Shown: positions 1 to 64,000 of the stretch, piece after piece | Numbering within the stretch: position 1 is the first letter of the stretch | Layout of the letters: the number at the start of each line of letters is the position of its first letter | NCBI GenBank assembly: GCA_963702845.1 | Contig: OY969763.1 | Coordinates: 736,001-800,000 of the forward strand | Length of the DNA stretch: 64,000 nt | Source of the DNA: an uncultured Verrucomicrobiae bacterium | GTDB taxonomy: Bacteria; Verrucomicrobiota; Verrucomicrobiia; Limisphaerales; Palsa-1400 | Reading direction: 5' to 3' | Translations under genes and position numbers: made by a program | Notes under the pieces: model-generated | What the model saw: only the letters and a program-made list of their open reading frames with translations | What the model was told of the DNA's origin: nothing | Databases searched by the model: none

Positions 1-302
1 TTCATTTCGCCGTAGGGCTTGATTTCAGGATTGATCAAGACCAACGGCATAAAACCGTTCACATCGGCTGGTTCGCCGTTGCGTTCCAATGTGGACGGAC
101 GGTCCGTGACGGGGCTGACATCAATGACGGTCAATTGCAATGCCTTGCCGATCTGTTGCGCGGCGAGGCCGACGCCGTGCGCGGCGTTCATCGTCTCGAG
201 CATGTCAGTAATCAGTTTACGCACGTCGGGCGTAAGCTTTTCAATCTTCGCGCCTTTTTTCCGGAGCACCGGGTGCCCGTATTTAACAACATCTAAAACC
301 AT
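1..302 (-). CDS. def: Peptide deformylase (C-terminus runs off the window edge)
   Basis: Manual translation from ATG at 302: MVLDVVKYGHPVLRKKG...AHGVGLAAQQIG...VLINPEI, containing PDF motif 1 (GxGxAAxQ). Not in the ORF track because it is truncated. Confidence 0.93.
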   Translation of the reverse strand, partial: MVLDVVKYGHPVLRKKGAKIEKLTPDVRKLITDMLETMNAAHGVGLAAQQIGKALQLTVIDVSPVTDRPSTLERNGEPADVNGFMPLVLINPEIKPYGEM

Positions 303-303
303 T

Positions 304-1428
304 TTAGTTCTTCGTCGGCCACTCATTTAAAAACGCGGCCAGTTCAACAATCGTCGGACTTTTCGCTGTTCGCACATAAAACCCACTTGTCGTGACACCC
401 GTCAGGACACTCATTTCGTTGCTCAATCCAAGCAACTTGCCCAAACAAAAACCAGAATTGAAATGGTCGCCCGCACCGGTGGTGATGAGCGGCTTGGCCA
501 TAAATGGACCTTCTACAACATTCACCACACCTTTGCTCACCGCGAGCGCGTAGGTGACGGGATGAACGACCAGCGTCGAAATTTGCAACGTGTCAGCCAG
601 TTTGCGAGTCAATTCCGCCAGACATTCTGGTGTCTGCGAGTTGGGTTTTAAGCCAAAGCACTGGCCGACTTCGTAAGCTTCTTTTTCGTTCAGTCCCAGT
701 ATGACGTCAAAATGGCTCTCAAAGTTCCCAATCAATTTCAACGCGCGCTGGATGTCATCGGCGGTGCGTTTTTCGGGGTCGGCCAAATCGAAGAAGATCT
801 TGCGGCGCGGGCCTTTCAGGTTTGGTGAAATGTCCTTCTGAATCGCTTCCCAGATGTTGCTCATGGCCGGGAGCATCGTCCAATTCACAAAACCGACGAG
901 GTCGGCACTGCCAAAGTGCGCAGCGAATTTGTCTTTGCCGAAGCGAGTGCAAATGTTGGCCCAGTTTACCTCTTTGAGCGACGAATGTTTGCCGAGCATC
1001 ACTTTGCCGTCATCAAACTCGAGGGCATCGGTGTGACCTGGCTCAGCGATGCTGTGGACTTCAGCGCGCTTTGCAAAATCACTGAAAATGGGATGCAGGT
1101 TCGGATAACCGAGGTTTCCCAAATAGGTGACCTTCAGCCCAAAGCTGGCCAGGGCATTGGCCATGATCGGACCGTTGCCGCCGAGCTTCGTTAGCGCGGT
1201 GACCAACTCGATGTTGGTGCTCTTTCCGGCTGCACCAGCCAACCGTTTTGCGAGCAAGTCGATTGTGGGCAAGCGGGAAAACGTTTCGGCGTTCTCGCGT
1301 TTGTCGACGACGTGGACGATTTCGTCAACGAAGCCGTCAAGGCCGACAAAGGCCGACATGTTCGCCACGCGTTGAGCGGCGGCGAGCAGTTGCTCGGCAC
1401 ATTGTTTTCGCAATTCAGGTGTATTCAC
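304..1428 (-). CDS. PfkB/ribokinase-family carbohydrate kinase-like protein
   Basis: N-terminal LGGNGPIMANAL and C-terminal TTGAGDHFNSGF PfkB signature. Confidence 0.8.
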   Translation of the reverse strand: MNTPELRKQCAEQLLAAAQRVANMSAFVGLDGFVDEIVHVVDKRENAETFSRLPTIDLLAKRLAGAAGKSTNIELVTALTKLGGNGPIMANALASFGLKVTYLGNLGYPNLHPIFSDFAKRAEVHSIAEPGHTDALEFDDGKVMLGKHSSLKEVNWANICTRFGKDKFAAHFGSADLVGFVNWTMLPAMSNIWEAIQKDISPNLKGPRRKIFFDLADPEKRTADDIQRALKLIGNFESHFDVILGLNEKEAYEVGQCFGLKPNSQTPECLAELTRKLADTLQISTLVVHPVTYALAVSKGVVNVVEGPFMAKPLITTGAGDHFNSGFCLGKLLGLSNEMSVLTGVTTSGFYVRTAKSPTIVELAAFLNEWPTKN

Positions 1429-1475
1429 TGGGTGAAAATTACAAATTAAAAATTACAGATTACAAACCCGAAAAC

Positions 1476-2423
1476 CTAGTCCATTTGAACGCCGGCGATT
1501 TTCAGGATGCGGTCCAGGTCATCGTCGCTGAAGAACTTGATTTCGATCGAGCCTTTGCCGGTGGCGTATTTGAGGGCGACTTTGGTCCCGAAAGCGTGCT
1601 GGAGTTTTTCCTCGAGCGCGGCGACGTGAGGGTCGACTTCCAGAATGATTCCCTTGCTGCTCTTCTTCGTGCCGCCTTTTTTCTGCATGACGCCGATGAG
1701 ATCTTCGGTTTGGCGGACGTTGAGGCTGCTTTTCAGGATCCGTTCGGTGGCGAGCTTTTGTTCGTCCCAATTGCTCAGGCCGAGAATGACTTTGGCGTGA
1801 CCGACGGAGAGGCGTCCGTCACGGACGTGGGCTTGGAGGTCAGGCGCGAGTTTGAGCAGGCGCAAGGCGTTGGCGACGACGGTGCGGCTTTTACCGACTT
1901 TGGCGGCGGCTTCTTCCTGGGTGAGTTTAAATTGTTCGATCAACTGCGAGTAACCGAGGGCTTCTTCGATTGGATTGAGGTTCTCGCGTTGGAGGTTTTC
2001 AATCAGCGCCAGTTCCAGGACGGCGCGGTCGTCGGCTTCGCGGACGATGATCGGGACTTCGGTCAGGCCGACGATTTGGGCAGCGCGCCAGCGGCGTTCG
2101 CCAGCGATCAATTCGAAGAATTCACCGCGAGTGCGAACGATGAGCGGCTGGACGATGCCTTGTTCTTTGATGGAGCTGGCCAGTTCCTTGAGGGCGTCTT
2201 CGGAAAAGTCTTTGCGCGGCTGGAAGGGACAGGGTTTAACTTTCGCGACCGGCACCATTTGGACGCGTTCACGGGTGTCGATTTGAACCGGAGCAGTGGC
2301 GGGCAGTGGCGGAACAACGATCGGTTGAAAGGAATTTGGAACTGCTGGTGCGGCTGGTTGCGGGGCTGGGCTCGCGGAGCTGAACAGTGCGCCCAACCCG
2401 CGGCCTAAGACTGGTTTCGCCAT
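1476..2423 (-). CDS. parB: ParB/Spo0J chromosome partitioning protein
   Basis: LGRGLGAL N-terminus, QPRKDF, IAGERRWRAA CTP box, LIENLQRENLNPIEEA, HTH. Start placed at ATG 2423 (MAKPV). Confidence 0.95.
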   Translation of the reverse strand: MAKPVLGRGLGALFSSASPAPQPAAPAVPNSFQPIVVPPLPATAPVQIDTRERVQMVPVAKVKPCPFQPRKDFSEDALKELASSIKEQGIVQPLIVRTRGEFFELIAGERRWRAAQIVGLTEVPIIVREADDRAVLELALIENLQRENLNPIEEALGYSQLIEQFKLTQEEAAAKVGKSRTVVANALRLLKLAPDLQAHVRDGRLSVGHAKVILGLSNWDEQKLATERILKSSLNVRQTEDLIGVMQKKGGTKKSSKGIILEVDPHVAALEEKLQHAFGTKVALKYATGKGSIEIKFFSDDDLDRILKIAGVQMD

Positions 2424-2967
2424 GGCGTGAGGATAAAGTGCCGGTGAAAAAACGCAAAAGTAAAAGCGCCGAAACATCGGACTCGCGGTGAGAAACTTGA
2501 TTCTGCTGGATTGTTTTAACTGCTAGGGGTGTGGGTGGGGTGACACGGGTCGACAATTCATTATTCGCGCTCTCTATGGAAGTCAGGTGGGGATATGAAC
2601 GCTGCCACGAAAATCGAATTAACCGCCAAAATCAAAAGGAAGGCGTAGAAATTAGATTTTGGTATGGTCGACCCGACTTTTACGTCCCAAAAATCCATTT
2701 GTATACTTCAAATCCGCCCATGCTCTTCCGTCCCGGCATATGGTCCATTCTACTTGAACCGCAACGCGGTTCCATCACTTAGCCTAGGGTTGTGGAGGGC
2801 AGCGGGGCACTACCCTAGGTAAGACGTTAATTAAATTTTTTTTGGGGGGGGTGCGGTGGCCGCGTTCCTCCGCCTCTTTCATGAATAGGAACTCGAAAAC
2901 AAATGTAGGCAATGTGCGACTTTCCTCAATATTTTCTTCGGTCTGCTGAGCTTTTTGTTCATGGCTA

Positions 2968-3084
2968 TCTTTATGTTGCATGGATCGCATAACACGACCG
3001 ATGATGCCATAAAGGAACTACTCGTAAAAAACTGTAGGGAAAGGAGGGAAGCCAGGGAAAGGAGGGAAAGAAACAGCACTTTTT
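2968..3084 (-). repeat. Dispersed intergenic repeat, copy 1 (inverted relative to 54877-54984)
   Basis: Manual alignment gives about 11 mismatches over 108 bp, plus one extra 9-bp unit in this copy. Confidence 0.9.
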
Positions 3085-3132
3085 TATGACAAAATCGGCC
3101 GGACGACAGTGATTGGCACGTAAACTGAATCG

Positions 3133-6100
3133 TTAGGGCCAAGACACCCGGTAGAAGCGAGACGGGTAGTTTGTCGCTGTTGCGTCGATGAAACTGAAGT
3201 TGCCGGGGGACAGTTCAACGGGTGTGCCAACTGGAAACCAGTTCGTCAGGTCGACCGAGCAGAGAATGGTGTAGTTCGCATTGGAAATCCCCGTGAACGA
3301 CGTCTGCCACGTGCCGTCGGGAGTAATCAGGCCGCTCGCGAGCCTGGGCGCAGGCACTGTTCCAATAAACGACACTGTGGCGCTGTAGAATGTGCCGAAG
3401 ACGTTCGATACCGCGATGCGGAGATAGTAGGTCGAGCCGGGACTTAAGTTGGTAAGGGTCGCGAAGATCGTTCTGAAATTAACAGTTCCTAAGACGCTGT
3501 TTGTGGTAGTCGAATTGCCAAAGGCAGGCGTCGTGCCCCAATCAAACCACGCGACACTACTTGTGCCGCCAGGAGATACTCTTCCTGAAACCGAGCAACT
3601 GGTATTTGTTGGTTGGGCTGAAGGAGTCGTTATCGACGGGTATTGGACCGGGACCGCAACGCCGTGATAGTATCCGGCACTTATGGCGACGAGATTGCTG
3701 GAGGTTGGACCATTCAGTTCGCCGTAAGCGTTGTCGCCCCACATTAGTAACGATCCGTTGGTTTGGAGGGCGATGTTGAAGTTACCCTTGCCGGAGATGG
3801 CCGACGCGGTGGAGGCGTTGGTCGGAAGGGGATTGTATATATTCGTTTCGACAAATGTAAGATACTGGTGATCGGTGATCGCTAAAGCGCTTGAAACGAC
3901 TTGGGCGATGTTCGATTGGGAATCGAGGAATGGATCAGGATCGTACGAACTCGCTCCCCATTTCGCAACGTGACCGTCGTTGAGCACGGCGTATCCGGGC
4001 GCGGTGATGGAGGCGATGTTTGAGTAATTTGTTGGTGCATTCCATGCGCCGACAGAATTGTCACCCCATACAACAATGCTCGAATCGCTACGCAGAGCCA
4101 TGCTGGTGTAGCCACCGGCGCTGATTGCGACGACGTTACTGAGACCGGTTGGAACGGTTGCTTCGCCAGCACGGGCGAGGCCGCCCCAGGCGACGACAGT
4201 TCCGTTGCTGCGTAGAGCGAGGTTGTGGTAAGCACCGGTGGCGATGGCGACATAGGTTGCGTCGGTGGGAGCGTTCGTTTGTCCGAGGGAGTTATCGCCC
4301 CAGCCGACAAGATGACCGTCGGAGCACAAAGCGAGATCGTGTGCGACCCCACCGCTGACCGTCACGATGTTTGAATAGTTCAGAGGAAAGGGGTAGCTGG
4401 CGGTGCCAGTTTGTGAACCGTAATAGGGCAAATAGATCCCCCAAGTAATTGGTCGTTGGCCGATCGCGAAGAGTTGGTCTGCTCCTTGGTTAATTCCGAA
4501 GGCGTTGCTGGCGACGAGGCGATAGTGGATGACGTATTGTGCTTGGGGTAGTACTCCGGTCAGGAGGTTTGTCGGAAGAATTGACTGGTCGGCGCCGCCT
4601 GCATCGAATGCGGTAGTGGTGTTTCCGTAAGCTGTGGAGTTGCCCCATTCGAACCAGGCAGTTGTTGGTGAGAAATTAGGTGAGACCATTCCACGAAGGA
4701 GAAGATTGGTTCTTGAAAGGACCCACGGTTGTAGTGTTGTCACTGCGGGAGTCGACCAGTTCAGGTTCACGGTGATCGTTGCTGGGGCGCTTTGGTATTG
4801 GCCGTCGTCCACCTGAAAATCGAAGGTGGAATATGGACTTCCTTCGTTGGGGGAACCGGGATCGTAAAACACGCGGCCAAAAGGATCTGATACAACACTG
4901 CTGACGGTGATTACGTCGCCGCGTGTGCCGTTTGTGTATTGGTATAGCGTTCCGATTGAAGGCGCGTTGAGGATCGTAAAACGAAGGGTGTCGCCGTTCG
5001 GGTCGCTTCCGTGCAAGGTGATTAACAGGTCGCGGCCGGGGAAGCCGCTCGTGGTCTGCGGAAGCGCGGAAGGGGCGCCGTTGTCGCCCAAAGCGACAGC
5101 ATGGTTTGCTCCCAATGAAAATGCGACCACGTTGCTGAGGCCGAGCGGAATTGCGAGGCCGCTGTTGCCCCATTCGACCAAAGTGCCGTCATTTCGCAGC
5201 GCCATGTTGCGTTGGGAGGAATTTGCGGCGATGGCCACGACATTGCTTAAACCAGTTGGGACGGGGTCGCCGGTGCCCCACGTTACGACGGTGCCGTCAT
5301 TTTTCAAAGCGAACGCGTTGTAAGTTCCGATTGAGATGCTGACGACGTTGGAGTTGTCCGGAGGTACGTTTGTTTGATTATAGAAGTTTGATCCCCATGC
5401 GACGATTGTTCCGTCGTTTTTCAAACCGAGTGCGGCATAGGGGCCTGTTGCCACGGCGACGAGGTTGCTTAACCCTGAGGGAACGGCGATGACATTGGCC
5501 GGAGCGGCGACGGCTGTTCCATTTGTCAGGAGTGCCAGATTGTAGTCTTGTCCGGGTGCAATCGACACCGCTTGAGGGATAAAGCTTGAGGGGGTGTAAC
5601 CGTGCCAACTGTAAACCGTTCCGTTCGAACCTTTCGCGGCGAAATGTTCCTCGCTGGCGCAGAGCGATAGAAGATTGCTGTAGGTAGAGCCAGGCGGGTT
5701 GGTGGAGAAAAACCCCGACCCCCAGCCGATCAAAGTTCCCGCGTCGGTGAGAGCTTCGCTGCATTGGCTTGATGCTGCCACAGCGACGGCGTTGGTAATG
5801 GAGCCGTGCGGCACGGCTTCGCCTGAGCCATTGTAGCCCCAGCCCCAGACTTTTCGGCCGACCCCAAAGATTTTTTCAGCGCCATACGTGATGCCGAAGG
5901 TGTTACTCACGACGAAACGGTAGTGATAAATGTATGCGGGAAGCAGGCCGGAGATTTTATTGGTTACATAAACGACAGTTGAGCCGGAGCCTGCGTCGGT
6001 TGTTGCCGATTGATTGCCGAAGTTCGAATTGGTGCCCCATTCAAACCACGCCACAGATTGCGTTTGATTTGGACTTGCCATGCCCGCGACGGTCGCAGTG

Positions 6101-6219
6101 CCGGGAGTGATTGTTGGCGGCCATTGAGTATTTGCGAACGGCGCCGAAGCAAATGTGCGGAGACAGAGCAGAAATGTGATCACATACGTTGCGAATTTGA
6201 TTCTGCCGATGGATCGCAT
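3133..6219 (-). CDS. Large secreted protein with two RCC1/BLIP-II-like repeat regions and FN3/Ig-like domains
   Basis: Signal peptide; repeated ALKNDGTVVxWG / VAIAAGxxHxLAL units; three AWFxWG..FGN domains; C-terminal ...PSRFYRVSWP. Confidence 0.8.
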   Translation of the reverse strand: MRSIGRIKFATYVITFLLCLRTFASAPFANTQWPPTITPGTATVAGMASPNQTQSVAWFEWGTNSNFGNQSATTDAGSGSTVVYVTNKISGLLPAYIYHYRFVVSNTFGITYGAEKIFGVGRKVWGWGYNGSGEAVPHGSITNAVAVAASSQCSEALTDAGTLIGWGSGFFSTNPPGSTYSNLLSLCASEEHFAAKGSNGTVYSWHGYTPSSFIPQAVSIAPGQDYNLALLTNGTAVAAPANVIAVPSGLSNLVAVATGPYAALGLKNDGTIVAWGSNFYNQTNVPPDNSNVVSISIGTYNAFALKNDGTVVTWGTGDPVPTGLSNVVAIAANSSQRNMALRNDGTLVEWGNSGLAIPLGLSNVVAFSLGANHAVALGDNGAPSALPQTTSGFPGRDLLITLHGSDPNGDTLRFTILNAPSIGTLYQYTNGTRGDVITVSSVVSDPFGRVFYDPGSPNEGSPYSTFDFQVDDGQYQSAPATITVNLNWSTPAVTTLQPWVLSRTNLLLRGMVSPNFSPTTAWFEWGNSTAYGNTTTAFDAGGADQSILPTNLLTGVLPQAQYVIHYRLVASNAFGINQGADQLFAIGQRPITWGIYLPYYGSQTGTASYPFPLNYSNIVTVSGGVAHDLALCSDGHLVGWGDNSLGQTNAPTDATYVAIATGAYHNLALRSNGTVVAWGGLARAGEATVPTGLSNVVAISAGGYTSMALRSDSSIVVWGDNSVGAWNAPTNYSNIASITAPGYAVLNDGHVAKWGASSYDPDPFLDSQSNIAQVVSSALAITDHQYLTFVETNIYNPLPTNASTASAISGKGNFNIALQTNGSLLMWGDNAYGELNGPTSSNLVAISAGYYHGVAVPVQYPSITTPSAQPTNTSCSVSGRVSPGGTSSVAWFDWGTTPAFGNSTTTNSVLGTVNFRTIFATLTNLSPGSTYYLRIAVSNVFGTFYSATVSFIGTVPAPRLASGLITPDGTWQTSFTGISNANYTILCSVDLTNWFPVGTPVELSPGNFSFIDATATNYPSRFYRVSWP

Positions 6220-6420
6220 TTTCAAGGTGAGCGCGTAAGATTAGCAGACAAACAAATACCGACAAGCGGATTCCTTGGCTCATTCGCCTGGGACGCGGTG
6301 TTGGATGGCGCACCTATGGAGTTTTCAAAATTTTGTAACTTTTATCTACAGATAGCGACAGAAGACATTTTAACTCCTCCGTCGCCGCTTCGCGAAAGTG
6401 AGACTTCGTTTTTGGCTTTT

Positions 6421-6487
6421 TACCCAGGGAAGCACCCCGCTGCCCTCTGCATCCCTGGGCTGACTGACTAAACCCCTTTGGGATTTT
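6421..6487. repeat. REP-like palindromic element
   Basis: CCCAGGGA...TCCCTGGG stem followed by an imperfect AACCCC-TTT-GGGATT stem. Confidence 0.5.
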
Positions 6488-6509
6488 CTATACAACTTGC
6501 TACACCACA

Positions 6510-6537
6510 TTGACACGCCGTGACGTTACTATATAAT
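6510..6537 (+). promoter_or_regulatory. Consensus sigma70 promoter
   Basis: TTGACA (6510-6515), 16-nt spacer, TATAAT (6532-6537). Confidence 0.7.
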
Positions 6538-6577
6538 CCGTTCGGCCGCCGGTCCTTACCGGCACTGAGGATCGTCG

Positions 6578-6714
6578 AAAATGTGCGACTTGCCCCGGTT
6601 GGTTCTTTGAAAACCGCACTAAAAGTGCGACTTAATTCCCACCAAAAGTGCGACAATGTGCGGGAATGTGGAGCAATGTGTGACAATGTGCGACTTTCCC
6701 GCGATATTTTCTTC
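6578..6714 (+). repeat. 10-bp tandem/dispersed repeat tract (consensus AATGTGCGAC)
   Basis: Five tandem decamers at 6645-6694, single copies at about 6580 and 6622, and a related copy at 2901-2939. Confidence 0.85.
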
Positions 6715-7031
6715 CGGAGTGCGCCATGCGAGGCCGAAGTCCGGCCTTTGACAAAAGTAGAAACATTTCCTTCTCCTAAGTTTCTCGGTTTGGCAACTAA
6801 TTGCCGGAAGTAGAAGGGAGTTGCCAGAAGTAGAAACATTCCGATGATATTTTCCGCACGTCGCCGGCTGAAGAATTCTTTGAGCTTCAATCAGTGGGTG
6901 ACTTGGTTGCTATAGACATGGCGCGCCTACGGCGCTTTTTGGTTGAGCGGCCGTGGTGAACCAGGGATTGAGTCTGCGCGTGTGTCAAAAATGTTGTTCG
7001 GTTTTTCCCGGGGCGAGCATTTACTAATAGA

Positions 7032-8372
7032 ATGCAAGCTTTGGACGACATTGCGCTGCTGGGTGAGTATGTGACGAACGGATCGGAAGCCGCTTTCGAG
7101 ACGTTGGTTGCGCGTTACGTTTCGTTGGTTTATTCCGCGGCGTTGCGACAGGTGCGCGAGCCGGCTGCGGCTGAGGATATTACTCAGGCGGTTTTCATTC
7201 TTCTGGCCAGGAAAGCGCCGAGGCTCGGCGAGAAAGTTGTCCTGGCTGGGTGGCTGTTCAAAACAACCCGTTTCGTCGCCCTCGCGCATGCGCGCCAAAA
7301 TGCGCGGCGCGCCCATTATGAGCAAGAGGCCCACATGCAATCCGATACTCAAGCCAGCCCGTCCGATGGTTTCTGGAATCAAATGTCGCCACTGCTCGAC
7401 GAAGCAATCGCGAGTCTGCGAGAGAAGGATCGACAGGCGATTCTCCTGCGCTATTTCGAGAATAAACAACTCTCCCAGGTCGGTGCTCGGATGGGGATCG
7501 GTGAAGATGGGGCGCGCATGCGGGTTAATCGCGCCCTGGAAAAGCTTCGGCAATTTTTTACTAAACGCGGGGTTGCGACGACGACTGTTATCATCGCGGG
7601 TGAGCTGTCGGCGCGGTCTGTGCAGGCCGCGCCGGGTGTGCTGACAAAAACGGCCACGACGGCGGCTCTTGCTAAAACTGCGGCGGGTCCGGCCATCACT
7701 CTCGCTGATGGAGCGACGAAATTGATGGCGTGGGCGAATTTGAAAATTGCTGGCGCGGCTGCGGTTTCGTTGCTGCTTGCGATAGTGACGGTGACGGTTA
7801 TCCAAGACCTCACGGATAAATCTATACGCGGCATCCCCGCCGGTTGGTCCACTATGAGCGGGCGCATGGATCAGTGGAATTGGGACGGTGGCAAGATCGT
7901 TGCCCGCAGCACCACCGATGATACGATCCTTGCTTCCGCGCGGAAATACGGGGACTTCACCATGTCCGCCGTGGTCAGCGCTCCCAATCGTGAGGCGAGT
8001 TTCGCCATTCGCATGCAGGACCATTATAATGGTTACATCGTTCTCTATGTTCCTGGCGGCACGGCATGGGCGAAGGAAAACGGCAGTCACATCTCTGTGA
8101 TGAAACGCATTTCCGGTCACGAAGTTGCCCTTGCGCGCGCGTTCAAAGGTCCGGGAATTTCCACCAGCGGACAGAATGCAAAAATGACCGTCACCGCGAA
8201 GGGGCCGCAAATTGACATTTACCTCAACGACAAACCTGTCATACATGCGCGAGATAATACGTATTCCTCCGGATCGCTCGGTTTTCGAATCTACGGGGAT
8301 CCGGGGAGGCCATGCGACGCAACTTTTGCGAAGCTGACAATCGAAGAGCAGGGGACTTATGTCGGAAAATAG
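7032..8372 (+). CDS. ECF sigma-70 factor with TM helix and C-terminal DUF1080-like domain
   Basis: Region 2 ([12 protein letters not shown]...AEDITQAVF), region 4 ([14 protein letters not shown]...[10 protein letters not shown]), hydrophobic helix, C-terminal YGDF...IYLND...SGSLGFR. Confidence 0.85.
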
Positions 8373-9225
8373 ATTTCTTTGCCGGCGATGGATCACGGGG
8401 CCTTTAGTTTCCGGGCGCTTGAAACGCTTGGGTAGCGCGGTGGCGTTCAGTCTTATCGAACTGCTGGTGGTGATAGCGATCATCGCCATACTTGCGGCGT
8501 TGCTCTTGCCCACGTTATCCAGAGCCAAGGGTCAGGCGCAACTCACCGATTGCCGTAGTCACCTCAAACAATTTGGCACTGCATGGACGATGTATAACGG
8601 CGATAACCACGGGAAAATTCCGTTTTGTGCCAGCTTCGTCAGCACCAATGCGTGGGTTTTGGGTAACGCGCAGACGATTCCGCAAGATCCGCGTTATGGC
8701 CAACTCGATCCCGGTATTCTCGACGCGACAAATATTAATGGCATCACGCGCGGGACGCTCTTCCCTTACATTCGGAATCGGCAAGTCTACCTCTGCCCGC
8801 TCGATCGGCGCATGGTGAATGGCGCGCCCTACGTCCGCAGCTACTCGATGAATAATTGGATGAACGGCACCAATCCGGCGTGGATTGAAGGGGTGGACGT
8901 AACGCGGCCGGTTTATAAACAGGACGCGGCCCTTCCGGCACCGTCGAAACTTTTCGTTTTTATTGATGAGGATGAAGGCACGATCAATGACTCGCTTTTC
9001 ACGGTGATTGTTGATCCCGGTTATTACATTAATGACATGCCGACTCGCTGGCATAAAACTGTCTATCCGTTGAGCTTTGCTGACGGGCACGTCGATAGTT
9101 TCAAATTTCTCTGCGCCGATACGCTCGATTGGCAAGCCCCGCAACCTATGCCCCAGGCGGCTGCGAGCGACGGGAGCACCAACCGGGATTTGGTGAATCT
9201 TCAAAACGCGGCTTACGTCCAGTGA
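8359..9225 (+). CDS. Prepilin-type N-terminal cleavage/methylation domain protein with H-X9-DG motif
   Basis: [42 protein letters not shown]. Start uncertain. Confidence 0.88.
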
Positions 9226-9497
9226 TTTGGAAGAGACGCACCGCCGAAGGTAGCGTGAGGTGTTACTGAAACGCGGAATGGTATGCTGATCGATTGTTTG
9301 ACAGGATTGGCCCTTGGATTCCCACGCCGAGAGCTTTATCTGAAGCGCCGGCGATCGCTATAAAGTGCTAGTATACAAACCGCACGTATTGAAAAGTTTA
9401 GCCTTGCAGTCAAGTGAATCGAGTGGTGAAATCCATAGCAATAGCAACCCACTGAGCCCCGGCTTGCTTTTGGTTATTGGACAAACAACTGACTCCT

Positions 9498-12400
9498 ATG
9501 AAAAAACGGATTCTTGGTACGGTTTCTACCCTGGTGGTTTCTCTTTTTGTTTCGACGATGGTGAGCGCACAGACGCCTGCCGGGTTGACGCATAGATGGT
9601 CGGGTGATGGGAATGGCGTCGATAGCGCAGGAACGGCGGATTGTGTGACGTCGAATCTGGTGTTTACGACGGGTCATTCCGGTCAGGCGTTTAGTTTGGA
9701 TGGCACGGTGTTTCCGGATTTCGGCAGCAATGTTTGTGCGTTCGGGTCGGGAAATTTCACGATGGATTTTTGGATTCAGACAACACAAGCGGGCTCAGCA
9801 ACAATCTTCAGACGGCGCGCGTGGTGTAGTCCCGATAATGTGGTGGAATGCGGCCTGAGCGATGGAACGATAATGTTCCAGATGAGCAAGAACCAGGATT
9901 TGGGTTGCTCGGTGCAAAGCACGAAAACGATTAATGATGGGACGTTTCACCACATCGCCATCGTACGGCGTTCGCTCGACCTAGCGGTATATATCGACGG
10001 TGTGATCGATGCGCAATCGACTGCCGCGCAGGTCATCAGCATCACCACGGTGAGTTCTGCGTTTGACGCAGACGGCAATCCGATTGCGGCGCAACCTGAC
10101 TTCATATTGGGTATGAAGTTATGCAACACGGCCCCTGACGGCCCTGACACGCAATTCGTCGGCGCTTTGGACGAGGTCGAGGTCTATAATCGGGCGTTGG
10201 ACGATACCGAAGTGTATTGGCAGGTGCATCCGGGCGTTCCGATAGCGATCGTGAATCAACCGTTCAATCAACGGACGTTGGTGGGCAGGAGCGTGGCGTT
10301 TCATGTGGCGGCGCTTGGTTTGCAGCCGATCTCTTATCAGTGGCGTTTCAACGGTAGCGATATACCTGGGGCGATCTCGAACAACCTCGTGCTTTCGACA
10401 CCGTTGGTGAGTGATTCAGGGACTTATTATTGCGTCATCGACAATCCGGCGGGGCAAGTGAGCAGCCAGCAGGCGACGCTGGGGGTAACGAACTTGAACA
10501 CGCCGAGCGATGCATTGATGGCGAGATGGTCCGGCGAAGGTTCTGCCGTGGATAGCTTCGGCGGCAACAATGGCACGTTGCACAATGTGACGTTTGCGCC
10601 TGGTGTCTTGGGAACGTCGTTCAAATTCAATGGTCATGGCGAGGTGGATTGTCCGAACATGCTGCATGGGATTTTGACGAATGATTTCACGATTGATTTT
10701 TGGATGTTGACGACGAATAAAGGGACCCCAGTCGGATGGGGCGCGACCTGGTCAACGGCGGTGCTCGGCGAAAGGTCGGTATGCCCCGGGTTCGACGTGT
10801 GGGACACTGCGGCATTCCGAACCGGTATTGTCGCTCCATCGAATGGCGGAGCGTCCAACAGCTTTGTGTCTTTTGATCTAGGGACCGGCCATCCACCAGA
10901 TATCACCGGATGGCAAAGTTTTGTCCCGGTGGAGTGCTCGCCTGACACGAGCGCGAGTCCAATCCAAGTGAACGATGGCGTGTTTCACCACGTGGCAGCT
11001 ACGCGTCATGAGCGAGACGTCTCTATTTACCTGGACGGGCGTTGGGTTCAGACAGCAACGACCCGGGTACCGATCAATTATTGCCCGCGTCCAGAGGATC
11101 TGTGGTATGTCCAATTCCAACTAGGTTCAGATCATTGTGATAATTTCAAGGGACAGTTGGACGAAGTGCAGGTGCATAATCGGGCGCTGAGTGATTCGGA
11201 GGTTTACAGCGAATATTCACCCGACCCGGCGTTGGTGATCTTGCGGCAACCACAAGCCAGTGATGTTGTCGAAGGCAAAGGGGCCTCTTTATCCGTCGTG
11301 GTTGCGGGACTGCCGCCATATACGTATCAATGGCAACATAATGGCAGTGATATTTCGGGCGCAACGGACAGTACGTATTCGATCATCAATTCGGCGATAG
11401 GCAATTCAGGGACGTACACAGCAGTGGTCGGCAATTCGCTGCAAACGTTAACAAGTGCGCAGACGCCTTTGTCGGTTTTGGCAAGCAACTCGTTATTGCC
11501 CGGGTTGGTCAACTTGTGGGCGGCCGACGGAAATGCGAACGACTGCGTCGGCCACGCGGAAGTTAGGACCTTCAATAGTGTCTACGCGACGGGAATTTCG
11601 GGTGAAGCGTTCGATATCGGGGAACGAGCTGGTTTTATTGATGAACAGACGGGCAATTTCGGAACGAATGATTTTACGATCTCGCTTTGGGTAAAGTGCC
11701 TCGGTTGGAACCATTATTTTGACAACTGGAACATGGGTTTACCTCGTGGTTGGCCAGGGACAGCGAACGTGGCGCCGCCCAACGACATGCCGCCGGACCC
11801 GCTGACCGGTTTGGAGTCGGCACCGGACGTACGTAACATTCTATCAAAAGGCGAAGGAGAGGTGACCAATTTCACAGCGGGCTTTGCGTTTCGTATGACC
11901 AACGGAGCAATCATGGTTTGCGGAGCCGATGCTGATGGGCACGTGTTTTCACTGCATAACGACGCACCTGCGATGTACAGGTGGAGACCTGATAATACCA
12001 ACTACTATTTCTACGGCCTCGGCAAGTTAGATGACACGAATTTCCACCATGTCGTGGCGGTACGCAGGGCGACGACGACTGTGGAACTGTATTTGGACGG
12101 CACCCTCGTGGGACAGACGAATCTGCCGGCCTTGACGACTTTGGATAATCTGAGCCCGTTGGCTTTGAACGGTGGTCTAGCTTATCTATGGCAATATCCC
12201 GGCGGCGGCAGCGCCGGCTTCGGGCGACGCCCGTTTAATGGTCACGTCGACGACATTGAATTTTATAATCGCGCGCTTTCGGTCGATGAGATCAATGGCC
12301 TCTACCAACGGTCCGCGAACAACCCACAAGTCAACGTGGCGTTGCAAAAGGTCCAGGCGCATGCCGGAGATGTTTTGGTTCTCAAACCGGACCGGGCGAC

Positions 12401-13571
12401 CGGTCCCGGACCGTTGAGTTATCAATGGACGTTTAATGGAGCGGCGATCGCGAATGCGACGGATTCGACATTAACGATCACTGTGGACGCTAACAGTGCC
12501 GGTGATTACGCGTTGGTCGTGAGTAATCCGTACGGCGCGGCGACATGTCCGGTCGCATCGGTGATGCTGGCATTGTCGCCAGGCAGTTACAATGGTTTGT
12601 TTTATTTGGATGATGATGCGACCGATGACACGTCCGGTTACGTCACATTGACAGTGACGACATCGCAAACGTACAGCGGAAGCATACTGCAACACGGCAA
12701 ACATTATCCGTTCACGGGTCACTTCAGCGGTGGCAATTCAGTATCTCCGCGAATCGTTCGCGCGGGCAAAACTCCGTTGAATCTGAACCTGACAATGCCG
12801 GAGGCAGGCAATCTCGACAATATCACTGGCGTGGTCAGCGATGGCCAACATGTGATCCCCGTAAAGGCGCGTCGAGCCGTTTACAGTGTTTCGTCCCCCA
12901 CTCCGCAGGCCGGGAGCTATACGATCGCATTTACGGGAATTCATAGTGCGACCGCGCCGAACGGACATGGATTTGGTAACATCTCGATTTCCAGCAATGG
13001 AAAAATTCAGCTTGGAGCGAGCCTGGCCGATGGCACACCCGCGACTCAGGGTTCGAGCGTGGCGAACTCAGGCGAATGGCCGCTATACATTCCCTTGTAT
13101 GGCAACAAGGGTTCGATGCTCGGTTGGTTATCGTTTACGAATTCCCCCGGGACCCGCTGTGCCGGTAATTTGCGCTGGATCAAACCGCCGGGCGCGGGCG
13201 GCAAGAATTATCAGGGAGGCTTTGCGACGAAGGTGCCTGTGATCGGTTCGACGTTTGTGCCACAAGCTTCCGGTCTTGGAATTGATGTGAGCCATTACAG
13301 CGTCGTGTTGGATGGTGCGAAGATTTTTACGCCGTTGAGTAACCAGATCACGAACTCGACCGGAAATTCGATCAAATTTACTCAAACGGGCGCAAGTGGC
13401 GGTGCGCTAACAGCCAAGCCTGGCACCGGACAGTTCAGCGGAACTTTTGTCCATCCTGTCACTAAACTCAAAACACCTATCAAAGGTGTCGTGCTGCAGA
13501 ATCAGGGCGAAGCCGCGGGATATTTCATCAGCGGCAATTTGAGCGGACGCGTGGTGTTGAAGCAGAATTGA
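9498..13571 (+). CDS. Large secreted LamG (concanavalin-like) / immunoglobulin domain protein
   Basis: Signal peptide MKKRILG...; three LamG units (FHHxAxxR...LDEVxxYNRAL) alternating with Ig units (YQWxxNG...SGTY); ~330-aa C-terminal domain. Confidence 0.85.
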   Translation: MKKRILGTVSTLVVSLFVSTMVSAQTPAGLTHRWSGDGNGVDSAGTADCVTSNLVFTTGHSGQAFSLDGTVFPDFGSNVCAFGSGNFTMDFWIQTTQAGSATIFRRRAWCSPDNVVECGLSDGTIMFQMSKNQDLGCSVQSTKTINDGTFHHIAIVRRSLDLAVYIDGVIDAQSTAAQVISITTVSSAFDADGNPIAAQPDFILGMKLCNTAPDGPDTQFVGALDEVEVYNRALDDTEVYWQVHPGVPIAIVNQPFNQRTLVGRSVAFHVAALGLQPISYQWRFNGSDIPGAISNNLVLSTPLVSDSGTYYCVIDNPAGQVSSQQATLGVTNLNTPSDALMARWSGEGSAVDSFGGNNGTLHNVTFAPGVLGTSFKFNGHGEVDCPNMLHGILTNDFTIDFWMLTTNKGTPVGWGATWSTAVLGERSVCPGFDVWDTAAFRTGIVAPSNGGASNSFVSFDLGTGHPPDITGWQSFVPVECSPDTSASPIQVNDGVFHHVAATRHERDVSIYLDGRWVQTATTRVPINYCPRPEDLWYVQFQLGSDHCDNFKGQLDEVQVHNRALSDSEVYSEYSPDPALVILRQPQASDVVEGKGASLSVVVAGLPPYTYQWQHNGSDISGATDSTYSIINSAIGNSGTYTAVVGNSLQTLTSAQTPLSVLASNSLLPGLVNLWAADGNANDCVGHAEVRTFNSVYATGISGEAFDIGERAGFIDEQTGNFGTNDFTISLWVKCLGWNHYFDNWNMGLPRGWPGTANVAPPNDMPPDPLTGLESAPDVRNILSKGEGEVTNFTAGFAFRMTNGAIMVCGADADGHVFSLHNDAPAMYRWRPDNTNYYFYGLGKLDDTNFHHVVAVRRATTTVELYLDGTLVGQTNLPALTTLDNLSPLALNGGLAYLWQYPGGGSAGFGRRPFNGHVDDIEFYNRALSVDEINGLYQRSANNPQVNVALQKVQAHAGDVLVLKPDRATGPGPLSYQWTFNGAAIANATDSTLTITVDANSAGDYALVVSNPYGAATCPVASVMLALSPGSYNGLFYLDDDATDDTSGYVTLTVTTSQTYSGSILQHGKHYPFTGHFSGGNSVSPRIVRAGKTPLNLNLTMPEAGNLDNITGVVSDGQHVIPVKARRAVYSVSSPTPQAGSYTIAFTGIHSATAPNGHGFGNISISSNGKIQLGASLADGTPATQGSSVANSGEWPLYIPLYGNKGSMLGWLSFTNSPGTRCAGNLRWIKPPGAGGKNYQGGFATKVPVIGSTFVPQASGLGIDVSHYSVVLDGAKIFTPLSNQITNSTGNSIKFTQTGASGGALTAKPGTGQFSGTFVHPVTKLKTPIKGVVLQNQGEAAGYFISGNLSGRVVLKQN

Positions 13572-13764
13572 TCTGCGGGTCCAGAAGTTCGGCGCCCACG
13601 CTGATGGGCTCCTCGGGCACACGGCCATGCATTAGCGCTCGACGATCCGCTTACGATCGCCATCTAGGGCGTGGATTTAATTTGGTCTTCTGAGCAGGTC
13701 CCCATTCTCCAAGTTGCTGCGGGCGTGGACGTCCGTAATCCGCCAAGCAAATCGTTGAAGCCGG

Positions 13765-13780
13765 TGGCACAATCGATGCT
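13765..13780 (+). promoter_or_regulatory. Putative sigma54 (-24/-12) promoter upstream of the hybrid kinase
   Basis: TGGCACAATCGATGCT (GG-N10-GC). Confidence 0.5.
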
Positions 13781-13970
13781 TTCAAATGGCTTGCAAGGGT
13801 GGAGCCTCTTCTAAATATCGGAAGGGGGTATTTGCGTCAGAGTCCTCGCAAGCTATTGAAGTTAACCAAGTTATAACTGATTATTAAAAGCGGAAACCGG
13901 TGGTTTCGATTACGTCGGCGGAAGCGAGTTAATGCGGTTTTGAAAAAGTAAGAAGCGACGAAACAATTCT

Positions 13971-16412
13971 ATGTCCACAGTAACTGAAGGAAATGCAGTC
14001 GCCGACGTGCTCGATGGCAGTTGGCATTTCCAACAGTTTGCCGAGAAGGTGGCTCAGGTTTTTTGGGTGGTGGACGCGCTCACCGGGGATGTGGTTTATC
14101 TCAGTCCGGCATATGAACGGGTGTGGGGACGTAATGGGGAATCACTTTTCGAGGCCCCGGATTCCTGGATTAAAGCAATCCATGAGGATGATCGAGCCCG
14201 CGTTGTTAGTGCTTTTGAGTCGCGCTCATCATCGGAGCGCGAGGAAACGTACCGGATTTTAAGACCGGATGGGGAGATGGGATGGATTCGCCATCGCACG
14301 TTTCCGATCTGCGATGCGGAAGGAACCGTTTGCCGAGTTTTGAACATTGCCGAGGACATCACGGAACGGAAACGGCATGAGCAACAATGGAAAGTGTTGT
14401 CGTGGCTGGGCAGCAGTTTGAACGTCGCGGCAACGGCGATTGAGGCGGCGGATATCATTTTGGATGCAGCGCAGGAGTTGTTTTCGTGGGATTGCGCGAC
14501 GCTGGATCATTACGACGCCGATACGGATATAGTCACGTCTGTGGCGGCGTCGGACACGATCGACGGAAAGCGAATGCAGTGTGAACCTTCTTCTGACCCG
14601 ACACCTTCACCACTGGCGCGCAGCGTTCTAGTGGGCGGGGCGCGGCTTGTCTTGCGGAAGGCGGATGAAGGGACGAGCAACGCAACGCACATGTTTGGGG
14701 ACACATCGCGCCCGTCGAAATCGTTGATGCTGGCACCAATTCGGATGGGGGCGAGAACGGTCGGGATTTTGTCGGTGCAAAGTTATCGCGTGAACGCTTT
14801 CACGAAAGCGGACCTGGATTTGTTGCAACTGTTCGCGGACCACGTGGCAGCGGCGTTGAACCGGATTAAAGCGGAGGAAAAACGGCGGGAAGCGGAAGAG
14901 CGACTGGAGGAACAGGCGGCATTGCTGGAGTTGACGCCGGATGCGGTGATGGTGCGTAGCCTGGATGATCGAATCATTTACTGGAACAAGGGCGCGGAAC
15001 GGTTGTACGGCTGGACGAAACAGGACGTCTTGGGCAAGGCCTCGGTTGAGATGTACAAGGACCGCCAGAAATTTCAGGAGACCGTTACCGCTGTAATTGA
15101 ACAGGGCGAATGGTCGGGGGAATTGGTGAAGTTAACGAAGTCGGGCCGTGAAGTTACGGTGCAATCGCGGAGCACATTGATTTTGGGGCAGGACCACCGA
15201 CCGAAGGCGATCCTGATTATCAACAGCGACGTAACCGATCAGAAAAGATTGGAAGCGCATATGTTGCGAGCGCAACGGTTGGAGAGCATCGGGACGTTGG
15301 CCGGCGGGATTGCGCACGATTTAAATAATGTGCTGGCGCCTATTTTGATGTCGGTGCAGGTGTTGCGGTTGACTGCGAAGACGCCGAAAGAGAACGCAAT
15401 GCTGGACACGCTGGAGAACAGCAGCAAACGCGGAGCGGATTTGGTCGGACAGGTGTTGACGTTTGCGCGCGGATTGGAAAGCAAGCGCGCGGCGATTAAT
15501 TTGCGGCATTTGGCAAAAGAGTTTCAGAAGGTCGTTCTGGATACGTTTCCAAAAAACATTCAGTTCGACTTAATAGATTCGAAGGAACTTTGGACAATTG
15601 AGGCGGACCCGACGCATTTGCACCAGGTGCTGATGAATTTGTGCGTCAATGCGCGAGATGCCATGACGCAGGGTGGCAAGCTGGCGGTGGAGTTGGGCAA
15701 TGCGGTGCTCGCGGAGCCTTATGCGAAAATTCATCCCGATGCGAAACCGGGACCGTATGTGGTGATTACGGTTGAGGATACGGGGACCGGCATTACGCCG
15801 GAGGTTCAGGAAAAGATGTTTGACCCATTTTTCACGACGAAGGAAGTCGGCAAGGGAACGGGGCTGGGGCTTTCGACGGTGTTGACGATTGTGAAGGCGC
15901 ACCATGGATTCATCACTGTTTACAGCGAGATCGGGAGAGGGACGAAATTCAAAATTTACTTTCCGGCCAAGCCTAACCAGCAGGAGTCCGCGGCACCGGT
16001 GGCGACACAATCGAACCTTCTTCCGCACGGCCACGGGGAGACGATCCTGGTGGTGGATGATGAACCGAATTTGCGAATGATAACGCAGGAGACGCTGGAG
16101 ACTTTTGGTTATCGGGTGTTGACGGCGGCTAATGGAGCCGAAGCGGTCGCGCTTTACGCGCAGCATCAGCATGAAATTTCTGTGGTGTTGACGGATATGA
16201 TGATGCCGGTAATGGATGGGCCGGCAACGATTGTGGCACTGCGAGCGATGAATCCGCGGGTGAAGGTGATCGGTTCGAGTGGATTGGGGATGAACGAAAC
16301 GGCTGGACGCACGGTAGCCACAGGGCTGCGTTATTTTGTGCCGAAACCTTATACAGCGGAGCGGTTGTTGAAGATACTGGAGGAGGTTTTGAAGGTAGAG
16401 GCTCGGGACTAG
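13971..16412 (+). CDS. PAS-GAF-PAS hybrid sensor histidine kinase / response regulator (CckA-like architecture)
   Basis: PAS motifs, GAF, H-box AGGIAHDLNN, N/G boxes (NLCVNARDAM, DTGTG, GTGLGL), receiver (LVVDDE...LTDMMMP...KP). Confidence 0.93.
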   Translation: MSTVTEGNAVADVLDGSWHFQQFAEKVAQVFWVVDALTGDVVYLSPAYERVWGRNGESLFEAPDSWIKAIHEDDRARVVSAFESRSSSEREETYRILRPDGEMGWIRHRTFPICDAEGTVCRVLNIAEDITERKRHEQQWKVLSWLGSSLNVAATAIEAADIILDAAQELFSWDCATLDHYDADTDIVTSVAASDTIDGKRMQCEPSSDPTPSPLARSVLVGGARLVLRKADEGTSNATHMFGDTSRPSKSLMLAPIRMGARTVGILSVQSYRVNAFTKADLDLLQLFADHVAAALNRIKAEEKRREAEERLEEQAALLELTPDAVMVRSLDDRIIYWNKGAERLYGWTKQDVLGKASVEMYKDRQKFQETVTAVIEQGEWSGELVKLTKSGREVTVQSRSTLILGQDHRPKAILIINSDVTDQKRLEAHMLRAQRLESIGTLAGGIAHDLNNVLAPILMSVQVLRLTAKTPKENAMLDTLENSSKRGADLVGQVLTFARGLESKRAAINLRHLAKEFQKVVLDTFPKNIQFDLIDSKELWTIEADPTHLHQVLMNLCVNARDAMTQGGKLAVELGNAVLAEPYAKIHPDAKPGPYVVITVEDTGTGITPEVQEKMFDPFFTTKEVGKGTGLGLSTVLTIVKAHHGFITVYSEIGRGTKFKIYFPAKPNQQESAAPVATQSNLLPHGHGETILVVDDEPNLRMITQETLETFGYRVLTAANGAEAVALYAQHQHEISVVLTDMMMPVMDGPATIVALRAMNPRVKVIGSSGLGMNETAGRTVATGLRYFVPKPYTAERLLKILEEVLKVEARD

Positions 16413-16426
16413 GTGGGTTGACGCTG

Positions 16427-17693
16427 TTAATTTGCCGTTGGGTCGGTGACGCGGCCGAGGAAGAGGCAGGCGCCGGTTTCGCGGTGTTGGATGGCGAAAA
16501 GGAAGGGGTGGTCGATGTGGACCACAACAGGTTTCGGTGCTTCCAAGTGTGCTCCTCCTGCCGTAAACATTGCAATCGCTGTCGCTGCGGCAGCTTCAGT
16601 GCCTTTTTCGCCTACTTCCACAAATGTCTTATGGAATATGTCTGAGATGCAGAGGTAATCGTCGCCACGGCGTGGAGCGATTTTGTCGAAGTTGGCGCTT
16701 CCCGGTGGGATGTTAAATGCTTGTTTCATTCCCAGTTTTTCGAAGTTGTCCTTTAATGCGAACAGTGGCGGTTGGAGTTTGAATTTTGGCAGATGGAGAA
16801 CAATTTCTCTGCCCTGCAGTTGACTGCATTTTGTCAGCATCTCGGGCGAGAGTTTGTTCTGCAACGCTTCCAAGCCGTTCAGCGAATGTGGGAGAAGGAT
16901 TAGTAATTGGAGATCGCCGGGCCGATACGAAAGCGTCACTGCGGTAAAGTCGTTGAACTTCTCGTATCCGAAATGATCGGTTTGTTGGACCATTGTAGGC
17001 GCATCGACGGTTTTGCCATTTGGCAGGTGGAAAGGCTGAGGTTTGGTCGCCTCGGTGTGGAATGGTTCGAACCACGGGGCTCTCAAATAGATCGCGTTAA
17101 CGAGAACAAGACGCGTTAAATTATCGAGCGCGTCTGGGGAAATGAGATTTTGGATGCGGTTATGTGTTTGTTTTTCGACCCAGTCGTTAATGTATTTGGC
17201 GAATTGCGCCGCGTGCGAGCGGAAATCGAGAGCTTCGAAAGGAGCGCCGTAGGAGCTTTTCAAGAGTGTCAGGTATGCTGGGCGAAAGTCGTAGCCGGTT
17301 TGGCCAAAGAGCCGGTTGGCGGTGGTCAGGACCATGGGGTCTGACTTGGTGTGCCATTCCTCTTTTTCACGTCGAACCTGCGCCTCGCTGTTGGTGGCAA
17401 TTTGGTGAAGTGATTCGCGCAGGTTGCCGAGCGACTCGCGAATTTTTTCATTGTCGGGATAGTGCAAAACTTTGGCCATTTCGGTTCGGGTGGTGCCGTC
17501 GGCGCCTTCGTAGGCCATGGCCATGGCGCTATGGATGGAGTAGGGGGAGAGGACGGTGTTTTCGTTCGGCTTGGTTTGGCGGAGGAGGTCGATGCCGAGG
17601 GAGTTGATGGCGTTGGCGGCGACATTCGTGCTCGCGGCGGTTGCGGTGAGATGAACGGCAATCAATGAGAGGGTGATCCAAAGCAGTGTTCAT
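16427..17693 (-). CDS. Serpin (serine protease inhibitor); apparent frameshift just after the start codon
   Basis: SPYSI, LVLVNAIY, hinge EKGTEAAAAT, DHPFLFAI. Signal peptide TLLWITLSLIAV lies in the serpin frame but ATG 17693 is out of frame. Confidence 0.9.
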
Positions 17694-17760
17694 GGTCCCG
17701 TCCCGGTTCGTTGTGGGTTGAACCTATACCGTTGGATTCGTCGTTGCAACGCTGGGACAG

Positions 17761-18621
17761 CTAGCTTTGTAAACCATTCAAGTAGGCAAACACAAGGCCC
17801 GGCAACACGGAGCTGTAGCCGCCTTCGAGGATGCTGAACGTTGGCACATTGAATTTACGGATGCGCTCGCCAAGCCATTGGAAGTCTTCGGCTTCTAAGG
17901 TTTCTTGAGCTAAGGGATCGTGGGCGTAGGCGTCGAAGCCAGCGGAGACGGCGATGAGGTCGGGTTTGAATTTTTCGACTTCGGTGAAGGCGCGCTCAAA
18001 GGTTTTGCGGTATTCCTCGCGAGGGGTTCTCGGGGCGACGGGAAAGTTTAAACAGTTTGTCCCGCGATTTGTCTCACCTGTGCCGGGATACGCCGGAAAT
18101 TGATGAATCGAGACGAACAGACAACCGTCTTGGCCGAGCAGGATGTCTTCGGTGCCGTTGCCGTGGTGAACGTCGAAGTCGTAGACGGCGACGCGTTTGA
18201 AGCCTTGCGCTCGTGCTTCGAGGGCGGCGATGGCAATGGAGTTGAAATAACAGAAGCCCATTGCCTGACCGCGGGTGGCGTGATGACCGGGTGGTCGCAT
18301 CAGGCTGAAACCGATTTCGCCGGAACGGGCGCTATGCAATGCTTGCAATGCGCCACCGACGGAGCGTCGCGCGTGATCGGCGATGTTCGGATGCGCAGGC
18401 GTGTCGGCGTCGAAGTCGGTTGCCGAAACAAGGTTTTTGAGATGTTCGGGTGTATGTGCGCGGAGCAAAATGGAATCGTCTACGGGAAGCGGGTCGGCCC
18501 AGGTGAGGTGGAGTGTCTCTTCCCAGCGAAGTTTGTCGACGGTGCGCGAGACGCGTTGCGGACGTTCGGGATGGCCGGGCGAGGAGTATTCGGTGCAACG
18601 CGGGTCGGTAATTATTTTCAT
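17761..18621 (-). CDS. Histone deacetylase family (Zn-dependent) protein
   Basis: HPERP, RPPGHHA, GFCYFN, DFDVHHGNGTE, SAGFDA, LEGGY. Confidence 0.93.
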   Translation of the reverse strand: MKIITDPRCTEYSSPGHPERPQRVSRTVDKLRWEETLHLTWADPLPVDDSILLRAHTPEHLKNLVSATDFDADTPAHPNIADHARRSVGGALQALHSARSGEIGFSLMRPPGHHATRGQAMGFCYFNSIAIAALEARAQGFKRVAVYDFDVHHGNGTEDILLGQDGCLFVSIHQFPAYPGTGETNRGTNCLNFPVAPRTPREEYRKTFERAFTEVEKFKPDLIAVSAGFDAYAHDPLAQETLEAEDFQWLGERIRKFNVPTFSILEGGYSSVLPGLVFAYLNGLQS

Positions 18622-18689
18622 TTTGGACGAATTTCCGCCAAGCACTATACTAATGACATCGAACTGAACAAGGAGTTCCAGACTGGCTC

Positions 18690-19466
18690 ATGAAAGGGAA
18701 ATTCTCTCGCAGAAAATTTTTGTCGTGTTCGCTTTTGGCATCGCCGGCGATTTTAGGCGCGGACGCGTGTATGGTGGAGCCACAATGGCTGAAGGTGAAG
18801 ACGGTCCGGGTTTCGGACGCGCCCACCCATCGCATCGTTCACGTCACGGATATTCATCACAAGGGCGATTGTCCGTATCTGGAGACGGTTGTTAATACGA
18901 TCAATAGTTTGTCGCCGGACGCGGTTTGTTTCACGGGGGATTTGATCGAGAAGGCCCATTATTTGCCGGAAGCGCTGGCTTTCATGCGCAATATCAAGGC
19001 GCCGATTTATGGCGTGCCGGGCAATCACGATTATTGGAGCAAGTGCAAGTTCAGTGACATTGAAGAGTGTTTCGTCAATTCTGGCGGTGCGTGGCTAATG
19101 GATAAGCAGGTGCGCAGTCACGACGGCAAATTGCATTTCACGGGCGCAACGTGTTTGAACTGGGGCAAGCCGCGGGTGCATGCGCCACAAGTCTCGGGCA
19201 AGAACATCATGTTGATGCATTACCCGCTCTTTGTGGAGAAGCTCGCGCCGCATAAGTTCGATTTGATCCTCGCGGGACATTCGCACGGTGGGCAGGTGCG
19301 GATTCCATTTGTGGGGCCGTTGATCGTGCCGTTTTGGGTTGGGCGATATGATATGGGGTTGTACGAAACAGAGGCCGGGCCGTTGTATGTGAACCCGGGG
19401 ATTGGGTATATCGCGACTTCGATCCGGTTTAATTGTCGGCCGGAATTGACGGTGTTTGAAGTGTGA
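18690..19466 (+). CDS. Calcineurin-like metallophosphoesterase with Tat-like N-terminus
   Basis: SRRKFL; TDIH, TGD, GNHD, LAGHSHGGQ motifs. Confidence 0.9.
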   Translation: MKGKFSRRKFLSCSLLASPAILGADACMVEPQWLKVKTVRVSDAPTHRIVHVTDIHHKGDCPYLETVVNTINSLSPDAVCFTGDLIEKAHYLPEALAFMRNIKAPIYGVPGNHDYWSKCKFSDIEECFVNSGGAWLMDKQVRSHDGKLHFTGATCLNWGKPRVHAPQVSGKNIMLMHYPLFVEKLAPHKFDLILAGHSHGGQVRIPFVGPLIVPFWVGRYDMGLYETEAGPLYVNPGIGYIATSIRFNCRPELTVFEV

Positions 19467-19487
19467 GGTTTATAGCCGGCGTTGACC

Positions 19488-19556
19488 GGTAGGGCGAGGC
19501 TCCTGCCGAGCCATTTCCGGGTGCAACGCGATGGGAAAGAAAGGCTCGGCCCTACC
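19488..19556. repeat. GTAG-type REP pair (second copy internally deleted)
   Basis: GGTAGGGCGAGGCTCCTGCCGAGCC ... GGCTCGGCCCTACC in inverted orientation. Confidence 0.6.
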
Positions 19557-20446
19557 TAGAGTTTGCCCTCGTCCTGAAGGCGCTGGACTTCGGCGGTGTA
19601 ACCCTGGCGGAACGTCGGGTATTTCAATTGGCAGCCGAGTTCCATTCTCAATTTGCGATTCAAAACTTTCTTCTGCGTCAACGCGCGTTTGCCTTCGGGT
19701 GTTTCTGTTTCAGGCACGAACTCGGGCATGTCTTTGCCGAGCGTTTCGGACAGCCAACGGAAGAAGTGGATTTGAGGAACGGGTTCGTCGTCGACAGCAT
19801 TGTAGATTTCACCGGGGCGACCGTTCTTTAATGCGGTGATGATGCAGCCCACGACGTCATCGCGATGAATCATGTTCAAGAGGCGATCGCCTTTGCCGGG
19901 AATGGTGGCGTCGTCGGCGAGATACTGTTTGAACAGATGGCCGCGATCGGGTCCGTAAATTCCGGCAACGCGCAGGATGACGGCGGGGAATTTTTTGTCG
20001 CGGACGGCTTTGAGAAGTTCGTTCTCGGTTTGGACGAGGACCTGGGCGGTTTCGGCGACCGGCTGCGTGAGGCTTCCTTCTTTTACCATTGAACCGTCGG
20101 TTTGACCGTAGACGCTGGTGCTACTGGTGTAGACAAATTTTTTGGGAGGCGCGGCGCTGAGCCAATCGATGAGGTTGCGCGTGCCCTCGAGATAGACTTG
20201 TTGATATTGGCTGGGACCGCCGTGACCCGAGGCGGTTGTGTTCACGACCCAATCGAAGCCGGTGGGGAGTTGGTTGAGGCTTTCGCGATTTGAAACGTCA
20301 GCAACGAGCGAGGTGATGCCGGCTTGTTCCAACTCCGCGGAGCGTTTCCCACTGCGCGTCACGCCGCAAACCTCGTGGCCCAATCGAATCAGTTCAACGC
20401 CAAGTGGGAAACCTACATAGCCGCAGCCGACAACTAAAACACGCAT
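19556..20446 (-). CDS. Atypical SDR / NAD-dependent epimerase-dehydratase family protein
   Basis: GCGYVG Rossmann motif, YTSSTSVYG, LRVAGIYGP, IHRDD. Confidence 0.88.
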   Translation of the reverse strand: MRVLVVGCGYVGFPLGVELIRLGHEVCGVTRSGKRSAELEQAGITSLVADVSNRESLNQLPTGFDWVVNTTASGHGGPSQYQQVYLEGTRNLIDWLSAAPPKKFVYTSSTSVYGQTDGSMVKEGSLTQPVAETAQVLVQTENELLKAVRDKKFPAVILRVAGIYGPDRGHLFKQYLADDATIPGKGDRLLNMIHRDDVVGCIITALKNGRPGEIYNAVDDEPVPQIHFFRWLSETLGKDMPEFVPETETPEGKRALTQKKVLNRKLRMELGCQLKYPTFRQGYTAEVQRLQDEGKL

Positions 20447-20525
20447 TTGTACAGTTAACCACCGGTGGACTCGCGCACCAATTAAAATTGGTGTCAGTGC
20501 GTTTCGGCATTACATTGCCGACCGC

Positions 20526-23018
20526 ATGTTAGCTGATGCCCCCAGTGTGAAATCTGCCGTCCGGACGCAAATCCCGGAATTACTCGCCCCTGCCGGCGAT
20601 TGGGATTGCGCCAAGGCTGCGGTCGAGAATGGCGCGGATGCGATTTACTTCGGCCTCGAGCGGTTCAACGCGCGCATGCGAGCGCATAATTTCACTGAGG
20701 CCGATTTGCCGAAGTTGATGGAATTTTTGCACAGCCGCGGCGTGAAGGGTTACGTCACTTTTAACACCCTTATTTTTGCCAACGAACTCCCGGAGGCGGA
20801 GAAATATATTCGCACGATTATCGCTGCGGGCGTGGATGCAGCGATTGTGCAGGACGTGGGGATTTGTCGGCTGATTCGGCAGATGTCGCCGGATTTTCCC
20901 ATTCATGCGTCCACGCAAATGACGGTGACGAGCGCGGCGGGCGTGGAGTTCGCGCGCGAGCTTGGATGCAGCCTCGTCGTGCTGGCGCGGGAGTGTTCGA
21001 TTAAAGAGATCGAGAAAATCGAGGCGGCGCAGAAGGCGTTTCCGTTGGAGGTTTTTGTTCATGGAGCGTTGTGCGTCGCGTATTCGGGGCAGTGTCTGAC
21101 GAGCGAGGCGCTGGGCGGACGTTCGGCCAATCGCGGGGAATGCGCCCAGGCGTGTCGCATGCCGTATGATTTGATTTCGGACGAGCAGCAGATTGATTTG
21201 GGTGACCGCCGTTATTTGCTCAGCCCGCAGGATTTGGCGGGGATGGAAGTTTTGCCGGAATTGGTGCGCGCGGGTGTGGCTTCGTTGAAAATTGAAGGGC
21301 GTTTGAAAACGCCGGAATACGTGGCAAACATCACGCGGGTTTACCGCAAAGCGCTCGATCAGATTTCGCAAGGGCTCACAAAGGCCGGTGCTGCTTCGGA
21401 TCGCTACGATTTGGAAATGGGTTTTTCGCGCGGCCTTTACACCGGTTGGTTCGGCGGCGTCAACAACCAGGAGTTGGTGCATGCGCGGTTTGGAAAGAAA
21501 CGCGGGGTTTATCTCGGTGAAGTTCGGCGCGTTTTAAATGGCTTTGTCTCGCTGAAATTGGAAGCGCCTTTGAAACGTGGCGACGGCGTTGTGTTTGATG
21601 CGGGGCATCCGGATCAGCAGGAGGAAGGCGGGCGGGTTTATGATGTTCGTTTGCGCAATGGAGAAGCGACGATTGCGTTCGGTGATCATGATGTTGATTT
21701 TTCGCGGGTGAAGTTGGGCGATAAACTTTGGAAAACGAGTGATCCGGAACTGGAACGGGAATTGCGCAAAACGTTTTCGGCTGAAACTCCACAATTTACG
21801 CGGCCCCTTACTTTGGAAGTTCATGGACACGCTGGTGCGCCCATGACCGTGATCGCGCGTGACGAGATGGGGAACATTTCGCAACAGCGCTCGACGATGG
21901 ATTTGCAGATTGCGCAAAAGCAACCGATCATGACAGAACGATTGCAAGATCAGCTTGGGCGACTTGGCGGGACGGCTTTGCACCTCGGCTCATTGGATAA
22001 TCGGTTGGAAGGAAATGTCATTTTGCCGATGAGTGAGTTGAACCGGATGCGGCGGGATTTGGTTGTGGAGATTGCGAACCTGCGAGCGCAGCCGAAGCGG
22101 TGGACGCTGAGCGATTACGAATTGCGGATTCCGAAAAACGAATCGAGCGGTGAGAGTTCGAAGCAGGAAGCCGAATTGATTGTGCTCGCGCGCAACATTC
22201 CGCAACTGGAAGCGGCGGTCGGCGCGCACGTCAAAACAATTTACTGCGAGTTTGAAGATCCGAAGAAGTACCGCGACGCGGTCGCGTTGTTCCGGAAACT
22301 GACGGTTGGTAATCGTGACGCCGCCATTTTTGTCGCGCCCCCGCGCATTGCGAAGACCGGTGAGGAATGGATTTTAAAACAGGTGCGGTCGTCTGATGCC
22401 GATGGATATTTGGTTCGCAACTACGATGACCTGAAGTTTTTTGCGGATTGCCGGCGTGTTGGGGATTTTTCCTTCAATGTCGCGAATCCGATGACGGCGC
22501 AATATTTCAAAGAGAAATTTGGATTGGAGCGGCTGACCGCGTCATACGATTTGAATGTTCTGCAATTGGAATCGTTGCTGAAGAGCGCGCCGCCGGAATG
22601 GTTTGAAATCACCATCCATCAGCACATGCCGATGTTTCACATGGAGCATTGCGTGTTCTGCGCCTTTTTGTCGAAGGGTACCGATTTCACGAATTGCGGT
22701 CGGCCTTGCGATACGCACCAGGTAAAACTGCGCGATCGTGTCGGTTTGGAACACCCTTTGAAGGCTGACGCCGGTTGCCGCAACACGGTGTTCAACGCAC
22801 GTGCGCAGACCGGCGCGGAGTATGCGGCGACTCTCTTGGCGCTGGGTGTTCGGAATTTCCGGATTGAGTTTGTGAATGAATCTCCGAGTGAGGTCGCCAC
22901 GACGATTGCGAGATATCGGGCGTTGTTACGTGGGGAGATTTCCGGGTCGCAATTGTGGCGCGAGTTAAAGCTGCACAATCAGCTTGGCGTGACGCGCGGC
23001 AGCTTGGACAAAGTCTAG
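20526..23018 (+). CDS. U32 peptidase family protein with C-terminal extension (RlhA-like, probable RNA hydroxylation)
   Basis: PELLAPAG, HASTQ, EVFVHGALCVAYSGQC, NRGECAQACR, LKIEGR; 830 aa long form. Confidence 0.85.
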   Translation: MLADAPSVKSAVRTQIPELLAPAGDWDCAKAAVENGADAIYFGLERFNARMRAHNFTEADLPKLMEFLHSRGVKGYVTFNTLIFANELPEAEKYIRTIIAAGVDAAIVQDVGICRLIRQMSPDFPIHASTQMTVTSAAGVEFARELGCSLVVLARECSIKEIEKIEAAQKAFPLEVFVHGALCVAYSGQCLTSEALGGRSANRGECAQACRMPYDLISDEQQIDLGDRRYLLSPQDLAGMEVLPELVRAGVASLKIEGRLKTPEYVANITRVYRKALDQISQGLTKAGAASDRYDLEMGFSRGLYTGWFGGVNNQELVHARFGKKRGVYLGEVRRVLNGFVSLKLEAPLKRGDGVVFDAGHPDQQEEGGRVYDVRLRNGEATIAFGDHDVDFSRVKLGDKLWKTSDPELERELRKTFSAETPQFTRPLTLEVHGHAGAPMTVIARDEMGNISQQRSTMDLQIAQKQPIMTERLQDQLGRLGGTALHLGSLDNRLEGNVILPMSELNRMRRDLVVEIANLRAQPKRWTLSDYELRIPKNESSGESSKQEAELIVLARNIPQLEAAVGAHVKTIYCEFEDPKKYRDAVALFRKLTVGNRDAAIFVAPPRIAKTGEEWILKQVRSSDADGYLVRNYDDLKFFADCRRVGDFSFNVANPMTAQYFKEKFGLERLTASYDLNVLQLESLLKSAPPEWFEITIHQHMPMFHMEHCVFCAFLSKGTDFTNCGRPCDTHQVKLRDRVGLEHPLKADAGCRNTVFNARAQTGAEYAATLLALGVRNFRIEFVNESPSEVATTIARYRALLRGEISGSQLWRELKLHNQLGVTRGSLDKV

Positions 23019-23039
23019 CTGCCGAGGTAACGACGCATG

Positions 23040-23879
23040 CTATCGAAGTCGAATTTGGGGAGGCGCGGCGACGTAGTCCGCGACGGTAAGCGATGCCTCC
23101 GGGTGCGTGCGCATGAATGAAGCCGGGCATTTTGCGGTGACTGGCCCATGTAAGACGCGACGGACAACAGCGCTTTGCCACGGACGATTGCAGTAAAAAC
23201 GCAGGCGTCGCGATTCCAAAATTTCTTTCATCCCCACGGTCACGGCGCGATGTGGAATGATCGTAATTTCTCCGCCAACGGTAACTGAGTTAATCGTACG
23301 CGTTTCGCGGGTAAGGTTCAGGACGCGAGTCGGAAGTGCGGCGAATTCTTTATCGGTAATTTTTTCCTGAGCTTCAGGCGGCTCGTTAAACGCCATGTGG
23401 CCGTTGATGCCAATGCCACCGAAGCACGCATCAACGCCGCCGCGCGCTTGAATCAATTTGCCGATGTCGCCGCATCGTTGCGGGTCAGGAAAGACGCGGT
23501 TTTCCGGTTTTGGCGCGAGCTGCGGGTCGAGCACATCGTAAAACAAACGATTCATGTAACCGCGGAAACTGAGTGGGTGATCAATTGGAATCCATCGGTC
23601 GTCGTCGGTCAGATATTCATCCATGTTGATGAGGGCGACGTCGCGAATGTTCAGCCGCTCTTTGTTGATTCGCTTGGCCAGAATGGCGAATTGATCAACT
23701 GGGCCGACCGGGACGATGAGCGTGGCATTTCGTCCTTCTTTTTTTGCGCCGACAATTTCATCAAACATGTCCTGCGCAACGGCTTCGCCGATCGAGGCCA
23801 TGTCGGTCTTGATAGTGACCTTGACGTTGTTGCCTTTGCCAAGGTCGCTCGCCGGAATCGTTAGGTAATCGGGAAGCAC
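23040..23879 (-). CDS. Glucosamine-6-phosphate isomerase/deaminase family protein
   Basis: PVGP, NMDEY, GGIGINGHMAFNEP, PASF..HP. Confidence 0.82.
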   Translation of the reverse strand: MLPDYLTIPASDLGKGNNVKVTIKTDMASIGEAVAQDMFDEIVGAKKEGRNATLIVPVGPVDQFAILAKRINKERLNIRDVALINMDEYLTDDDRWIPIDHPLSFRGYMNRLFYDVLDPQLAPKPENRVFPDPQRCGDIGKLIQARGGVDACFGGIGINGHMAFNEPPEAQEKITDKEFAALPTRVLNLTRETRTINSVTVGGEITIIPHRAVTVGMKEILESRRLRFYCNRPWQSAVVRRVLHGPVTAKCPASFMRTHPEASLTVADYVAAPPQIRLR

Positions 23880-23881
23880 AA

Positions 23882-24844
23882 TCAGGCGAGGAAAGCGCTG
23901 GTGGTCAGGTGACGCAGATCGTGCGCGGCATCGGCACGTACCATTTCGTAGAACAGATGTGTCATTCCGCCGACCTGGTGCGCATCGATGTAGCGTAAGG
24001 ATTTCGACCCATGCGGACTGGTGTAGCGCGGACCTTGCGGTGTTTCAACTTTCCAGGTTTTCAAATCACTCGAAACCGCGACCCCGGTTTTTTCTTCGTA
24101 GTTTTCATGGTGGCCAGCGCTGCCATCGTAAAAGGCGATGAATTGTCCGTTGCTCGAAACGATGCTGTTAATGCGGCGGCAATAGCAGTCCCAGCCTTGG
24201 CCTTCGGGTTTTAGCACGACGCCTTCCCATTTCCAGTTGTCTAAATCGTTAGATGTCGCAAGCCCCGTCGCCGAAACACATTCGCCGGTGTTGTAAATGT
24301 CGAGAGTCGAATGCGATTTGTCTGACGTTTTCGTCGTCGGCAGCGCGATGCTCAGGAACATATAGAACTTGCCCGCTTGCTCAAAAATAAATGGATCTTT
24401 GACCCCTTCGAGACCGAGTGGTTTGGCTTTGAAAATGGATTTGCGTGTTGCTGGATCAAACTTGCGAGGATCGCGCGCTGAAATGATATCGGTGCACCAA
24501 CGGCCATCAGCAGGATCGACGTAGCTGGTGTAATAGCGCCAGGTGCCGTCGGCGCCTTTGCGAATGGCGCTCCGTTCGATGGAGGCGGAATCGTATTTAT
24601 CTTTTCTGACGGTCCAGATGTCTTCCCAATTTTTCAAATCGGTCGAGCGCGCGATGCGGGCTTCGCCGCCGCGGTCCGGTTCGACTCCGCGTGGACGACG
24701 GATGCGATAGGTGACATACCAGGCGTTTTCGTCGGCATCGTAGAACGCGCCCGGTGCGCCGGCCCAATAGCCGTTGCCCGGTGCAACGGGTTCGCGAACG
24801 ACAGTGCCCGAGAGAAACTGTTCGGCCGTGAGAGAAGTTTTCAT
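23882..24844 (-). CDS. Beta-propeller glycoside hydrolase-like protein
   Basis: WAGAP, KDPFI, repeated S.DL..W Asp-box-like motifs. Confidence 0.6.
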   Translation of the reverse strand: MKTSLTAEQFLSGTVVREPVAPGNGYWAGAPGAFYDADENAWYVTYRIRRPRGVEPDRGGEARIARSTDLKNWEDIWTVRKDKYDSASIERSAIRKGADGTWRYYTSYVDPADGRWCTDIISARDPRKFDPATRKSIFKAKPLGLEGVKDPFIFEQAGKFYMFLSIALPTTKTSDKSHSTLDIYNTGECVSATGLATSNDLDNWKWEGVVLKPEGQGWDCYCRRINSIVSSNGQFIAFYDGSAGHHENYEEKTGVAVSSDLKTWKVETPQGPRYTSPHGSKSLRYIDAHQVGGMTHLFYEMVRADAAHDLRHLTTSAFLA

Positions 24845-24909
24845 GCAGCGTGATTTTTAATGCTGCATTGAAGTTCTTCAATAAGATTTCAACGCGAGGA
24901 TTTGAGGCG

Positions 24910-24937
24910 CCCGCCTTCGCTGAAGCTTCGGCGCGAC
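24910..24937. repeat. REP-like palindrome (same family as 54155-54181)
   Basis: CCCGCCTTCGCTGAAGCTTCGGCGCGAC; its reverse complement resembles GTCCACCGTAGCTTTAGCGAAGGTGGA. Confidence 0.55.
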
Positions 24938-24958
24938 ATTTTTGCCGGGAAGCAAAAA

Positions 24959-25050
24959 TGGCGGAGAAGGGGGGATTCGAACCCCCGGTACGATTTTACT
25001 CGTACAACGGTTTAGCAAACCGCCGCTTTAGGCCACTCAGCCACCTCTCC
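24959..25050 (-). tRNA. tRNA-Ser (anticodon GCT)
   Basis: GGAGAGG acceptor stem, D-loop GAGTGG, anticodon arm GCGGT-TTGCTAA-ACCGT, long variable arm, GGTTCGAATCC, encoded CCA. Confidence 0.97.
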
Positions 25051-25122
25051 GCTAATCCGGCTACACTAGCACGTGACCCCATAACAAAAAAGCAGAATTT
25101 GCGTTAGATGCGAATGACGGTT

Positions 25123-26337
25123 TTAGCGCACAACCGCCGTGTTTTTTGTTGGCAATGTCAGGACGAGCAGGATCCCTGCGGCGAAAAGAGCGGCACTGTA
25201 GCCGAATGCCACAGCGATTCCCATGCTCGCCCAAAGCGCCCCAACCACAATGCTGGAGACAAAGTCGCCAAGACCATTCACCGTCGCCAGCACGCCGAAG
25301 GCCAGGCCGTGTTGGGAATCGTCGACCAGTTCGGCGCAGAGCGAGTCTTCCAATGTTTCTTCAAGAGCGACGTTGGTGCCGCCGAGAATAAAGATAAGCG
25401 CGAGTGTCCACACATTGGCCGGAAGGAAAATGATCGCGAGCGCCATCAGCAGCGCCAACGTGTAACCAACCGCCAGCATGAGACGTTTCGGAAAATGATC
25501 GCCCAACCACCCGCCCACGTAAGCGGACCCGGCGTACGCAACATTGTGCAAGACATACAATCCGACCGCGATGCTGGCGGCGCGATTTACGCCCCAAACC
25601 GGCGTCAGCCGCTGAGTTGCCAACAAAATCAGCAGCGTGTGAGCAAAAGCACCTGCACCGAATAACCCAACGGCAATCACGAATCGCCGATAAATGGGGG
25701 GCAACATTTTGAGACGTTGTCCGAATGAAATGTGCGGAACCGGTTTGCGTTCCTTCTCGCGAACGAGGAATGCGATCAAAGCCGCGGCAATCAAGCTTGG
25801 GATCAGTGTCACCGCAAACAGCCGCGGGTATTGATGATGAAATATCGGCAGCAGGATGAACGCGGTGGCCGGCCCGACAATGGCGCCGCACGTGTCCATC
25901 ATGCGTTCGAACCCGAAGGCTCGACCGTACGTTTCGCGACTCACCGCTCCGGCGAGCAATGCTTTGCGCACAGGTGTTCTGACGCCGCGCCCGAGCCACG
26001 CGCACGAGCGCGCGATCAAAACATGCCACGCAGAAGTCGCCAACCCGAACGCGGCAGTGCCAAGTCCGGTGACAATATATCCAACCACCGCGATTGGTTT
26101 GCGCCGTTGCAAATGATCGGTGAAATATCCGGACCCCATTTTGGCGAAGCTGGAGAGGCCATCGGAAACACCTTCGATGATGCCAAGCCATGCAGCCGCC
26201 GCGCCCATCGACGCGAGAAAAGCAGGCATGACGGTCGTGGCGATTTCGTGCGACCAATCGCTGAACAACGATGCCAGTCCAATGCCCAAGACTGTGCTGT
26301 TTAACCAACCGCGTTTCTGTTCGCGCCCGTTTTTCAC
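25123..26337 (-). CDS. MFS transporter
   Basis: About 12 hydrophobic segments; motif A-like SGYFTDHLQRRK and GGWLGDHFPKR. Confidence 0.9.
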   Translation of the reverse strand: MKNGREQKRGWLNSTVLGIGLASLFSDWSHEIATTVMPAFLASMGAAAAWLGIIEGVSDGLSSFAKMGSGYFTDHLQRRKPIAVVGYIVTGLGTAAFGLATSAWHVLIARSCAWLGRGVRTPVRKALLAGAVSRETYGRAFGFERMMDTCGAIVGPATAFILLPIFHHQYPRLFAVTLIPSLIAAALIAFLVREKERKPVPHISFGQRLKMLPPIYRRFVIAVGLFGAGAFAHTLLILLATQRLTPVWGVNRAASIAVGLYVLHNVAYAGSAYVGGWLGDHFPKRLMLAVGYTLALLMALAIIFLPANVWTLALIFILGGTNVALEETLEDSLCAELVDDSQHGLAFGVLATVNGLGDFVSSIVVGALWASMGIAVAFGYSAALFAAGILLVLTLPTKNTAVVR

Positions 26338-27731
26338 GTTTTCGCGCAGCGCTTCTCAGCTTTCACCGCTTTAGGACCTGCGGGCCACTCAGGTGGATCG
26401 GTTCGGGCGGTCTTGAGATAGTTTTCGATCTTTGCAATCACCTTCGGGTTTTCGGTGGCGACATCTTTTTGTTCGTGCGGATCAGATTTCAGATTGTATA
26501 GCTCCAACGGCTTTCCGTTATGACGGACGGCTTTCCAATCGCCCATGCGCACGCCTTGTTCGAAACCGCGTTCGTGAAATTCCCAGTAGAGAAATTGATG
26601 ATTCTTTTGATGTTTGTCGAGCAGGGCAGGGCGCATGGAAATGCCGTCGATGCCCGATGGTGCGTTCGCGCCGCCGACGTCAGCGATGGTTGGCAACAAA
26701 TCCCAGTGCGCTAACACCTGGTCACTGACAGTTCCCGATTTGATATGTCCCGGCCAGCGCGCGATCATCGGAACGCGAATCCCACCTTCGTATAAATCAC
26801 GTTTGATGCCGCGCAATCCTCCGGTGCTATTGAAGTACGCCGGATTGGCCCCGCCCTCCGCGTGAGCGCCGTTGTCGCTGGTGAAAATAATCAGCGTATT
26901 TGAGTCCAGTCCCAACTCCTTCAGCAGAGCGGAGAGGCGGCCGACATCGCGATCCAGTCGCGTGATCATGCCAGCGAACGCGGCGAGAGGATGATCGGTT
27001 TTGACGTAAAGATTTCGACCCGCCGTATACGGCTGCTCCGGAAACTTCCCGAGAAATGGCTGCAACGAATCGTCAGGAACATCCATTCCGGCATGAGGAA
27101 CCGTGACCGCGAGGTAGATAAAAAATGGGCCATCCTTGTGACGGCGAACGAAGTCGAGGGTATTACTTACAATCAAATCGTGGCTGTAAAATTTACGGTT
27201 GAGTTGAACCTTCCCGGAGTTGTTCCACATGAACTCCGGGTAGTAAACGTGAGGCTCGTTGTGATCCAGATAGCCGAAAAATTCATCAAAGCCCTTATTG
27301 GCCGGAGCACCTGAATTTTCCAATTCGCCGAGGCCCCATTTGCCGAAGACGCCTGTGCTATAGCCGGCCTTCTTCAAAACCTCAGCAATGGTAGTGTCTT
27401 GCGGTTCCAAAATACCGCCCTTTTTGCCGCGATGACCGTTGCCGCGAATTCGAGAATGGCCAGTATGCATTCCCGTCATCAACGCACATCGTGACGGAGC
27501 GCAAACCGTGTCTCCAGCGTAAGCCTGGGTGAAGCGCATCCCTTCTTGCGCCAGGCGGTCAAGATTCGGCGTGCTGAACTTTTTCTGCCCATAACAACTG
27601 AGGTCGCCATAGCCGAGGTCATCAGCATTTATCAAAATGATATTCGGTTTGGTGTCGGCCTTTATAGGTTGCGCCGTGAACAGCGGAACAGCGACGGCTA
27701 TCAGGCCGAAAAAACGTGCGGCGTGCTTCAT
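26334..27731 (-). CDS. Arylsulfatase (formylglycine-dependent)
   Basis: Signal peptide, PNIILINADDLG, CAPSR..LMTG, GKW, SDNG, YEGGIRVP. Confidence 0.93.
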   Translation of the reverse strand: MKHAARFFGLIAVAVPLFTAQPIKADTKPNIILINADDLGYGDLSCYGQKKFSTPNLDRLAQEGMRFTQAYAGDTVCAPSRCALMTGMHTGHSRIRGNGHRGKKGGILEPQDTTIAEVLKKAGYSTGVFGKWGLGELENSGAPANKGFDEFFGYLDHNEPHVYYPEFMWNNSGKVQLNRKFYSHDLIVSNTLDFVRRHKDGPFFIYLAVTVPHAGMDVPDDSLQPFLGKFPEQPYTAGRNLYVKTDHPLAAFAGMITRLDRDVGRLSALLKELGLDSNTLIIFTSDNGAHAEGGANPAYFNSTGGLRGIKRDLYEGGIRVPMIARWPGHIKSGTVSDQVLAHWDLLPTIADVGGANAPSGIDGISMRPALLDKHQKNHQFLYWEFHERGFEQGVRMGDWKAVRHNGKPLELYNLKSDPHEQKDVATENPKVIAKIENYLKTARTDPPEWPAGPKAVKAEKRCAKT

Positions 27732-27883
27732 AACAAGGTTAAGGACGGTCGGGTTTTCGCTAAGGTTTCCTCAGAATTGGACTGCCCCAAAGTGTCCCAA
27801 AAATTGGACGCGAATGGGACGGTTTTCTCAAAAGAGATACACAAACACGTGGATTTAAAGGGGTTTTGCCTAGGTAAGTTCGT

Positions 27884-27899
27884 TGGCACGCCGATAGCT
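27884..27899 (+). promoter_or_regulatory. Putative sigma54 promoter
   Basis: TGGCACGCCGATAGCT (GG-N10-GC). Confidence 0.55.
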
Positions 27900-27909
27900 A
27901 TTATCATAA

Positions 27910-27982
27910 TTGCGTGTCTCACCAAGCCGCGTGTGCGGTTTGGGCGGGGTCCGGTGTAGCTCAACAGCCGGATCCCGTTTTT
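27910..27982 (+). ncRNA. Candidate small RNA (two hairpins, intrinsic terminator)
   Basis: CCAAGCCGC-GTGT-GCGGTTTGG hairpin, then CGGGGTCCGG...CCGGATCCCG-TTTTT; lies just downstream of a sigma54 motif; no credible + strand gene. Confidence 0.45.
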
Positions 27983-27996
27983 CCTGTACCCACGTC

Positions 27997-28033
27997 AAAA
28001 AGGAAAACCACAGACTTTCGGTCTGTGGTTTCC
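27997..28033 (-). terminator. Intrinsic terminator of the SWIB gene
   Basis: AAACCACAGAC/GTCTGTGGTTT stem with a U-rich tail on the minus strand. Confidence 0.75.
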
Positions 28034-28114
28034 GTGCTTAAAGCGAGCAAAATAGCGGCGTCTCAGGGTTCCACTTACACCCCTCGTCGCGACCGTTGCA
28101 GCGGATCAGCGCAG

Positions 28115-28384
28115 TTATTTCTTCAAATGACCAGAGACGAGCTTGGTCATTTCGAACATGCTGACCGACTTCTTACCATCGAAGACAGCCTTGAGATTAT
28201 CGTCGGCGTTAATCTGGGTCCTCTTGACTTTGTCCTGCAGGCCATTCTTGCGAATGTAGTCCCACAGTTTTTTGGTCAGTTCGGTGCGCGGAAGGGGACT
28301 GCTGCCGACAACTTTCGACAACAGATCGTCCGGCTGAACCGGTTTCATGAAAGCTGCACTTGGTTTTCTTTTTGTAGTAGCCAT
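28115..28384 (-). CDS. SWIB/MDM2 domain protein
   Basis: AFMKP...LPRTELTKKLWDYIRKNGLQD...INAD..L..VF...VSMFEMTKLVSGHL. Confidence 0.93.
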   Translation of the reverse strand: MATTKRKPSAAFMKPVQPDDLLSKVVGSSPLPRTELTKKLWDYIRKNGLQDKVKRTQINADDNLKAVFDGKKSVSMFEMTKLVSGHLKK

Positions 28385-28465
28385 GCCTTGTATCTGTACT
28401 TTCCTGGTTCAGATTGCAACATATTTATTGTTGACACATTCGGGCCAACAACAGTCGCAATCGTG

Positions 28466-29314
28466 TTAAATATACAATGCCGTTTGCAAATCGCGCACCA
28501 CGACACTCATGTAAGGGTAACGCTGAGCCGGTTCGCGCTTCAAGCACTTGAGAACGATCGGTTCCAAAGCCGGTGGAAGCTCGGCATTGAACTCGCGCAG
28601 ATTGGTCGGAGGACCCGTCAATTCGGCGCGCAAGATTTCTTCGGGCGTTTCGCCGGGAAAAGGTTTTGTGCCGGTGAGAAGTTCGTAGGCCATCACGCCG
28701 AATGAAAAAATATCCGCGCGCGCATCAAACGGCTCTTTCATCAATTGCTCCGGCGCCATATACGCAGGTGTCCCCGGCATTTTCGACATCGTGATCGGCT
28801 CTTCCGGTTTGGGTAGAGCGAGATCGAAATCCACCAAACGCACCCCGCCGCTGCGTGTCACGAGGATGTTCTCGGGCTTGAAATCCAGGTGCATGTAGCC
28901 GCTGTCGTGCATGTGTTCCAGCGCGAGCGACGAATCGATGATGATTTGCGCGAGGTTTTCCGCGAGAATCGGATCCTGTCGCCCGAGCAAAATCTTCAGG
29001 TTCGACGCTTCCACATATTCCATCAAAAGATAAGGCGTGAGCTCGATCGTGCCGTGTTCGACATACCCGATGACAAATTCGTTGGTGTGAATCTTTGAAA
29101 GAATCTCGCAGCCGCGCATAAAGCGTTTGCGCGCGACGAAGTTGAACCGAAGATTTTTGTGCAGGCGACGAAGGGCATAGTGCTTCCCGTCCTGGTCGGT
29201 AGCCACCCAGATGTCGGCCATGCCGCCGCTGTTGATCAACTCCTGGCAATAGAAACGCCCAAAGCGACCGGGCTCAGCGCTCGGCTGGTTCTTGGGCATT
29301 TGCGTAAAATCCAT
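28466..29314 (-). CDS. Hanks-type Ser/Thr protein kinase with atypical motifs
   Basis: SGGMAD, MEYV, HLDFKPENIL, DFD, GTPAYMAPEQ, DIFSFG. Confidence 0.88.
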   Translation of the reverse strand: MDFTQMPKNQPSAEPGRFGRFYCQELINSGGMADIWVATDQDGKHYALRRLHKNLRFNFVARKRFMRGCEILSKIHTNEFVIGYVEHGTIELTPYLLMEYVEASNLKILLGRQDPILAENLAQIIIDSSLALEHMHDSGYMHLDFKPENILVTRSGGVRLVDFDLALPKPEEPITMSKMPGTPAYMAPEQLMKEPFDARADIFSFGVMAYELLTGTKPFPGETPEEILRAELTGPPTNLREFNAELPPALEPIVLKCLKREPAQRYPYMSVVVRDLQTALYI

Positions 29315-29396
29315 ATTCGCGAACTGCGAGCTAAAATTGTCATAAGAAGGAAATTTCGCGAGAAGTTTTTCGCTTGTAGAAAGCCGACCACTCTCG

Positions 29397-31043
29397 CTAA
29401 TTGTTCACAGCGCCGTTTTTAGTGTCCGTCGTTAACACTTCCTGCACGCCTGTGAAAAAGGCGTCGGCAACTTTCTGTCGGCCCGATTGAGTCAGGTGCA
29501 TGATATCAGTGAAGTTGGAGTAAACGCCATCCAGTCCCGGGTGGGTGTCTACGAGGTGAATTGTCGGTTCTTGCTGGGCCAGTGCAGCCAGCATTTTCGT
29601 GTATCCCTCATTAGCCATGATAGTCCAGGGAGCGTCCGGGAAAACTCCATGATAAAAGTCGATGGCTTCCCGCTCACTGCCGCCGTTCACGGCCAGGGAG
29701 AACGTGCCGATAACGAGATCGATTTTGTTAGTCTTGCACACATCCACAAGTCGTCGCGTGTCGGCGGCATATCTCGAATTCAAAACGTTGCCGAACGTGG
29801 GCGGATGCTCTTGAAGATTAGCCAGGCGGCGCTTGTTGAACTGGTAAACGTTCCAACGGTATTCCAGGTTGGCGATTAACGTCAACGCGCGCTCTTGGTA
29901 TTTTGGAGGGTCCGGGTCGGTCAGCGGCGGGATGGCGTCGTTCAAAAAACTGAAGCCGTTGATGCCGTGGTAAGAAATGATCATGTCCGGCTTAAGCCGA
30001 AGGATATCCTGTTCGAGTCGCCACAAACTGTCTTCGATTGTGCTTGCCGGAAAACCGGCATTTATGACCTCAACAAGGCGCGGCAAATTCAGTCGGGTGC
30101 GGATCATCTCTTCCAACAAATCCGGCCACGGACGATCACCAGGCTGGAAAGTGATCCCAAACGTCGTGGACTCTCCGATAGCAACAATTCGAAACGTTTT
30201 TCCTTTCGCAACCGCAAGATCGCGCCCGCGAAACCCGACGTTGTTGATGCGGACGTCGCTCTTGTAGAAGCGGAAGTTCGAATTCGTTCGAAATCGATAT
30301 GCTGGCGCTTTTTCGTCCCGTGTTTTCACGACAATCTCCTGTTGCATTCGTTCCCATTCTGCGATGATCAATGGAAACCAACACTCATAAACTCTTCCCG
30401 GGTGGGTGGCGCTTGCGCAATAATAGTAAGGAGCGTCGGTGTGGTCGTTGATTCTGGTATGGAGTGGCGCACGGACAAAAAGATCTGCAACCGGCAATCC
30501 AATCAGCAACAGGATAGTCGTGTTTTGACACAGAATTACAAACTGCGGGGGGCGAAACCACAATTTGCAGCCGATGATTATCAAACAATTCATCGTCAAA
30601 CCCGCGTATACTCTTAAGACACTGTTTTGCAAACAGGCGTCGTAAAGAAAGAGCAACGTTCCGAAGAGACACCAAAACACGATCTGAATTTTCCAACTCC
30701 TGCACCGGGCGGATTGTTCATTTGTCAGTATCGCCGGGATCATTGAAGCTGCGGTTGCCCATGCCATGATGAACGCGAGTATTTGGCCGGAGTCACTCCA
30801 GAAAGTAGGCCCAACAAGCAGGATAACGGCCGCCGTCGTTGTGCAGACCCAGGACAGCGCTAATTCACAAGTCGTGACCCAGCCATTATCCTTGCGCGGA
30901 ATGGATGAAGCCATTGCGATTGCGATCAATATTCCAAACGCGATCGTTACGAGCGATGACACTCCGCTCCATGTGCACAACGACATTACGGCCAATGCCA
31001 AAAGGGCCTGAACTGAAATGGCCGCAATGGTTGGGAGTTTCAC
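29397..31043 (-). CDS. Membrane-anchored SGNH/GDSL hydrolase family protein
   Basis: Several N-terminal TM helices; AIGESTTFG, VINAG, GIN, DIMH. Confidence 0.75.
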   Translation of the reverse strand: MKLPTIAAISVQALLALAVMSLCTWSGVSSLVTIAFGILIAIAMASSIPRKDNGWVTTCELALSWVCTTTAAVILLVGPTFWSDSGQILAFIMAWATAASMIPAILTNEQSARCRSWKIQIVFWCLFGTLLFLYDACLQNSVLRVYAGLTMNCLIIIGCKLWFRPPQFVILCQNTTILLLIGLPVADLFVRAPLHTRINDHTDAPYYYCASATHPGRVYECWFPLIIAEWERMQQEIVVKTRDEKAPAYRFRTNSNFRFYKSDVRINNVGFRGRDLAVAKGKTFRIVAIGESTTFGITFQPGDRPWPDLLEEMIRTRLNLPRLVEVINAGFPASTIEDSLWRLEQDILRLKPDMIISYHGINGFSFLNDAIPPLTDPDPPKYQERALTLIANLEYRWNVYQFNKRRLANLQEHPPTFGNVLNSRYAADTRRLVDVCKTNKIDLVIGTFSLAVNGGSEREAIDFYHGVFPDAPWTIMANEGYTKMLAALAQQEPTIHLVDTHPGLDGVYSNFTDIMHLTQSGRQKVADAFFTGVQEVLTTDTKNGAVNN

Positions 31044-31221
31044 TCTGTACGTCCTAAACGGTTTTGTTGAAGTGGGTCAAGCCGAGAATTGGACAATCGA
31101 CAATGGCTTACAATGTAGACGCCTACACGTTTGAGAAGACCGCGAAGTTTGGAGTTCAAGCTTTAGCGTTCTGCAACAGACACGCAGAAGCGTGAACCGA
31201 ACGAAACTGCGGATCGAGCGA

Positions 31222-33162
31222 TTAGCTTCCGAGGTATGTGTAGTCTTTTAGACTGCGTTCGTAATCATCGAGCAACCGCATTCCCTCAGAAGGCTTCAAT
31301 CGGTCCGACTTAATCGCCTCATCCACCTGCGCCTTCATCTGGCGCTTCAATTCATTCTCGTCGTATTGCACCGACGTGAGCGCCTGGACAATCGTCGTCC
31401 CTTCGATAATTTCTTCGATGTAATAGCCAGCCGGTTCATCGGGATCGAGGAACACGTGGACTTCATTGACGCGACCGAACAAGTTGTGCAGGTCGCCCAT
31501 GATATCCTGATACGCGCCCATCAAAAAGAAACCGACGTAGTAAGGCTCCTGAACACCATTCCCGTTCATGCGAAGTTGATGCAGCGGCAACGTGTCGCGA
31601 ACATCGCGCAAATCGATGAACTTTTTGACCTGCCCATCGGAATCGCACGTGATGTCGACCAACGTGCCTTCGCGCGTTGGTGTTTCATTCAACCGGCTGA
31701 CTGGCATGACTGGGAAAAGTTGCCCGAGCGCCCAATGGTCGAGGAGCGATTGGAATACCGAAAAGTTGCAGACAAATTGGTCCGCGAGACTGTCTTCGAG
31801 CTTCTTGATTTCTTCCGGAATATAACCACTGCCGCGGAAGCTCTGGACGACTTCGTGGCCGACTTCCCAATAAAGTGATTCGATTTTCGCTTTGTCGGGA
31901 AGGTCGAGCAGCCCGAGCGTGAACATCTGGTGCGCTTCTTCCTTGCGCTCGGAAGCGTCGTGATAAGCCTCGAGTTTGTTCAGCTTCCCAAGATTCTTAC
32001 GAATATCGAGCAGATCGCGGACGATCGGATGCTCGTTGTCGCCGTAGGTGAAATTTCCACCGGCATTCGTTTTCTCAATTGCACCGATGACCTCAACAAT
32101 CAGCACGCTATGATGCGCGACAATGGCGCGTCCGCTTTCGCTGACGATTTGCGGGTGAGCAACTTTTTCCTGGTTGCAGACTTCGCCGATGTAAAAAACC
32201 ACGTCGTTTGCGTATTCCTGCAAAGTATAATTAACCGAGCTATCGAAATTCGAGCGGCTGCCGTCGTAGTCAACACCGAGGCCACCGCCCACATCGAGGA
32301 TTTCGATCGCGAAACCCATCTTGTAAAACTTCGCGTAAAACCGGGCCGCCTCCTGGACAGCCTTTTTGATCGTGAGAATGTCGGGAACTTGCGAGCCGAT
32401 GTGGAAATGCAGCAGCTTGAAGCAATGCTCGAGTTTTTCGGCGCGAAGCATTTCAACCGCAGCGAGCAACTCGGCGGTGTTCAAACCGAACTTCGCATTT
32501 TCCCCGCCGCTCTCAGCCCATTTACCAGCGCCTTTGCTCATCAAACGCGCGCGAAAACCAACACAAGGTTCAACGCCAAATTGCTTCGAAACCGTGATAA
32601 TCGTTTTAAGCTCCTCGAGCTTTTCAACGACGAGGATGACTTTTTTGCCCAGCTTGATACCCATCAGCGCCATGCGGATAAAGGTCGTGTCCTTGTATCC
32701 ATTGCAGATGATGATGCTGTTGGATTGGTTTTGCAGCGCCAACCCGGCGAGCAGCTCGGGTTTGCTGCCGACTTCCAATCCGAAATTAAAGGGCTTGCCG
32801 GCATCGAGGATTTCTTCAACCACCTCGCGCAATTGATTCACCTTAATCGGGAACACGCCGCGATATGTGTTTTGATAACCGAATTCGGCAATCGCGCTAT
32901 TGAACGCTTCGTTAATCGCGTTGACGCGATTGCGTAAGATGTCCTGAAACCGAATCAGCAAAGGAAAACGCAGACCGCGCCCGCGAGCTTCTTCGATGAC
33001 ATCAGTGAGATCAACCGTCGCGCCAGCGTCGCTCAAAGGAGTGGCGACGACGTGGCCGGCTTCGTTGATATCGTAATATTTGGCGCCCCATCTTTGGATA
33101 TTATAGAGAGAGCGCGCGGCCTCGATTTCCGGCGAGGATTTGGGGACAGCAGGATGACTCAT
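31222..33162 (-). CDS. speA: Biosynthetic arginine decarboxylase
   Basis: FPIKVNQ (PLP Lys), EVGSKPEL, HFHIGSQ, DVGGGLGVDYDG, ESGRA, DITCDSDG, GAYQDIMGDLHNLFG. Confidence 0.96.
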   Translation of the reverse strand: MSHPAVPKSSPEIEAARSLYNIQRWGAKYYDINEAGHVVATPLSDAGATVDLTDVIEEARGRGLRFPLLIRFQDILRNRVNAINEAFNSAIAEFGYQNTYRGVFPIKVNQLREVVEEILDAGKPFNFGLEVGSKPELLAGLALQNQSNSIIICNGYKDTTFIRMALMGIKLGKKVILVVEKLEELKTIITVSKQFGVEPCVGFRARLMSKGAGKWAESGGENAKFGLNTAELLAAVEMLRAEKLEHCFKLLHFHIGSQVPDILTIKKAVQEAARFYAKFYKMGFAIEILDVGGGLGVDYDGSRSNFDSSVNYTLQEYANDVVFYIGEVCNQEKVAHPQIVSESGRAIVAHHSVLIVEVIGAIEKTNAGGNFTYGDNEHPIVRDLLDIRKNLGKLNKLEAYHDASERKEEAHQMFTLGLLDLPDKAKIESLYWEVGHEVVQSFRGSGYIPEEIKKLEDSLADQFVCNFSVFQSLLDHWALGQLFPVMPVSRLNETPTREGTLVDITCDSDGQVKKFIDLRDVRDTLPLHQLRMNGNGVQEPYYVGFFLMGAYQDIMGDLHNLFGRVNEVHVFLDPDEPAGYYIEEIIEGTTIVQALTSVQYDENELKRQMKAQVDEAIKSDRLKPSEGMRLLDDYERSLKDYTYLGS

Positions 33163-33290
33163 TTAATTTTCACGCGCAACCGAACCGAACTATAAGAACG
33201 CGCCGAAAAAATTCAACAAGCCTTTCAAACTTTTTGCGGTTCATCTTTCGTCCTACTGCCTTCAACCATCAGCCTTTCTTGCGAACCCAC

Positions 33291-33318
33291 TTGCCATCGT
33301 GCGTCTCTCTGTTAAGTT
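33291..33318 (+). promoter_or_regulatory. Putative sigma70 promoter of ffs
   Basis: TTGCCA-N16-TAAGTT with upstream TG, ending 6 nt before the RNA stem. Confidence 0.5.
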
Positions 33319-33324
33319 CCCCGC

Positions 33325-33416
33325 GCCAGGGCCCATGGAATGTGGACTTACAAACCCCGCCAGGGCAGGAATGCAGCAACGGTAGTCTGCTCCGCATCCG
33401 CCGTGGTCACCCTGGC
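33325..33416 (+). ncRNA. ffs: Signal recognition particle RNA (4.5S, small bacterial SRP)
   Basis: Closing stem GCCAGGG/CCCTGGC; helix 8 motif CAGG-GCA-GGAA-TGC-AGCA with GNRA tetraloop; U-rich tail. Confidence 0.9.
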
Positions 33417-33468
33417 ATTTTCTTTTCTTTTAAGTCGTGCAACCAATAGATCAAAATTAGGTCATCGC

Positions 33469-33903
33469 ATGAAACATCTGCTCTGCCTGAGCCTGTTTAT
33501 CGCCGCAGCCTTTAGCGCGCTCGCCGCCGATTTGGGTGACGACGCCAAATCTGTTGAAGGAACGTGGATCCCCGCCGAAGCCGTCCTTGGTGGCAAACCG
33601 ATGCCCGAGGCTGTGCGGAAAAGCATCACCCTCAAATTGCATTCCGGTAAGTACGAAGTCCTCGTCGGCACCAATCCCGACAACGGAACGTATAAAATCG
33701 ATTCCACCAGCAAACCCAAAGCCATGACCATCGTTGGAACCGAAGGCCCGAACCACGGCAAAACATTCCCCGCAATTTACGAAATCAACCGCGATACCCT
33801 CCGCATCTGCTACGACTTGTCAGGCGCGAAACGCCCTGCCGAATTCAAAAGCATCGCCGGCACTCGACTGTATCTCGTCACATACAAACGCAAAAAGGAC
33901 TAA
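33469..33903 (+). CDS. Secreted TIGR03067-like domain protein
   Basis: Signal peptide, EGTW, GTYKIDSTSKPKAM, AIYEINRDTLRICY...RPAEFKS. Confidence 0.75.
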   Translation: MKHLLCLSLFIAAAFSALAADLGDDAKSVEGTWIPAEAVLGGKPMPEAVRKSITLKLHSGKYEVLVGTNPDNGTYKIDSTSKPKAMTIVGTEGPNHGKTFPAIYEINRDTLRICYDLSGAKRPAEFKSIAGTRLYLVTYKRKKD

Positions 33904-33957
33904 GCTCGTCTATCCAAGCTTTGTAGGAGACGAGGTAACGAGTCTCTAGAATCTTGT

Positions 33958-34386
33958 TTATCCTTCAGCTCTCCGCTTCCCGGCCGCAAGCATCGCACAA
34001 GCTTTCTCGATCCGACGCCTATGCGCCTCCGGTTCTTTCGCTGAATCCATCCAACCAATCAAGTCCCGGCGCTCGTTCGGCGTGAGATCGCTCCACTGAG
34101 CCTTTGCCTTCGGCGTAGCCTTGAGTGCGTTGTGCATATCCAGTGACACGATTGAAAAACAACAGGGCCGCCGCTTCCCATCCGCAAGCATCGAGCAAGC
34201 CCTCTCGATCCGGCGTTTACGTGTCTCCGCTTGTTTAGCTGCGTCAATCCAAGTGATAAAATCCCGGCGCGCAATCGGCGTGAGATTACTCCACGCAGCC
34301 TTTGCCGTCGCGGCACCCGCGAGCGCTTTACCGAAATCCATTGGCACACTGGCCTCTGATGCTTCTTCAGCCGGCTGGGGACTCAT
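33958..34386 (-). CDS. YdeI/OmpD-associated family protein (tandem duplicated domain)
   Basis: Two copies of AKAxWSxLTPxxRRDxIxWxDxAKxxExxxRRIExACxMLAxGKRR. Confidence 0.8.
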   Translation of the reverse strand: MSPQPAEEASEASVPMDFGKALAGAATAKAAWSNLTPIARRDFITWIDAAKQAETRKRRIERACSMLADGKRRPCCFSIVSLDMHNALKATPKAKAQWSDLTPNERRDLIGWMDSAKEPEAHRRRIEKACAMLAAGKRRAEG

Positions 34387-34390
34387 TTTA

Positions 34391-34705
34391 TTACGCGGCG
34401 ACATTCGAAGCTCCATCCTTCAAAATCGCCATGCCAGTCTTGATCTTGTAACGGATGGATAAATACCAAGGAAAAGCCACAACCCAAAGCAGCAGAAACC
34501 CAAAAAACAGAACGACCGGCGGATATGAAATGCCAGACCGATAACGCTGGAGCTGAATCCTGGACGAATCAATCGCCGCCCAAACTGCCGTGCCGAGAAT
34601 CAAAAAATAAATCAGAAACACATTCGTGGCACCGACCCTGAGACCGACAAACGATGTGAGCAAGAACAGTGCAATCGTCAGCAAAATAGCGTCACGTGTT
34701 TTCAT
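34391..34705 (-). CDS. Small membrane protein (3 TM), hypothetical
   Basis: MKTRDAILLTIALF...VAFPWYL; hydrophobic helices. Confidence 0.65.
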   Translation of the reverse strand: MKTRDAILLTIALFLLTSFVGLRVGATNVFLIYFLILGTAVWAAIDSSRIQLQRYRSGISYPPVVLFFGFLLLWVVAFPWYLSIRYKIKTGMAILKDGASNVAA

Positions 34706-34715
34706 AATTATCAGG

Positions 34716-35033
34716 TCAGGGCCCATGGTCGCGCCCGTGTTCCTCAGGCACTCTATGGCGAAAATATTCCAGCTCCACGACCGTACGCCGAGCCACTCCG
34801 AGCAAATATCGACGAAACCAAACTCCCCTCGTCGCCTGCCGAGCGGCCAACGGATCTCGCCGCACCTGTTCGACGCGAGGCTTGAGCTCCGAGGCGTCGA
34901 GTCCATGCCCAACCCAGTTCTCGCGATCGCGCTGCAGGAGCCAGTTGCCAACTCGCCGCTGCTGCTTGAAGTAAAGGTAGAAAGCGCCCAACGCCAGAAC
35001 CGTCAATTCGATTATCAAGGTCAACCAAGACAT
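34716..35033 (-). CDS. Hypothetical protein, possibly a degraded gene
   Basis: 105-aa ORF with N-terminal TM helix; competing overlapping frames. Confidence 0.35.
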   Translation of the reverse strand: MSWLTLIIELTVLALGAFYLYFKQQRRVGNWLLQRDRENWVGHGLDASELKPRVEQVRRDPLAARQATRGVWFRRYLLGVARRTVVELEYFRHRVPEEHGRDHGP

Positions 35034-35159
35034 ACTGGCTCATGACATTGACCTCGGTCACAGCCCCGACTCTGAGTCGGCGGACGTAGCGGAAGTCACT
35101 GACAACACAATATTGGTATTTTCATGCGCGTGCAATAATTCCTCACCTTGGGGCTGAGC

Positions 35160-35366
35160 TCATGCTGAACGATGGTACTCAGGGTGACACGTCCCACACC
35201 AGACGGCATCCTCAACACTGAGCGCGTTGTCGTTGAAACTCAAAACTCCGCCCGGAGAAGTAAACCCAGTCATGAACCGCTGCGCTTGAATGTGTTCTTC
35301 GCACACGGCACGTCCGCAGAACTGACAGACCGCTCGCGCCTCTTTTTCACACTTGATGCATTTCAT
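35160..35366 (-). CDS. Small Cys-rich putative zinc-binding protein
   Basis: CxxC...CxxCGRAVCEEH...CGTC pattern. Confidence 0.7.
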   Translation of the reverse strand: MKCIKCEKEARAVCQFCGRAVCEEHIQAQRFMTGFTSPGGVLSFNDNALSVEDAVWCGTCHPEYHRSA

Positions 35367-35380
35367 ATTTGAGTAATGCC

Positions 35381-35409
35381 GCCGAACATTCGCGGTGACT
35401 GGCGCCGAC
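35381..35409 (-). other. attC-like right half (R' core GTTCGGC)
   Basis: Minus strand GGTCGGCGCCAGTCACCGCGAAT-GTTCGGC, 14 nt before ATG 35366. Confidence 0.45.
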
Positions 35410-35437
35410 CCAGTCGTGTTTTTGTTTTACTTTAGCC
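35410..35437. repeat. 28-bp junction repeat, copy 1
   Basis: CCAGTCGTGTT-TTTGTT-TTACTTTAGCC. Confidence 0.8.
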
Positions 35438-35445
35438 TTTAGCAT

Positions 35446-36006
35446 TTAGCCTTCAGGCCTTTCTTTTGTCGCCTGCTGTCTGGCAAATACTTCTTCAAGA
35501 CGCCCTCGTACCGTCCGCACGTGTAAGATAGGGTAGACATTGAACAGTAGTTGAATCACGACAAACAGTGTCGCAACCACTACCTGCCGTTGCAGGCCGA
35601 TGAATACGATGTAAGGCGTGAACAACACCAATGCCCAAAAATGAATGGCTTCAGCCGATTCAACTTTTCGATAGAGCGCCCCCAGATCTGTTTTCCTGCT
35701 TTCGAGGTAGACCGAAGAGTTGAGATGGCGCAGTGGAGTATTCCGCAGAACCTTGCCAAAGCCATAGACACCCAGCTGGCCATACGTTGGGCCAGACATC
35801 TCCCATGCGCGAATCGCTCTCAACGTCTTGGGTATCCGAAGCCTGACGAGTGGTTGAGCGATCTTGGCCAAACCCATGAAATAGAACATTAACAGCAACC
35901 CAAGCCATGGTGACGCAAGGCCGATGACTCTTTGAAGCATGAAGAAGGAAATGCCGAAGCCGATGACGGTTGCGACCAATGCGATGATGCTGCGGAGAGT
36001 CTGCAC
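35446..36006 (-). CDS. Membrane protein, CrtO-like acyltransferase family (tentative)
   Basis: Four TM segments; AEAIHF...LFNVYPIL..R..R.RL pattern. Confidence 0.5.
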   Translation of the reverse strand: MQTLRSIIALVATVIGFGISFFMLQRVIGLASPWLGLLLMFYFMGLAKIAQPLVRLRIPKTLRAIRAWEMSGPTYGQLGVYGFGKVLRNTPLRHLNSSVYLESRKTDLGALYRKVESAEAIHFWALVLFTPYIVFIGLQRQVVVATLFVVIQLLFNVYPILHVRTVRGRLEEVFARQQATKERPEG

Positions 36007-36135
36007 GATGTCTATTCGCGACGCTTAATCGTCAGCCAATCCACCTCAGCTCGTGTAACTTCCCATTGCAGCGCCCCGACCCACGAGTCGTGTCGGTTGC
36101 AACCTGCACGCGAGCGCCTGCCGTTACATCCTCGT

Positions 36136-36924
36136 TTATACATCATTCACCGTAAGCGGCTTTGGAGTTTTACCATCGATGTCGGGGAAGCCATACTCTT
36201 GAGCTAACTGCGCTGCAACCAAAACTCTCCCTGTTCTCTCCATCACCCCGGCATCAGACGCCAGCGCCACAACCGCGCGCCCAATAAACTGTGGGGATTC
36301 CGAATTGCTCAAGTTCAACCATTCGGCTGCCTGCATAACTTTTTCTGTCCGCACCAACCCGGGATACAGTGATACCGCCGCCACATTGTGCTCCCGTAAT
36401 TCTCGTGCCATATCCGCTGTCATCTTGTCCGTCGCGGCTTTGGAAACTCCATAAGCGACATTTCCAATATATTTCTGCGCGGCCCAGAACGAAATATTGA
36501 CGATCAGCCCTCTTCTCTGGGCGACCATCACTTGCGCCGCCATTTGACTGGCCGCGTAATGAGCACGCACACCGGCCTGAAACATCGCGTCCCATCGCCA
36601 GAGCGGCTGCTGCCAAAAAGGGCGAGACCACGTAAACTGCCCATCCTCCAACATGTTCTCATAGCCGCCCCAGACGTTATTGACCAGGATGTCCAACCGT
36701 CCTTGCTCATCCGCAATCCGGCGAAATGCGGCCCCGACTTGCCCATCATTGCGATGGTCGCATTCAATCGCCGTGCCTTTGCCGGAGATATACCGCATAT
36801 CTTCGACCGATCGACCGGTGATATAAACCGTTGCGCCCGCCTCAATCAGTTCAAGAGCAATTCCTTTTCCGACCCCGCGGCTAGCTCCGGTCACAAGAGC
36901 AACTTTTCCGTTCAGCTTTAGCAT
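36136..36924 (-). CDS. Classical SDR oxidoreductase (DHRS1-like)
   Basis: TGASRGVG, LDILVNN, YGVSK catalytic motif. Confidence 0.9.
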   Translation of the reverse strand: MLKLNGKVALVTGASRGVGKGIALELIEAGATVYITGRSVEDMRYISGKGTAIECDHRNDGQVGAAFRRIADEQGRLDILVNNVWGGYENMLEDGQFTWSRPFWQQPLWRWDAMFQAGVRAHYAASQMAAQVMVAQRRGLIVNISFWAAQKYIGNVAYGVSKAATDKMTADMARELREHNVAAVSLYPGLVRTEKVMQAAEWLNLSNSESPQFIGRAVVALASDAGVMERTGRVLVAAQLAQEYGFPDIDGKTPKPLTVNDV

Positions 36925-36967
36925 AAAAATATTCTCTCTAAACTTACGCGCGCACAGCAGCAGCAAG

Positions 36968-36995
36968 CCAATCCTGTTTTTGATTTATTTCAGCA
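36968..36995. repeat. 28-bp junction repeat, copy 2
   Basis: CCAATCCTGTT-TTTGAT-TTATTTCAGCA; contains the stop codon of the upstream gene. Confidence 0.8.
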
Positions 36996-37778
36996 TGGTT
37001 CGGACACGTTTGCTTTGCGCTGCTGACAGTGCGTCGTCAGATAAGTTGCCGTGGAGGAAATATAAAGGTCAGGGCGACTGTGCCACTCGTGTTTGATGCC
37101 ACGCATAAGCAACGCACAATCCACCTCAACTGATCCTGGTGGAAACCGCTGGCGGTCGTCGAAAAAGCAAGATTGCGCTTCCTCAATGGCGAGCGGCGAG
37201 ACGGTCCAATTGAGCGAGTGCAACTCCATACCGTGATAATGCCCCGGAGTCTCGGTAGCCGAGTAACCGGTAGCTCCGAGCGAAAAGAACCCGGCGGCGG
37301 CCTCTAGCGAGGGAAAGATACTTGTCGGCGGCAACTGGCCGGCGAGGCAGCCGGCGAAGGCGATCTCTGTGCCTCCATCCGCCCGCACGATGCGGAGCGA
37401 GACACGGGAATGCGATTCGTCTGACTCGAAGCGGCTACGCTGAAAGATGCCGGGGAAGAAGCGTCCACCGAGCGTCTTGTTGAACCACGAATTCGTGTCA
37501 CGACGGGGAATGATGACCCCCTCTCGCTGCACGCCATCCTGCTCCCACTGGACGGCAATACGATGGGCAGCATTCTCTGAACTGAGGCCGACCCATGCTG
37601 GGACGAGGTGAGGTCTCAATTGCTTGAAACGAATCATGCAAACACCACCCACGCCGTAACCATCATACAACTTCGGTTTGAATGCTGGGGGAAGAACCCG
37701 ACGAAGCGCCTCGGGGTCGATGCGGTAGTTCAGCAAAACCCGCCTGTCGATAATACCGTGGATAGTGTCGAGAAACAT
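36990..37778 (-). CDS. DUF2071-like protein
   Basis: GIIDRRVLLNYRIDP...GGVCMIRF...SENAAHRIAVQW; family recalled from memory. Confidence 0.65.
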   Translation of the reverse strand: MFLDTIHGIIDRRVLLNYRIDPEALRRVLPPAFKPKLYDGYGVGGVCMIRFKQLRPHLVPAWVGLSSENAAHRIAVQWEQDGVQREGVIIPRRDTNSWFNKTLGGRFFPGIFQRSRFESDESHSRVSLRIVRADGGTEIAFAGCLAGQLPPTSIFPSLEAAAGFFSLGATGYSATETPGHYHGMELHSLNWTVSPLAIEEAQSCFFDDRQRFPPGSVEVDCALLMRGIKHEWHSRPDLYISSTATYLTTHCQQRKANVSEPC

Positions 37779-37794
37779 AAATGCAGGGCGACGC

Positions 37795-37823
37795 GCCCGA
37801 ACACCAAGCTCAGCGGCGGCCCG
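37795..37823 (-). other. attC-like right half
   Basis: Minus strand GGCCGCCGCTGAGCTTGGT-GTTCGGGC upstream of ATG 37778. Confidence 0.55.
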
Positions 37824-37851
37824 CCACTCGTGTTCTTGTTTTATTTTAGTT
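37824..37851. repeat. 28-bp junction repeat, copy 3
   Basis: CCACTCGTGTT-CTTGTT-TTATTTTAGTT, abutting the stop codon at 37850-37852. Confidence 0.8.
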
Positions 37852-38092
37852 ACTCATCTTCACCTTTAAACAAAAACTCCGCGACGCAGCGGCTCTGGCG
37901 GATGAGACATATGCCCAGCCCCACCAAAACCAAGGATGATATGGGATAAAACCAGTAGTCACCTGATGCGCCCATTCCTCTGGATCGCGCCATTGTGAAT
38001 AAACCTGAGATAATGGCTGGGATGCCGTGAATAACGACTGAAAGTCCCAGAATTTTGATCAACACATTGGCTAGCTGTTTTGTTTTCATCAT
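37850..38092 (-). CDS. Small two-TM membrane protein, hypothetical
   Basis: 80 aa, two hydrophobic helices. Confidence 0.65.
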   Translation of the reverse strand: MMKTKQLANVLIKILGLSVVIHGIPAIISGLFTMARSRGMGASGDYWFYPISSLVLVGLGICLIRQSRCVAEFLFKGEDE

Positions 38093-38129
38093 TAGTGCGA
38101 TTGGCTAGGCCACATCGTCATGGTTTTTC

Positions 38130-38543
38130 TCACTTCGCGTCGAACGTAAAAGCATAGTCTTGGGCTGACTCGCGAACACCAGCGGCTTTCGCGAGACGCT
38201 CAATCGCCTCCTCTAGAGTCACGTTCTTGAGAGCGAGCGTGATCTTCGAATTAGCCGCACCTGTGACTGGCCCGGTGATCACAAAATTGATTCCTTTGCT
38301 CTCAGGATCATTTTGCTTTGCGGCGGTCGATAGTCGCTGAAGCGCTTCTGCAAACGTAACGCCATCCAGATTGAACTCTGGCAGCACGATGCTCTTGGCC
38401 TTCGTGACAATCGCACGCTCCGATGTCTGTGCATTGGCTGCTTGTGACCGTGGCGGTATGGCGGAACTGCTCGGTGACTTCTTATCGCAGCCCGCTATCA
38501 AAACAGTGGCTGCCATAATTCCAGTGATAATTGGGTTTTTCAT
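38130..38543 (-). CDS. Lipoprotein with STN/secretin N-terminal-like domain
   Basis: Lipobox LIAGC; SIVLPEF..VTFAEAL...GINFV...ITLALKNVTLEEAI. Confidence 0.6.
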   Translation of the reverse strand: MKNPIITGIMAATVLIAGCDKKSPSSSAIPPRSQAANAQTSERAIVTKAKSIVLPEFNLDGVTFAEALQRLSTAAKQNDPESKGINFVITGPVTGAANSKITLALKNVTLEEAIERLAKAAGVRESAQDYAFTFDAK

Positions 38544-38556
38544 AAAACGAAGTGTG

Positions 38557-38581
38557 GCCTAACGATAGGAAGCTGAGCCAG
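38557..38581 (-). other. attC-like right half (canonical R' core GTTAGGC)
   Basis: Minus strand TGGCTCAGCTTCCTATC-GTTAGGC, 13 nt before ATG 38543. Confidence 0.6.
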
Positions 38582-38598
38582 GCAACAAATATCTCATC

Positions 38599-38937
38599 TC
38601 AGTAATCAGGCTCAAACTGAATCTGGAGAGCTGGTAAAAGCGAGAAACCGCCCCGCTGCAACCTCTCTTTCGTGTCTTTCATAACCTGCTGAAACTCGGT
38701 GTCACCTAGCTCTAACTCGCCGATGCCCTCAACACCGAATACGCCAAGCTCACGTCCGACCAACAGCAAATAATACTCTCCGCCTTCCATCGAAAAATTG
38801 CCCCAGTAATGTTGGAGACCAACGCGCTTGGCGGCTTGTATGAGAGGATGTGTGCGCGCCTCCAACTGCTCAAGCTCGGACTCATCTGTCACGTGATAAC
38901 GCTCCCCGTAATAAACGACACATGAATCAGCGCCCAT
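38599..38937 (-). CDS. Hypothetical protein
   Basis: 112-aa ORF with globular composition, co-oriented in the array. Confidence 0.65.
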   Translation of the reverse strand: MGADSCVVYYGERYHVTDESELEQLEARTHPLIQAAKRVGLQHYWGNFSMEGGEYYLLLVGRELGVFGVEGIGELELGDTEFQQVMKDTKERLQRGGFSLLPALQIQFEPDY

Positions 38938-39256
38938 AAAAGTATGTCATTCGAAGTCGCGTAAGCTCATTCGCAGCAAGCCTCTGACTCGAGGATTGGT
39001 TGCGACTTATTTCATCCTTCTGCGTTATCTGAACTACGCTAATCCTGAGCCATGGCCAATCAAGCGCAAATCCCGACCATCCCAGGCTCGTCGGACCAAT
39101 CCGCCACTTCCTGCAAAATACTTCGCGCTCTTGGCGTCCTTAGCGAGACCCTCTCCCACTTGGGGTCTTGGTGGTTTAATTACACTTTTGGTGATCACCT
39201 TGTAAGCGCAATTTTTTCCTTCAGCCTTCAGCCGTCAGCCTTTAGCCTTAACGTAG

Positions 39257-41074
39257 ATGTCTTATCAGGTCATAGCTCGAAAATATCGCCCGCAACGGTT
39301 TGAAGATGTCGTTGGCCAGGAGCACGTCAGCCAGACGCTCGCCAACGCCATCAAACAAAACCGTATCGCCCACGCGTACCTGTTCGTCGGCCCGCGCGGC
39401 ACTGGCAAGACAACCATTGCCCGTATTTTCGCCAAATGCCTCAACGCCACCAACGGCCCGCGCGTCGACTTTCCTGAAGACGATCCGAAAGCCAAAGAAA
39501 TCGCCGAAGGCCGCTCCCTCGACGTCCTCGAAATCGACGGCGCCAGCAACCGCGGCATTGACGAAATCCGCGATCTCCGCGAGACCGTGAAATACGCTCC
39601 GGCCTCTTCAAAGTTCAAAATTTACATTATCGACGAAGTCCACATGCTGACCAAAGAAGCGTTCAACGCGCTTCTCAAAACGCTCGAAGAACCGCCTGCG
39701 CATGTGAAGTTCATGTTCGCAACCACCGAGCCCGACAAAGTGCTCCCGACCATCCTGTCGCGTTGCCAACGTTTCGACCTGCGCCGTATTCCCAGCGCTT
39801 TGATCGTCAAACATCTCGGTGAAATTTCGAAAAAAGAAGGCGTCAAGATCGACGAACCCGCCTTGCTCGCGATCGCGCGCGGAGCCGACGGTGGCATGCG
39901 CGATGCCGAATCGACCTTGGATCAGCTTATCAGTTTTTGCGGTAATGAAATTGCCGAAGCCGATGTCCTCTCGATGTTCGGCCTCGCCGCCCAAAGCCAG
40001 ATCATCGCCCTCACCGACGCCATTCTCGCCGGCGATGCGGAAGACGCGTTGCGCCAGCTCAACGACCTGGCGCAACAGGGCAAAGACCTTGGTCGTCTCA
40101 TCACCGAGTTGCTTGGCCACTTTCGCAATTTGCTCATCTTCCAGGTCTCCAAGGGCGACATGCGTTTAGTCGAAGCCTCTGAATCGCAAGGCGCTTCTCT
40201 AAAACAACAATCGTCTGTCCTGACAGCAGACGCGCTCACCCGCATGCTCGACATTTTGACTGACTGCGAAGGCTCCTTGCGCGACACCACGTCGAAAAAG
40301 ATCCTCGTGGAAATCAGCGTGCTCAAAATGATCGAAGCCCGTAGCGCCGTCAGCCTCGACACCGTTTTGAAGCAAGTCCAGCAACTGCGCTCCGAAGGCG
40401 GCGGCGGAACATCAGGCGGAGGAGGCGCTCCGATTCGTTCGACCGCAACCGAACCTGTCCGTAAACCTGCTGCGCCCGCTCCAGCTAAAACGAGTGCGAT
40501 GACCGAAACGGCAACAGCCGCCGCTCCCGCTCCAGTCGCCACCGCTCCGACAGCTCCAGTAATTCCGGTTGCTGCTCCAGCGGGCCAGGACTTGGAAGGC
40601 CTTTGGGCTGCGCTTCTGATTCGAGTCACTGGGTTTGCCCGTGCTTATTTTGTCGAAGCGCATCCGGTTTCATTTAACGGAAAAGTTTTTGCAATCGGGT
40701 TCGGTGCCGAACATGTCGACAACATTTCCTTGGTCGATAACCCCAAGAATCAGGCTATGCTCCAAACCAAACTCGCCGAGCTCGGTCACCCGAACGTGCA
40801 AGTGAAGTTCGTCAAAGCCGAACCGCCGGCCAACCGACAACGTGTCGAGGCACCGGTAGAACCGGAACCCACGTCGGCTCCGGCTGCACCAGCGACGCCC
40901 GCCGCCGCGCCCGGGAAACCTGCAACCGTCGCTACCGCCAGAGCAGCCGCTCCAGCCGCTCCCGCTCCCGCTGCTGCGCCGAAAATGACGAAGGACGATT
41001 TCAAGAACGACCCGCTCATACAAAAGGCCCTTGAGATCTTCAAGGGCCAGATAGTTGACGTTCGACAGACCTAA
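39257..41074 (+). CDS. dnaX: DNA polymerase III subunit gamma/tau
   Basis: MSYQVIARKYRP, GPRGTGKT, EIDGASN, IIDEVHML, SRC. Confidence 0.97.
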   Translation: MSYQVIARKYRPQRFEDVVGQEHVSQTLANAIKQNRIAHAYLFVGPRGTGKTTIARIFAKCLNATNGPRVDFPEDDPKAKEIAEGRSLDVLEIDGASNRGIDEIRDLRETVKYAPASSKFKIYIIDEVHMLTKEAFNALLKTLEEPPAHVKFMFATTEPDKVLPTILSRCQRFDLRRIPSALIVKHLGEISKKEGVKIDEPALLAIARGADGGMRDAESTLDQLISFCGNEIAEADVLSMFGLAAQSQIIALTDAILAGDAEDALRQLNDLAQQGKDLGRLITELLGHFRNLLIFQVSKGDMRLVEASESQGASLKQQSSVLTADALTRMLDILTDCEGSLRDTTSKKILVEISVLKMIEARSAVSLDTVLKQVQQLRSEGGGGTSGGGGAPIRSTATEPVRKPAAPAPAKTSAMTETATAAAPAPVATAPTAPVIPVAAPAGQDLEGLWAALLIRVTGFARAYFVEAHPVSFNGKVFAIGFGAEHVDNISLVDNPKNQAMLQTKLAELGHPNVQVKFVKAEPPANRQRVEAPVEPEPTSAPAAPATPAAAPGKPATVATARAAAPAAPAPAAAPKMTKDDFKNDPLIQKALEIFKGQIVDVRQT

Positions 41075-41100
41075 GGTAGGGTCGCCGCGTTGCGGCGACC
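41075..41100. repeat. GTAG-type REP palindrome between convergent genes
   Basis: GGTAG-GGTCGCCGC-GTT-GCGGCGACC. Confidence 0.6.
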
Positions 41101-41113
41101 ATCCCCGGTCAAA

Positions 41114-43033
41114 TTACGGCAACGTAAACGTTCCCGAGGCAGTGCCGGTTCCACCAGCGGTGATCGTCGCGATAAACGTGCCACTTTGATTATCGGTGAA
41201 GTGCAGCAGCATGCGCATAACCGTCGTCTTGTTTTGGAGTGATCCGCCGATGATATTCAGTTCAGCAATGTTCGCCGAGAACGACGAATAGCTCGAGTAG
41301 TTATAGCTGGCGATGCCGAAGCTGTTGATGTCCGTCGTAACGGTCGTGTTGCCGATATTGATTGTGATGGTCCCGAGGTTGGCGAACACACCAGATTTCT
41401 TCTGGAGGTTCAACGTCAACACGCCGGTATTGATGTTGCCGGGGGCGTTCACGAAGAGATTGGTTCCGGCTGTCAGATCCTCGGCCATGTAGAATGAGCC
41501 GCTCACTCCAGAGTCGAGGAAGAATCCGCCGGACCAGTTTGTTTTCTGCAGGATAACTCCCTGCACCGTATCCTGTTGATGCGTGACTGGTCTTATCAAT
41601 GTACCGCGAAGCGTGCCTGATGACCCGACTTTGAACGTGAAGTCGTTGAAGTCAACGTTGATGGTATTGTTCGACGACCATGTGAGACCGCTGCTCACGG
41701 GGAGCGGCAGATTGTCTCCTGTAAACGTGGCGAACCCATCCGTCCACGCCATAATGGAGACGCCGGTCGGCGGTTGAATAAACAGCGAGCCGACGACGGG
41801 AGTGCGTAGCGAAAATTCGTTGCTATAAGCGCCGTGGGTCGATTGTGGATGAAACCAGTTGGCATTACCATTGAGGCTGCTTTGCGGAATATTGGTGATG
41901 TTGATCCAGCCGGTGAACGAGCCCTTGTTGCCGCTGAGAGAAACGAACATCGGCCACCAACCGGCTTTCGAAATGGTCGTCGATTGGCTGATAGGCGTGT
42001 TATCTGCGAGTGTGCCGGTCATGCGCAAGTTGCCCCCGGCGTCCACCGCGATGGTCGCGACACCTTGACCCTCTACAACGGCATTCGAAGACACGATCAT
42101 GGTATAATTGCCGGCGAACGGGCAGAGGTTCGTTTGCGAGTTGAACACATTGCGGTCACCCACGAGGGTTGCCGTGATCGGCGAGTTGATGTCGCCGGTG
42201 ACCTGGTCAGAAACGCCGGACAGATCGAGTTGTAACGTGCCGGTATAAGTGTTGCCGCCAGCGCGCGCGGTGAAGTTGGCTTGGCCGTTATTATCGATTT
42301 TGCCGGTGGCCGTGGCGTGAGTTCCACCAACAGTGAACGTGAGAACGTAAGTGTTGGGGTTATTGACCATCAACGTAAAAGCCCCGGAGCTATCGCGTTC
42401 GATATTGTTTAAATTCATGATCAGCCCGTTATACGTGCCACGGACAAAGTGCAGTGGATTCGGGGCGAAGTTCGCAGTGAGTTGGGCGTTGTCGGTCATG
42501 GTGAACGTCAAGTTCGCGTTCGTGGAATTCGTCGCGCCGGTCCAGCCGGTGAACGTCCAGTCGCTCGCGGGAATGGCCTGCATGTGTAACGTCCCGCCGT
42601 CGAGTTGAGTGGTGCCGTTCAGGTTTGGATTGACGCGGCCGTTGCCATTTGTCGTCACGGTCAAGGTGCTAAACACCTGGAGGGTGACATGGCGCGTTAC
42701 GGTCGCCGATTGCACATTACCGACGGTGGTGCTTTGGGCGGTGATGATGTTATCGCCGGGCGAGAGCGCCACGTTGGCTTGCCAGGCGATCGTGCCGTTG
42801 GCCGTTTGCGAATTGCCATTCACAAACACAGTGACGGACGCAATTGGATCATTCGTATCGGTCGACCTTGCCGTGCCTGTCACATTGACATCGGCATTCG
42901 TCGTGCGCAGGTTGTTATTGGGCGATGTAATCGCCACCGTTGGCGTCGCGCCGCGCGCGGCGCTCGTGATTAGTAATAAACCGATGGCGCAAGCAACGAT
43001 TGCCGCGCGGGATGATTGTAGCCAGTTCGTCAT
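41114..43033 (-). CDS. Secreted Ig-like / InlB-B-repeat-like surface protein sharing a large domain with 9498-13571
   Basis: GGAGG RBS before ATG 43033, signal peptide, PTVAITSP Ig-like start, FTGWTG repeat, GTYNGL...GVILQ domain. Confidence 0.75.
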   Translation of the reverse strand: MTNWLQSSRAAIVACAIGLLLITSAARGATPTVAITSPNNNLRTTNADVNVTGTARSTDTNDPIASVTVFVNGNSQTANGTIAWQANVALSPGDNIITAQSTTVGNVQSATVTRHVTLQVFSTLTVTTNGNGRVNPNLNGTTQLDGGTLHMQAIPASDWTFTGWTGATNSTNANLTFTMTDNAQLTANFAPNPLHFVRGTYNGLIMNLNNIERDSSGAFTLMVNNPNTYVLTFTVGGTHATATGKIDNNGQANFTARAGGNTYTGTLQLDLSGVSDQVTGDINSPITATLVGDRNVFNSQTNLCPFAGNYTMIVSSNAVVEGQGVATIAVDAGGNLRMTGTLADNTPISQSTTISKAGWWPMFVSLSGNKGSFTGWINITNIPQSSLNGNANWFHPQSTHGAYSNEFSLRTPVVGSLFIQPPTGVSIMAWTDGFATFTGDNLPLPVSSGLTWSSNNTINVDFNDFTFKVGSSGTLRGTLIRPVTHQQDTVQGVILQKTNWSGGFFLDSGVSGSFYMAEDLTAGTNLFVNAPGNINTGVLTLNLQKKSGVFANLGTITINIGNTTVTTDINSFGIASYNYSSYSSFSANIAELNIIGGSLQNKTTVMRMLLHFTDNQSGTFIATITAGGTGTASGTFTLP

Positions 43034-43189
43034 AGTTACCTCCGGGTGGAACGGGCCCCGTGCGTTTTGTCGCACGTTGTCGTAGGTCAGTTCCTTGCAA
43101 TTCATACAGAATTCCGTTGGTGCTGTTTTATCTGTTTGACTGGTTTGCGCCAATCGGGGCATGGAGCAATTTATAGCTGCAACAAGGCC

Positions 43190-43945
43190 TTAGCGGCAGT
43201 AAAGGAAAACACCAGTAGCGGCAGAGCAGGGGAGTTCAGAATCTACAGATAATGCGCTGTGCGACCATCGCCAGGTGCGCACGTTTAAAGGAGATCCGCT
43301 GACCGCAAGTGAAGCAGCGTATCCAAGCGCGGGCGATAGGCGAGTAATCGTAATATCATCGACGGGCAGCGGATATTCTTCGGTGATGCCCTGGCCGGTG
43401 CATTTGGAAATCGATTCCTTTTCTGTCCAGCATTTATAGAAAACCTGAACGCGATCTACGGGTGGTGTGGAAAGAAATTCAGCTCTCGCCCGATCAGCAA
43501 AAAATCTATGAGCGATCTCCGTCATCTCTGGCAGTTCGGACATGAGTTCAACATCAACGCCAATTTCGCGTCCCACCGAAACCGCGATCAAGGCGAGATC
43601 CCCCGAGTGCGAGATGTTGAAGTTAATATCGTGCGATGCGTTCGTCAGGAAAGGTTTGCCGGCATGTCCATAGGCGAATTGAACAGCGCCGGGATCGGTG
43701 TCGAGATAATCGGCCAAAATGTGCCGTAGCGAGCCGCGACCCGCGATAAACCGGTTTTGTTCGGAAATCAAAGGTGAACGTTCGCAGCGCAGAAGTTCAT
43801 CCGTCGAAAGGACGTTGCGCATCGCGTCTAACGTGAGTGGGTTAATTGAGAGTGAAGCGGACCACACGTGAACTTCGTTGGCGGACAGCGAAGGCTGCGT
43901 GCCCGGTGGAATCCACAGATGTTGAATTTCGCTATGCGACTGCAT
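43190..43945 (-). CDS. Sfp-type 4'-phosphopantetheinyl transferase
   Basis: GKP, FNISHSG, GVDVE, WTEKES..K..G; overlaps the NRPS stop. Confidence 0.92.
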   Translation of the reverse strand: MQSHSEIQHLWIPPGTQPSLSANEVHVWSASLSINPLTLDAMRNVLSTDELLRCERSPLISEQNRFIAGRGSLRHILADYLDTDPGAVQFAYGHAGKPFLTNASHDINFNISHSGDLALIAVSVGREIGVDVELMSELPEMTEIAHRFFADRARAEFLSTPPVDRVQVFYKCWTEKESISKCTGQGITEEYPLPVDDITITRLSPALGYAASLAVSGSPLNVRTWRWSHSALSVDSELPCSAATGVFLYCR

Positions 43946-46136
43946 GCGCGCGTAGATTCCGTGGCGGGACCTGTTCGAGGCACTTGCTCAATTTGTTCGC
44001 GAGCTCATGGACGTATGGCGGTTCGAGGATTTGTTCGTGCGTGCCGGGAACGATTTGCACATCGACGCCGTTGCTCGCAAACATCTGCCAGATCACTTCC
44101 GGGTTCCATTTGAACACAGCTTGTTGGCGGACGCGGAACAGCGTCAGTTTTCCCTGGTATGGCTGCGGGACATAATGGAGCAGCGCCTCAAAATGGATTT
44201 GTGCGAAGTGACGATAGTCTTTCGGATACGCGGACATGTCGACGAGCTCATCCAACAATTTCGCAGATGTCGTCGGTGTGATGTCCGCCTTACGCCGGCT
44301 CGTGATGAATCGCCGGTGCAATGCAGAGACTTTTCGGCGAAAACGCTGCAAAAGATCCTTGGGCGCTCCAAGTAATTCGGCGCTCAACACGGGAAGTGAT
44401 TGTAGCAATTGCGTCGCGAAGGCTGCGCTGACCCGATTCGGCTGGCCAGCCACACCGTGCAATCCGGATTCAAGAAGGACGACCATGCCGACGTCGCCGC
44501 CTTGTTGTTTCAGTTGGCGCGCGACTTCAAATGCCACCACGCCACCGAAGCAATAACCGCCGAGGATATAAGGGCCCTCGGGCTGCACGGTTTTCATCGC
44601 CTGGATGTAGTGCTCCGCCATCAGCTCGATGCGATTGAACGGTTCGGCCGGCGCGGCGATTCCATAGGACGGCTGGTCGGGGCCGAGCAATTCTGCCAGC
44701 GCGCGATACGTGAATAATCCGCCACCACCGCCACCGCCCAGATTGTGCAGCCAGAAAATTGGAGGCTTTGTTCCAGTTGGTTTGATTTCGACAATGCTGG
44801 TCGACGGCGTGCGCCAGGTATTTTGACGAATGACCTTCGCCAATTCCTCGACTGTCGGCGCTTGAAAGAGCAGGGGCAGTGGAATTTTTTTGCCGAGCTT
44901 CTTTTCGATTTGCGCGAACAGCCGCACCGCGAGCAGCGAATGGCCGCCCATTTCAAAGAAGTTATCGCGAACCCCGACGCGTTTTGTCCCGAGGACTTCC
45001 TGAAAAACCTGCAGCAAGTCGCGTTCAAGATCGGATTGCGCCGTGACAACGACCGAGTCCTGTCGATCGAGGTCCATCGGCACTGGTAATGACGGACGAT
45101 CAATTTTGCCGTTTGCATTCAATGGCATCGACGGCAGCGGCACTAGTTGCGATGGCACCATGTAATCCGGCAAATTCTGTTTGAGATAGCGGCGCAATTC
45201 GTCGGCCGGGATTGTTCCACTTTTGCTGACGTAATATCCGACCAATCGCTTGTCCCCGGGCTGAGGCTGGCGGACAATTACAGCGGCTTCGCGCACCAGC
45301 GGATGACGGCAAAGGACCGTTTCAATTTCTCCAAGTTCGATTCGAAACCCTCGCAGTTTTATTTGGAAATCGGCGCGCCCGAGGAACTCGATATTTCCAT
45401 CCGGCAAAAAGCGAACGAGGTCGCCGGTCTTGTAGAGACGCGAAGACGGATCGTTGCTGAATGGATTGAGGATGAACCGTTGCGCCGTCAGTTCAGGAGA
45501 GTTGAGATAACCCCGAGCCAATCCGGGACCGCCGATATAAAGTTCGCCAGCAACGCCCACCGACACCGGTTGCATTGTTTGGTCGAGAACGTAAAGTTGC
45601 GTATTCGCAATCGGGCGGCCGATCGGCACGGATTTACCGTCGACAACTTTTTTGACTTCGTACCATGCCGCGAAAGTGGTTGTCTCCGTCGGCCCATACC
45701 CGTTGAGCAAACGTTTCGGGGGGCCGTGCTGCAGCACTTCGGTGATCCATTTTGGTTCGAGCGCATCGCCGCCAACCATCAGATCGCGCATGGTTGCGAA
45801 TGCGTCTGGAACTTCGGATGCGATTTGATTAAACAACGCAACCGTCAAAAACATCGTCGTGATTTCGCGTCTGCGTAGTTCACGGGCGAAGTCCTGCGGT
45901 GAGAGAACAATTTCTTTTGGAATATTGATGAGTTTTCCGCCATTGAGCAGTGCGCCCCAGATTTCAAATGTGGCAGCGTCAAACGCGACGTTTGAGACGT
46001 GTCCCATGCGCAAGGTTTCGTCGAACGGAACAAAATCCGCATTCACCACCAGCCGATTAATCGCGCGATGCGGAACGATGACACCTTTTGGCATTCCGGT
46101 TGAACCCGATGTGAACATCACGTAAGCGGGACTCAT
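43932..46136 (-). CDS. NRPS fragment: C-terminal part of A2, T2 and TE
   Basis: AYVMFTSGSTG...DNFFEMGGHSLL...GYCFGG...PGTH. Confidence 0.8.
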   Translation of the reverse strand: MSPAYVMFTSGSTGMPKGVIVPHRAINRLVVNADFVPFDETLRMGHVSNVAFDAATFEIWGALLNGGKLINIPKEIVLSPQDFARELRRREITTMFLTVALFNQIASEVPDAFATMRDLMVGGDALEPKWITEVLQHGPPKRLLNGYGPTETTTFAAWYEVKKVVDGKSVPIGRPIANTQLYVLDQTMQPVSVGVAGELYIGGPGLARGYLNSPELTAQRFILNPFSNDPSSRLYKTGDLVRFLPDGNIEFLGRADFQIKLRGFRIELGEIETVLCRHPLVREAAVIVRQPQPGDKRLVGYYVSKSGTIPADELRRYLKQNLPDYMVPSQLVPLPSMPLNANGKIDRPSLPVPMDLDRQDSVVVTAQSDLERDLLQVFQEVLGTKRVGVRDNFFEMGGHSLLAVRLFAQIEKKLGKKIPLPLLFQAPTVEELAKVIRQNTWRTPSTSIVEIKPTGTKPPIFWLHNLGGGGGGGLFTYRALAELLGPDQPSYGIAAPAEPFNRIELMAEHYIQAMKTVQPEGPYILGGYCFGGVVAFEVARQLKQQGGDVGMVVLLESGLHGVAGQPNRVSAAFATQLLQSLPVLSAELLGAPKDLLQRFRRKVSALHRRFITSRRKADITPTTSAKLLDELVDMSAYPKDYRHFAQIHFEALLHYVPQPYQGKLTLFRVRQQAVFKWNPEVIWQMFASNGVDVQIVPGTHEQILEPPYVHELANKLSKCLEQVPPRNLRAHAVA

Positions 46137-49100
46137 CGCCGCTCACTTTCGTTGAAAACGGACTGGCGCTTTCCTGGGCGATCGCTTGAAGTTCCCGTTC
46201 GAATTCGATGACTTTCGAACCCAAATCCAGTGAGGCGAACGCAAACGCGTCGCGACTGCGCGTGATGAACACCGGCGTATCGATGTCTGCCAGCATCAGG
46301 CGCAATCGTTCGGCGGGTGTTGTCGGTTCCAGGGGGACGTAAGCGGCTCCTGCTTTCAGGATCGCCAGCGTTCCGATGATCATCTCGAGCGAGCGCTCCA
46401 TGCAAATTGGCACCAATGCACCTCGCGTGACACCGCGTTTGAGCAAGTAACTGGCGAACTGATTCGAGCGATGATCCAATTCGCGATACGTCAATTCCGT
46501 TTGCCCGAAAACGACTGCTATGTTTTCCGGCGTTTTTGCCACTTGTTCGAGAAATACTTCGTGAACGCCTTTGTCGGCAGGGAAGGGCCGATCCGTTGCG
46601 TTCCACTCGACGAGGATCTGGCGGCGATCTGCTTCGCTGACCAACGGCAACGAAGCGATTTTCTGATGCGGCTGATCTGCAATTGCTTTCAGCAGATTTT
46701 GAAAACTGCGCAGCAACCGTTCAATCGTGGCCTTCTCGTAAAGGTCAGCGTTGTATTCCACTGCCGCGGCGAAACCGGATGGGCTCTTTTTGATGACGAA
46801 CGTTAGATCAAATTTTGCGGTGGTGCTGGGCAGTTCGACAATTTCCCCGGTGACGTTGCCGATGCGGAAATTTTCCCACTCCGAATTCTGCAACGCGAAC
46901 ATTATGCGCACGAGCGCGGATTGAGTGGAACTGCGATCTGGTTGAAACATTTCGACCAGGCGCTCGAACGGAAGGTCCTGATTTGCGTAAGCGCCCAGAG
47001 CGACTTCGCGGACGCGCTGGAGAATTTCCCAGAACGTCGGCTCGCCCGCGAAGTTGGTTCGCAACACAAGCGTGTTTACAAAAAAGCCAATTAGCTCTTC
47101 GGTTTCCGCGCGATTACGCCCCGCGATTGGTGAACCGATGACAATGTCGTTTTGCCCGGTATATTTCGCGAGCAACGTTTGAAACGCCGCAAGCATCAGG
47201 ATGAACGGCGTCATACCTTCGCGTTTGCCGCGCGAAATGATCGCTTCGCAGGCATCCGTCGGCAGATCAGCGCGTGCATAACCGCCGCGTGAGGTCTGCG
47301 CTGCCGCACGACGGTAATCGCCGGGCAATTCCGTCATTTCAATTTTCCCGCCGAGTTGCGTTTTCCAATACGACAACTGATCTTCGAGCAGTTTTCCTTG
47401 CAGATAAGTTTTCTGCCACGTGGAGAAATCCGGGTATTGCATCGGCAACGGCGCAAGCTCGGCCGGCGTGCCGTTCACGTGCCCGCGGTAAAGAACGTCG
47501 AGCTCCTTGAGCAGCACATTGACCGACCATTCATCTGACGCGATGTGATGCATCACCAACAATAGCACGTGTTCTTCTGGCGCAAGTTGAACGAGCGTCG
47601 CGCGAATCATCAGGTCTGCCGCGAGATCAAAAGGCCGATTCCCATGTTCCAGCAGGAGCGATTGCAACGTCCTTTTCGACGCTGGAAACAACTTCCATCT
47701 TAACCGTCCGCGCGCCATCGACGACCTGCACCGGTTCGCCGCTCTCGGCAACAAATCGCGTCCGCAGCGCTTCGTGTCGAGCGACGATGTCGTTTAAACT
47801 CTCGTGCAACGCCGGCACGTCGAGCGCTCCTCGCAAGCGCAATGCGAGCGGGATATTGTAAACGGACGATTTCATGTCCAGTTGCTGGATAAACCAAAGT
47901 CGTTGTTGCGGGAACGACAACGGCGCGGCTTTTGCCGTTGTCATCGGGCGCGATTGAATTTGGGTTGCGCCCGTCTCCGAGTTGTTTCGCCACGCCTGCA
48001 ACCGTCGGGGCTTCGAAAATCACGCGCAACGGGAGCTCAACCGAAAACGTTTTAGAAATGCGCGACATAATCTGCGTCGCGAGAAGCGAATGTCCACCGA
48101 GCTCGAAGAAATTTTCGGTCACACCAATTCGCTCCCGGCCCATGACGTCGCACCAGATTTTTGCGACCTTCTCTTCAACGTCGTTGCGTGGCGCGATAAA
48201 TTCAGCTGCTTGCGCTTGCGGCGCGGGAAGTTTCGCCCGATCAATTTTGCCATTGGTCGTCAGCGGCATTTCCGGCACGCGCACGAAGTAGCCTGGAACC
48301 ATGAACGGCGGCAATTTGTCAGCGACAAACTGCTGCAGTTCTTCAGTCGAACGCGCCTCGTCGGAAACGTAATAGGCCACAAGCGCCTTGCCGCCGGGCA
48401 TGTCAGAACGAGCGAGCACGACCGTGGCACTGATGTTCGGATGTTGTGCGAGCCGTCCTTCGATTTCACCGAGTTCGATGCGGAACCCGCGGATTTTTAC
48501 CTGATGATCCGCGCGGCCAACAAATTCCAACGTTCCATCGGACAAGTATCGAACAAGATCACCCGTGCGATAAAGCCGCCCTTGGCCAAACGGATTCGCG
48601 ACAAACTTCGCCCCAGTCGTTTCCGGTGCGTTCAAGTAACCACGCGCCAAACCATCGCCGCCCGTAAAAAGGTCGCCGACGGCTCCCTGTGGCACCGGTT
48701 GCATATGGCGATCGAGAACGTAAGCCGTGGTGTTGCTGACAGGCTTCCCGATCGGCACCGGCCGTTTTCCATCCCAGTCCTGCGGAATCAAATGGCACGC
48801 TGTGAACGTGGTATTTTCCGTCGGCCCATAGCCATTGATCAGTTTCGTTTTCGGTAATTGCTTCAGCGCCGTGAGCACATGCGAAACGGACAAAACATCG
48901 CCACCAGCCAGCAACTGACGGACACCTTTCAGAGAATCAATCTGATGCTCGACCATCTGATGGAACAGACCAGACGTGAGCCACAGTGTGGTAACGCCAG
49001 TTTGTTTGATGACCTTGGCCAAATCCTCAAGACTCGCTGCTTGCGGCGGGAAAATCACCAGCTTGCCGCCGTTCAGCAACGGTCCCCAAATCTCAAGAGT

Positions 49101-51191
49101 CGACGCATCAAAAGAAATCGGGGCAAATGCAAGGAACACGTCGTTCTCAGTCAGCGAAGCAAAATTCGTATTCTTCACCAATCGCACCACCGCCCGATGC
49201 GGCACCGCAACGCCTTTCGGTTCACCCGTTGAACCGGACGTGTACAACACGTACGCCAGACTTTCCGCAGTCGCTCTCGTATCCGATTTTGGATTTCCAA
49301 CCGCCGCCGTCGGATGCTCGTCTTCGAAACAGATAATCGGTGCGTTTGCCTCAATCTGGCGCACCTTCTCCAATAACTTCTTCTGTGTCAGTATCACGCG
49401 CGGTTTTGCATCGGCCACCATCTGAGCCACGCGCTCCTTCGGAAAATCCATATCCAACGGCACGTAAGCCCCACCAGCCTTGAGAATGGCGAGCACTCCA
49501 ATAATCAAATCCGGCGAACGCCCTGCGGAAATTCCAACCAACGAATCGGCGGTCACGCCGCAAGCGCGCAGATGATTCGCAATCGCGTTGGCGCGCTCGT
49601 TCAGTTCGCGATACGAAATGGTTTTCTCACCCGACACCAACGCCACCGCATCCGGGACGCGCCGAACCTGCTCTTCGAAAAGCTGATCAATCGTCGCGTC
49701 GCGAGGGTAATCGGTTTGCGTGCGATTTCGCTCAACCAGCAAATGGTGTCGCTCTTGCTCAGTCAAAATCGCCAGCTTCGAAACCTGCTCGTCAGGATTC
49801 GCCACGATACTTTCCAGTAACGTTTTGAAATGGCCGAGAATCCGTTCCGCATCGGCGCCATCGAAAATGTCCGTGTTAAACTCGAGATCACCGCAATAAC
49901 CCTCGTCGTTATCGGCGAGCGTCAGGATCAAATCGAATTTGGCCGTACCCGTTTCAAACGGCAGCGATTCCGCACGAATGTCCGCCAGCCGCAAAGGCGT
50001 GAGCGGCGTCGCCTGAAATTGAAACATCACCTGAAACAGCGGATGCAACGCGCCCTCGCGTTTCACACGCAAGGCGTGCGCAACCATGTCTAGTGGCACT
50101 TCCTGATTATTGAGCGCGCCCAGCACCGATTCTTTCGCTCGCGCCACCACCTGTCGAAAGGTTGGCTCGCCCGAGAAATCTGTCTTCAACGCAACGGAAT
50201 TTACAAAATAACCAATCAGCCGTTCCGTTTCCTGTCGAGTCCGACCGCCAATAGGCGCGCCGACGATGACGTTTTCTTGTCCCGAACATCGATGAAGCAA
50301 CGTCTGGAACGCAGCCGTCAGGAATGTAAACACAGTCACATTTTCAGCCTGGCTCAGTTTGCGAATCGATTCGCACAAAGTCGCTGGCAACCGCACTGGC
50401 ACACGCGCGCCGTTACCGGTCGGGACCGCCGGACGCGACCGACTACCGGGCAGTTCCAAAATCGGCAATTCACCCGCAAGCTGCTCCTTCCACCACGCGA
50501 GTTGCTGGTCGAGCGATCCATCGACCCGCTCGCGCTGCGTCACCGCATAATCCGCATACTGCGCCGGCAGCGCTGGAAGTTGCGGTTCACTCCCAGCTGC
50601 GAACGCCTTGTAAAACTCCTCAAGCTCACGATACAGCAGGAAAAACGACCAATGATCCGCCGCGATGTGATGCATCGTTATGAGCAACACATGCTCCTGC
50701 GCGCCGGCGCGGATTAATTTCGCGCGCATCATTAAATCTGTTCCCAGATCGAACGGCTTCCGCGCTTCCTGGCTGATCAACGTGCGAATGATTGCCTCGC
50801 GCTGTTGCGTTGGCAAAACCGACACGTCCTCCACCGGCACGTCCAACTGCGCCGACGGGCGAATATATTGCATCGGCTTACCGTCCGTGGCGGTGAAGCG
50901 CGTGCGCAAAATATCATGGCGATCAATCACCGCTTGCAAACTCCGTTGCAACGCGCCGACGTTAAGAGAACCCGCGAGTTTGAGCGCACTCGGGATGTTG
51001 TAAGCGGCGCTATTTGGCTGCAGTTGTTCCACAAACCAGAGGCTCTGCTGCGAGTAAGACAGCGGCGCGGATTCGCGACGGCTCGGCGTCGCGGCTGCGT
51101 TCTGTCTGGTCGCCAATGTTTGTAGTAACCGCTGTTCCAACAACGCCCGGCTCTCTGGACTCAGCAGGGAAATGTCGTTCTGCTCGGTCAT
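43932..51191 (-). CDS. Two-module NRPS C-A-T-C-A-T-TE (about 2418 aa if repaired), interrupted by three frameshifts (sequencing error or pseudogene)
   Basis: HHIAADH and HHIASDE C motifs; TSGSTG, YGPTE, TGD, NGKIDR A motifs twice; GGHSLL twice; TE GYCFGG. Frames join at about 47977, 47669 and 46134. Confidence 0.9.
46057..47754 (-). CDS. NRPS fragment: most of C2 and N-terminal part of A2
   Basis: PFDL, HHIASDEWS, GFFVNTL, TAKFDL, LTYREL, KAGAAYVPL. Confidence 0.75.
   Translation of the reverse strand: MLPRAANRCRSSMARGRLRWKLFPASKRTLQSLLLEHGNRPFDLAADLMIRATLVQLAPEEHVLLLVMHHIASDEWSVNVLLKELDVLYRGHVNGTPAELAPLPMQYPDFSTWQKTYLQGKLLEDQLSYWKTQLGGKIEMTELPGDYRRAAAQTSRGGYARADLPTDACEAIISRGKREGMTPFILMLAAFQTLLAKYTGQNDIVIGSPIAGRNRAETEELIGFFVNTLVLRTNFAGEPTFWEILQRVREVALGAYANQDLPFERLVEMFQPDRSSTQSALVRIMFALQNSEWENFRIGNVTGEIVELPSTTAKFDLTFVIKKSPSGFAAAVEYNADLYEKATIERLLRSFQNLLKAIADQPHQKIASLPLVSEADRRQILVEWNATDRPFPADKGVHEVFLEQVAKTPENIAVVFGQTELTYRELDHRSNQFASYLLKRGVTRGALVPICMERSLEMIIGTLAILKAGAAYVPLEPTTPAERLRLMLADIDTPVFITRSRDAFAFASLDLGSKVIEFERELQAIAQESASPFSTKVSGDESRLRDVHIGFNRNAKRCHRSASRD
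47700..51191 (-). CDS. NRPS fragment: module 1 (C1-A1-T1)
   Basis: LSYSQQSLWF, HHIAADHWS, YTSGSTGEPKG, NFFELGGHSLL; goes out of frame after about 47977. Confidence 0.8.
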   Translation of the reverse strand: MTEQNDISLLSPESRALLEQRLLQTLATRQNAAATPSRRESAPLSYSQQSLWFVEQLQPNSAAYNIPSALKLAGSLNVGALQRSLQAVIDRHDILRTRFTATDGKPMQYIRPSAQLDVPVEDVSVLPTQQREAIIRTLISQEARKPFDLGTDLMMRAKLIRAGAQEHVLLITMHHIAADHWSFFLLYRELEEFYKAFAAGSEPQLPALPAQYADYAVTQRERVDGSLDQQLAWWKEQLAGELPILELPGSRSRPAVPTGNGARVPVRLPATLCESIRKLSQAENVTVFTFLTAAFQTLLHRCSGQENVIVGAPIGGRTRQETERLIGYFVNSVALKTDFSGEPTFRQVVARAKESVLGALNNQEVPLDMVAHALRVKREGALHPLFQVMFQFQATPLTPLRLADIRAESLPFETGTAKFDLILTLADNDEGYCGDLEFNTDIFDGADAERILGHFKTLLESIVANPDEQVSKLAILTEQERHHLLVERNRTQTDYPRDATIDQLFEEQVRRVPDAVALVSGEKTISYRELNERANAIANHLRACGVTADSLVGISAGRSPDLIIGVLAILKAGGAYVPLDMDFPKERVAQMVADAKPRVILTQKKLLEKVRQIEANAPIICFEDEHPTAAVGNPKSDTRATAESLAYVLYTSGSTGEPKGVAVPHRAVVRLVKNTNFASLTENDVFLAFAPISFDASTLEIWGPLLNGGKLVIFPPQAASLEDLAKVIKQTGVTTLWLTSGLFHQMVEHQIDSLKGVRQLLAGGDVLSVSHVLTALKQLPKTKLINGYGPTENTTFTACHLIPQDWDGKRPVPIGKPVSNTTAYVLDRHMQPVPQGAVGDLFTGGDGLARGYLNAPETTGAKFVANPFGQGRLYRTGDLVRYLSDGTLEFVGRADHQVKIRGFRIELGEIEGRLAQHPNISATVVLARSDMPGGKALVAYYVSDEARSTEELQQFVADKLPPFMVPGYFVRVPEMPLTTNGKIDRAKLPAPQAQAAEFIAPRNDVEEKVAKIWCDVMGRERIGVTENFFELGGHSLLATQIMSRISKTFSVELPLRVIFEAPTVAGVAKQLGDGRNPNSIAPDDNGKSRAVVVPATTTLVYPATGHEIVRLQYPARIALARSARRAGVAREFKRHRRSTRSAADAICCRERRTGAGRRWRADG

Positions 51192-51369
51192 CCACTTAGC
51201 ATAGCGACCTCAATTCTGCTTTTAATCAGGGTAGATACGCTCGATGCCTCAGCAGAACTGCCGAAAAAACCTCAACAAAACGCTGACAAACGCAGTCAAT
51301 TAAACTTGATGATTGGCACGACTATGGTTTTATTCGCCACGCAGTTTTTCCTGATCCAAACGCACAACC

Positions 51370-53505
51370 ATGAAGCGATTATTCGTAACAACCATTTTCG
51401 CGTGCGCGACCGCAGCGCACCTTTTCGCCCAATCAAACGTCCAGTCCCAGATCCTCGCGCCCGTGACCATCACCGGCACTCCGGTGAGCGACATTCCCCA
51501 GGTCGAGTCCATCGCTGCCACTGCTGTTTCCGGGATAGAAATCGAGAAAGCTGAAATCAACAACACCCGCGATCTGACTGCGCGCGCGCCGAATCTCGCC
51601 GTGTTCGATGCCAACAACGATCGCTCTCCACGCTTCTCATTGCGCGGGTTTCGCGAAAATAACTTCGCCGCCGGTTCGCCGGTCGTTGGCATGTATATCG
51701 ACGATGTTCCTTACTTCGATCTCTACTCGCGCGGCGTCCCGCTGTTCGACGTCGAACGCGTCGAAATTTTGCGCGGTTCACAAGCCACGTTATATGGCGC
51801 CAGCGGCATCGCAGGCGTCGTGAACGTGGCGACCACGCAAGCGAACAACCAATGGCACGGCCACGCTGAAGCGGGTTACGGCAACTACGATAACCAGGAC
51901 TATCGCACCGGATTTTTCGGCCCGATCGTCAAAGATAAATTGTTCATCGGCGTTTCTGGTCTGTACGATTTGCGCGATGGTTTTGTTTTCAACAATACGA
52001 CCAAGTCCCACCCCGATTACCAGGATACGCTTGCTGGCAAACTGATGTTGAAATGGACACCGAGCGATCCATGGAGCTTCACTGCAATCGTCGACGCCGA
52101 ACGGTTCAATGACGGTTTCGTTCCGACGTTCGTCCCCGGTACCCCTGCAAACAGCAATTCCGTTTCTTTTAGGCCCGCTGACAAAGGCCCATTCTCAGTC
52201 TTCCGCAATCTGAACGGTTTTGTTGACACCGACGCCGTTAACGAAGCCTTCAAGATCGCCTACACTTCACCCGACTTCACCGTCTCGTCGGTCACTTCCC
52301 ATCGCGATTGGCGCCAAACCTTGTTGCAAGACTTTGACTTTTCGGCATTGCCGCTAGTCAACGGATTTTCAAATCCCCAACTTGAACAATGGGGTGAAGA
52401 ACTGCACATCCAATCTCCGGCCGACGCCGATAAACTCCATTGGTTGGCCGGCCTTTATTGGCTGAACCAGGACAACCATACTGACACGGGCTCATCCGGA
52501 ATTACGGCGCTCGACCTCGGCGCGGGGCCTGTGCCTGTGCCGTTCTTCCAGCAAACACAAGCCCGTATGGAGAACAACACCTATGCGGCATTCGCCCAGG
52601 CTACTTATAATGTTTGGTGTCAACTGGACCTGACCGCGGGCGTTCGCCTCACCTACGATGATCGTCAAATGCAACGTCAGTCGGCCGCAACCGTCGCTGG
52701 CTTCCCAACGGGCCCGGCGATTGTAAACAGCATTCACGACCACTTCTCCGCGGTGCAGCCCAAAGTCGCAGCCACCTGGCATTTCACACCCGAACTCGAA
52801 ACCTACGCCAGCGTGACCCTTGGCCACCAAAGCGGCGGCTTCAACGCCTCCCAGGACGATCCGGCCAAGCAGGAATACGGCGCAACCCGCTCGTGGCAAT
52901 TTGAACTCGGAGCAAAATCATCATGGCTCGAGAATCGCGTGCATGCCGATGCGGCATTGTTCTATACCGAAACGCATGGCTACCAGGTCTTCGCCTTCAA
53001 CCCGGCCAATCCAGCCGAAGCCTTTGTTCTCAACGCCCAACGCGCCTCCAGCTACGGCGCCGAACTCGGCCTCACTGCCAACCTCTGTGATCCTTTGACA
53101 TTGACCCTCGACCTCGGCTACACCCACGCCATCTTCGACCGTTTCACCGATCCAAACAGCGGCTTGGTCCTCGACGGCAACACTATCAGTTTCGTCCCCG
53201 AGTTCACCGCGAGTTTTTCCGCCAGATACCGTTTGCCCGCACATTTTTACATTCAGGGCGAAGTGCTGGCACTTGGAAGCTACTTTCTGGATGAAACCGA
53301 CAGCCAGCGCCAGCAAGCATTCCCGCTCGTCAACGCGCAACTTGGATATGACATCAAAAACGTTGAGGTCTACGTTTACGCGAAAAACATCTTCAACCAA
53401 TACTACGCCAACAACGCCCTCGACCTGAGCTCCGGCGGTCTCGGCATCGTCCAACAACCCGGCGACCCCCTGACCTTCGGCTTCGCCGTCAACGCGAAAT
53501 TCTAA
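51370..53505 (+). CDS. TonB-dependent receptor
   Basis: Signal peptide, plug motifs (SLRG, YIDDVP, ERVEILRGSQATLYG), KNIFN, C-terminal Phe. Confidence 0.93.
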   Translation: MKRLFVTTIFACATAAHLFAQSNVQSQILAPVTITGTPVSDIPQVESIAATAVSGIEIEKAEINNTRDLTARAPNLAVFDANNDRSPRFSLRGFRENNFAAGSPVVGMYIDDVPYFDLYSRGVPLFDVERVEILRGSQATLYGASGIAGVVNVATTQANNQWHGHAEAGYGNYDNQDYRTGFFGPIVKDKLFIGVSGLYDLRDGFVFNNTTKSHPDYQDTLAGKLMLKWTPSDPWSFTAIVDAERFNDGFVPTFVPGTPANSNSVSFRPADKGPFSVFRNLNGFVDTDAVNEAFKIAYTSPDFTVSSVTSHRDWRQTLLQDFDFSALPLVNGFSNPQLEQWGEELHIQSPADADKLHWLAGLYWLNQDNHTDTGSSGITALDLGAGPVPVPFFQQTQARMENNTYAAFAQATYNVWCQLDLTAGVRLTYDDRQMQRQSAATVAGFPTGPAIVNSIHDHFSAVQPKVAATWHFTPELETYASVTLGHQSGGFNASQDDPAKQEYGATRSWQFELGAKSSWLENRVHADAALFYTETHGYQVFAFNPANPAEAFVLNAQRASSYGAELGLTANLCDPLTLTLDLGYTHAIFDRFTDPNSGLVLDGNTISFVPEFTASFSARYRLPAHFYIQGEVLALGSYFLDETDSQRQQAFPLVNAQLGYDIKNVEVYVYAKNIFNQYYANNALDLSSGGLGIVQQPGDPLTFGFAVNAKF

Positions 53506-53523
53506 GTAAGCCGTGCGCCGTTC

Positions 53524-53570
53524 GTATCGCAGACTTCCAAGTCTGCCGTATCGCCGATTTCCAAATCGGC
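53524..53570. repeat. Tandem REP-like double hairpin
   Basis: GTATC-GCAGACTT-CC-AAGTCTGC followed by GTATC-GCCGATTT-CC-AAATCGGC. Confidence 0.7.
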
Positions 53571-53684
53571 AGCCATCAAAACGCCAACGACATAAAAATC
53601 ACAACCCATCGCCAAAGAAACAATTTCCCCTCTTTGTGCTCTTTGCGATCTCTGCGGTAAAATAATCCCCACCCAGTACACAAC

Positions 53685-53714
53685 AAAAGCGCGGACACCT
53701 AAGTCCGCGCTTTT
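53685..53714. terminator. Bidirectional intrinsic terminator between the TBDR gene and rpmB
   Basis: AAAAGCGCGGAC-ACCTAA-GTCCGCGCTTTT. Confidence 0.8.
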
Positions 53715-53755
53715 CGCGTAAAATGATTGCGCGACAAATCGCGCTCGATCAAAGC

Positions 53756-54025
53756 CTAAGCAGCCTTGGCTGCTGCCTTGGTCCAAGTGCGCTTAGGCGC
53801 TTTGGTAACGAGGCCCTTTTTGATCGCTTTGGCGGTCACGCGCATAAAACGCACTTCGCCGTCAGGGGTGACGACTTTGACGCGCTGCAGATTGGGCATA
53901 AAACGGCGCTTGGTGATAGCGGTCACGTGCGTGCCGATACCGCCTTTTTTCTTGGCTTTACCACTGCGCCAGATATGACTGCCCTTAATCGGGCCTTTAC
54001 CGGTTATTTCACAAATTCTTGCCAT
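53756..54025 (-). CDS. rpmB: 50S ribosomal protein L28
   Basis: [11 protein letters not shown]...[10 protein letters not shown]...RVTAKAIK. Confidence 0.95.
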
Positions 54026-54120
54026 AAATTCTCCAACTGAAAGTCGTTTAAACTAGCGGGGATTCCCAGTAGTTCAAGCACGAAAAACAAACCTTTGTAA
54101 CAACCATCGCAAGCGGTTTC

Positions 54121-54193
54121 TTCTCCCTCTCCTCCTCAGGAAGAGGGCTGGCCTGTCCACCGTAGCTTTAGCGAAGGTGGAGGAAAGGAGGCC
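54121..54193. repeat. REP-like element with a second REP nested inside
   Basis: CCCTCTCC..GGAAGAGGG hairpin, then TCCACC-GTAGCTTTAGCGAA-GGTGGA, then GGAAAGGAGG. Confidence 0.45.
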
Positions 54194-54310
54194 TTATCTT
54201 CGTTTCCTCATTCTTATCTGACATCCCTTTTTCTGACTTTCGTAAGGTTTATTCTTGACGCTGTAAGGTAATCCCTCACAATGTGCGCACACCGATAGTA
54301 AAAAAGCACT

Positions 54311-54541
54311 ATGCGAGTCCTTATTCAAAATGCAGCTACGGAGGCCTATTACACGGGGCAGGGTTGGGCCAAAGATGTCAATTCAGCAATGAATTTTGAC
54401 AGTACCGTCAAAGCCGATGCCTACTGTTACCAACACAACATTGGCGACGCTCTCATCGTCGTGAAGTTCAAAGACGAGAGCGGCGACATCAAGTTTACCT
54501 CTGGCGCAGGCAGCAGCCTGATGAGCTCGAGGTCACGTTAA
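54311..54541 (+). CDS. Small hypothetical protein, monocistronic
   Basis: 76-aa ORF with TTGACG...CACAAT promoter upstream and a strong hairpin downstream. Confidence 0.7.
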   Translation: MRVLIQNAATEAYYTGQGWAKDVNSAMNFDSTVKADAYCYQHNIGDALIVVKFKDESGDIKFTSGAGSSLMSSRSR

Positions 54542-54572
54542 ACTCAACAATTGTAGTAGGCCGGTGAGTCCA

Positions 54573-54610
54573 GAATCCGGCGGCAGCAATGCCGCCGGAT
54601 TCAGTATTTA
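54573..54610 (+). terminator. Hairpin terminator
   Basis: GAATCCGGCGGCA-GCAA-TGCCGCCGGATTC followed by an AT-rich tail. Confidence 0.65.
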
Positions 54611-54876
54611 TTCCTGCGCTGACTGTGCCGAAGCACCCCTGAAACTAGCCGGCAGTTCAGTGCCCAGTCCCTGTCGCCACGAACCATTAGGTCCCGAATG
54701 GAACGACTGACCTCATCGCTCCGATGTCATCCTTGTTCCGTCCGCATTCCATTTTTGCGATCTCTGCGTTCTCTGCGGTTAAATAATCTTCTCCCTAAAT
54801 CCGTGTTTCATCAGTGGCTGAAAATCCGCTCAGCAACCTTTGTGCCCTGGTGGCTTGATCGTTACATTTAGTGCAG

Positions 54877-54984
54877 AAAAAGTGCTGTTTCTTTCCCTGC
54901 CTTCCCTCGTTTTCCTACAGTTTTTGACGCGTAGTCACTTTATGGCATCATCGTTTGCGTTATGCGATACATGCAACATAAAGA
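54877..54984 (+). repeat. Dispersed intergenic repeat, copy 2
   Basis: Matches the reverse complement of 2968-3084; contains TTGACG-N16-CATCAT and the start ATGCGATACATGCAACATAAAGA. Confidence 0.9.
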
Positions 54985-55075
54985 CAACGCGGGGATTCTG
55001 ATTCCCGCACCGAACCACGCGAGCCACGACAATGCTTTGTCGCTGGTGACTCCGACGTGCTTGCTATCAACGCCT

Positions 55076-55162
55076 GTCCACTTTCGTCCATTTTCAACCA
55101 AAATGGGTGCCCACTTTCGCCCATTAACATCCACTTTCGCCCAACAACGACCACTTGCGTCC
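55076..55162 (+). repeat. 10-bp tandem repeat tract (consensus GYCCACTTTC)
   Basis: CCA recurs every 10 nt at 55078-55098 and 55111-55151. Confidence 0.8.
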
Positions 55163-55295
55163 GCTAAAGCCCAAAAAAATATTTTTACCAAACGCTATGA
55201 ACCAAAACCAAAACAATACCTCAATTCCTCGCGGCTCGATATTTCGATTGACGCTTGCAACACACCTCTTTAGTTGTGAACCTTTGCGCGCCCAT

Positions 55296-56657
55296 ATGAA
55301 ACTAACTCGCTTCTTCGCGGTGCCAGTTCTGGCCCTCGCCCTGACAACTGCACACGCCCAACGCGGCACCCTTACGCAATCCAGCTCAAGCTCCGACGCC
55401 GGCTTCGTCTCGCTCTTTGACGGTAAGACTCTCACCGGTTGGACCGAAGTCAACGGAACCACCGCCGGCTATCGTGTCGAAAACGGTTCGATCATTTGCA
55501 CGAAGGAGTCAGCCGCCAATCTGTTCTCCGAAAAGGACTACGCCAATTTCATTCTGCGGCTCGACTTCAAGCTCAGCTCAAACGCCAACAACGGTATCGC
55601 CATTCACGCCCCATTTGAAAAAGGCCAGATCGCCTACATCGGCAACGAAATCCAGGTCCTCGACGACCCGACGTACCCCAATTTGTTACCCAGTCAGTAT
55701 TGCGGTTCTCACTACAAAATCACCGCCGCCAAACGCGGCGCACTCAAGCCGACTGGCCAATGGAATCATTACGAAATCACCGTCACAGGCCGCCACATCA
55801 AAGTCGCGCTGAATGGAAAACTAATCACCGATTCTGACCCCAACGCAGTCAGCAACCCTGAAGTCATCCGCGCGCACCCCGGCATGTTCCGAACCAAAGG
55901 CCGCATCGGCTTCCTCGGCCATCACAGCCGCGTCGAATTCAAAAACATCAGCATCAAAGAATTACCCTCGACCGCCCATGAAAACACCGCGCCCGCAGGC
56001 TTCACTGCGTTGTACAATGGCAAAGACCTGACCGGCTGGAAAGGTCTCGTCAAAGACCCGCCGCACCGCGCGAAAATGTCTCCGGAAGAACTCGCGGCCG
56101 AGCAAAAGAAAGCCGACGAAATCGCCTTCAGTCATTGGCACGCCAAGGACGGAGAGATCGTGTTCGACGGCGATTGGAAAGGCCAGAATCTCTGCACCAT
56201 CAAGAATTACGGCGACTTCGAAATGCTGGTCGATTGGAAAATTCCGCCGCGCGGTGATAGCGGTATTTATTTGCGCGGCAGTCCTCAGGTCCAGATTTGG
56301 GCAACGAACAGCCCCGGCCAATTCAATCCGCCCGATGGTTCGGGCGGCCTGTACAATAACGAGAAGAATCCGCGTCATCCGTTGAAATACGCCGACCATC
56401 CCGTTGGCGAATGGAACACCTTTCGTATCATCATGATTGGCGACAAGGCCCACGTGTATCTGAACGAAGTGCTCGTGGTGAACAACACCACGCTCGAAAA
56501 CTATTGGGAACGCAACAAGCCGATGTATCCGACCGGCTCGCTCGAACTTCAGAACCATGGTGGCCCGTTGTGGTTTAAGAACATTTACGTCCGAGAGATC
56601 AAACAGACCGAGTTGCTTGACTCGCCGGTTTCCAAACCAGGTACAGAAGTGCGATAA
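55296..56657 (+). CDS. Secreted tandem DUF1080 (3-keto-disaccharide hydrolase-like) protein
   Basis: Signal peptide; two units LFDGKTLTGW...EIQV...GQWN...FKNI and LYNGKDLTGW...QVQI...GEWN...FKNI. Confidence 0.9.
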   Translation: MKLTRFFAVPVLALALTTAHAQRGTLTQSSSSSDAGFVSLFDGKTLTGWTEVNGTTAGYRVENGSIICTKESAANLFSEKDYANFILRLDFKLSSNANNGIAIHAPFEKGQIAYIGNEIQVLDDPTYPNLLPSQYCGSHYKITAAKRGALKPTGQWNHYEITVTGRHIKVALNGKLITDSDPNAVSNPEVIRAHPGMFRTKGRIGFLGHHSRVEFKNISIKELPSTAHENTAPAGFTALYNGKDLTGWKGLVKDPPHRAKMSPEELAAEQKKADEIAFSHWHAKDGEIVFDGDWKGQNLCTIKNYGDFEMLVDWKIPPRGDSGIYLRGSPQVQIWATNSPGQFNPPDGSGGLYNNEKNPRHPLKYADHPVGEWNTFRIIMIGDKAHVYLNEVLVVNNTTLENYWERNKPMYPTGSLELQNHGGPLWFKNIYVREIKQTELLDSPVSKPGTEVR

Positions 56658-56663
56658 ACCTTT

Positions 56664-57989
56664 ATGAACAATTTAACTAGCCGCCGCAATTTCATCAAAC
56701 AATCGACCATCACCAGCGCTGGTGTGTTTTGGATCGCGAAGACTTCCTGGGCCAAAATCTCTCCCAACGAAAAGCTCAACGTCGGCGTCATCGGCACTGC
56801 CAATCGCGCCATGGACAACATGAACGAGATGGGCCGCGAGAGCACGCATCAGGGCGCGAGCGAAAATATCGTGGCACTTTGTGACGTTGATAAAAATTAT
56901 CTCGGCGTCGCTAAAGCGAAGTTTCCCGAAGCGAAGACCTACACCGATTTTCGTCGCTTGCTTGACCAAAAAAATATCGACGCAGTCCTCGTCGCCACTC
57001 CCGACCATACGCATGCCATCGCCACGATGTCCGCGCTCAAGAGCAGTCGCCACGTATATTGCGAGAAGCCGCTGACCCACACCGTCTCTGAAGCGCGCGC
57101 CATTCGCGAAGCCGCGAAAAAGTACAAGCTCGTTACGCAGTTGGGCACGCAAATTCATTCGCTCGATAATTATCGCCGCGTGGTTGAAGCGCTGCAGAGT
57201 GGCGTCATCGGACCTGTTCGCGAAGTCCATGTCACCATCGATGTCATTTACACCGCAGGCGCGCGTCCTCCCGCCGCTCCCGTGCCCGCTGGTTTTGATT
57301 GGGACCTCTGGCTCGGCCCTGTTGAATCTCGCCCTTACAGCCCTGAATACGCTCCGCGCAATTGGCGCAATTGGTGGGCGTTCGGCGGCGGCACACTTTC
57401 GGATTTCGGCTGCCATTACATCGACCTGGCATTCTGGGCGCTCGGCATTCGCGTGCCCACTTCCGTCACAACCGAAGGTCCGCCGGTCATGGAAGAAGGC
57501 ACTCCGGAATGGTTAATTGCTCATTACGATTTCCCGGCGCGTGACACGCAGCCGCCCGTCAAATTGTCATGGTACCATGGCAAGAAAAACGGCGTGGCCG
57601 TCCGTCCGCCGCAATACTCCGAACCCGGCGCGCCGCAAGGCCTCGGCAACGGCCTGTTGTTCATCGGTGACAAAGGAAGAATGTTCGCCGATTACGGCCA
57701 TTACTTTTTGTATCCCGAAGCCGATTTCAAAGGCTTTGTTCCGCCGCCGAAAACGATTCCCTCTTCGCCCGGCCAGCACGCCGAGTGGATTCGCGCGATC
57801 AAATATGGCGGCACACCGCTGTGCAATTTCGAATACGGTGGCCTCCTGACCGAAACCGCATTGTTGGGCAACGCCGCCTATCGTAGCGGACAAAAAATCG
57901 TATGGGACGCGAAAAATATGAAAGCCGTCGGTAATCCCGCAGCGGACAATTTCATCCAGCACCATTATCGCCAGGGCTGGAGCCTTTAG
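56664..57989 (+). CDS. Tat-exported Gfo/Idh/MocA family oxidoreductase
   Basis: SRRNFIK, ATPDHTH, YCEKP, WDLWLGP, DFGCHYID. Confidence 0.92.
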   Translation: MNNLTSRRNFIKQSTITSAGVFWIAKTSWAKISPNEKLNVGVIGTANRAMDNMNEMGRESTHQGASENIVALCDVDKNYLGVAKAKFPEAKTYTDFRRLLDQKNIDAVLVATPDHTHAIATMSALKSSRHVYCEKPLTHTVSEARAIREAAKKYKLVTQLGTQIHSLDNYRRVVEALQSGVIGPVREVHVTIDVIYTAGARPPAAPVPAGFDWDLWLGPVESRPYSPEYAPRNWRNWWAFGGGTLSDFGCHYIDLAFWALGIRVPTSVTTEGPPVMEEGTPEWLIAHYDFPARDTQPPVKLSWYHGKKNGVAVRPPQYSEPGAPQGLGNGLLFIGDKGRMFADYGHYFLYPEADFKGFVPPPKTIPSSPGQHAEWIRAIKYGGTPLCNFEYGGLLTETALLGNAAYRSGQKIVWDAKNMKAVGNPAADNFIQHHYRQGWSL

Positions 57990-58396
57990 CGTTTAGACCA
58001 GAGTTCGTCCGCCCCGCGCAAGTGTTCCAGCAAGCGCGCGTCGGCCGCCGGGAATTGGTAATTGGAAAGTTCGTCACGAGTAATCCAAACGAGCGCATCG
58101 CAGTGAATTGGTCGCGGCTCGCCGGACGTTAGTTCGCACCGAAAAAATTTCAGGTGTACCGTGCGCTCCGGATATTCGTGCACAATCTCTTCAATGAGTT
58201 CGTGGACGGATGTTTCAATCCCGAGCTCCTCACGGAGTTCGCGTTGAAGACATTGTTCGAACGTTTCGCCAGACTCGCGTTTGCCGCCGGGAAATTCCCA
58301 GAGCCCGGCCAGGTGCGTTCCAGTCGGTCGCTGGGTAATGAGAAGTTTGCCTCTGTGGAAGAGCAGGGCAGCGGAGACTTCCAGATTCGAGCGCAT
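57986..58396 (-). CDS. mutT: MutT-like 8-oxo-dGTP diphosphatase (Nudix)
   Basis: HLAGLWEFPGGK...RELREELGI, FPAAD; ATG overlaps the ugd stop (TGATG). Confidence 0.85.
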   Translation of the reverse strand: MRSNLEVSAALLFHRGKLLITQRPTGTHLAGLWEFPGGKRESGETFEQCLQRELREELGIETSVHELIEEIVHEYPERTVHLKFFRCELTSGEPRPIHCDALVWITRDELSNYQFPAADARLLEHLRGADELWSKR

Positions 58397-59688
58397 CAAC
58401 GGCGGCCGATGCTCTTGTAGATAAAACCGAGATGTTCCATCTCGCGCGGATCGAAAAGATTTCGTCCATCGAACATGATCGGATGGGTCAGCGCTTTGCG
58501 AACGCGGTCGAGATCGAGTTGCTTGAACTGCGGCCATTCGGTTGCAATCGCCAGGGCGTCGCAGCCGTCGGCGATTTCGTTCATGTCGTTAACGTAAGTA
58601 ACGTCTTTGAGAACGGCTTTGGCTTTTTCCATCGCCTGCGGGTCATAGACGCGCAGCTGCGCGCCTTCTTTCTGCAAACGCTGGCAGAGATCAATGGCCG
58701 GCGACATGCGGACGTCATCGGTGTTCTGTTTGAACGCAAGACCGAGCACGCCGATTTTTTTGCCCTTCAGGACCCAGAGAGTATCGACAATTTTTTTGAC
58801 GAACCGATCCATCTGCTCGGCATTGATCCGCTGGACTTCTTTCAGCAACCCGAACTGATAACCGAGTTGTTCGGAAATGGTAATGAACGCGCTCAAGTCT
58901 TTGGGAAAACAACTGCCGCCGAACCCGAGCGACGCGTCGAGGAACTTGCGGCCAATACGGACGTCCATGCCCATGCCATTGGCAACTTCCTGGACATTGG
59001 CACCGCTCAGTTCGCAAATATTTGAAATCGCGTTGATGTAGGAAATCTTCAGCGCCAGGAATGAGTTCGCGGCATGTTTGATCAACTCGGCGGAATTGAT
59101 GTCGGTGACAATGATCGGCGCATTGTAGGGCGCATAGACCTCTTTCATCGCTGCGACCGGACGTTCCGAAGCGACGCCGATGACGACGCGGTCGGGTTTC
59201 ATGAAGTCTTCGACTGCGAAACCTTCGCGCAAAAATTCGGGATTGCTGACGACGTCAAAATCAACCTTCGCCTTGCAATAACGCTTAATCGTCTCCGCCA
59301 CCTTTTCGCCCGTCTTGACCGGCACGGTGCTTTTGTCCACGACGATCTTGTAGCTGGTCATGGCCGCGGCGATTTCGCGAGAGACCCCTTCAATAAAGCT
59401 CAGGTCGACGGAGCCGTCGGCGTTCGGCGGCGTCGGAACGGCGATGAAGATGACATCAGAATTGTCGACGCCTTCTTTGGTGTCGTTGGTGAAATGGAGG
59501 CGACCGGCTTCGACATTGATGCGGACGAGTTCGTCGAGGCCGGGCTCGTAAATCGGCATGCCGCCGGATTTGAGCAGCTTGACCTTGTTGGGATCGTTGT
59601 CGACACAGATGACGTTGTGGCCGGCCTGCGCGAAGCAGGTGCCGGTCACGAGGCCAACATAGCCAGTCCCGATGATGCTCAGTTTCAT
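58396..59688 (-). CDS. ugd: UDP-glucose 6-dehydrogenase
   Basis: GTGYVG, KSTVP, SNPEFLREG, GFGGSCFPKD, GLAFK..TDD.R. Confidence 0.93.
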   Translation of the reverse strand: MKLSIIGTGYVGLVTGTCFAQAGHNVICVDNDPNKVKLLKSGGMPIYEPGLDELVRINVEAGRLHFTNDTKEGVDNSDVIFIAVPTPPNADGSVDLSFIEGVSREIAAAMTSYKIVVDKSTVPVKTGEKVAETIKRYCKAKVDFDVVSNPEFLREGFAVEDFMKPDRVVIGVASERPVAAMKEVYAPYNAPIIVTDINSAELIKHAANSFLALKISYINAISNICELSGANVQEVANGMGMDVRIGRKFLDASLGFGGSCFPKDLSAFITISEQLGYQFGLLKEVQRINAEQMDRFVKKIVDTLWVLKGKKIGVLGLAFKQNTDDVRMSPAIDLCQRLQKEGAQLRVYDPQAMEKAKAVLKDVTYVNDMNEIADGCDALAIATEWPQFKQLDLDRVRKALTHPIMFDGRNLFDPREMEHLGFIYKSIGRR

Positions 59689-59724
59689 GTCACGTCAACT
59701 ATATCACGCCGCGTCCAAAACCGC

Positions 59725-60453
59725 TTACTTGACTGCAACAGGAGCAGTAGCGGGGCGAGCGGCGGCAATCGTTGCCGGGGTTTCAATCCGCGTTTCCGGC
59801 CGGATTAGGAAACGTCCATAAATCACGCCAGCCAGTAAACCACCCAGCAACGGACCAACCCAGTAAACGATGTGATTGCTCCAATTGCCACTGATGAAAG
59901 CAGGGCCAAACGTCCGCGCAGGATTCATCGATGCGCCAGTCAATGGGCCGGCGACGAGAATGTCCAGGGCCACGGTCAGGCCGATAGCAAGGCCACCAAT
60001 TTTCGGAGCGCGGCCATCCACAGCAGAGCCGTAGACGACAAAAACCAAAAAGAACGTCAGAACAGCTTCGAGGATGATACCATTGGCAACACTGACGTGT
60101 GGTCCCAGAACCGGTGTCCCGTCAAACACAACTTTGGCGCCGGCAACATTCATCATGATCCCTGCCGCGACGATACCGCCGAACAGTTGGGAAACCCAGT
60201 AGGCCAAGGCACGCGATGCAGGAATTTTACCACCAACCAAAAGGCCGAAGGTGACGGCTGGATTGAGATGACCACCGGAAATTGCGCCTGTGGCTGAAAC
60301 CATCACCGCGATGGTGAGTCCATGCGCCAATGCAATTCCGACCAGACCCGCATGGTCGCCGCCGAGATTGGCAATGGCGCCAACGCCGACAAAGATTAGG
60401 GCGAACGTTCCGACAAATTCAGCGACGCACGCTTTAATCAACTCTCGCTTCAT
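59725..60453 (-). CDS. MIP family channel (aquaporin)
   Basis: AEFVGT, ISGGHLNPAVT, GASMNPARTFGP, YWVGP. Confidence 0.95.
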   Translation of the reverse strand: MKRELIKACVAEFVGTFALIFVGVGAIANLGGDHAGLVGIALAHGLTIAVMVSATGAISGGHLNPAVTFGLLVGGKIPASRALAYWVSQLFGGIVAAGIMMNVAGAKVVFDGTPVLGPHVSVANGIILEAVLTFFLVFVVYGSAVDGRAPKIGGLAIGLTVALDILVAGPLTGASMNPARTFGPAFISGNWSNHIVYWVGPLLGGLLAGVIYGRFLIRPETRIETPATIAAARPATAPVAVK

Positions 60454-60459
60454 GAGTTG

Positions 60460-61257
60460 TTATTTCTTGGCGGGCGCGGATGGCTGCGGGATCTGGAGAA
60501 CTTTCGGCTGGGTGCTGCCACCTTGAGCGGGTGCCGCCGTTGTTCCAGGCACGGTCATGCTCGTGGAAGGGGCTGGCTTGTTCAGTTCCGGATGTTTAGC
60601 CAAAAGTTGATCGCGGCGGTCGCGTGCTTCGCTAGCCCAAGGGTCATATTGGGAAGGGTTACGGGTCAGTTCTTCGTAATAACGCAAGGCCTGGTCCGGT
60701 TTGTTTTGTTCTTCAAGCAAACGCGCGAGCGTCAGCTTGGCGGGATTGATGATGTAGGCGTCGCTCGGATAGTGAGCGATCACGTCCTGATATTTGGCGA
60801 TGGCGTCGGAAGCTTTGCCTTCCGCTTCGAGCGAAGCCGCGACACCGAGGCTGGCTTGGGGAACGAGCGGGCTGTTGCTGTGGTCGGTGATGAACTTTTT
60901 AAAGGCTTGCTCAGCGTCGCTATATTTGGCGTCGGTGAAAAGAACACTGGCAGCGAGAACTTCAGCGTGCTCACCGGCGGGAGTGCCGGGGTAGTCCTTG
61001 GCGATCTGGTCGAGGCCGGACGCGGTCGGATGCATGTAATTCGGGTTCGCGCCGAAGGTCGAGGGCAGCGCCATGATCGCGGCGTTGGCGTCGGATTCAG
61101 TCTTGTCGTTGTGCCAGAAGACGATCGCGATGATCGCCCCAATGACAAACGCGATGAGCGCGCCGATGACCAACCGTTTGCGATTGTTATTAAACCAGTT
61201 AGCGATGTGATAAAAATCCATCGATTGCGACGGCGCTTGTGACGATTCAACTTCCAT
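60460..61257 (-). CDS. Membrane-anchored tetratricopeptide repeat protein (YfgM-like)
   Basis: N-terminal W..N.K + TM helix, followed by TPR-like helices; start uncertain. Confidence 0.75.
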   Translation of the reverse strand: MEVESSQAPSQSMDFYHIANWFNNNRKRLVIGALIAFVIGAIIAIVFWHNDKTESDANAAIMALPSTFGANPNYMHPTASGLDQIAKDYPGTPAGEHAEVLAASVLFTDAKYSDAEQAFKKFITDHSNSPLVPQASLGVAASLEAEGKASDAIAKYQDVIAHYPSDAYIINPAKLTLARLLEEQNKPDQALRYYEELTRNPSQYDPWASEARDRRDQLLAKHPELNKPAPSTSMTVPGTTAAPAQGGSTQPKVLQIPQPSAPAKK

Positions 61258-61360
61258 ATAGAAAAGCGGAAAATTCTGGTTGGCCTGCCACAAAAGGCAA
61301 GCCTATTTCCAAACTGCGGCGGACAATATAGGGCAAATGGGTTGGGGCGCAATGACTCGT

Positions 61361-61708
61361 TTAGGAAGGATAACTGAGGCGGACACCGACGTAGTCTGCT
61401 TCCGGGATGATGAACTTCTTGATTTCGACCTGGATGGATTTGAGCCGGTATTCGCGAGTAATCGTTTCGGCGATTTCGTAGGCGAGCGTCTCGATGAGTT
61501 TCCAACTGCGGCGCTCACCCAAGCGAAGGAGGCGCTGGGTCACGAGTGAATAATCGACGGTGCCGCGAATATCGTCTTTCTTGGCGGCAGCGATGAAATC
61601 GTAATCCATCACCAGCGTGATGAGGAGCTTTTGCGGGAGCTCCCGTTCCGCATCGGGAACGCCGACGTGATATTGCACAGCAAGGTCTTTGACGATGATC
61701 TGGTTCAT
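61361..61708 (-). CDS. folB: Dihydroneopterin aldolase
   Basis: HVGVPDAER..PQ, DD...TVDY, KLIETLA, IKK. Confidence 0.9.
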   Translation of the reverse strand: MNQIIVKDLAVQYHVGVPDAERELPQKLLITLVMDYDFIAAAKKDDIRGTVDYSLVTQRLLRLGERRSWKLIETLAYEIAETITREYRLKSIQVEIKKFIIPEADYVGVRLSYPS

Positions 61709-62778
61709 CGGCGGTTTTTGATGGCTTCGAGAAGGATGCGCGTCGGTTGATTGAGGTCTATTTTCAGCGCTTCATCGAGCGTCATCCATTTAAATTCTTC
61801 GGCCTCTTCGTTCAACTTCACATCGATCGGGCCTTCGACGCGGCATATGTAATTGAGCAGGACAAAATGGGCCTCACGATAAAACTCTTTGGAGTGGATG
61901 CAGTCCTGCACCAATACAAATTCGATATCGCGGACGTCGAGATTGGTTTCTTCTTTGATCTCGCGTGTGAGGGCGTCGGGCGAAGGTTCGCCGAATTTAA
62001 TTTTGCCGCCGGGAATGCCCCAAAGGTTTGACCACTTTTGCGTGCGGATCATCAGGACATTGTTTTCGCGGTCGAAAATCGCCGCGCCGACGGTGCAGAT
62101 CGGGTGTGCGATCGGTTCGGTTTCAAATCCGTGACGGCGATGGCGCAGGTCGAATTGGTTTTGCTCCAGAATTTGTTTCAGTTCGCCGAGGTGTTCGACA
62201 ATCACGTCCGGCTCGCTGGCACGGAGTTGTTCGAGGCGATTGTAACCGGTCAAAACGCCGCACGAATGGACGCCGCCGTATTTGGCGGTATCGACGTCGT
62301 GCTGCATGTCGCCAATAAAAAGCGTTTCGTTGGCGGCAAGTTGGTTTTCGTCGAGGATTTGGCGGATGACGGCACGCTTGTCCCAGACACCGAGATAGGG
62401 CTTGTCGATAAACTGCGCGAAATCGGCGACTTCGGCCTGCGTTTTGAAATACGGCGGCTGCACCGTGCTTAATATGTAAGTGCGGATTTTGTGAGCGCGG
62501 CAAAATTCGAGAAACTCGCGCGCGTGCGGGAGCGGTTCGATGTCGTGCTGGATGTCTTTGAAGTGACCGTGAAAGTGTTGTTCCAACTGCGCAATCGGCA
62601 CGTTTGGAACGAAGCGGTCATAGAAATGTTTGAACGGCAGACAGAATTCCTGGCGGAATTTGTCGCGCGACATGGTTTCCACGCCGCATTGTTCCAGGAC
62701 GTAATTGGTTGCTTTCAGGACGGCCGGTAGATCGTCCACGAGCGTTCCGGACCAGTCGAAAATGATGTTACGGATCAC
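61705..62778 (-). CDS. HAD-family hydrolase fused to a C-terminal Nudix domain
   Basis: IIFDWSGTL, FIGDMQHD; Nudix box GGKIKFGEPSPDALTREIKEETNL. Confidence 0.88.
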   Translation of the reverse strand: MIRNIIFDWSGTLVDDLPAVLKATNYVLEQCGVETMSRDKFRQEFCLPFKHFYDRFVPNVPIAQLEQHFHGHFKDIQHDIEPLPHAREFLEFCRAHKIRTYILSTVQPPYFKTQAEVADFAQFIDKPYLGVWDKRAVIRQILDENQLAANETLFIGDMQHDVDTAKYGGVHSCGVLTGYNRLEQLRASEPDVIVEHLGELKQILEQNQFDLRHRRHGFETEPIAHPICTVGAAIFDRENNVLMIRTQKWSNLWGIPGGKIKFGEPSPDALTREIKEETNLDVRDIEFVLVQDCIHSKEFYREAHFVLLNYICRVEGPIDVKLNEEAEEFKWMTLDEALKIDLNQPTRILLEAIKNRR

Positions 62779-62786
62779 AGCTTATG

Positions 62787-63995
62787 TTACTTGGGTTTTT
62801 CGTCGGTGGCAGGCTTCTTCTTGAACGCAGACCTCAGGAGCCAATGGTTTTTGAGGCCTTGCACCAGCTCGTCGGTGTGTGCAATTGCCGTATCAATATA
62901 GCCGACGATGTGGCTGTTTGACTGCACTTGCGCGTTCAAGTTGCTCGTCATGTTCGCGAGGTTGATTAACGATTTTTCAAGTTCGGTCGCCAAAACCGTC
63001 AGATTCGTGTCGGTGTTGTGCAACGTGGAGTGTGCCACCATTAAAGTCTGTTCTGCGTTGCTGACGGTGCTGGTCAGGCGATCGCGCAATTCTGTTCCCA
63101 GAATCCAGGTGCCGAGCGAGCCGTTGGGATCACGAAGATTGGAGCTGATCACGGTCAAATTCGTGATAAGAGGATGCGTGTCGGCAAGGGTTGCGTCGAG
63201 TCGAGCGACAGCGTTGCCGGCGTTCGTCAGCACGCGCGTGAGTTCGTTGGTGAGATTCAGGATGTTCGGCAAGGCAACTTCCAAACCGTTTACCAAAGTT
63301 TCCAAACGGTCGGTTAGGGCAGGGGACTCCAATGGCTCAAGCCAGTAATTCGTGGCTACATCTATATTTGTGTAATACTGGCCGGGATTTGCCGCAATCA
63401 GTTTTCGCAACTCGTTCGTGGCCTCGTAGGCAATCGCGTGGTCGCTGTAATTGGTGTAGTCGGGGCTGGCTTTGAATTTCTTTGTCAGATCCTTGAACGT
63501 GTCGTTCACGGTCGGAAAGAAAAGCACTTGGACGGGTTTATTTGTATCAATTACCGTCGGCGGCACGGTGGCTTCGACATCGTAATCTGAGGTTCCCTTC
63601 AGAACTTCCAAATAGCGATTGCCAAGAAAATCCGACGGGGCCACGCGCACCTTTGAATTGAGCCAGATATAGCCGTAGTACGGGTCCTTGACCCGAAAAT
63701 CGATGGTCACTCCGTAGTAGTCGTCGGGACGGTTCGCTTCGATACGCGTGATTTGGCCGATATCAAAACCCATCAGCTTCACCGGATCACCCACCTTTAG
63801 TCCCGCGGCATTATTGAGCGAAGTGCGGTAATTCACCTTCGTCAAAAACCAACCTTTCACTTCGGCGCGGTGATAAATGTAATATCCCAAAGCAGCGAGC
63901 AACGCGATTACCGCGATGGTGATAAACCAGCCGACCGCACGTTCGACTCGACTCAATCGGGTGCGCAGTTGCGGTGTTAAATCCTGGAGCGGCAT
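62787..63995 (-). CDS. MlaD/MCE family protein
   Basis: N-terminal TM, AAGLKVGDPVKLMGFDIGQI, FLGNRYLE, helical C-terminus. Confidence 0.88.
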   Translation of the reverse strand: MPLQDLTPQLRTRLSRVERAVGWFITIAVIALLAALGYYIYHRAEVKGWFLTKVNYRTSLNNAAGLKVGDPVKLMGFDIGQITRIEANRPDDYYGVTIDFRVKDPYYGYIWLNSKVRVAPSDFLGNRYLEVLKGTSDYDVEATVPPTVIDTNKPVQVLFFPTVNDTFKDLTKKFKASPDYTNYSDHAIAYEATNELRKLIAANPGQYYTNIDVATNYWLEPLESPALTDRLETLVNGLEVALPNILNLTNELTRVLTNAGNAVARLDATLADTHPLITNLTVISSNLRDPNGSLGTWILGTELRDRLTSTVSNAEQTLMVAHSTLHNTDTNLTVLATELEKSLINLANMTSNLNAQVQSNSHIVGYIDTAIAHTDELVQGLKNHWLLRSAFKKKPATDEKPK

Positions 63996-64000
63996 CGGTT

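Follow-up and report, generated by a model that had tools for sequence, protein, structure and literature searches.

Between ffs and dnaX, the chromosome of this uncultured Verrucomicrobiae bacterium carries a 5.8-kb insertion in which unrelated genes are punctuated by a direct repeat, which raises the question whether this repeat is the site of a new gene-capture system or belongs to a system already known. Positions given here refer to the 64-kb window, the whole stretch of DNA that was analysed. The insertion is bordered on the left by ffs, the gene of the SRP RNA (33324–33420, plus strand; Rfam RF00169, 66.6 bits), and on the right by dnaX (39257–41074, plus strand; Pfam), and the array genes run head to tail on the minus strand.

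The repeat itself is genuine. Three 28-bp copies in the same orientation, all on the plus strand, were located exactly where an initial annotation had placed them (copy 1, 35410–35437; copy 2, 36968–36995; copy 3, 37824–37851), with pairwise identities of 21, 23 and 21 over 26 nt, and they are the only sites with at least 20 of 26 matching positions on both strands of the 6.03-Mb genome. Counted from the right-hand end of copies 1, 2 and 3, the upstream stop codon begins at +9, -5 and -1, respectively, in line with the reported position at or near stop codons. Short contigs from public runs, which could be kin of the source sample, extend through or as far as copies 1 and 2 without a single difference (X3 records 17-18, X1 record 6). 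A position weight matrix built from the three copies scored 40–42 bits at its own sites and no higher than 23 bits elsewhere in the genome; 13 genome matches exceeded 17 bits, compared with 6, 3 and 3 in three shuffles. The genome has no copy beyond the array, and a 23-nt pattern of copies 1 and 3, allowing up to two mismatches, was absent from 300 genomes of the order. At three mismatches the motif gave 11 matches in family genomes, no more than the reversed control (23), and only short chance matches in a phylum sample of 150; neither motif nor tail occurred in viral contigs. One exact match in a genome-contig collection proved to lie on an AT-rich Bacteroidales contig and has no attC arm, and three metagenome matches represented a single coding sequence. 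Read as a coding remnant, the motif shows an open frame in which the changes are conservative, but six of them do not suffice for a test.

Five weaker copies had also been proposed. These agree at only 10–14 of the 25 specified consensus positions, which is near chance, as 2%, 6% and 17% of 25-nt neighbourhoods in the genome reach 14, 13 and 12 positions. Those at 34690 and 38073 are minus-strand gene starts reading ATGAAAACA, that at 33950 is the linker behind a GTAG-type REP, and those at 36047 and 38995 sit at true attC remnants.

The annotation further recognized a XerD-like box in one arm of the motif. In Xer/pdif sites, a 6-bp spacer separates two inverted 11-bp arms, of which the XerD arm is conserved, and the motif shares with pdif modules the 28-bp length, the AT-richness and the location between accessory genes. 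In contrast to these, the motif lacks inverted arms (0 of 11 dyad pairs in every copy) and does not alternate, and its XerD likeness of 7, 7 and 8 of 11 in copies 1–3 is equalled by 33%, 60% and 8% of shuffles (p = 0.08–0.6), hence at chance. A new symmetrical site used in trans by a Xer-like tyrosine recombinase would fit a genuine repeat in a single orientation at gene ends, and the genome does hold 11 PF00589 matches, two of them XerC/D-sized. With a motif private to one array, whose layout is accounted for by attC arms and cassette homologues, this explanation is largely refuted and highly improbable. A dif-like scan yielded four poor matches and no usable dif.

To the left of every copy lies an attC arm of about 25 nt, which the initial annotation had overlooked. 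As judged from sequence likeness, every copy forms the inner part of a junction of about 55 bp, in which a T-rich tail is attached to the apex of an attC R'-L' arm. The R' core is retained at all three copies, 24–27 nt from the motif. The tail resembles the head of the host's TTTAGCC heptamer arrays and occupies the place of the R''-L'' arm. The left 16 nt of the motif, common to the copies, depart from the attC loop by a gap of 3–4 nt and carry TT in place of GA. Searches of the genome, the family, the phylum sample and viral contigs yielded no donor for the exact tail. Canonical attC sites, which IntI recombines as a folded bottom strand, have pairing R''-L'' and L'-R' arms and span 57–141 bp, whereas junctions 1–3 are without a pairing L''; the motif was rejected as a short 57-bp attC, as no L-box pairing was present. 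It was likewise rejected as a general head of heptamer arrays, since only its last 12 nt or so fit.

The attC affinity of the junctions was assessed with a model built from 14 sites outside the window; two earlier, overly strict heuristics had returned no clusters. In the window, the top three matches of the model are array junctions, which share one strand (E values of 0.0048 for junction 3, 0.021 for the leading junction and 0.035 for a site at 36053–36128 that was not part of the training set). The next match has an E value of 0.14, and the model found no match for arms 1 and 2. Genome-wide, 50 matches scored above the best reversed-genome control, including the 14 training sites, and junction 3 reached 16.8 bits versus 14.1 for the best control. 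For arm 1, arm 3 and the leading arm, the best-matching sequences elsewhere in the genome are attC sites that align in register: arm 3 matches four of them at 18/20, and the best match of arm 1 is the attC at G000:1601484 (17/20, background 16/20). Since no attC was among the top genome matches of arm 2, its assignment rests on its likeness to arm 3. In addition, an R'-like GTT was present 16–24 nt ahead of four of six tested unit starts, compared with 169 of 3971 long ORFs. An arm pattern found nothing in 200 genomes of the order, a result that says little because the pattern is narrow; G001, a same-genus genome which holds such arms, was outside this sample.

Read from dnaX on the minus strand, the array begins with a leading hybrid junction (38951–39025), in which a type-B attC arm extends to GATTG (38998) and is followed by a heptamer-like tail; the arm matches attC sites at 25–28 of 35 positions and model positions 8–47, its R' is mutated, and the tail matches copy 2 at 15 of 21. 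The first unit, a 112-aa ORF without assigned function (38599–38937), has no relatives in viral contigs and is followed by the right arm only of a type-A attC (38557–38580), with L', spacer and R' GTTAGGC, which by eye resembles the attC ends of relatives' integrons. Behind the next gene, encoding a lipoprotein-like protein with an STN domain (38130–38543), the sequence of the fused junction at 38093–38129 retains only an R''-like box at about 38104–38110, and a related public-run contig (X1 record 8) has 21 extra nt there. The gene of an 80-aa membrane protein, orf80 (37850–38092), then ends at hybrid junction 3 (37796–37851), with a type-B R'-L' arm at 37796–37827 and copy 3. The DUF2071 gene (36990–37778; Pfam PF09844) ends at hybrid junction 2 (36937–37004), which combines a decayed arm (36937–36967), copy 2 and the R'' box and spacer of the DUF2071 cassette (36998–37004), and is 76% identical to junction 3 over 42 nt. 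The short-chain dehydrogenase (SDR) gene (36136–36927; Pfam PF00106) has the one near-complete, degenerate attC of the array (36053–36128), in which the model match and the fold indicate both R'' and R'; the remaining attC material outside the hybrid junctions consists of further remnants. The gene of a CrtO-like membrane protein (35446–36006; Pfam PF18927) has its stop codon within a plus-strand TTTAGCC-type heptamer array (35431–35458) that continues copy 1, and copy 1 together with an R'-L' arm at 35381–35409 forms hybrid junction 1 (35381–35437). A 68-aa Cys-rich ORF (35160–35366), with an R' core 21 nt upstream, is followed by a degenerate long-type attC remnant (35040–35160), recognized by its likeness to a same-genus array: positions 35054–35112 are 80% identical to a junction there, and 35083–35112 match the interior of a complete attC.

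The ffs-proximal part comprises two small ORFs of about 104 and 105 aa without assigned function (34391–35033, minus strand), a gene with two OmdA/YdeI domains and an internal 177-nt repeat (33958–34416, minus strand; Pfam PF13376), a GTAG-type REP-like host repeat followed by a linker and one heptamer (33923–33946, plus strand; 24 genome matches, counting both arms of palindromic pairs), and a TIGR03067-domain gene on the opposite, plus strand (33469–33903; NCBIfam). No attC remnant was seen at the latter, nor in the examined flanks of its homologues.

Comparison with relatives supports a cassette origin. In G055, the homologue of orf80 is still an intact cassette: one attC precedes it, and a complete one lies 9 nt past the same stop codon. 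A distant DUF2071 homologue in G095 likewise starts at an attC. Against this origin, most of the TIGR03067, OmdA and DUF2071 homologues examined have no attC in their flanks (attC at one of 25 DUF2071 loci). A full ffs lies less than 200 nt from dnaX in 19 of 20 relatives (20 fetched of 61 searched), and one public contig spans the empty ffs-dnaX site. At the same locus, directly behind speA-ffs, G001 carries a cassette array of other content whose attCs are intact; this genome also has two fusions of an attC arm to a heptamer at TTG. The initial annotation was right in seeing an integron-like array of unrelated accessory genes that was inserted as a block. Its proposal of a non-attC site fails, because the junctions hold halves of the genome's own attC family and one unit has a homologue that is a cassette with intact attC; the motif most likely belongs, as an unusual variant, to a gene-capture system already known and not to a new one. 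A tyrosine recombinase, as it had suggested, is the probable builder, now missing from the locus. No TIGR02249 match for IntI exceeded the cut-off in the genome, which is rated 89.8% complete, and a relative's IntI as query detected two loci only, at 28% identity; four of 30 family genomes have an IntI over the cut-off.

We consider it likely that the ffs-dnaX spacer holds an integron cassette array that lacks an integrase (CALIN) and has decayed, with hybrid attC/host-repeat boundaries. As in CALINs (PMC4889954), small unrelated genes are arrayed on the same strand, attC material marks the junctions, and intI is absent. CALINs are defined by two or more attC sites that share a strand and lie less than 4 kb apart; here, three same-strand model matches lie within 3 kb, but only one of them is near-complete. 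No integron integrase is nearby. The layout of cassettes, in which a gene starts behind an R' and is followed by an attC, is supported by the four of six unit starts and the orf80 homologue; the ffs-proximal TIGR03067, OmdA and two small ORFs are putative units. Unlike in CALINs, only one near-complete attC is present, most sites are halves, and a host-derived tail is common to three junctions. Truncated-attC (fused) and delta-attI cassettes have been described (Partridge 2009, as summarised in PMC12901181; PMC8876359), in which, as here, part of the attC is missing or a foreign piece that recurs behind unrelated genes stands in its place; the STN-orf80 junction, keeping R'' only, resembles the former type. 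In contrast to delta-attI cassettes, the recurring piece is an attC arm plus the head of a host heptamer array. The motif was rejected as an attI or part of one, being unlike, by eye, both the attI beside IntI in relatives of the family and the attI-like module of the genome.

In this decayed array, IntI acting in trans, or lost since, would have inserted the cassettes. One attC arm may then have fused at its apex, at a common TTG, to a host heptamer element, the first time probably at the leading end of the array, and copies of this hybrid would have displaced the left arms of three cassettes. Because arms 1 and 3 belong to different attC subtypes, simple duplication of a single unit does not account for all three copies. 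For the copying, we infer either aberrant IntI recombination, as in delta-attI-type cassettes, or local conversion via short shared sequence. Cassettes without a foldable hairpin should no longer excise one by one, and the genes would therefore be in the course of fixation as a fused block; the cassettes are fused and probably locked. Fold z-scores of junctions 1–3 were -1.3, +1.7 and -1.7. Unit gain or loss at the motif was seen in no close strain.

That the hybrid is instead a functional double-stranded, attI- or attG-like entry site still used by IntI, with mobile gene-plus-hybrid units as delta-attC analogues of delta-attI cassettes, is unlikely. The R' core in all three copies and the many copies of an attI-like module in the genome would be in line with it, and delta-attI cassettes do recombine (PMC12901181), but the genome lacks IntI, the motif is confined to the array, arm 2 is decayed and the leading R' is mutated. 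Very unlikely is retention of the hybrids by selection as expression signals, either as plus-strand terminators against read-through from ffs or as promoters of the next gene. Copy 1 forms a hairpin with a T-run on the plus strand and copy 3 overlaps TTTAAA-16-TAAAAT on the minus strand; however, copy 2 has no fold, terminators and promoters numbered 7 and 2 versus 6.7 and 3.6 in shuffles, and such selection would cover retention, not origin.

The joint itself deserves consideration. Intact type-B attC loops read GATTGT/C and then AAA, and TTGT|T is found at four of six hybrid junctions, namely copies 1 and 3 and the two fusions in G001. TTGT/T on the attC bottom strand, adjoining the gene 3' end, is the target of group IIC-attC introns, for which a joining model has been stated (PMC7923331, PMC3001079). 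The joint thereby recalls the intron model of cassette making, but no intron was found by a domain-V pattern or by maturase searches (PF08388; G000, G001 and G002). That the joints are such intron products after Leon-Roy, in which an attC and a terminator-like host repeat (copy 1 qualifies by its hairpin and T-run) were each targeted at TTGT/T and joined at the apex as failed or intermediate products, is quite unlikely, although group II maturases occur in 19 of 30 family genomes. Published introns target R'' rather than the apex; no maturase match was obtained in three genomes of the genus; 20 maturase loci with about 1.5 kb of flank on each side gave one weak attC match (E 0.04); orf80 is already a complete cassette elsewhere; and the junctions are not independent, with TTGT frequent in T-rich DNA.

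It is also unlikely that, in this genus, a retro-element-like or hairpin-tip process links host heptamer repeats to attC apices, always at TTG(T). The hybrid boundary would then attach to gene ends and could bring ordinary chromosomal genes, such as the OmdA and TIGR03067 genes and most DUF2071 relatives, into cassette arrays. If so, the junctions would record a route of cassette making, not decay alone, and the recurrent joint, if an active joining process, would bear on the open question of cassette origin. Among the papers listed in literature searches, titles and abstract openings mention no attC-heptamer fusions, and none in one such list combines attC, heptamer and Verrucomicrobia.

On the most likely reading, a decayed CALIN, the locus would be a clear case of integron cassettes becoming locked into a chromosome. 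CALINs with very degenerate attCs were suggested in 2016 to be a step toward gene fixation (PMC4889954), and the array would show a route, by loss of attC arms and copying of a hybrid attC/host-repeat boundary between junctions. The ffs-dnaX spacer would be a genus-level hotspot, and arrays of this kind are likely to be missed by attC-based scans.

The 28-bp repeat is real. Its three copies, which the initial annotation had placed at 35410-35437, 36968-36995 and 37824-37851 (copies 1-3), were found at these positions on the forward strand with mutual identities of 21-23/26, and they are the only matches of at least 20/26 on both strands of the source genome, a 6.03-Mb single contig. Short contigs from public runs span or reach copies 1 and 2 with zero differences; this speaks against an assembly error, although a relation of these runs to the source sample is possible. 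Five further weak copies did not hold up, as they reach 10-14/25, and random neighbourhoods score that high at rates of 2-17% or more; two are the starts of genes, a third comes after a REP and the remaining two are located at attC remnants. Just beyond the window (C1:803718-811000), a repeat of about 37 bp occurs in four copies and is unlike the 28-bp motif.

The 5.8-kb region between ffs (33324-33420) and dnaX (from 39257) is an insertion, as the full ffs is located less than 200 nt from dnaX in 19 of the 20 relatives, out of 61 genomes searched, whose dnaX-upstream DNA was retrieved, and one metagenome contig joins 33421 directly to 39257. In the twentieth relative, the same-genus genome G001, only the 3' half of ffs was present, at a contig end. 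The array genes (OmdA, CrtO-like, SDR, DUF2071, STN lipoprotein and unknowns) are unrelated and run head to tail on the reverse strand, with the TIGR03067 gene as the exception. The OmdA gene is duplicated in tandem within itself (33973-34347; 177 nt, 74%), and the leader of the CrtO-like unit (36018-36051) resembles the interior of the DUF2071 gene (37098-37131) by 74% over 34 nt, possibly by chance.

G001 lacks the 28-bp motif and carries another cassette array, its attCs intact, directly after speA-ffs, as well as two fusions, at TTG, between an attC arm and a composite repeat of heptamers (TTTAGCC-type host repeats). Composite host repeats also precede dnaX in the window (39060-39250), where 39121-39155 is 86% like one within the G001 array. 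In G001, contig C741 (L068, L145) contains ffs followed by the cassette array and contig C780 (L008) a slightly different ffs 3' half before dnaX, indicating either that the target was duplicated or that the assembly mixes strains.

An attC model was built from 14 sites of the source genome, all outside the window. The family spans 91-96 bp, and 50 model matches, the 14 training sites included, exceed the best reversed-genome control. Within the window, the array junctions at 37797 (E 0.0048), 38959 (0.021) and 36056 (0.035) ranked as the top three, all on one strand. The arm to the left of copy 3 shares 18/20 positions with four attC sites, and that left of copy 1 is closest to an attC of another subtype (17/20; background 16/20). 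The top matches of arm 2 include no attC, but it resembles junction 3 (76% over 42 nt). At the leading junction (38951..39025), the attC match extends to GATTG at the apex. Thus, of the proposed non-attC boundary of an integron-like array, the array stands, and the non-attC part falls, since attC arms adjoin the copies, in the case of arm 2 by likeness to junction 3. Elsewhere in the source genome, three type-B attC sites (C1:3667421, 4072747 and 4308779) share one cut point, model position 76, after which the same sequence follows in all three.

The arm matches indicate that each motif copy continues the R'-L' arm to about the apex and then passes into a T-rich tail. This tail runs on as a host heptamer array in copy 1, abuts the R'' box and spacer of the DUF2071 cassette in copy 2 and the stop codon in copy 3; at the leading junction it matches copy 2 at 15/21. 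Among 139 model matches in the source genome, only the leading junction is a heptamer-linked half site, the other half sites being without tail. No donor of the exact tail was found in the source genome, family genomes, 300 order genomes, viral contigs or a phylum sample of 150. A TTGT/T joint is present in four of the six hybrid junctions and equals the IIC-attC target published in PMC7923331, which would suit cassette-making by such an intron. However, the joint sits at the apex, the hybrid junctions are not independent of each other, and group II maturases, present in 19 of 30 family genomes, were not found in the source genome, G001 or the same-genus G002, nor was an intron, rendering this origin improbable.

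At least some of the array units are cassettes. An R'-like GTT was located 16-24 nt upstream of the start in 4/6 tested units, compared to 169/3971 long ORFs. In G055, a homologue of orf80, the gene of an 80-aa membrane protein (37850..38092), has the same stop codon, with a complete attC beginning 9 nt behind it; the homologues in G017 and G106 showed none. Of 25 DUF2071 loci, one has a distant homologue that starts at an attC, and homologues of TIGR03067 and OmdA had no attC in the flanks inspected. At L233 (G095:C43), a full attC precedes the start of a DUF2071 homologue whose end carries only the right arm of an attC, indicating that arm loss occurs in other genomes too.

No IntI exceeded the cut-off in the source genome, compared to 4/30 family genomes, where the attI beside intI is unlike the 28-bp motif. 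An attI-like module occurs in the source genome in at least seven copies (C1:1700019-1731240) and at least four (C1:176997-180660). In L031 (G013:C192), the place expected for attI, upstream of intI near 3370, is taken by the right arm of an attC that contains two N, and a sequence resembling attI is located farther along this array. The suggested XerD-like box resembles its model only at chance level and dyad symmetry is absent; seven Y1 transposase-family matches in the source genome showed no link to the motif. Tested as canonical attC, delta-attI cassette and Xer site, the region agreed with none.

The region is therefore an inserted array whose junctions carry attC halves, with a shared tail replacing the left arm and no integrase. 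Its cassettes were probably assembled by IntI. Entry at a plain genomic site is a described route (10.1101/2022.09.11.507474). An attC apex would then have fused with a host heptamer element, and aberrant IntI recombination or local conversion may have spread copies of the hybrid to three cassette ends. This copying is the weak point of the model because arms 1 and 3 differ in subtype and the exact-tail donor was not found. The cassettes would now be unable to fold attC and hence be locked. The region works like a degenerate CALIN, a cassette array with attC and without integrase, as outlined in PMC4889954, and its truncated or replaced attC ends are comparable to those in PMC12901181 and PMC8876359. 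It most likely represents an unusual form of a known gene-capture system, the decayed, integrase-less cassette array.
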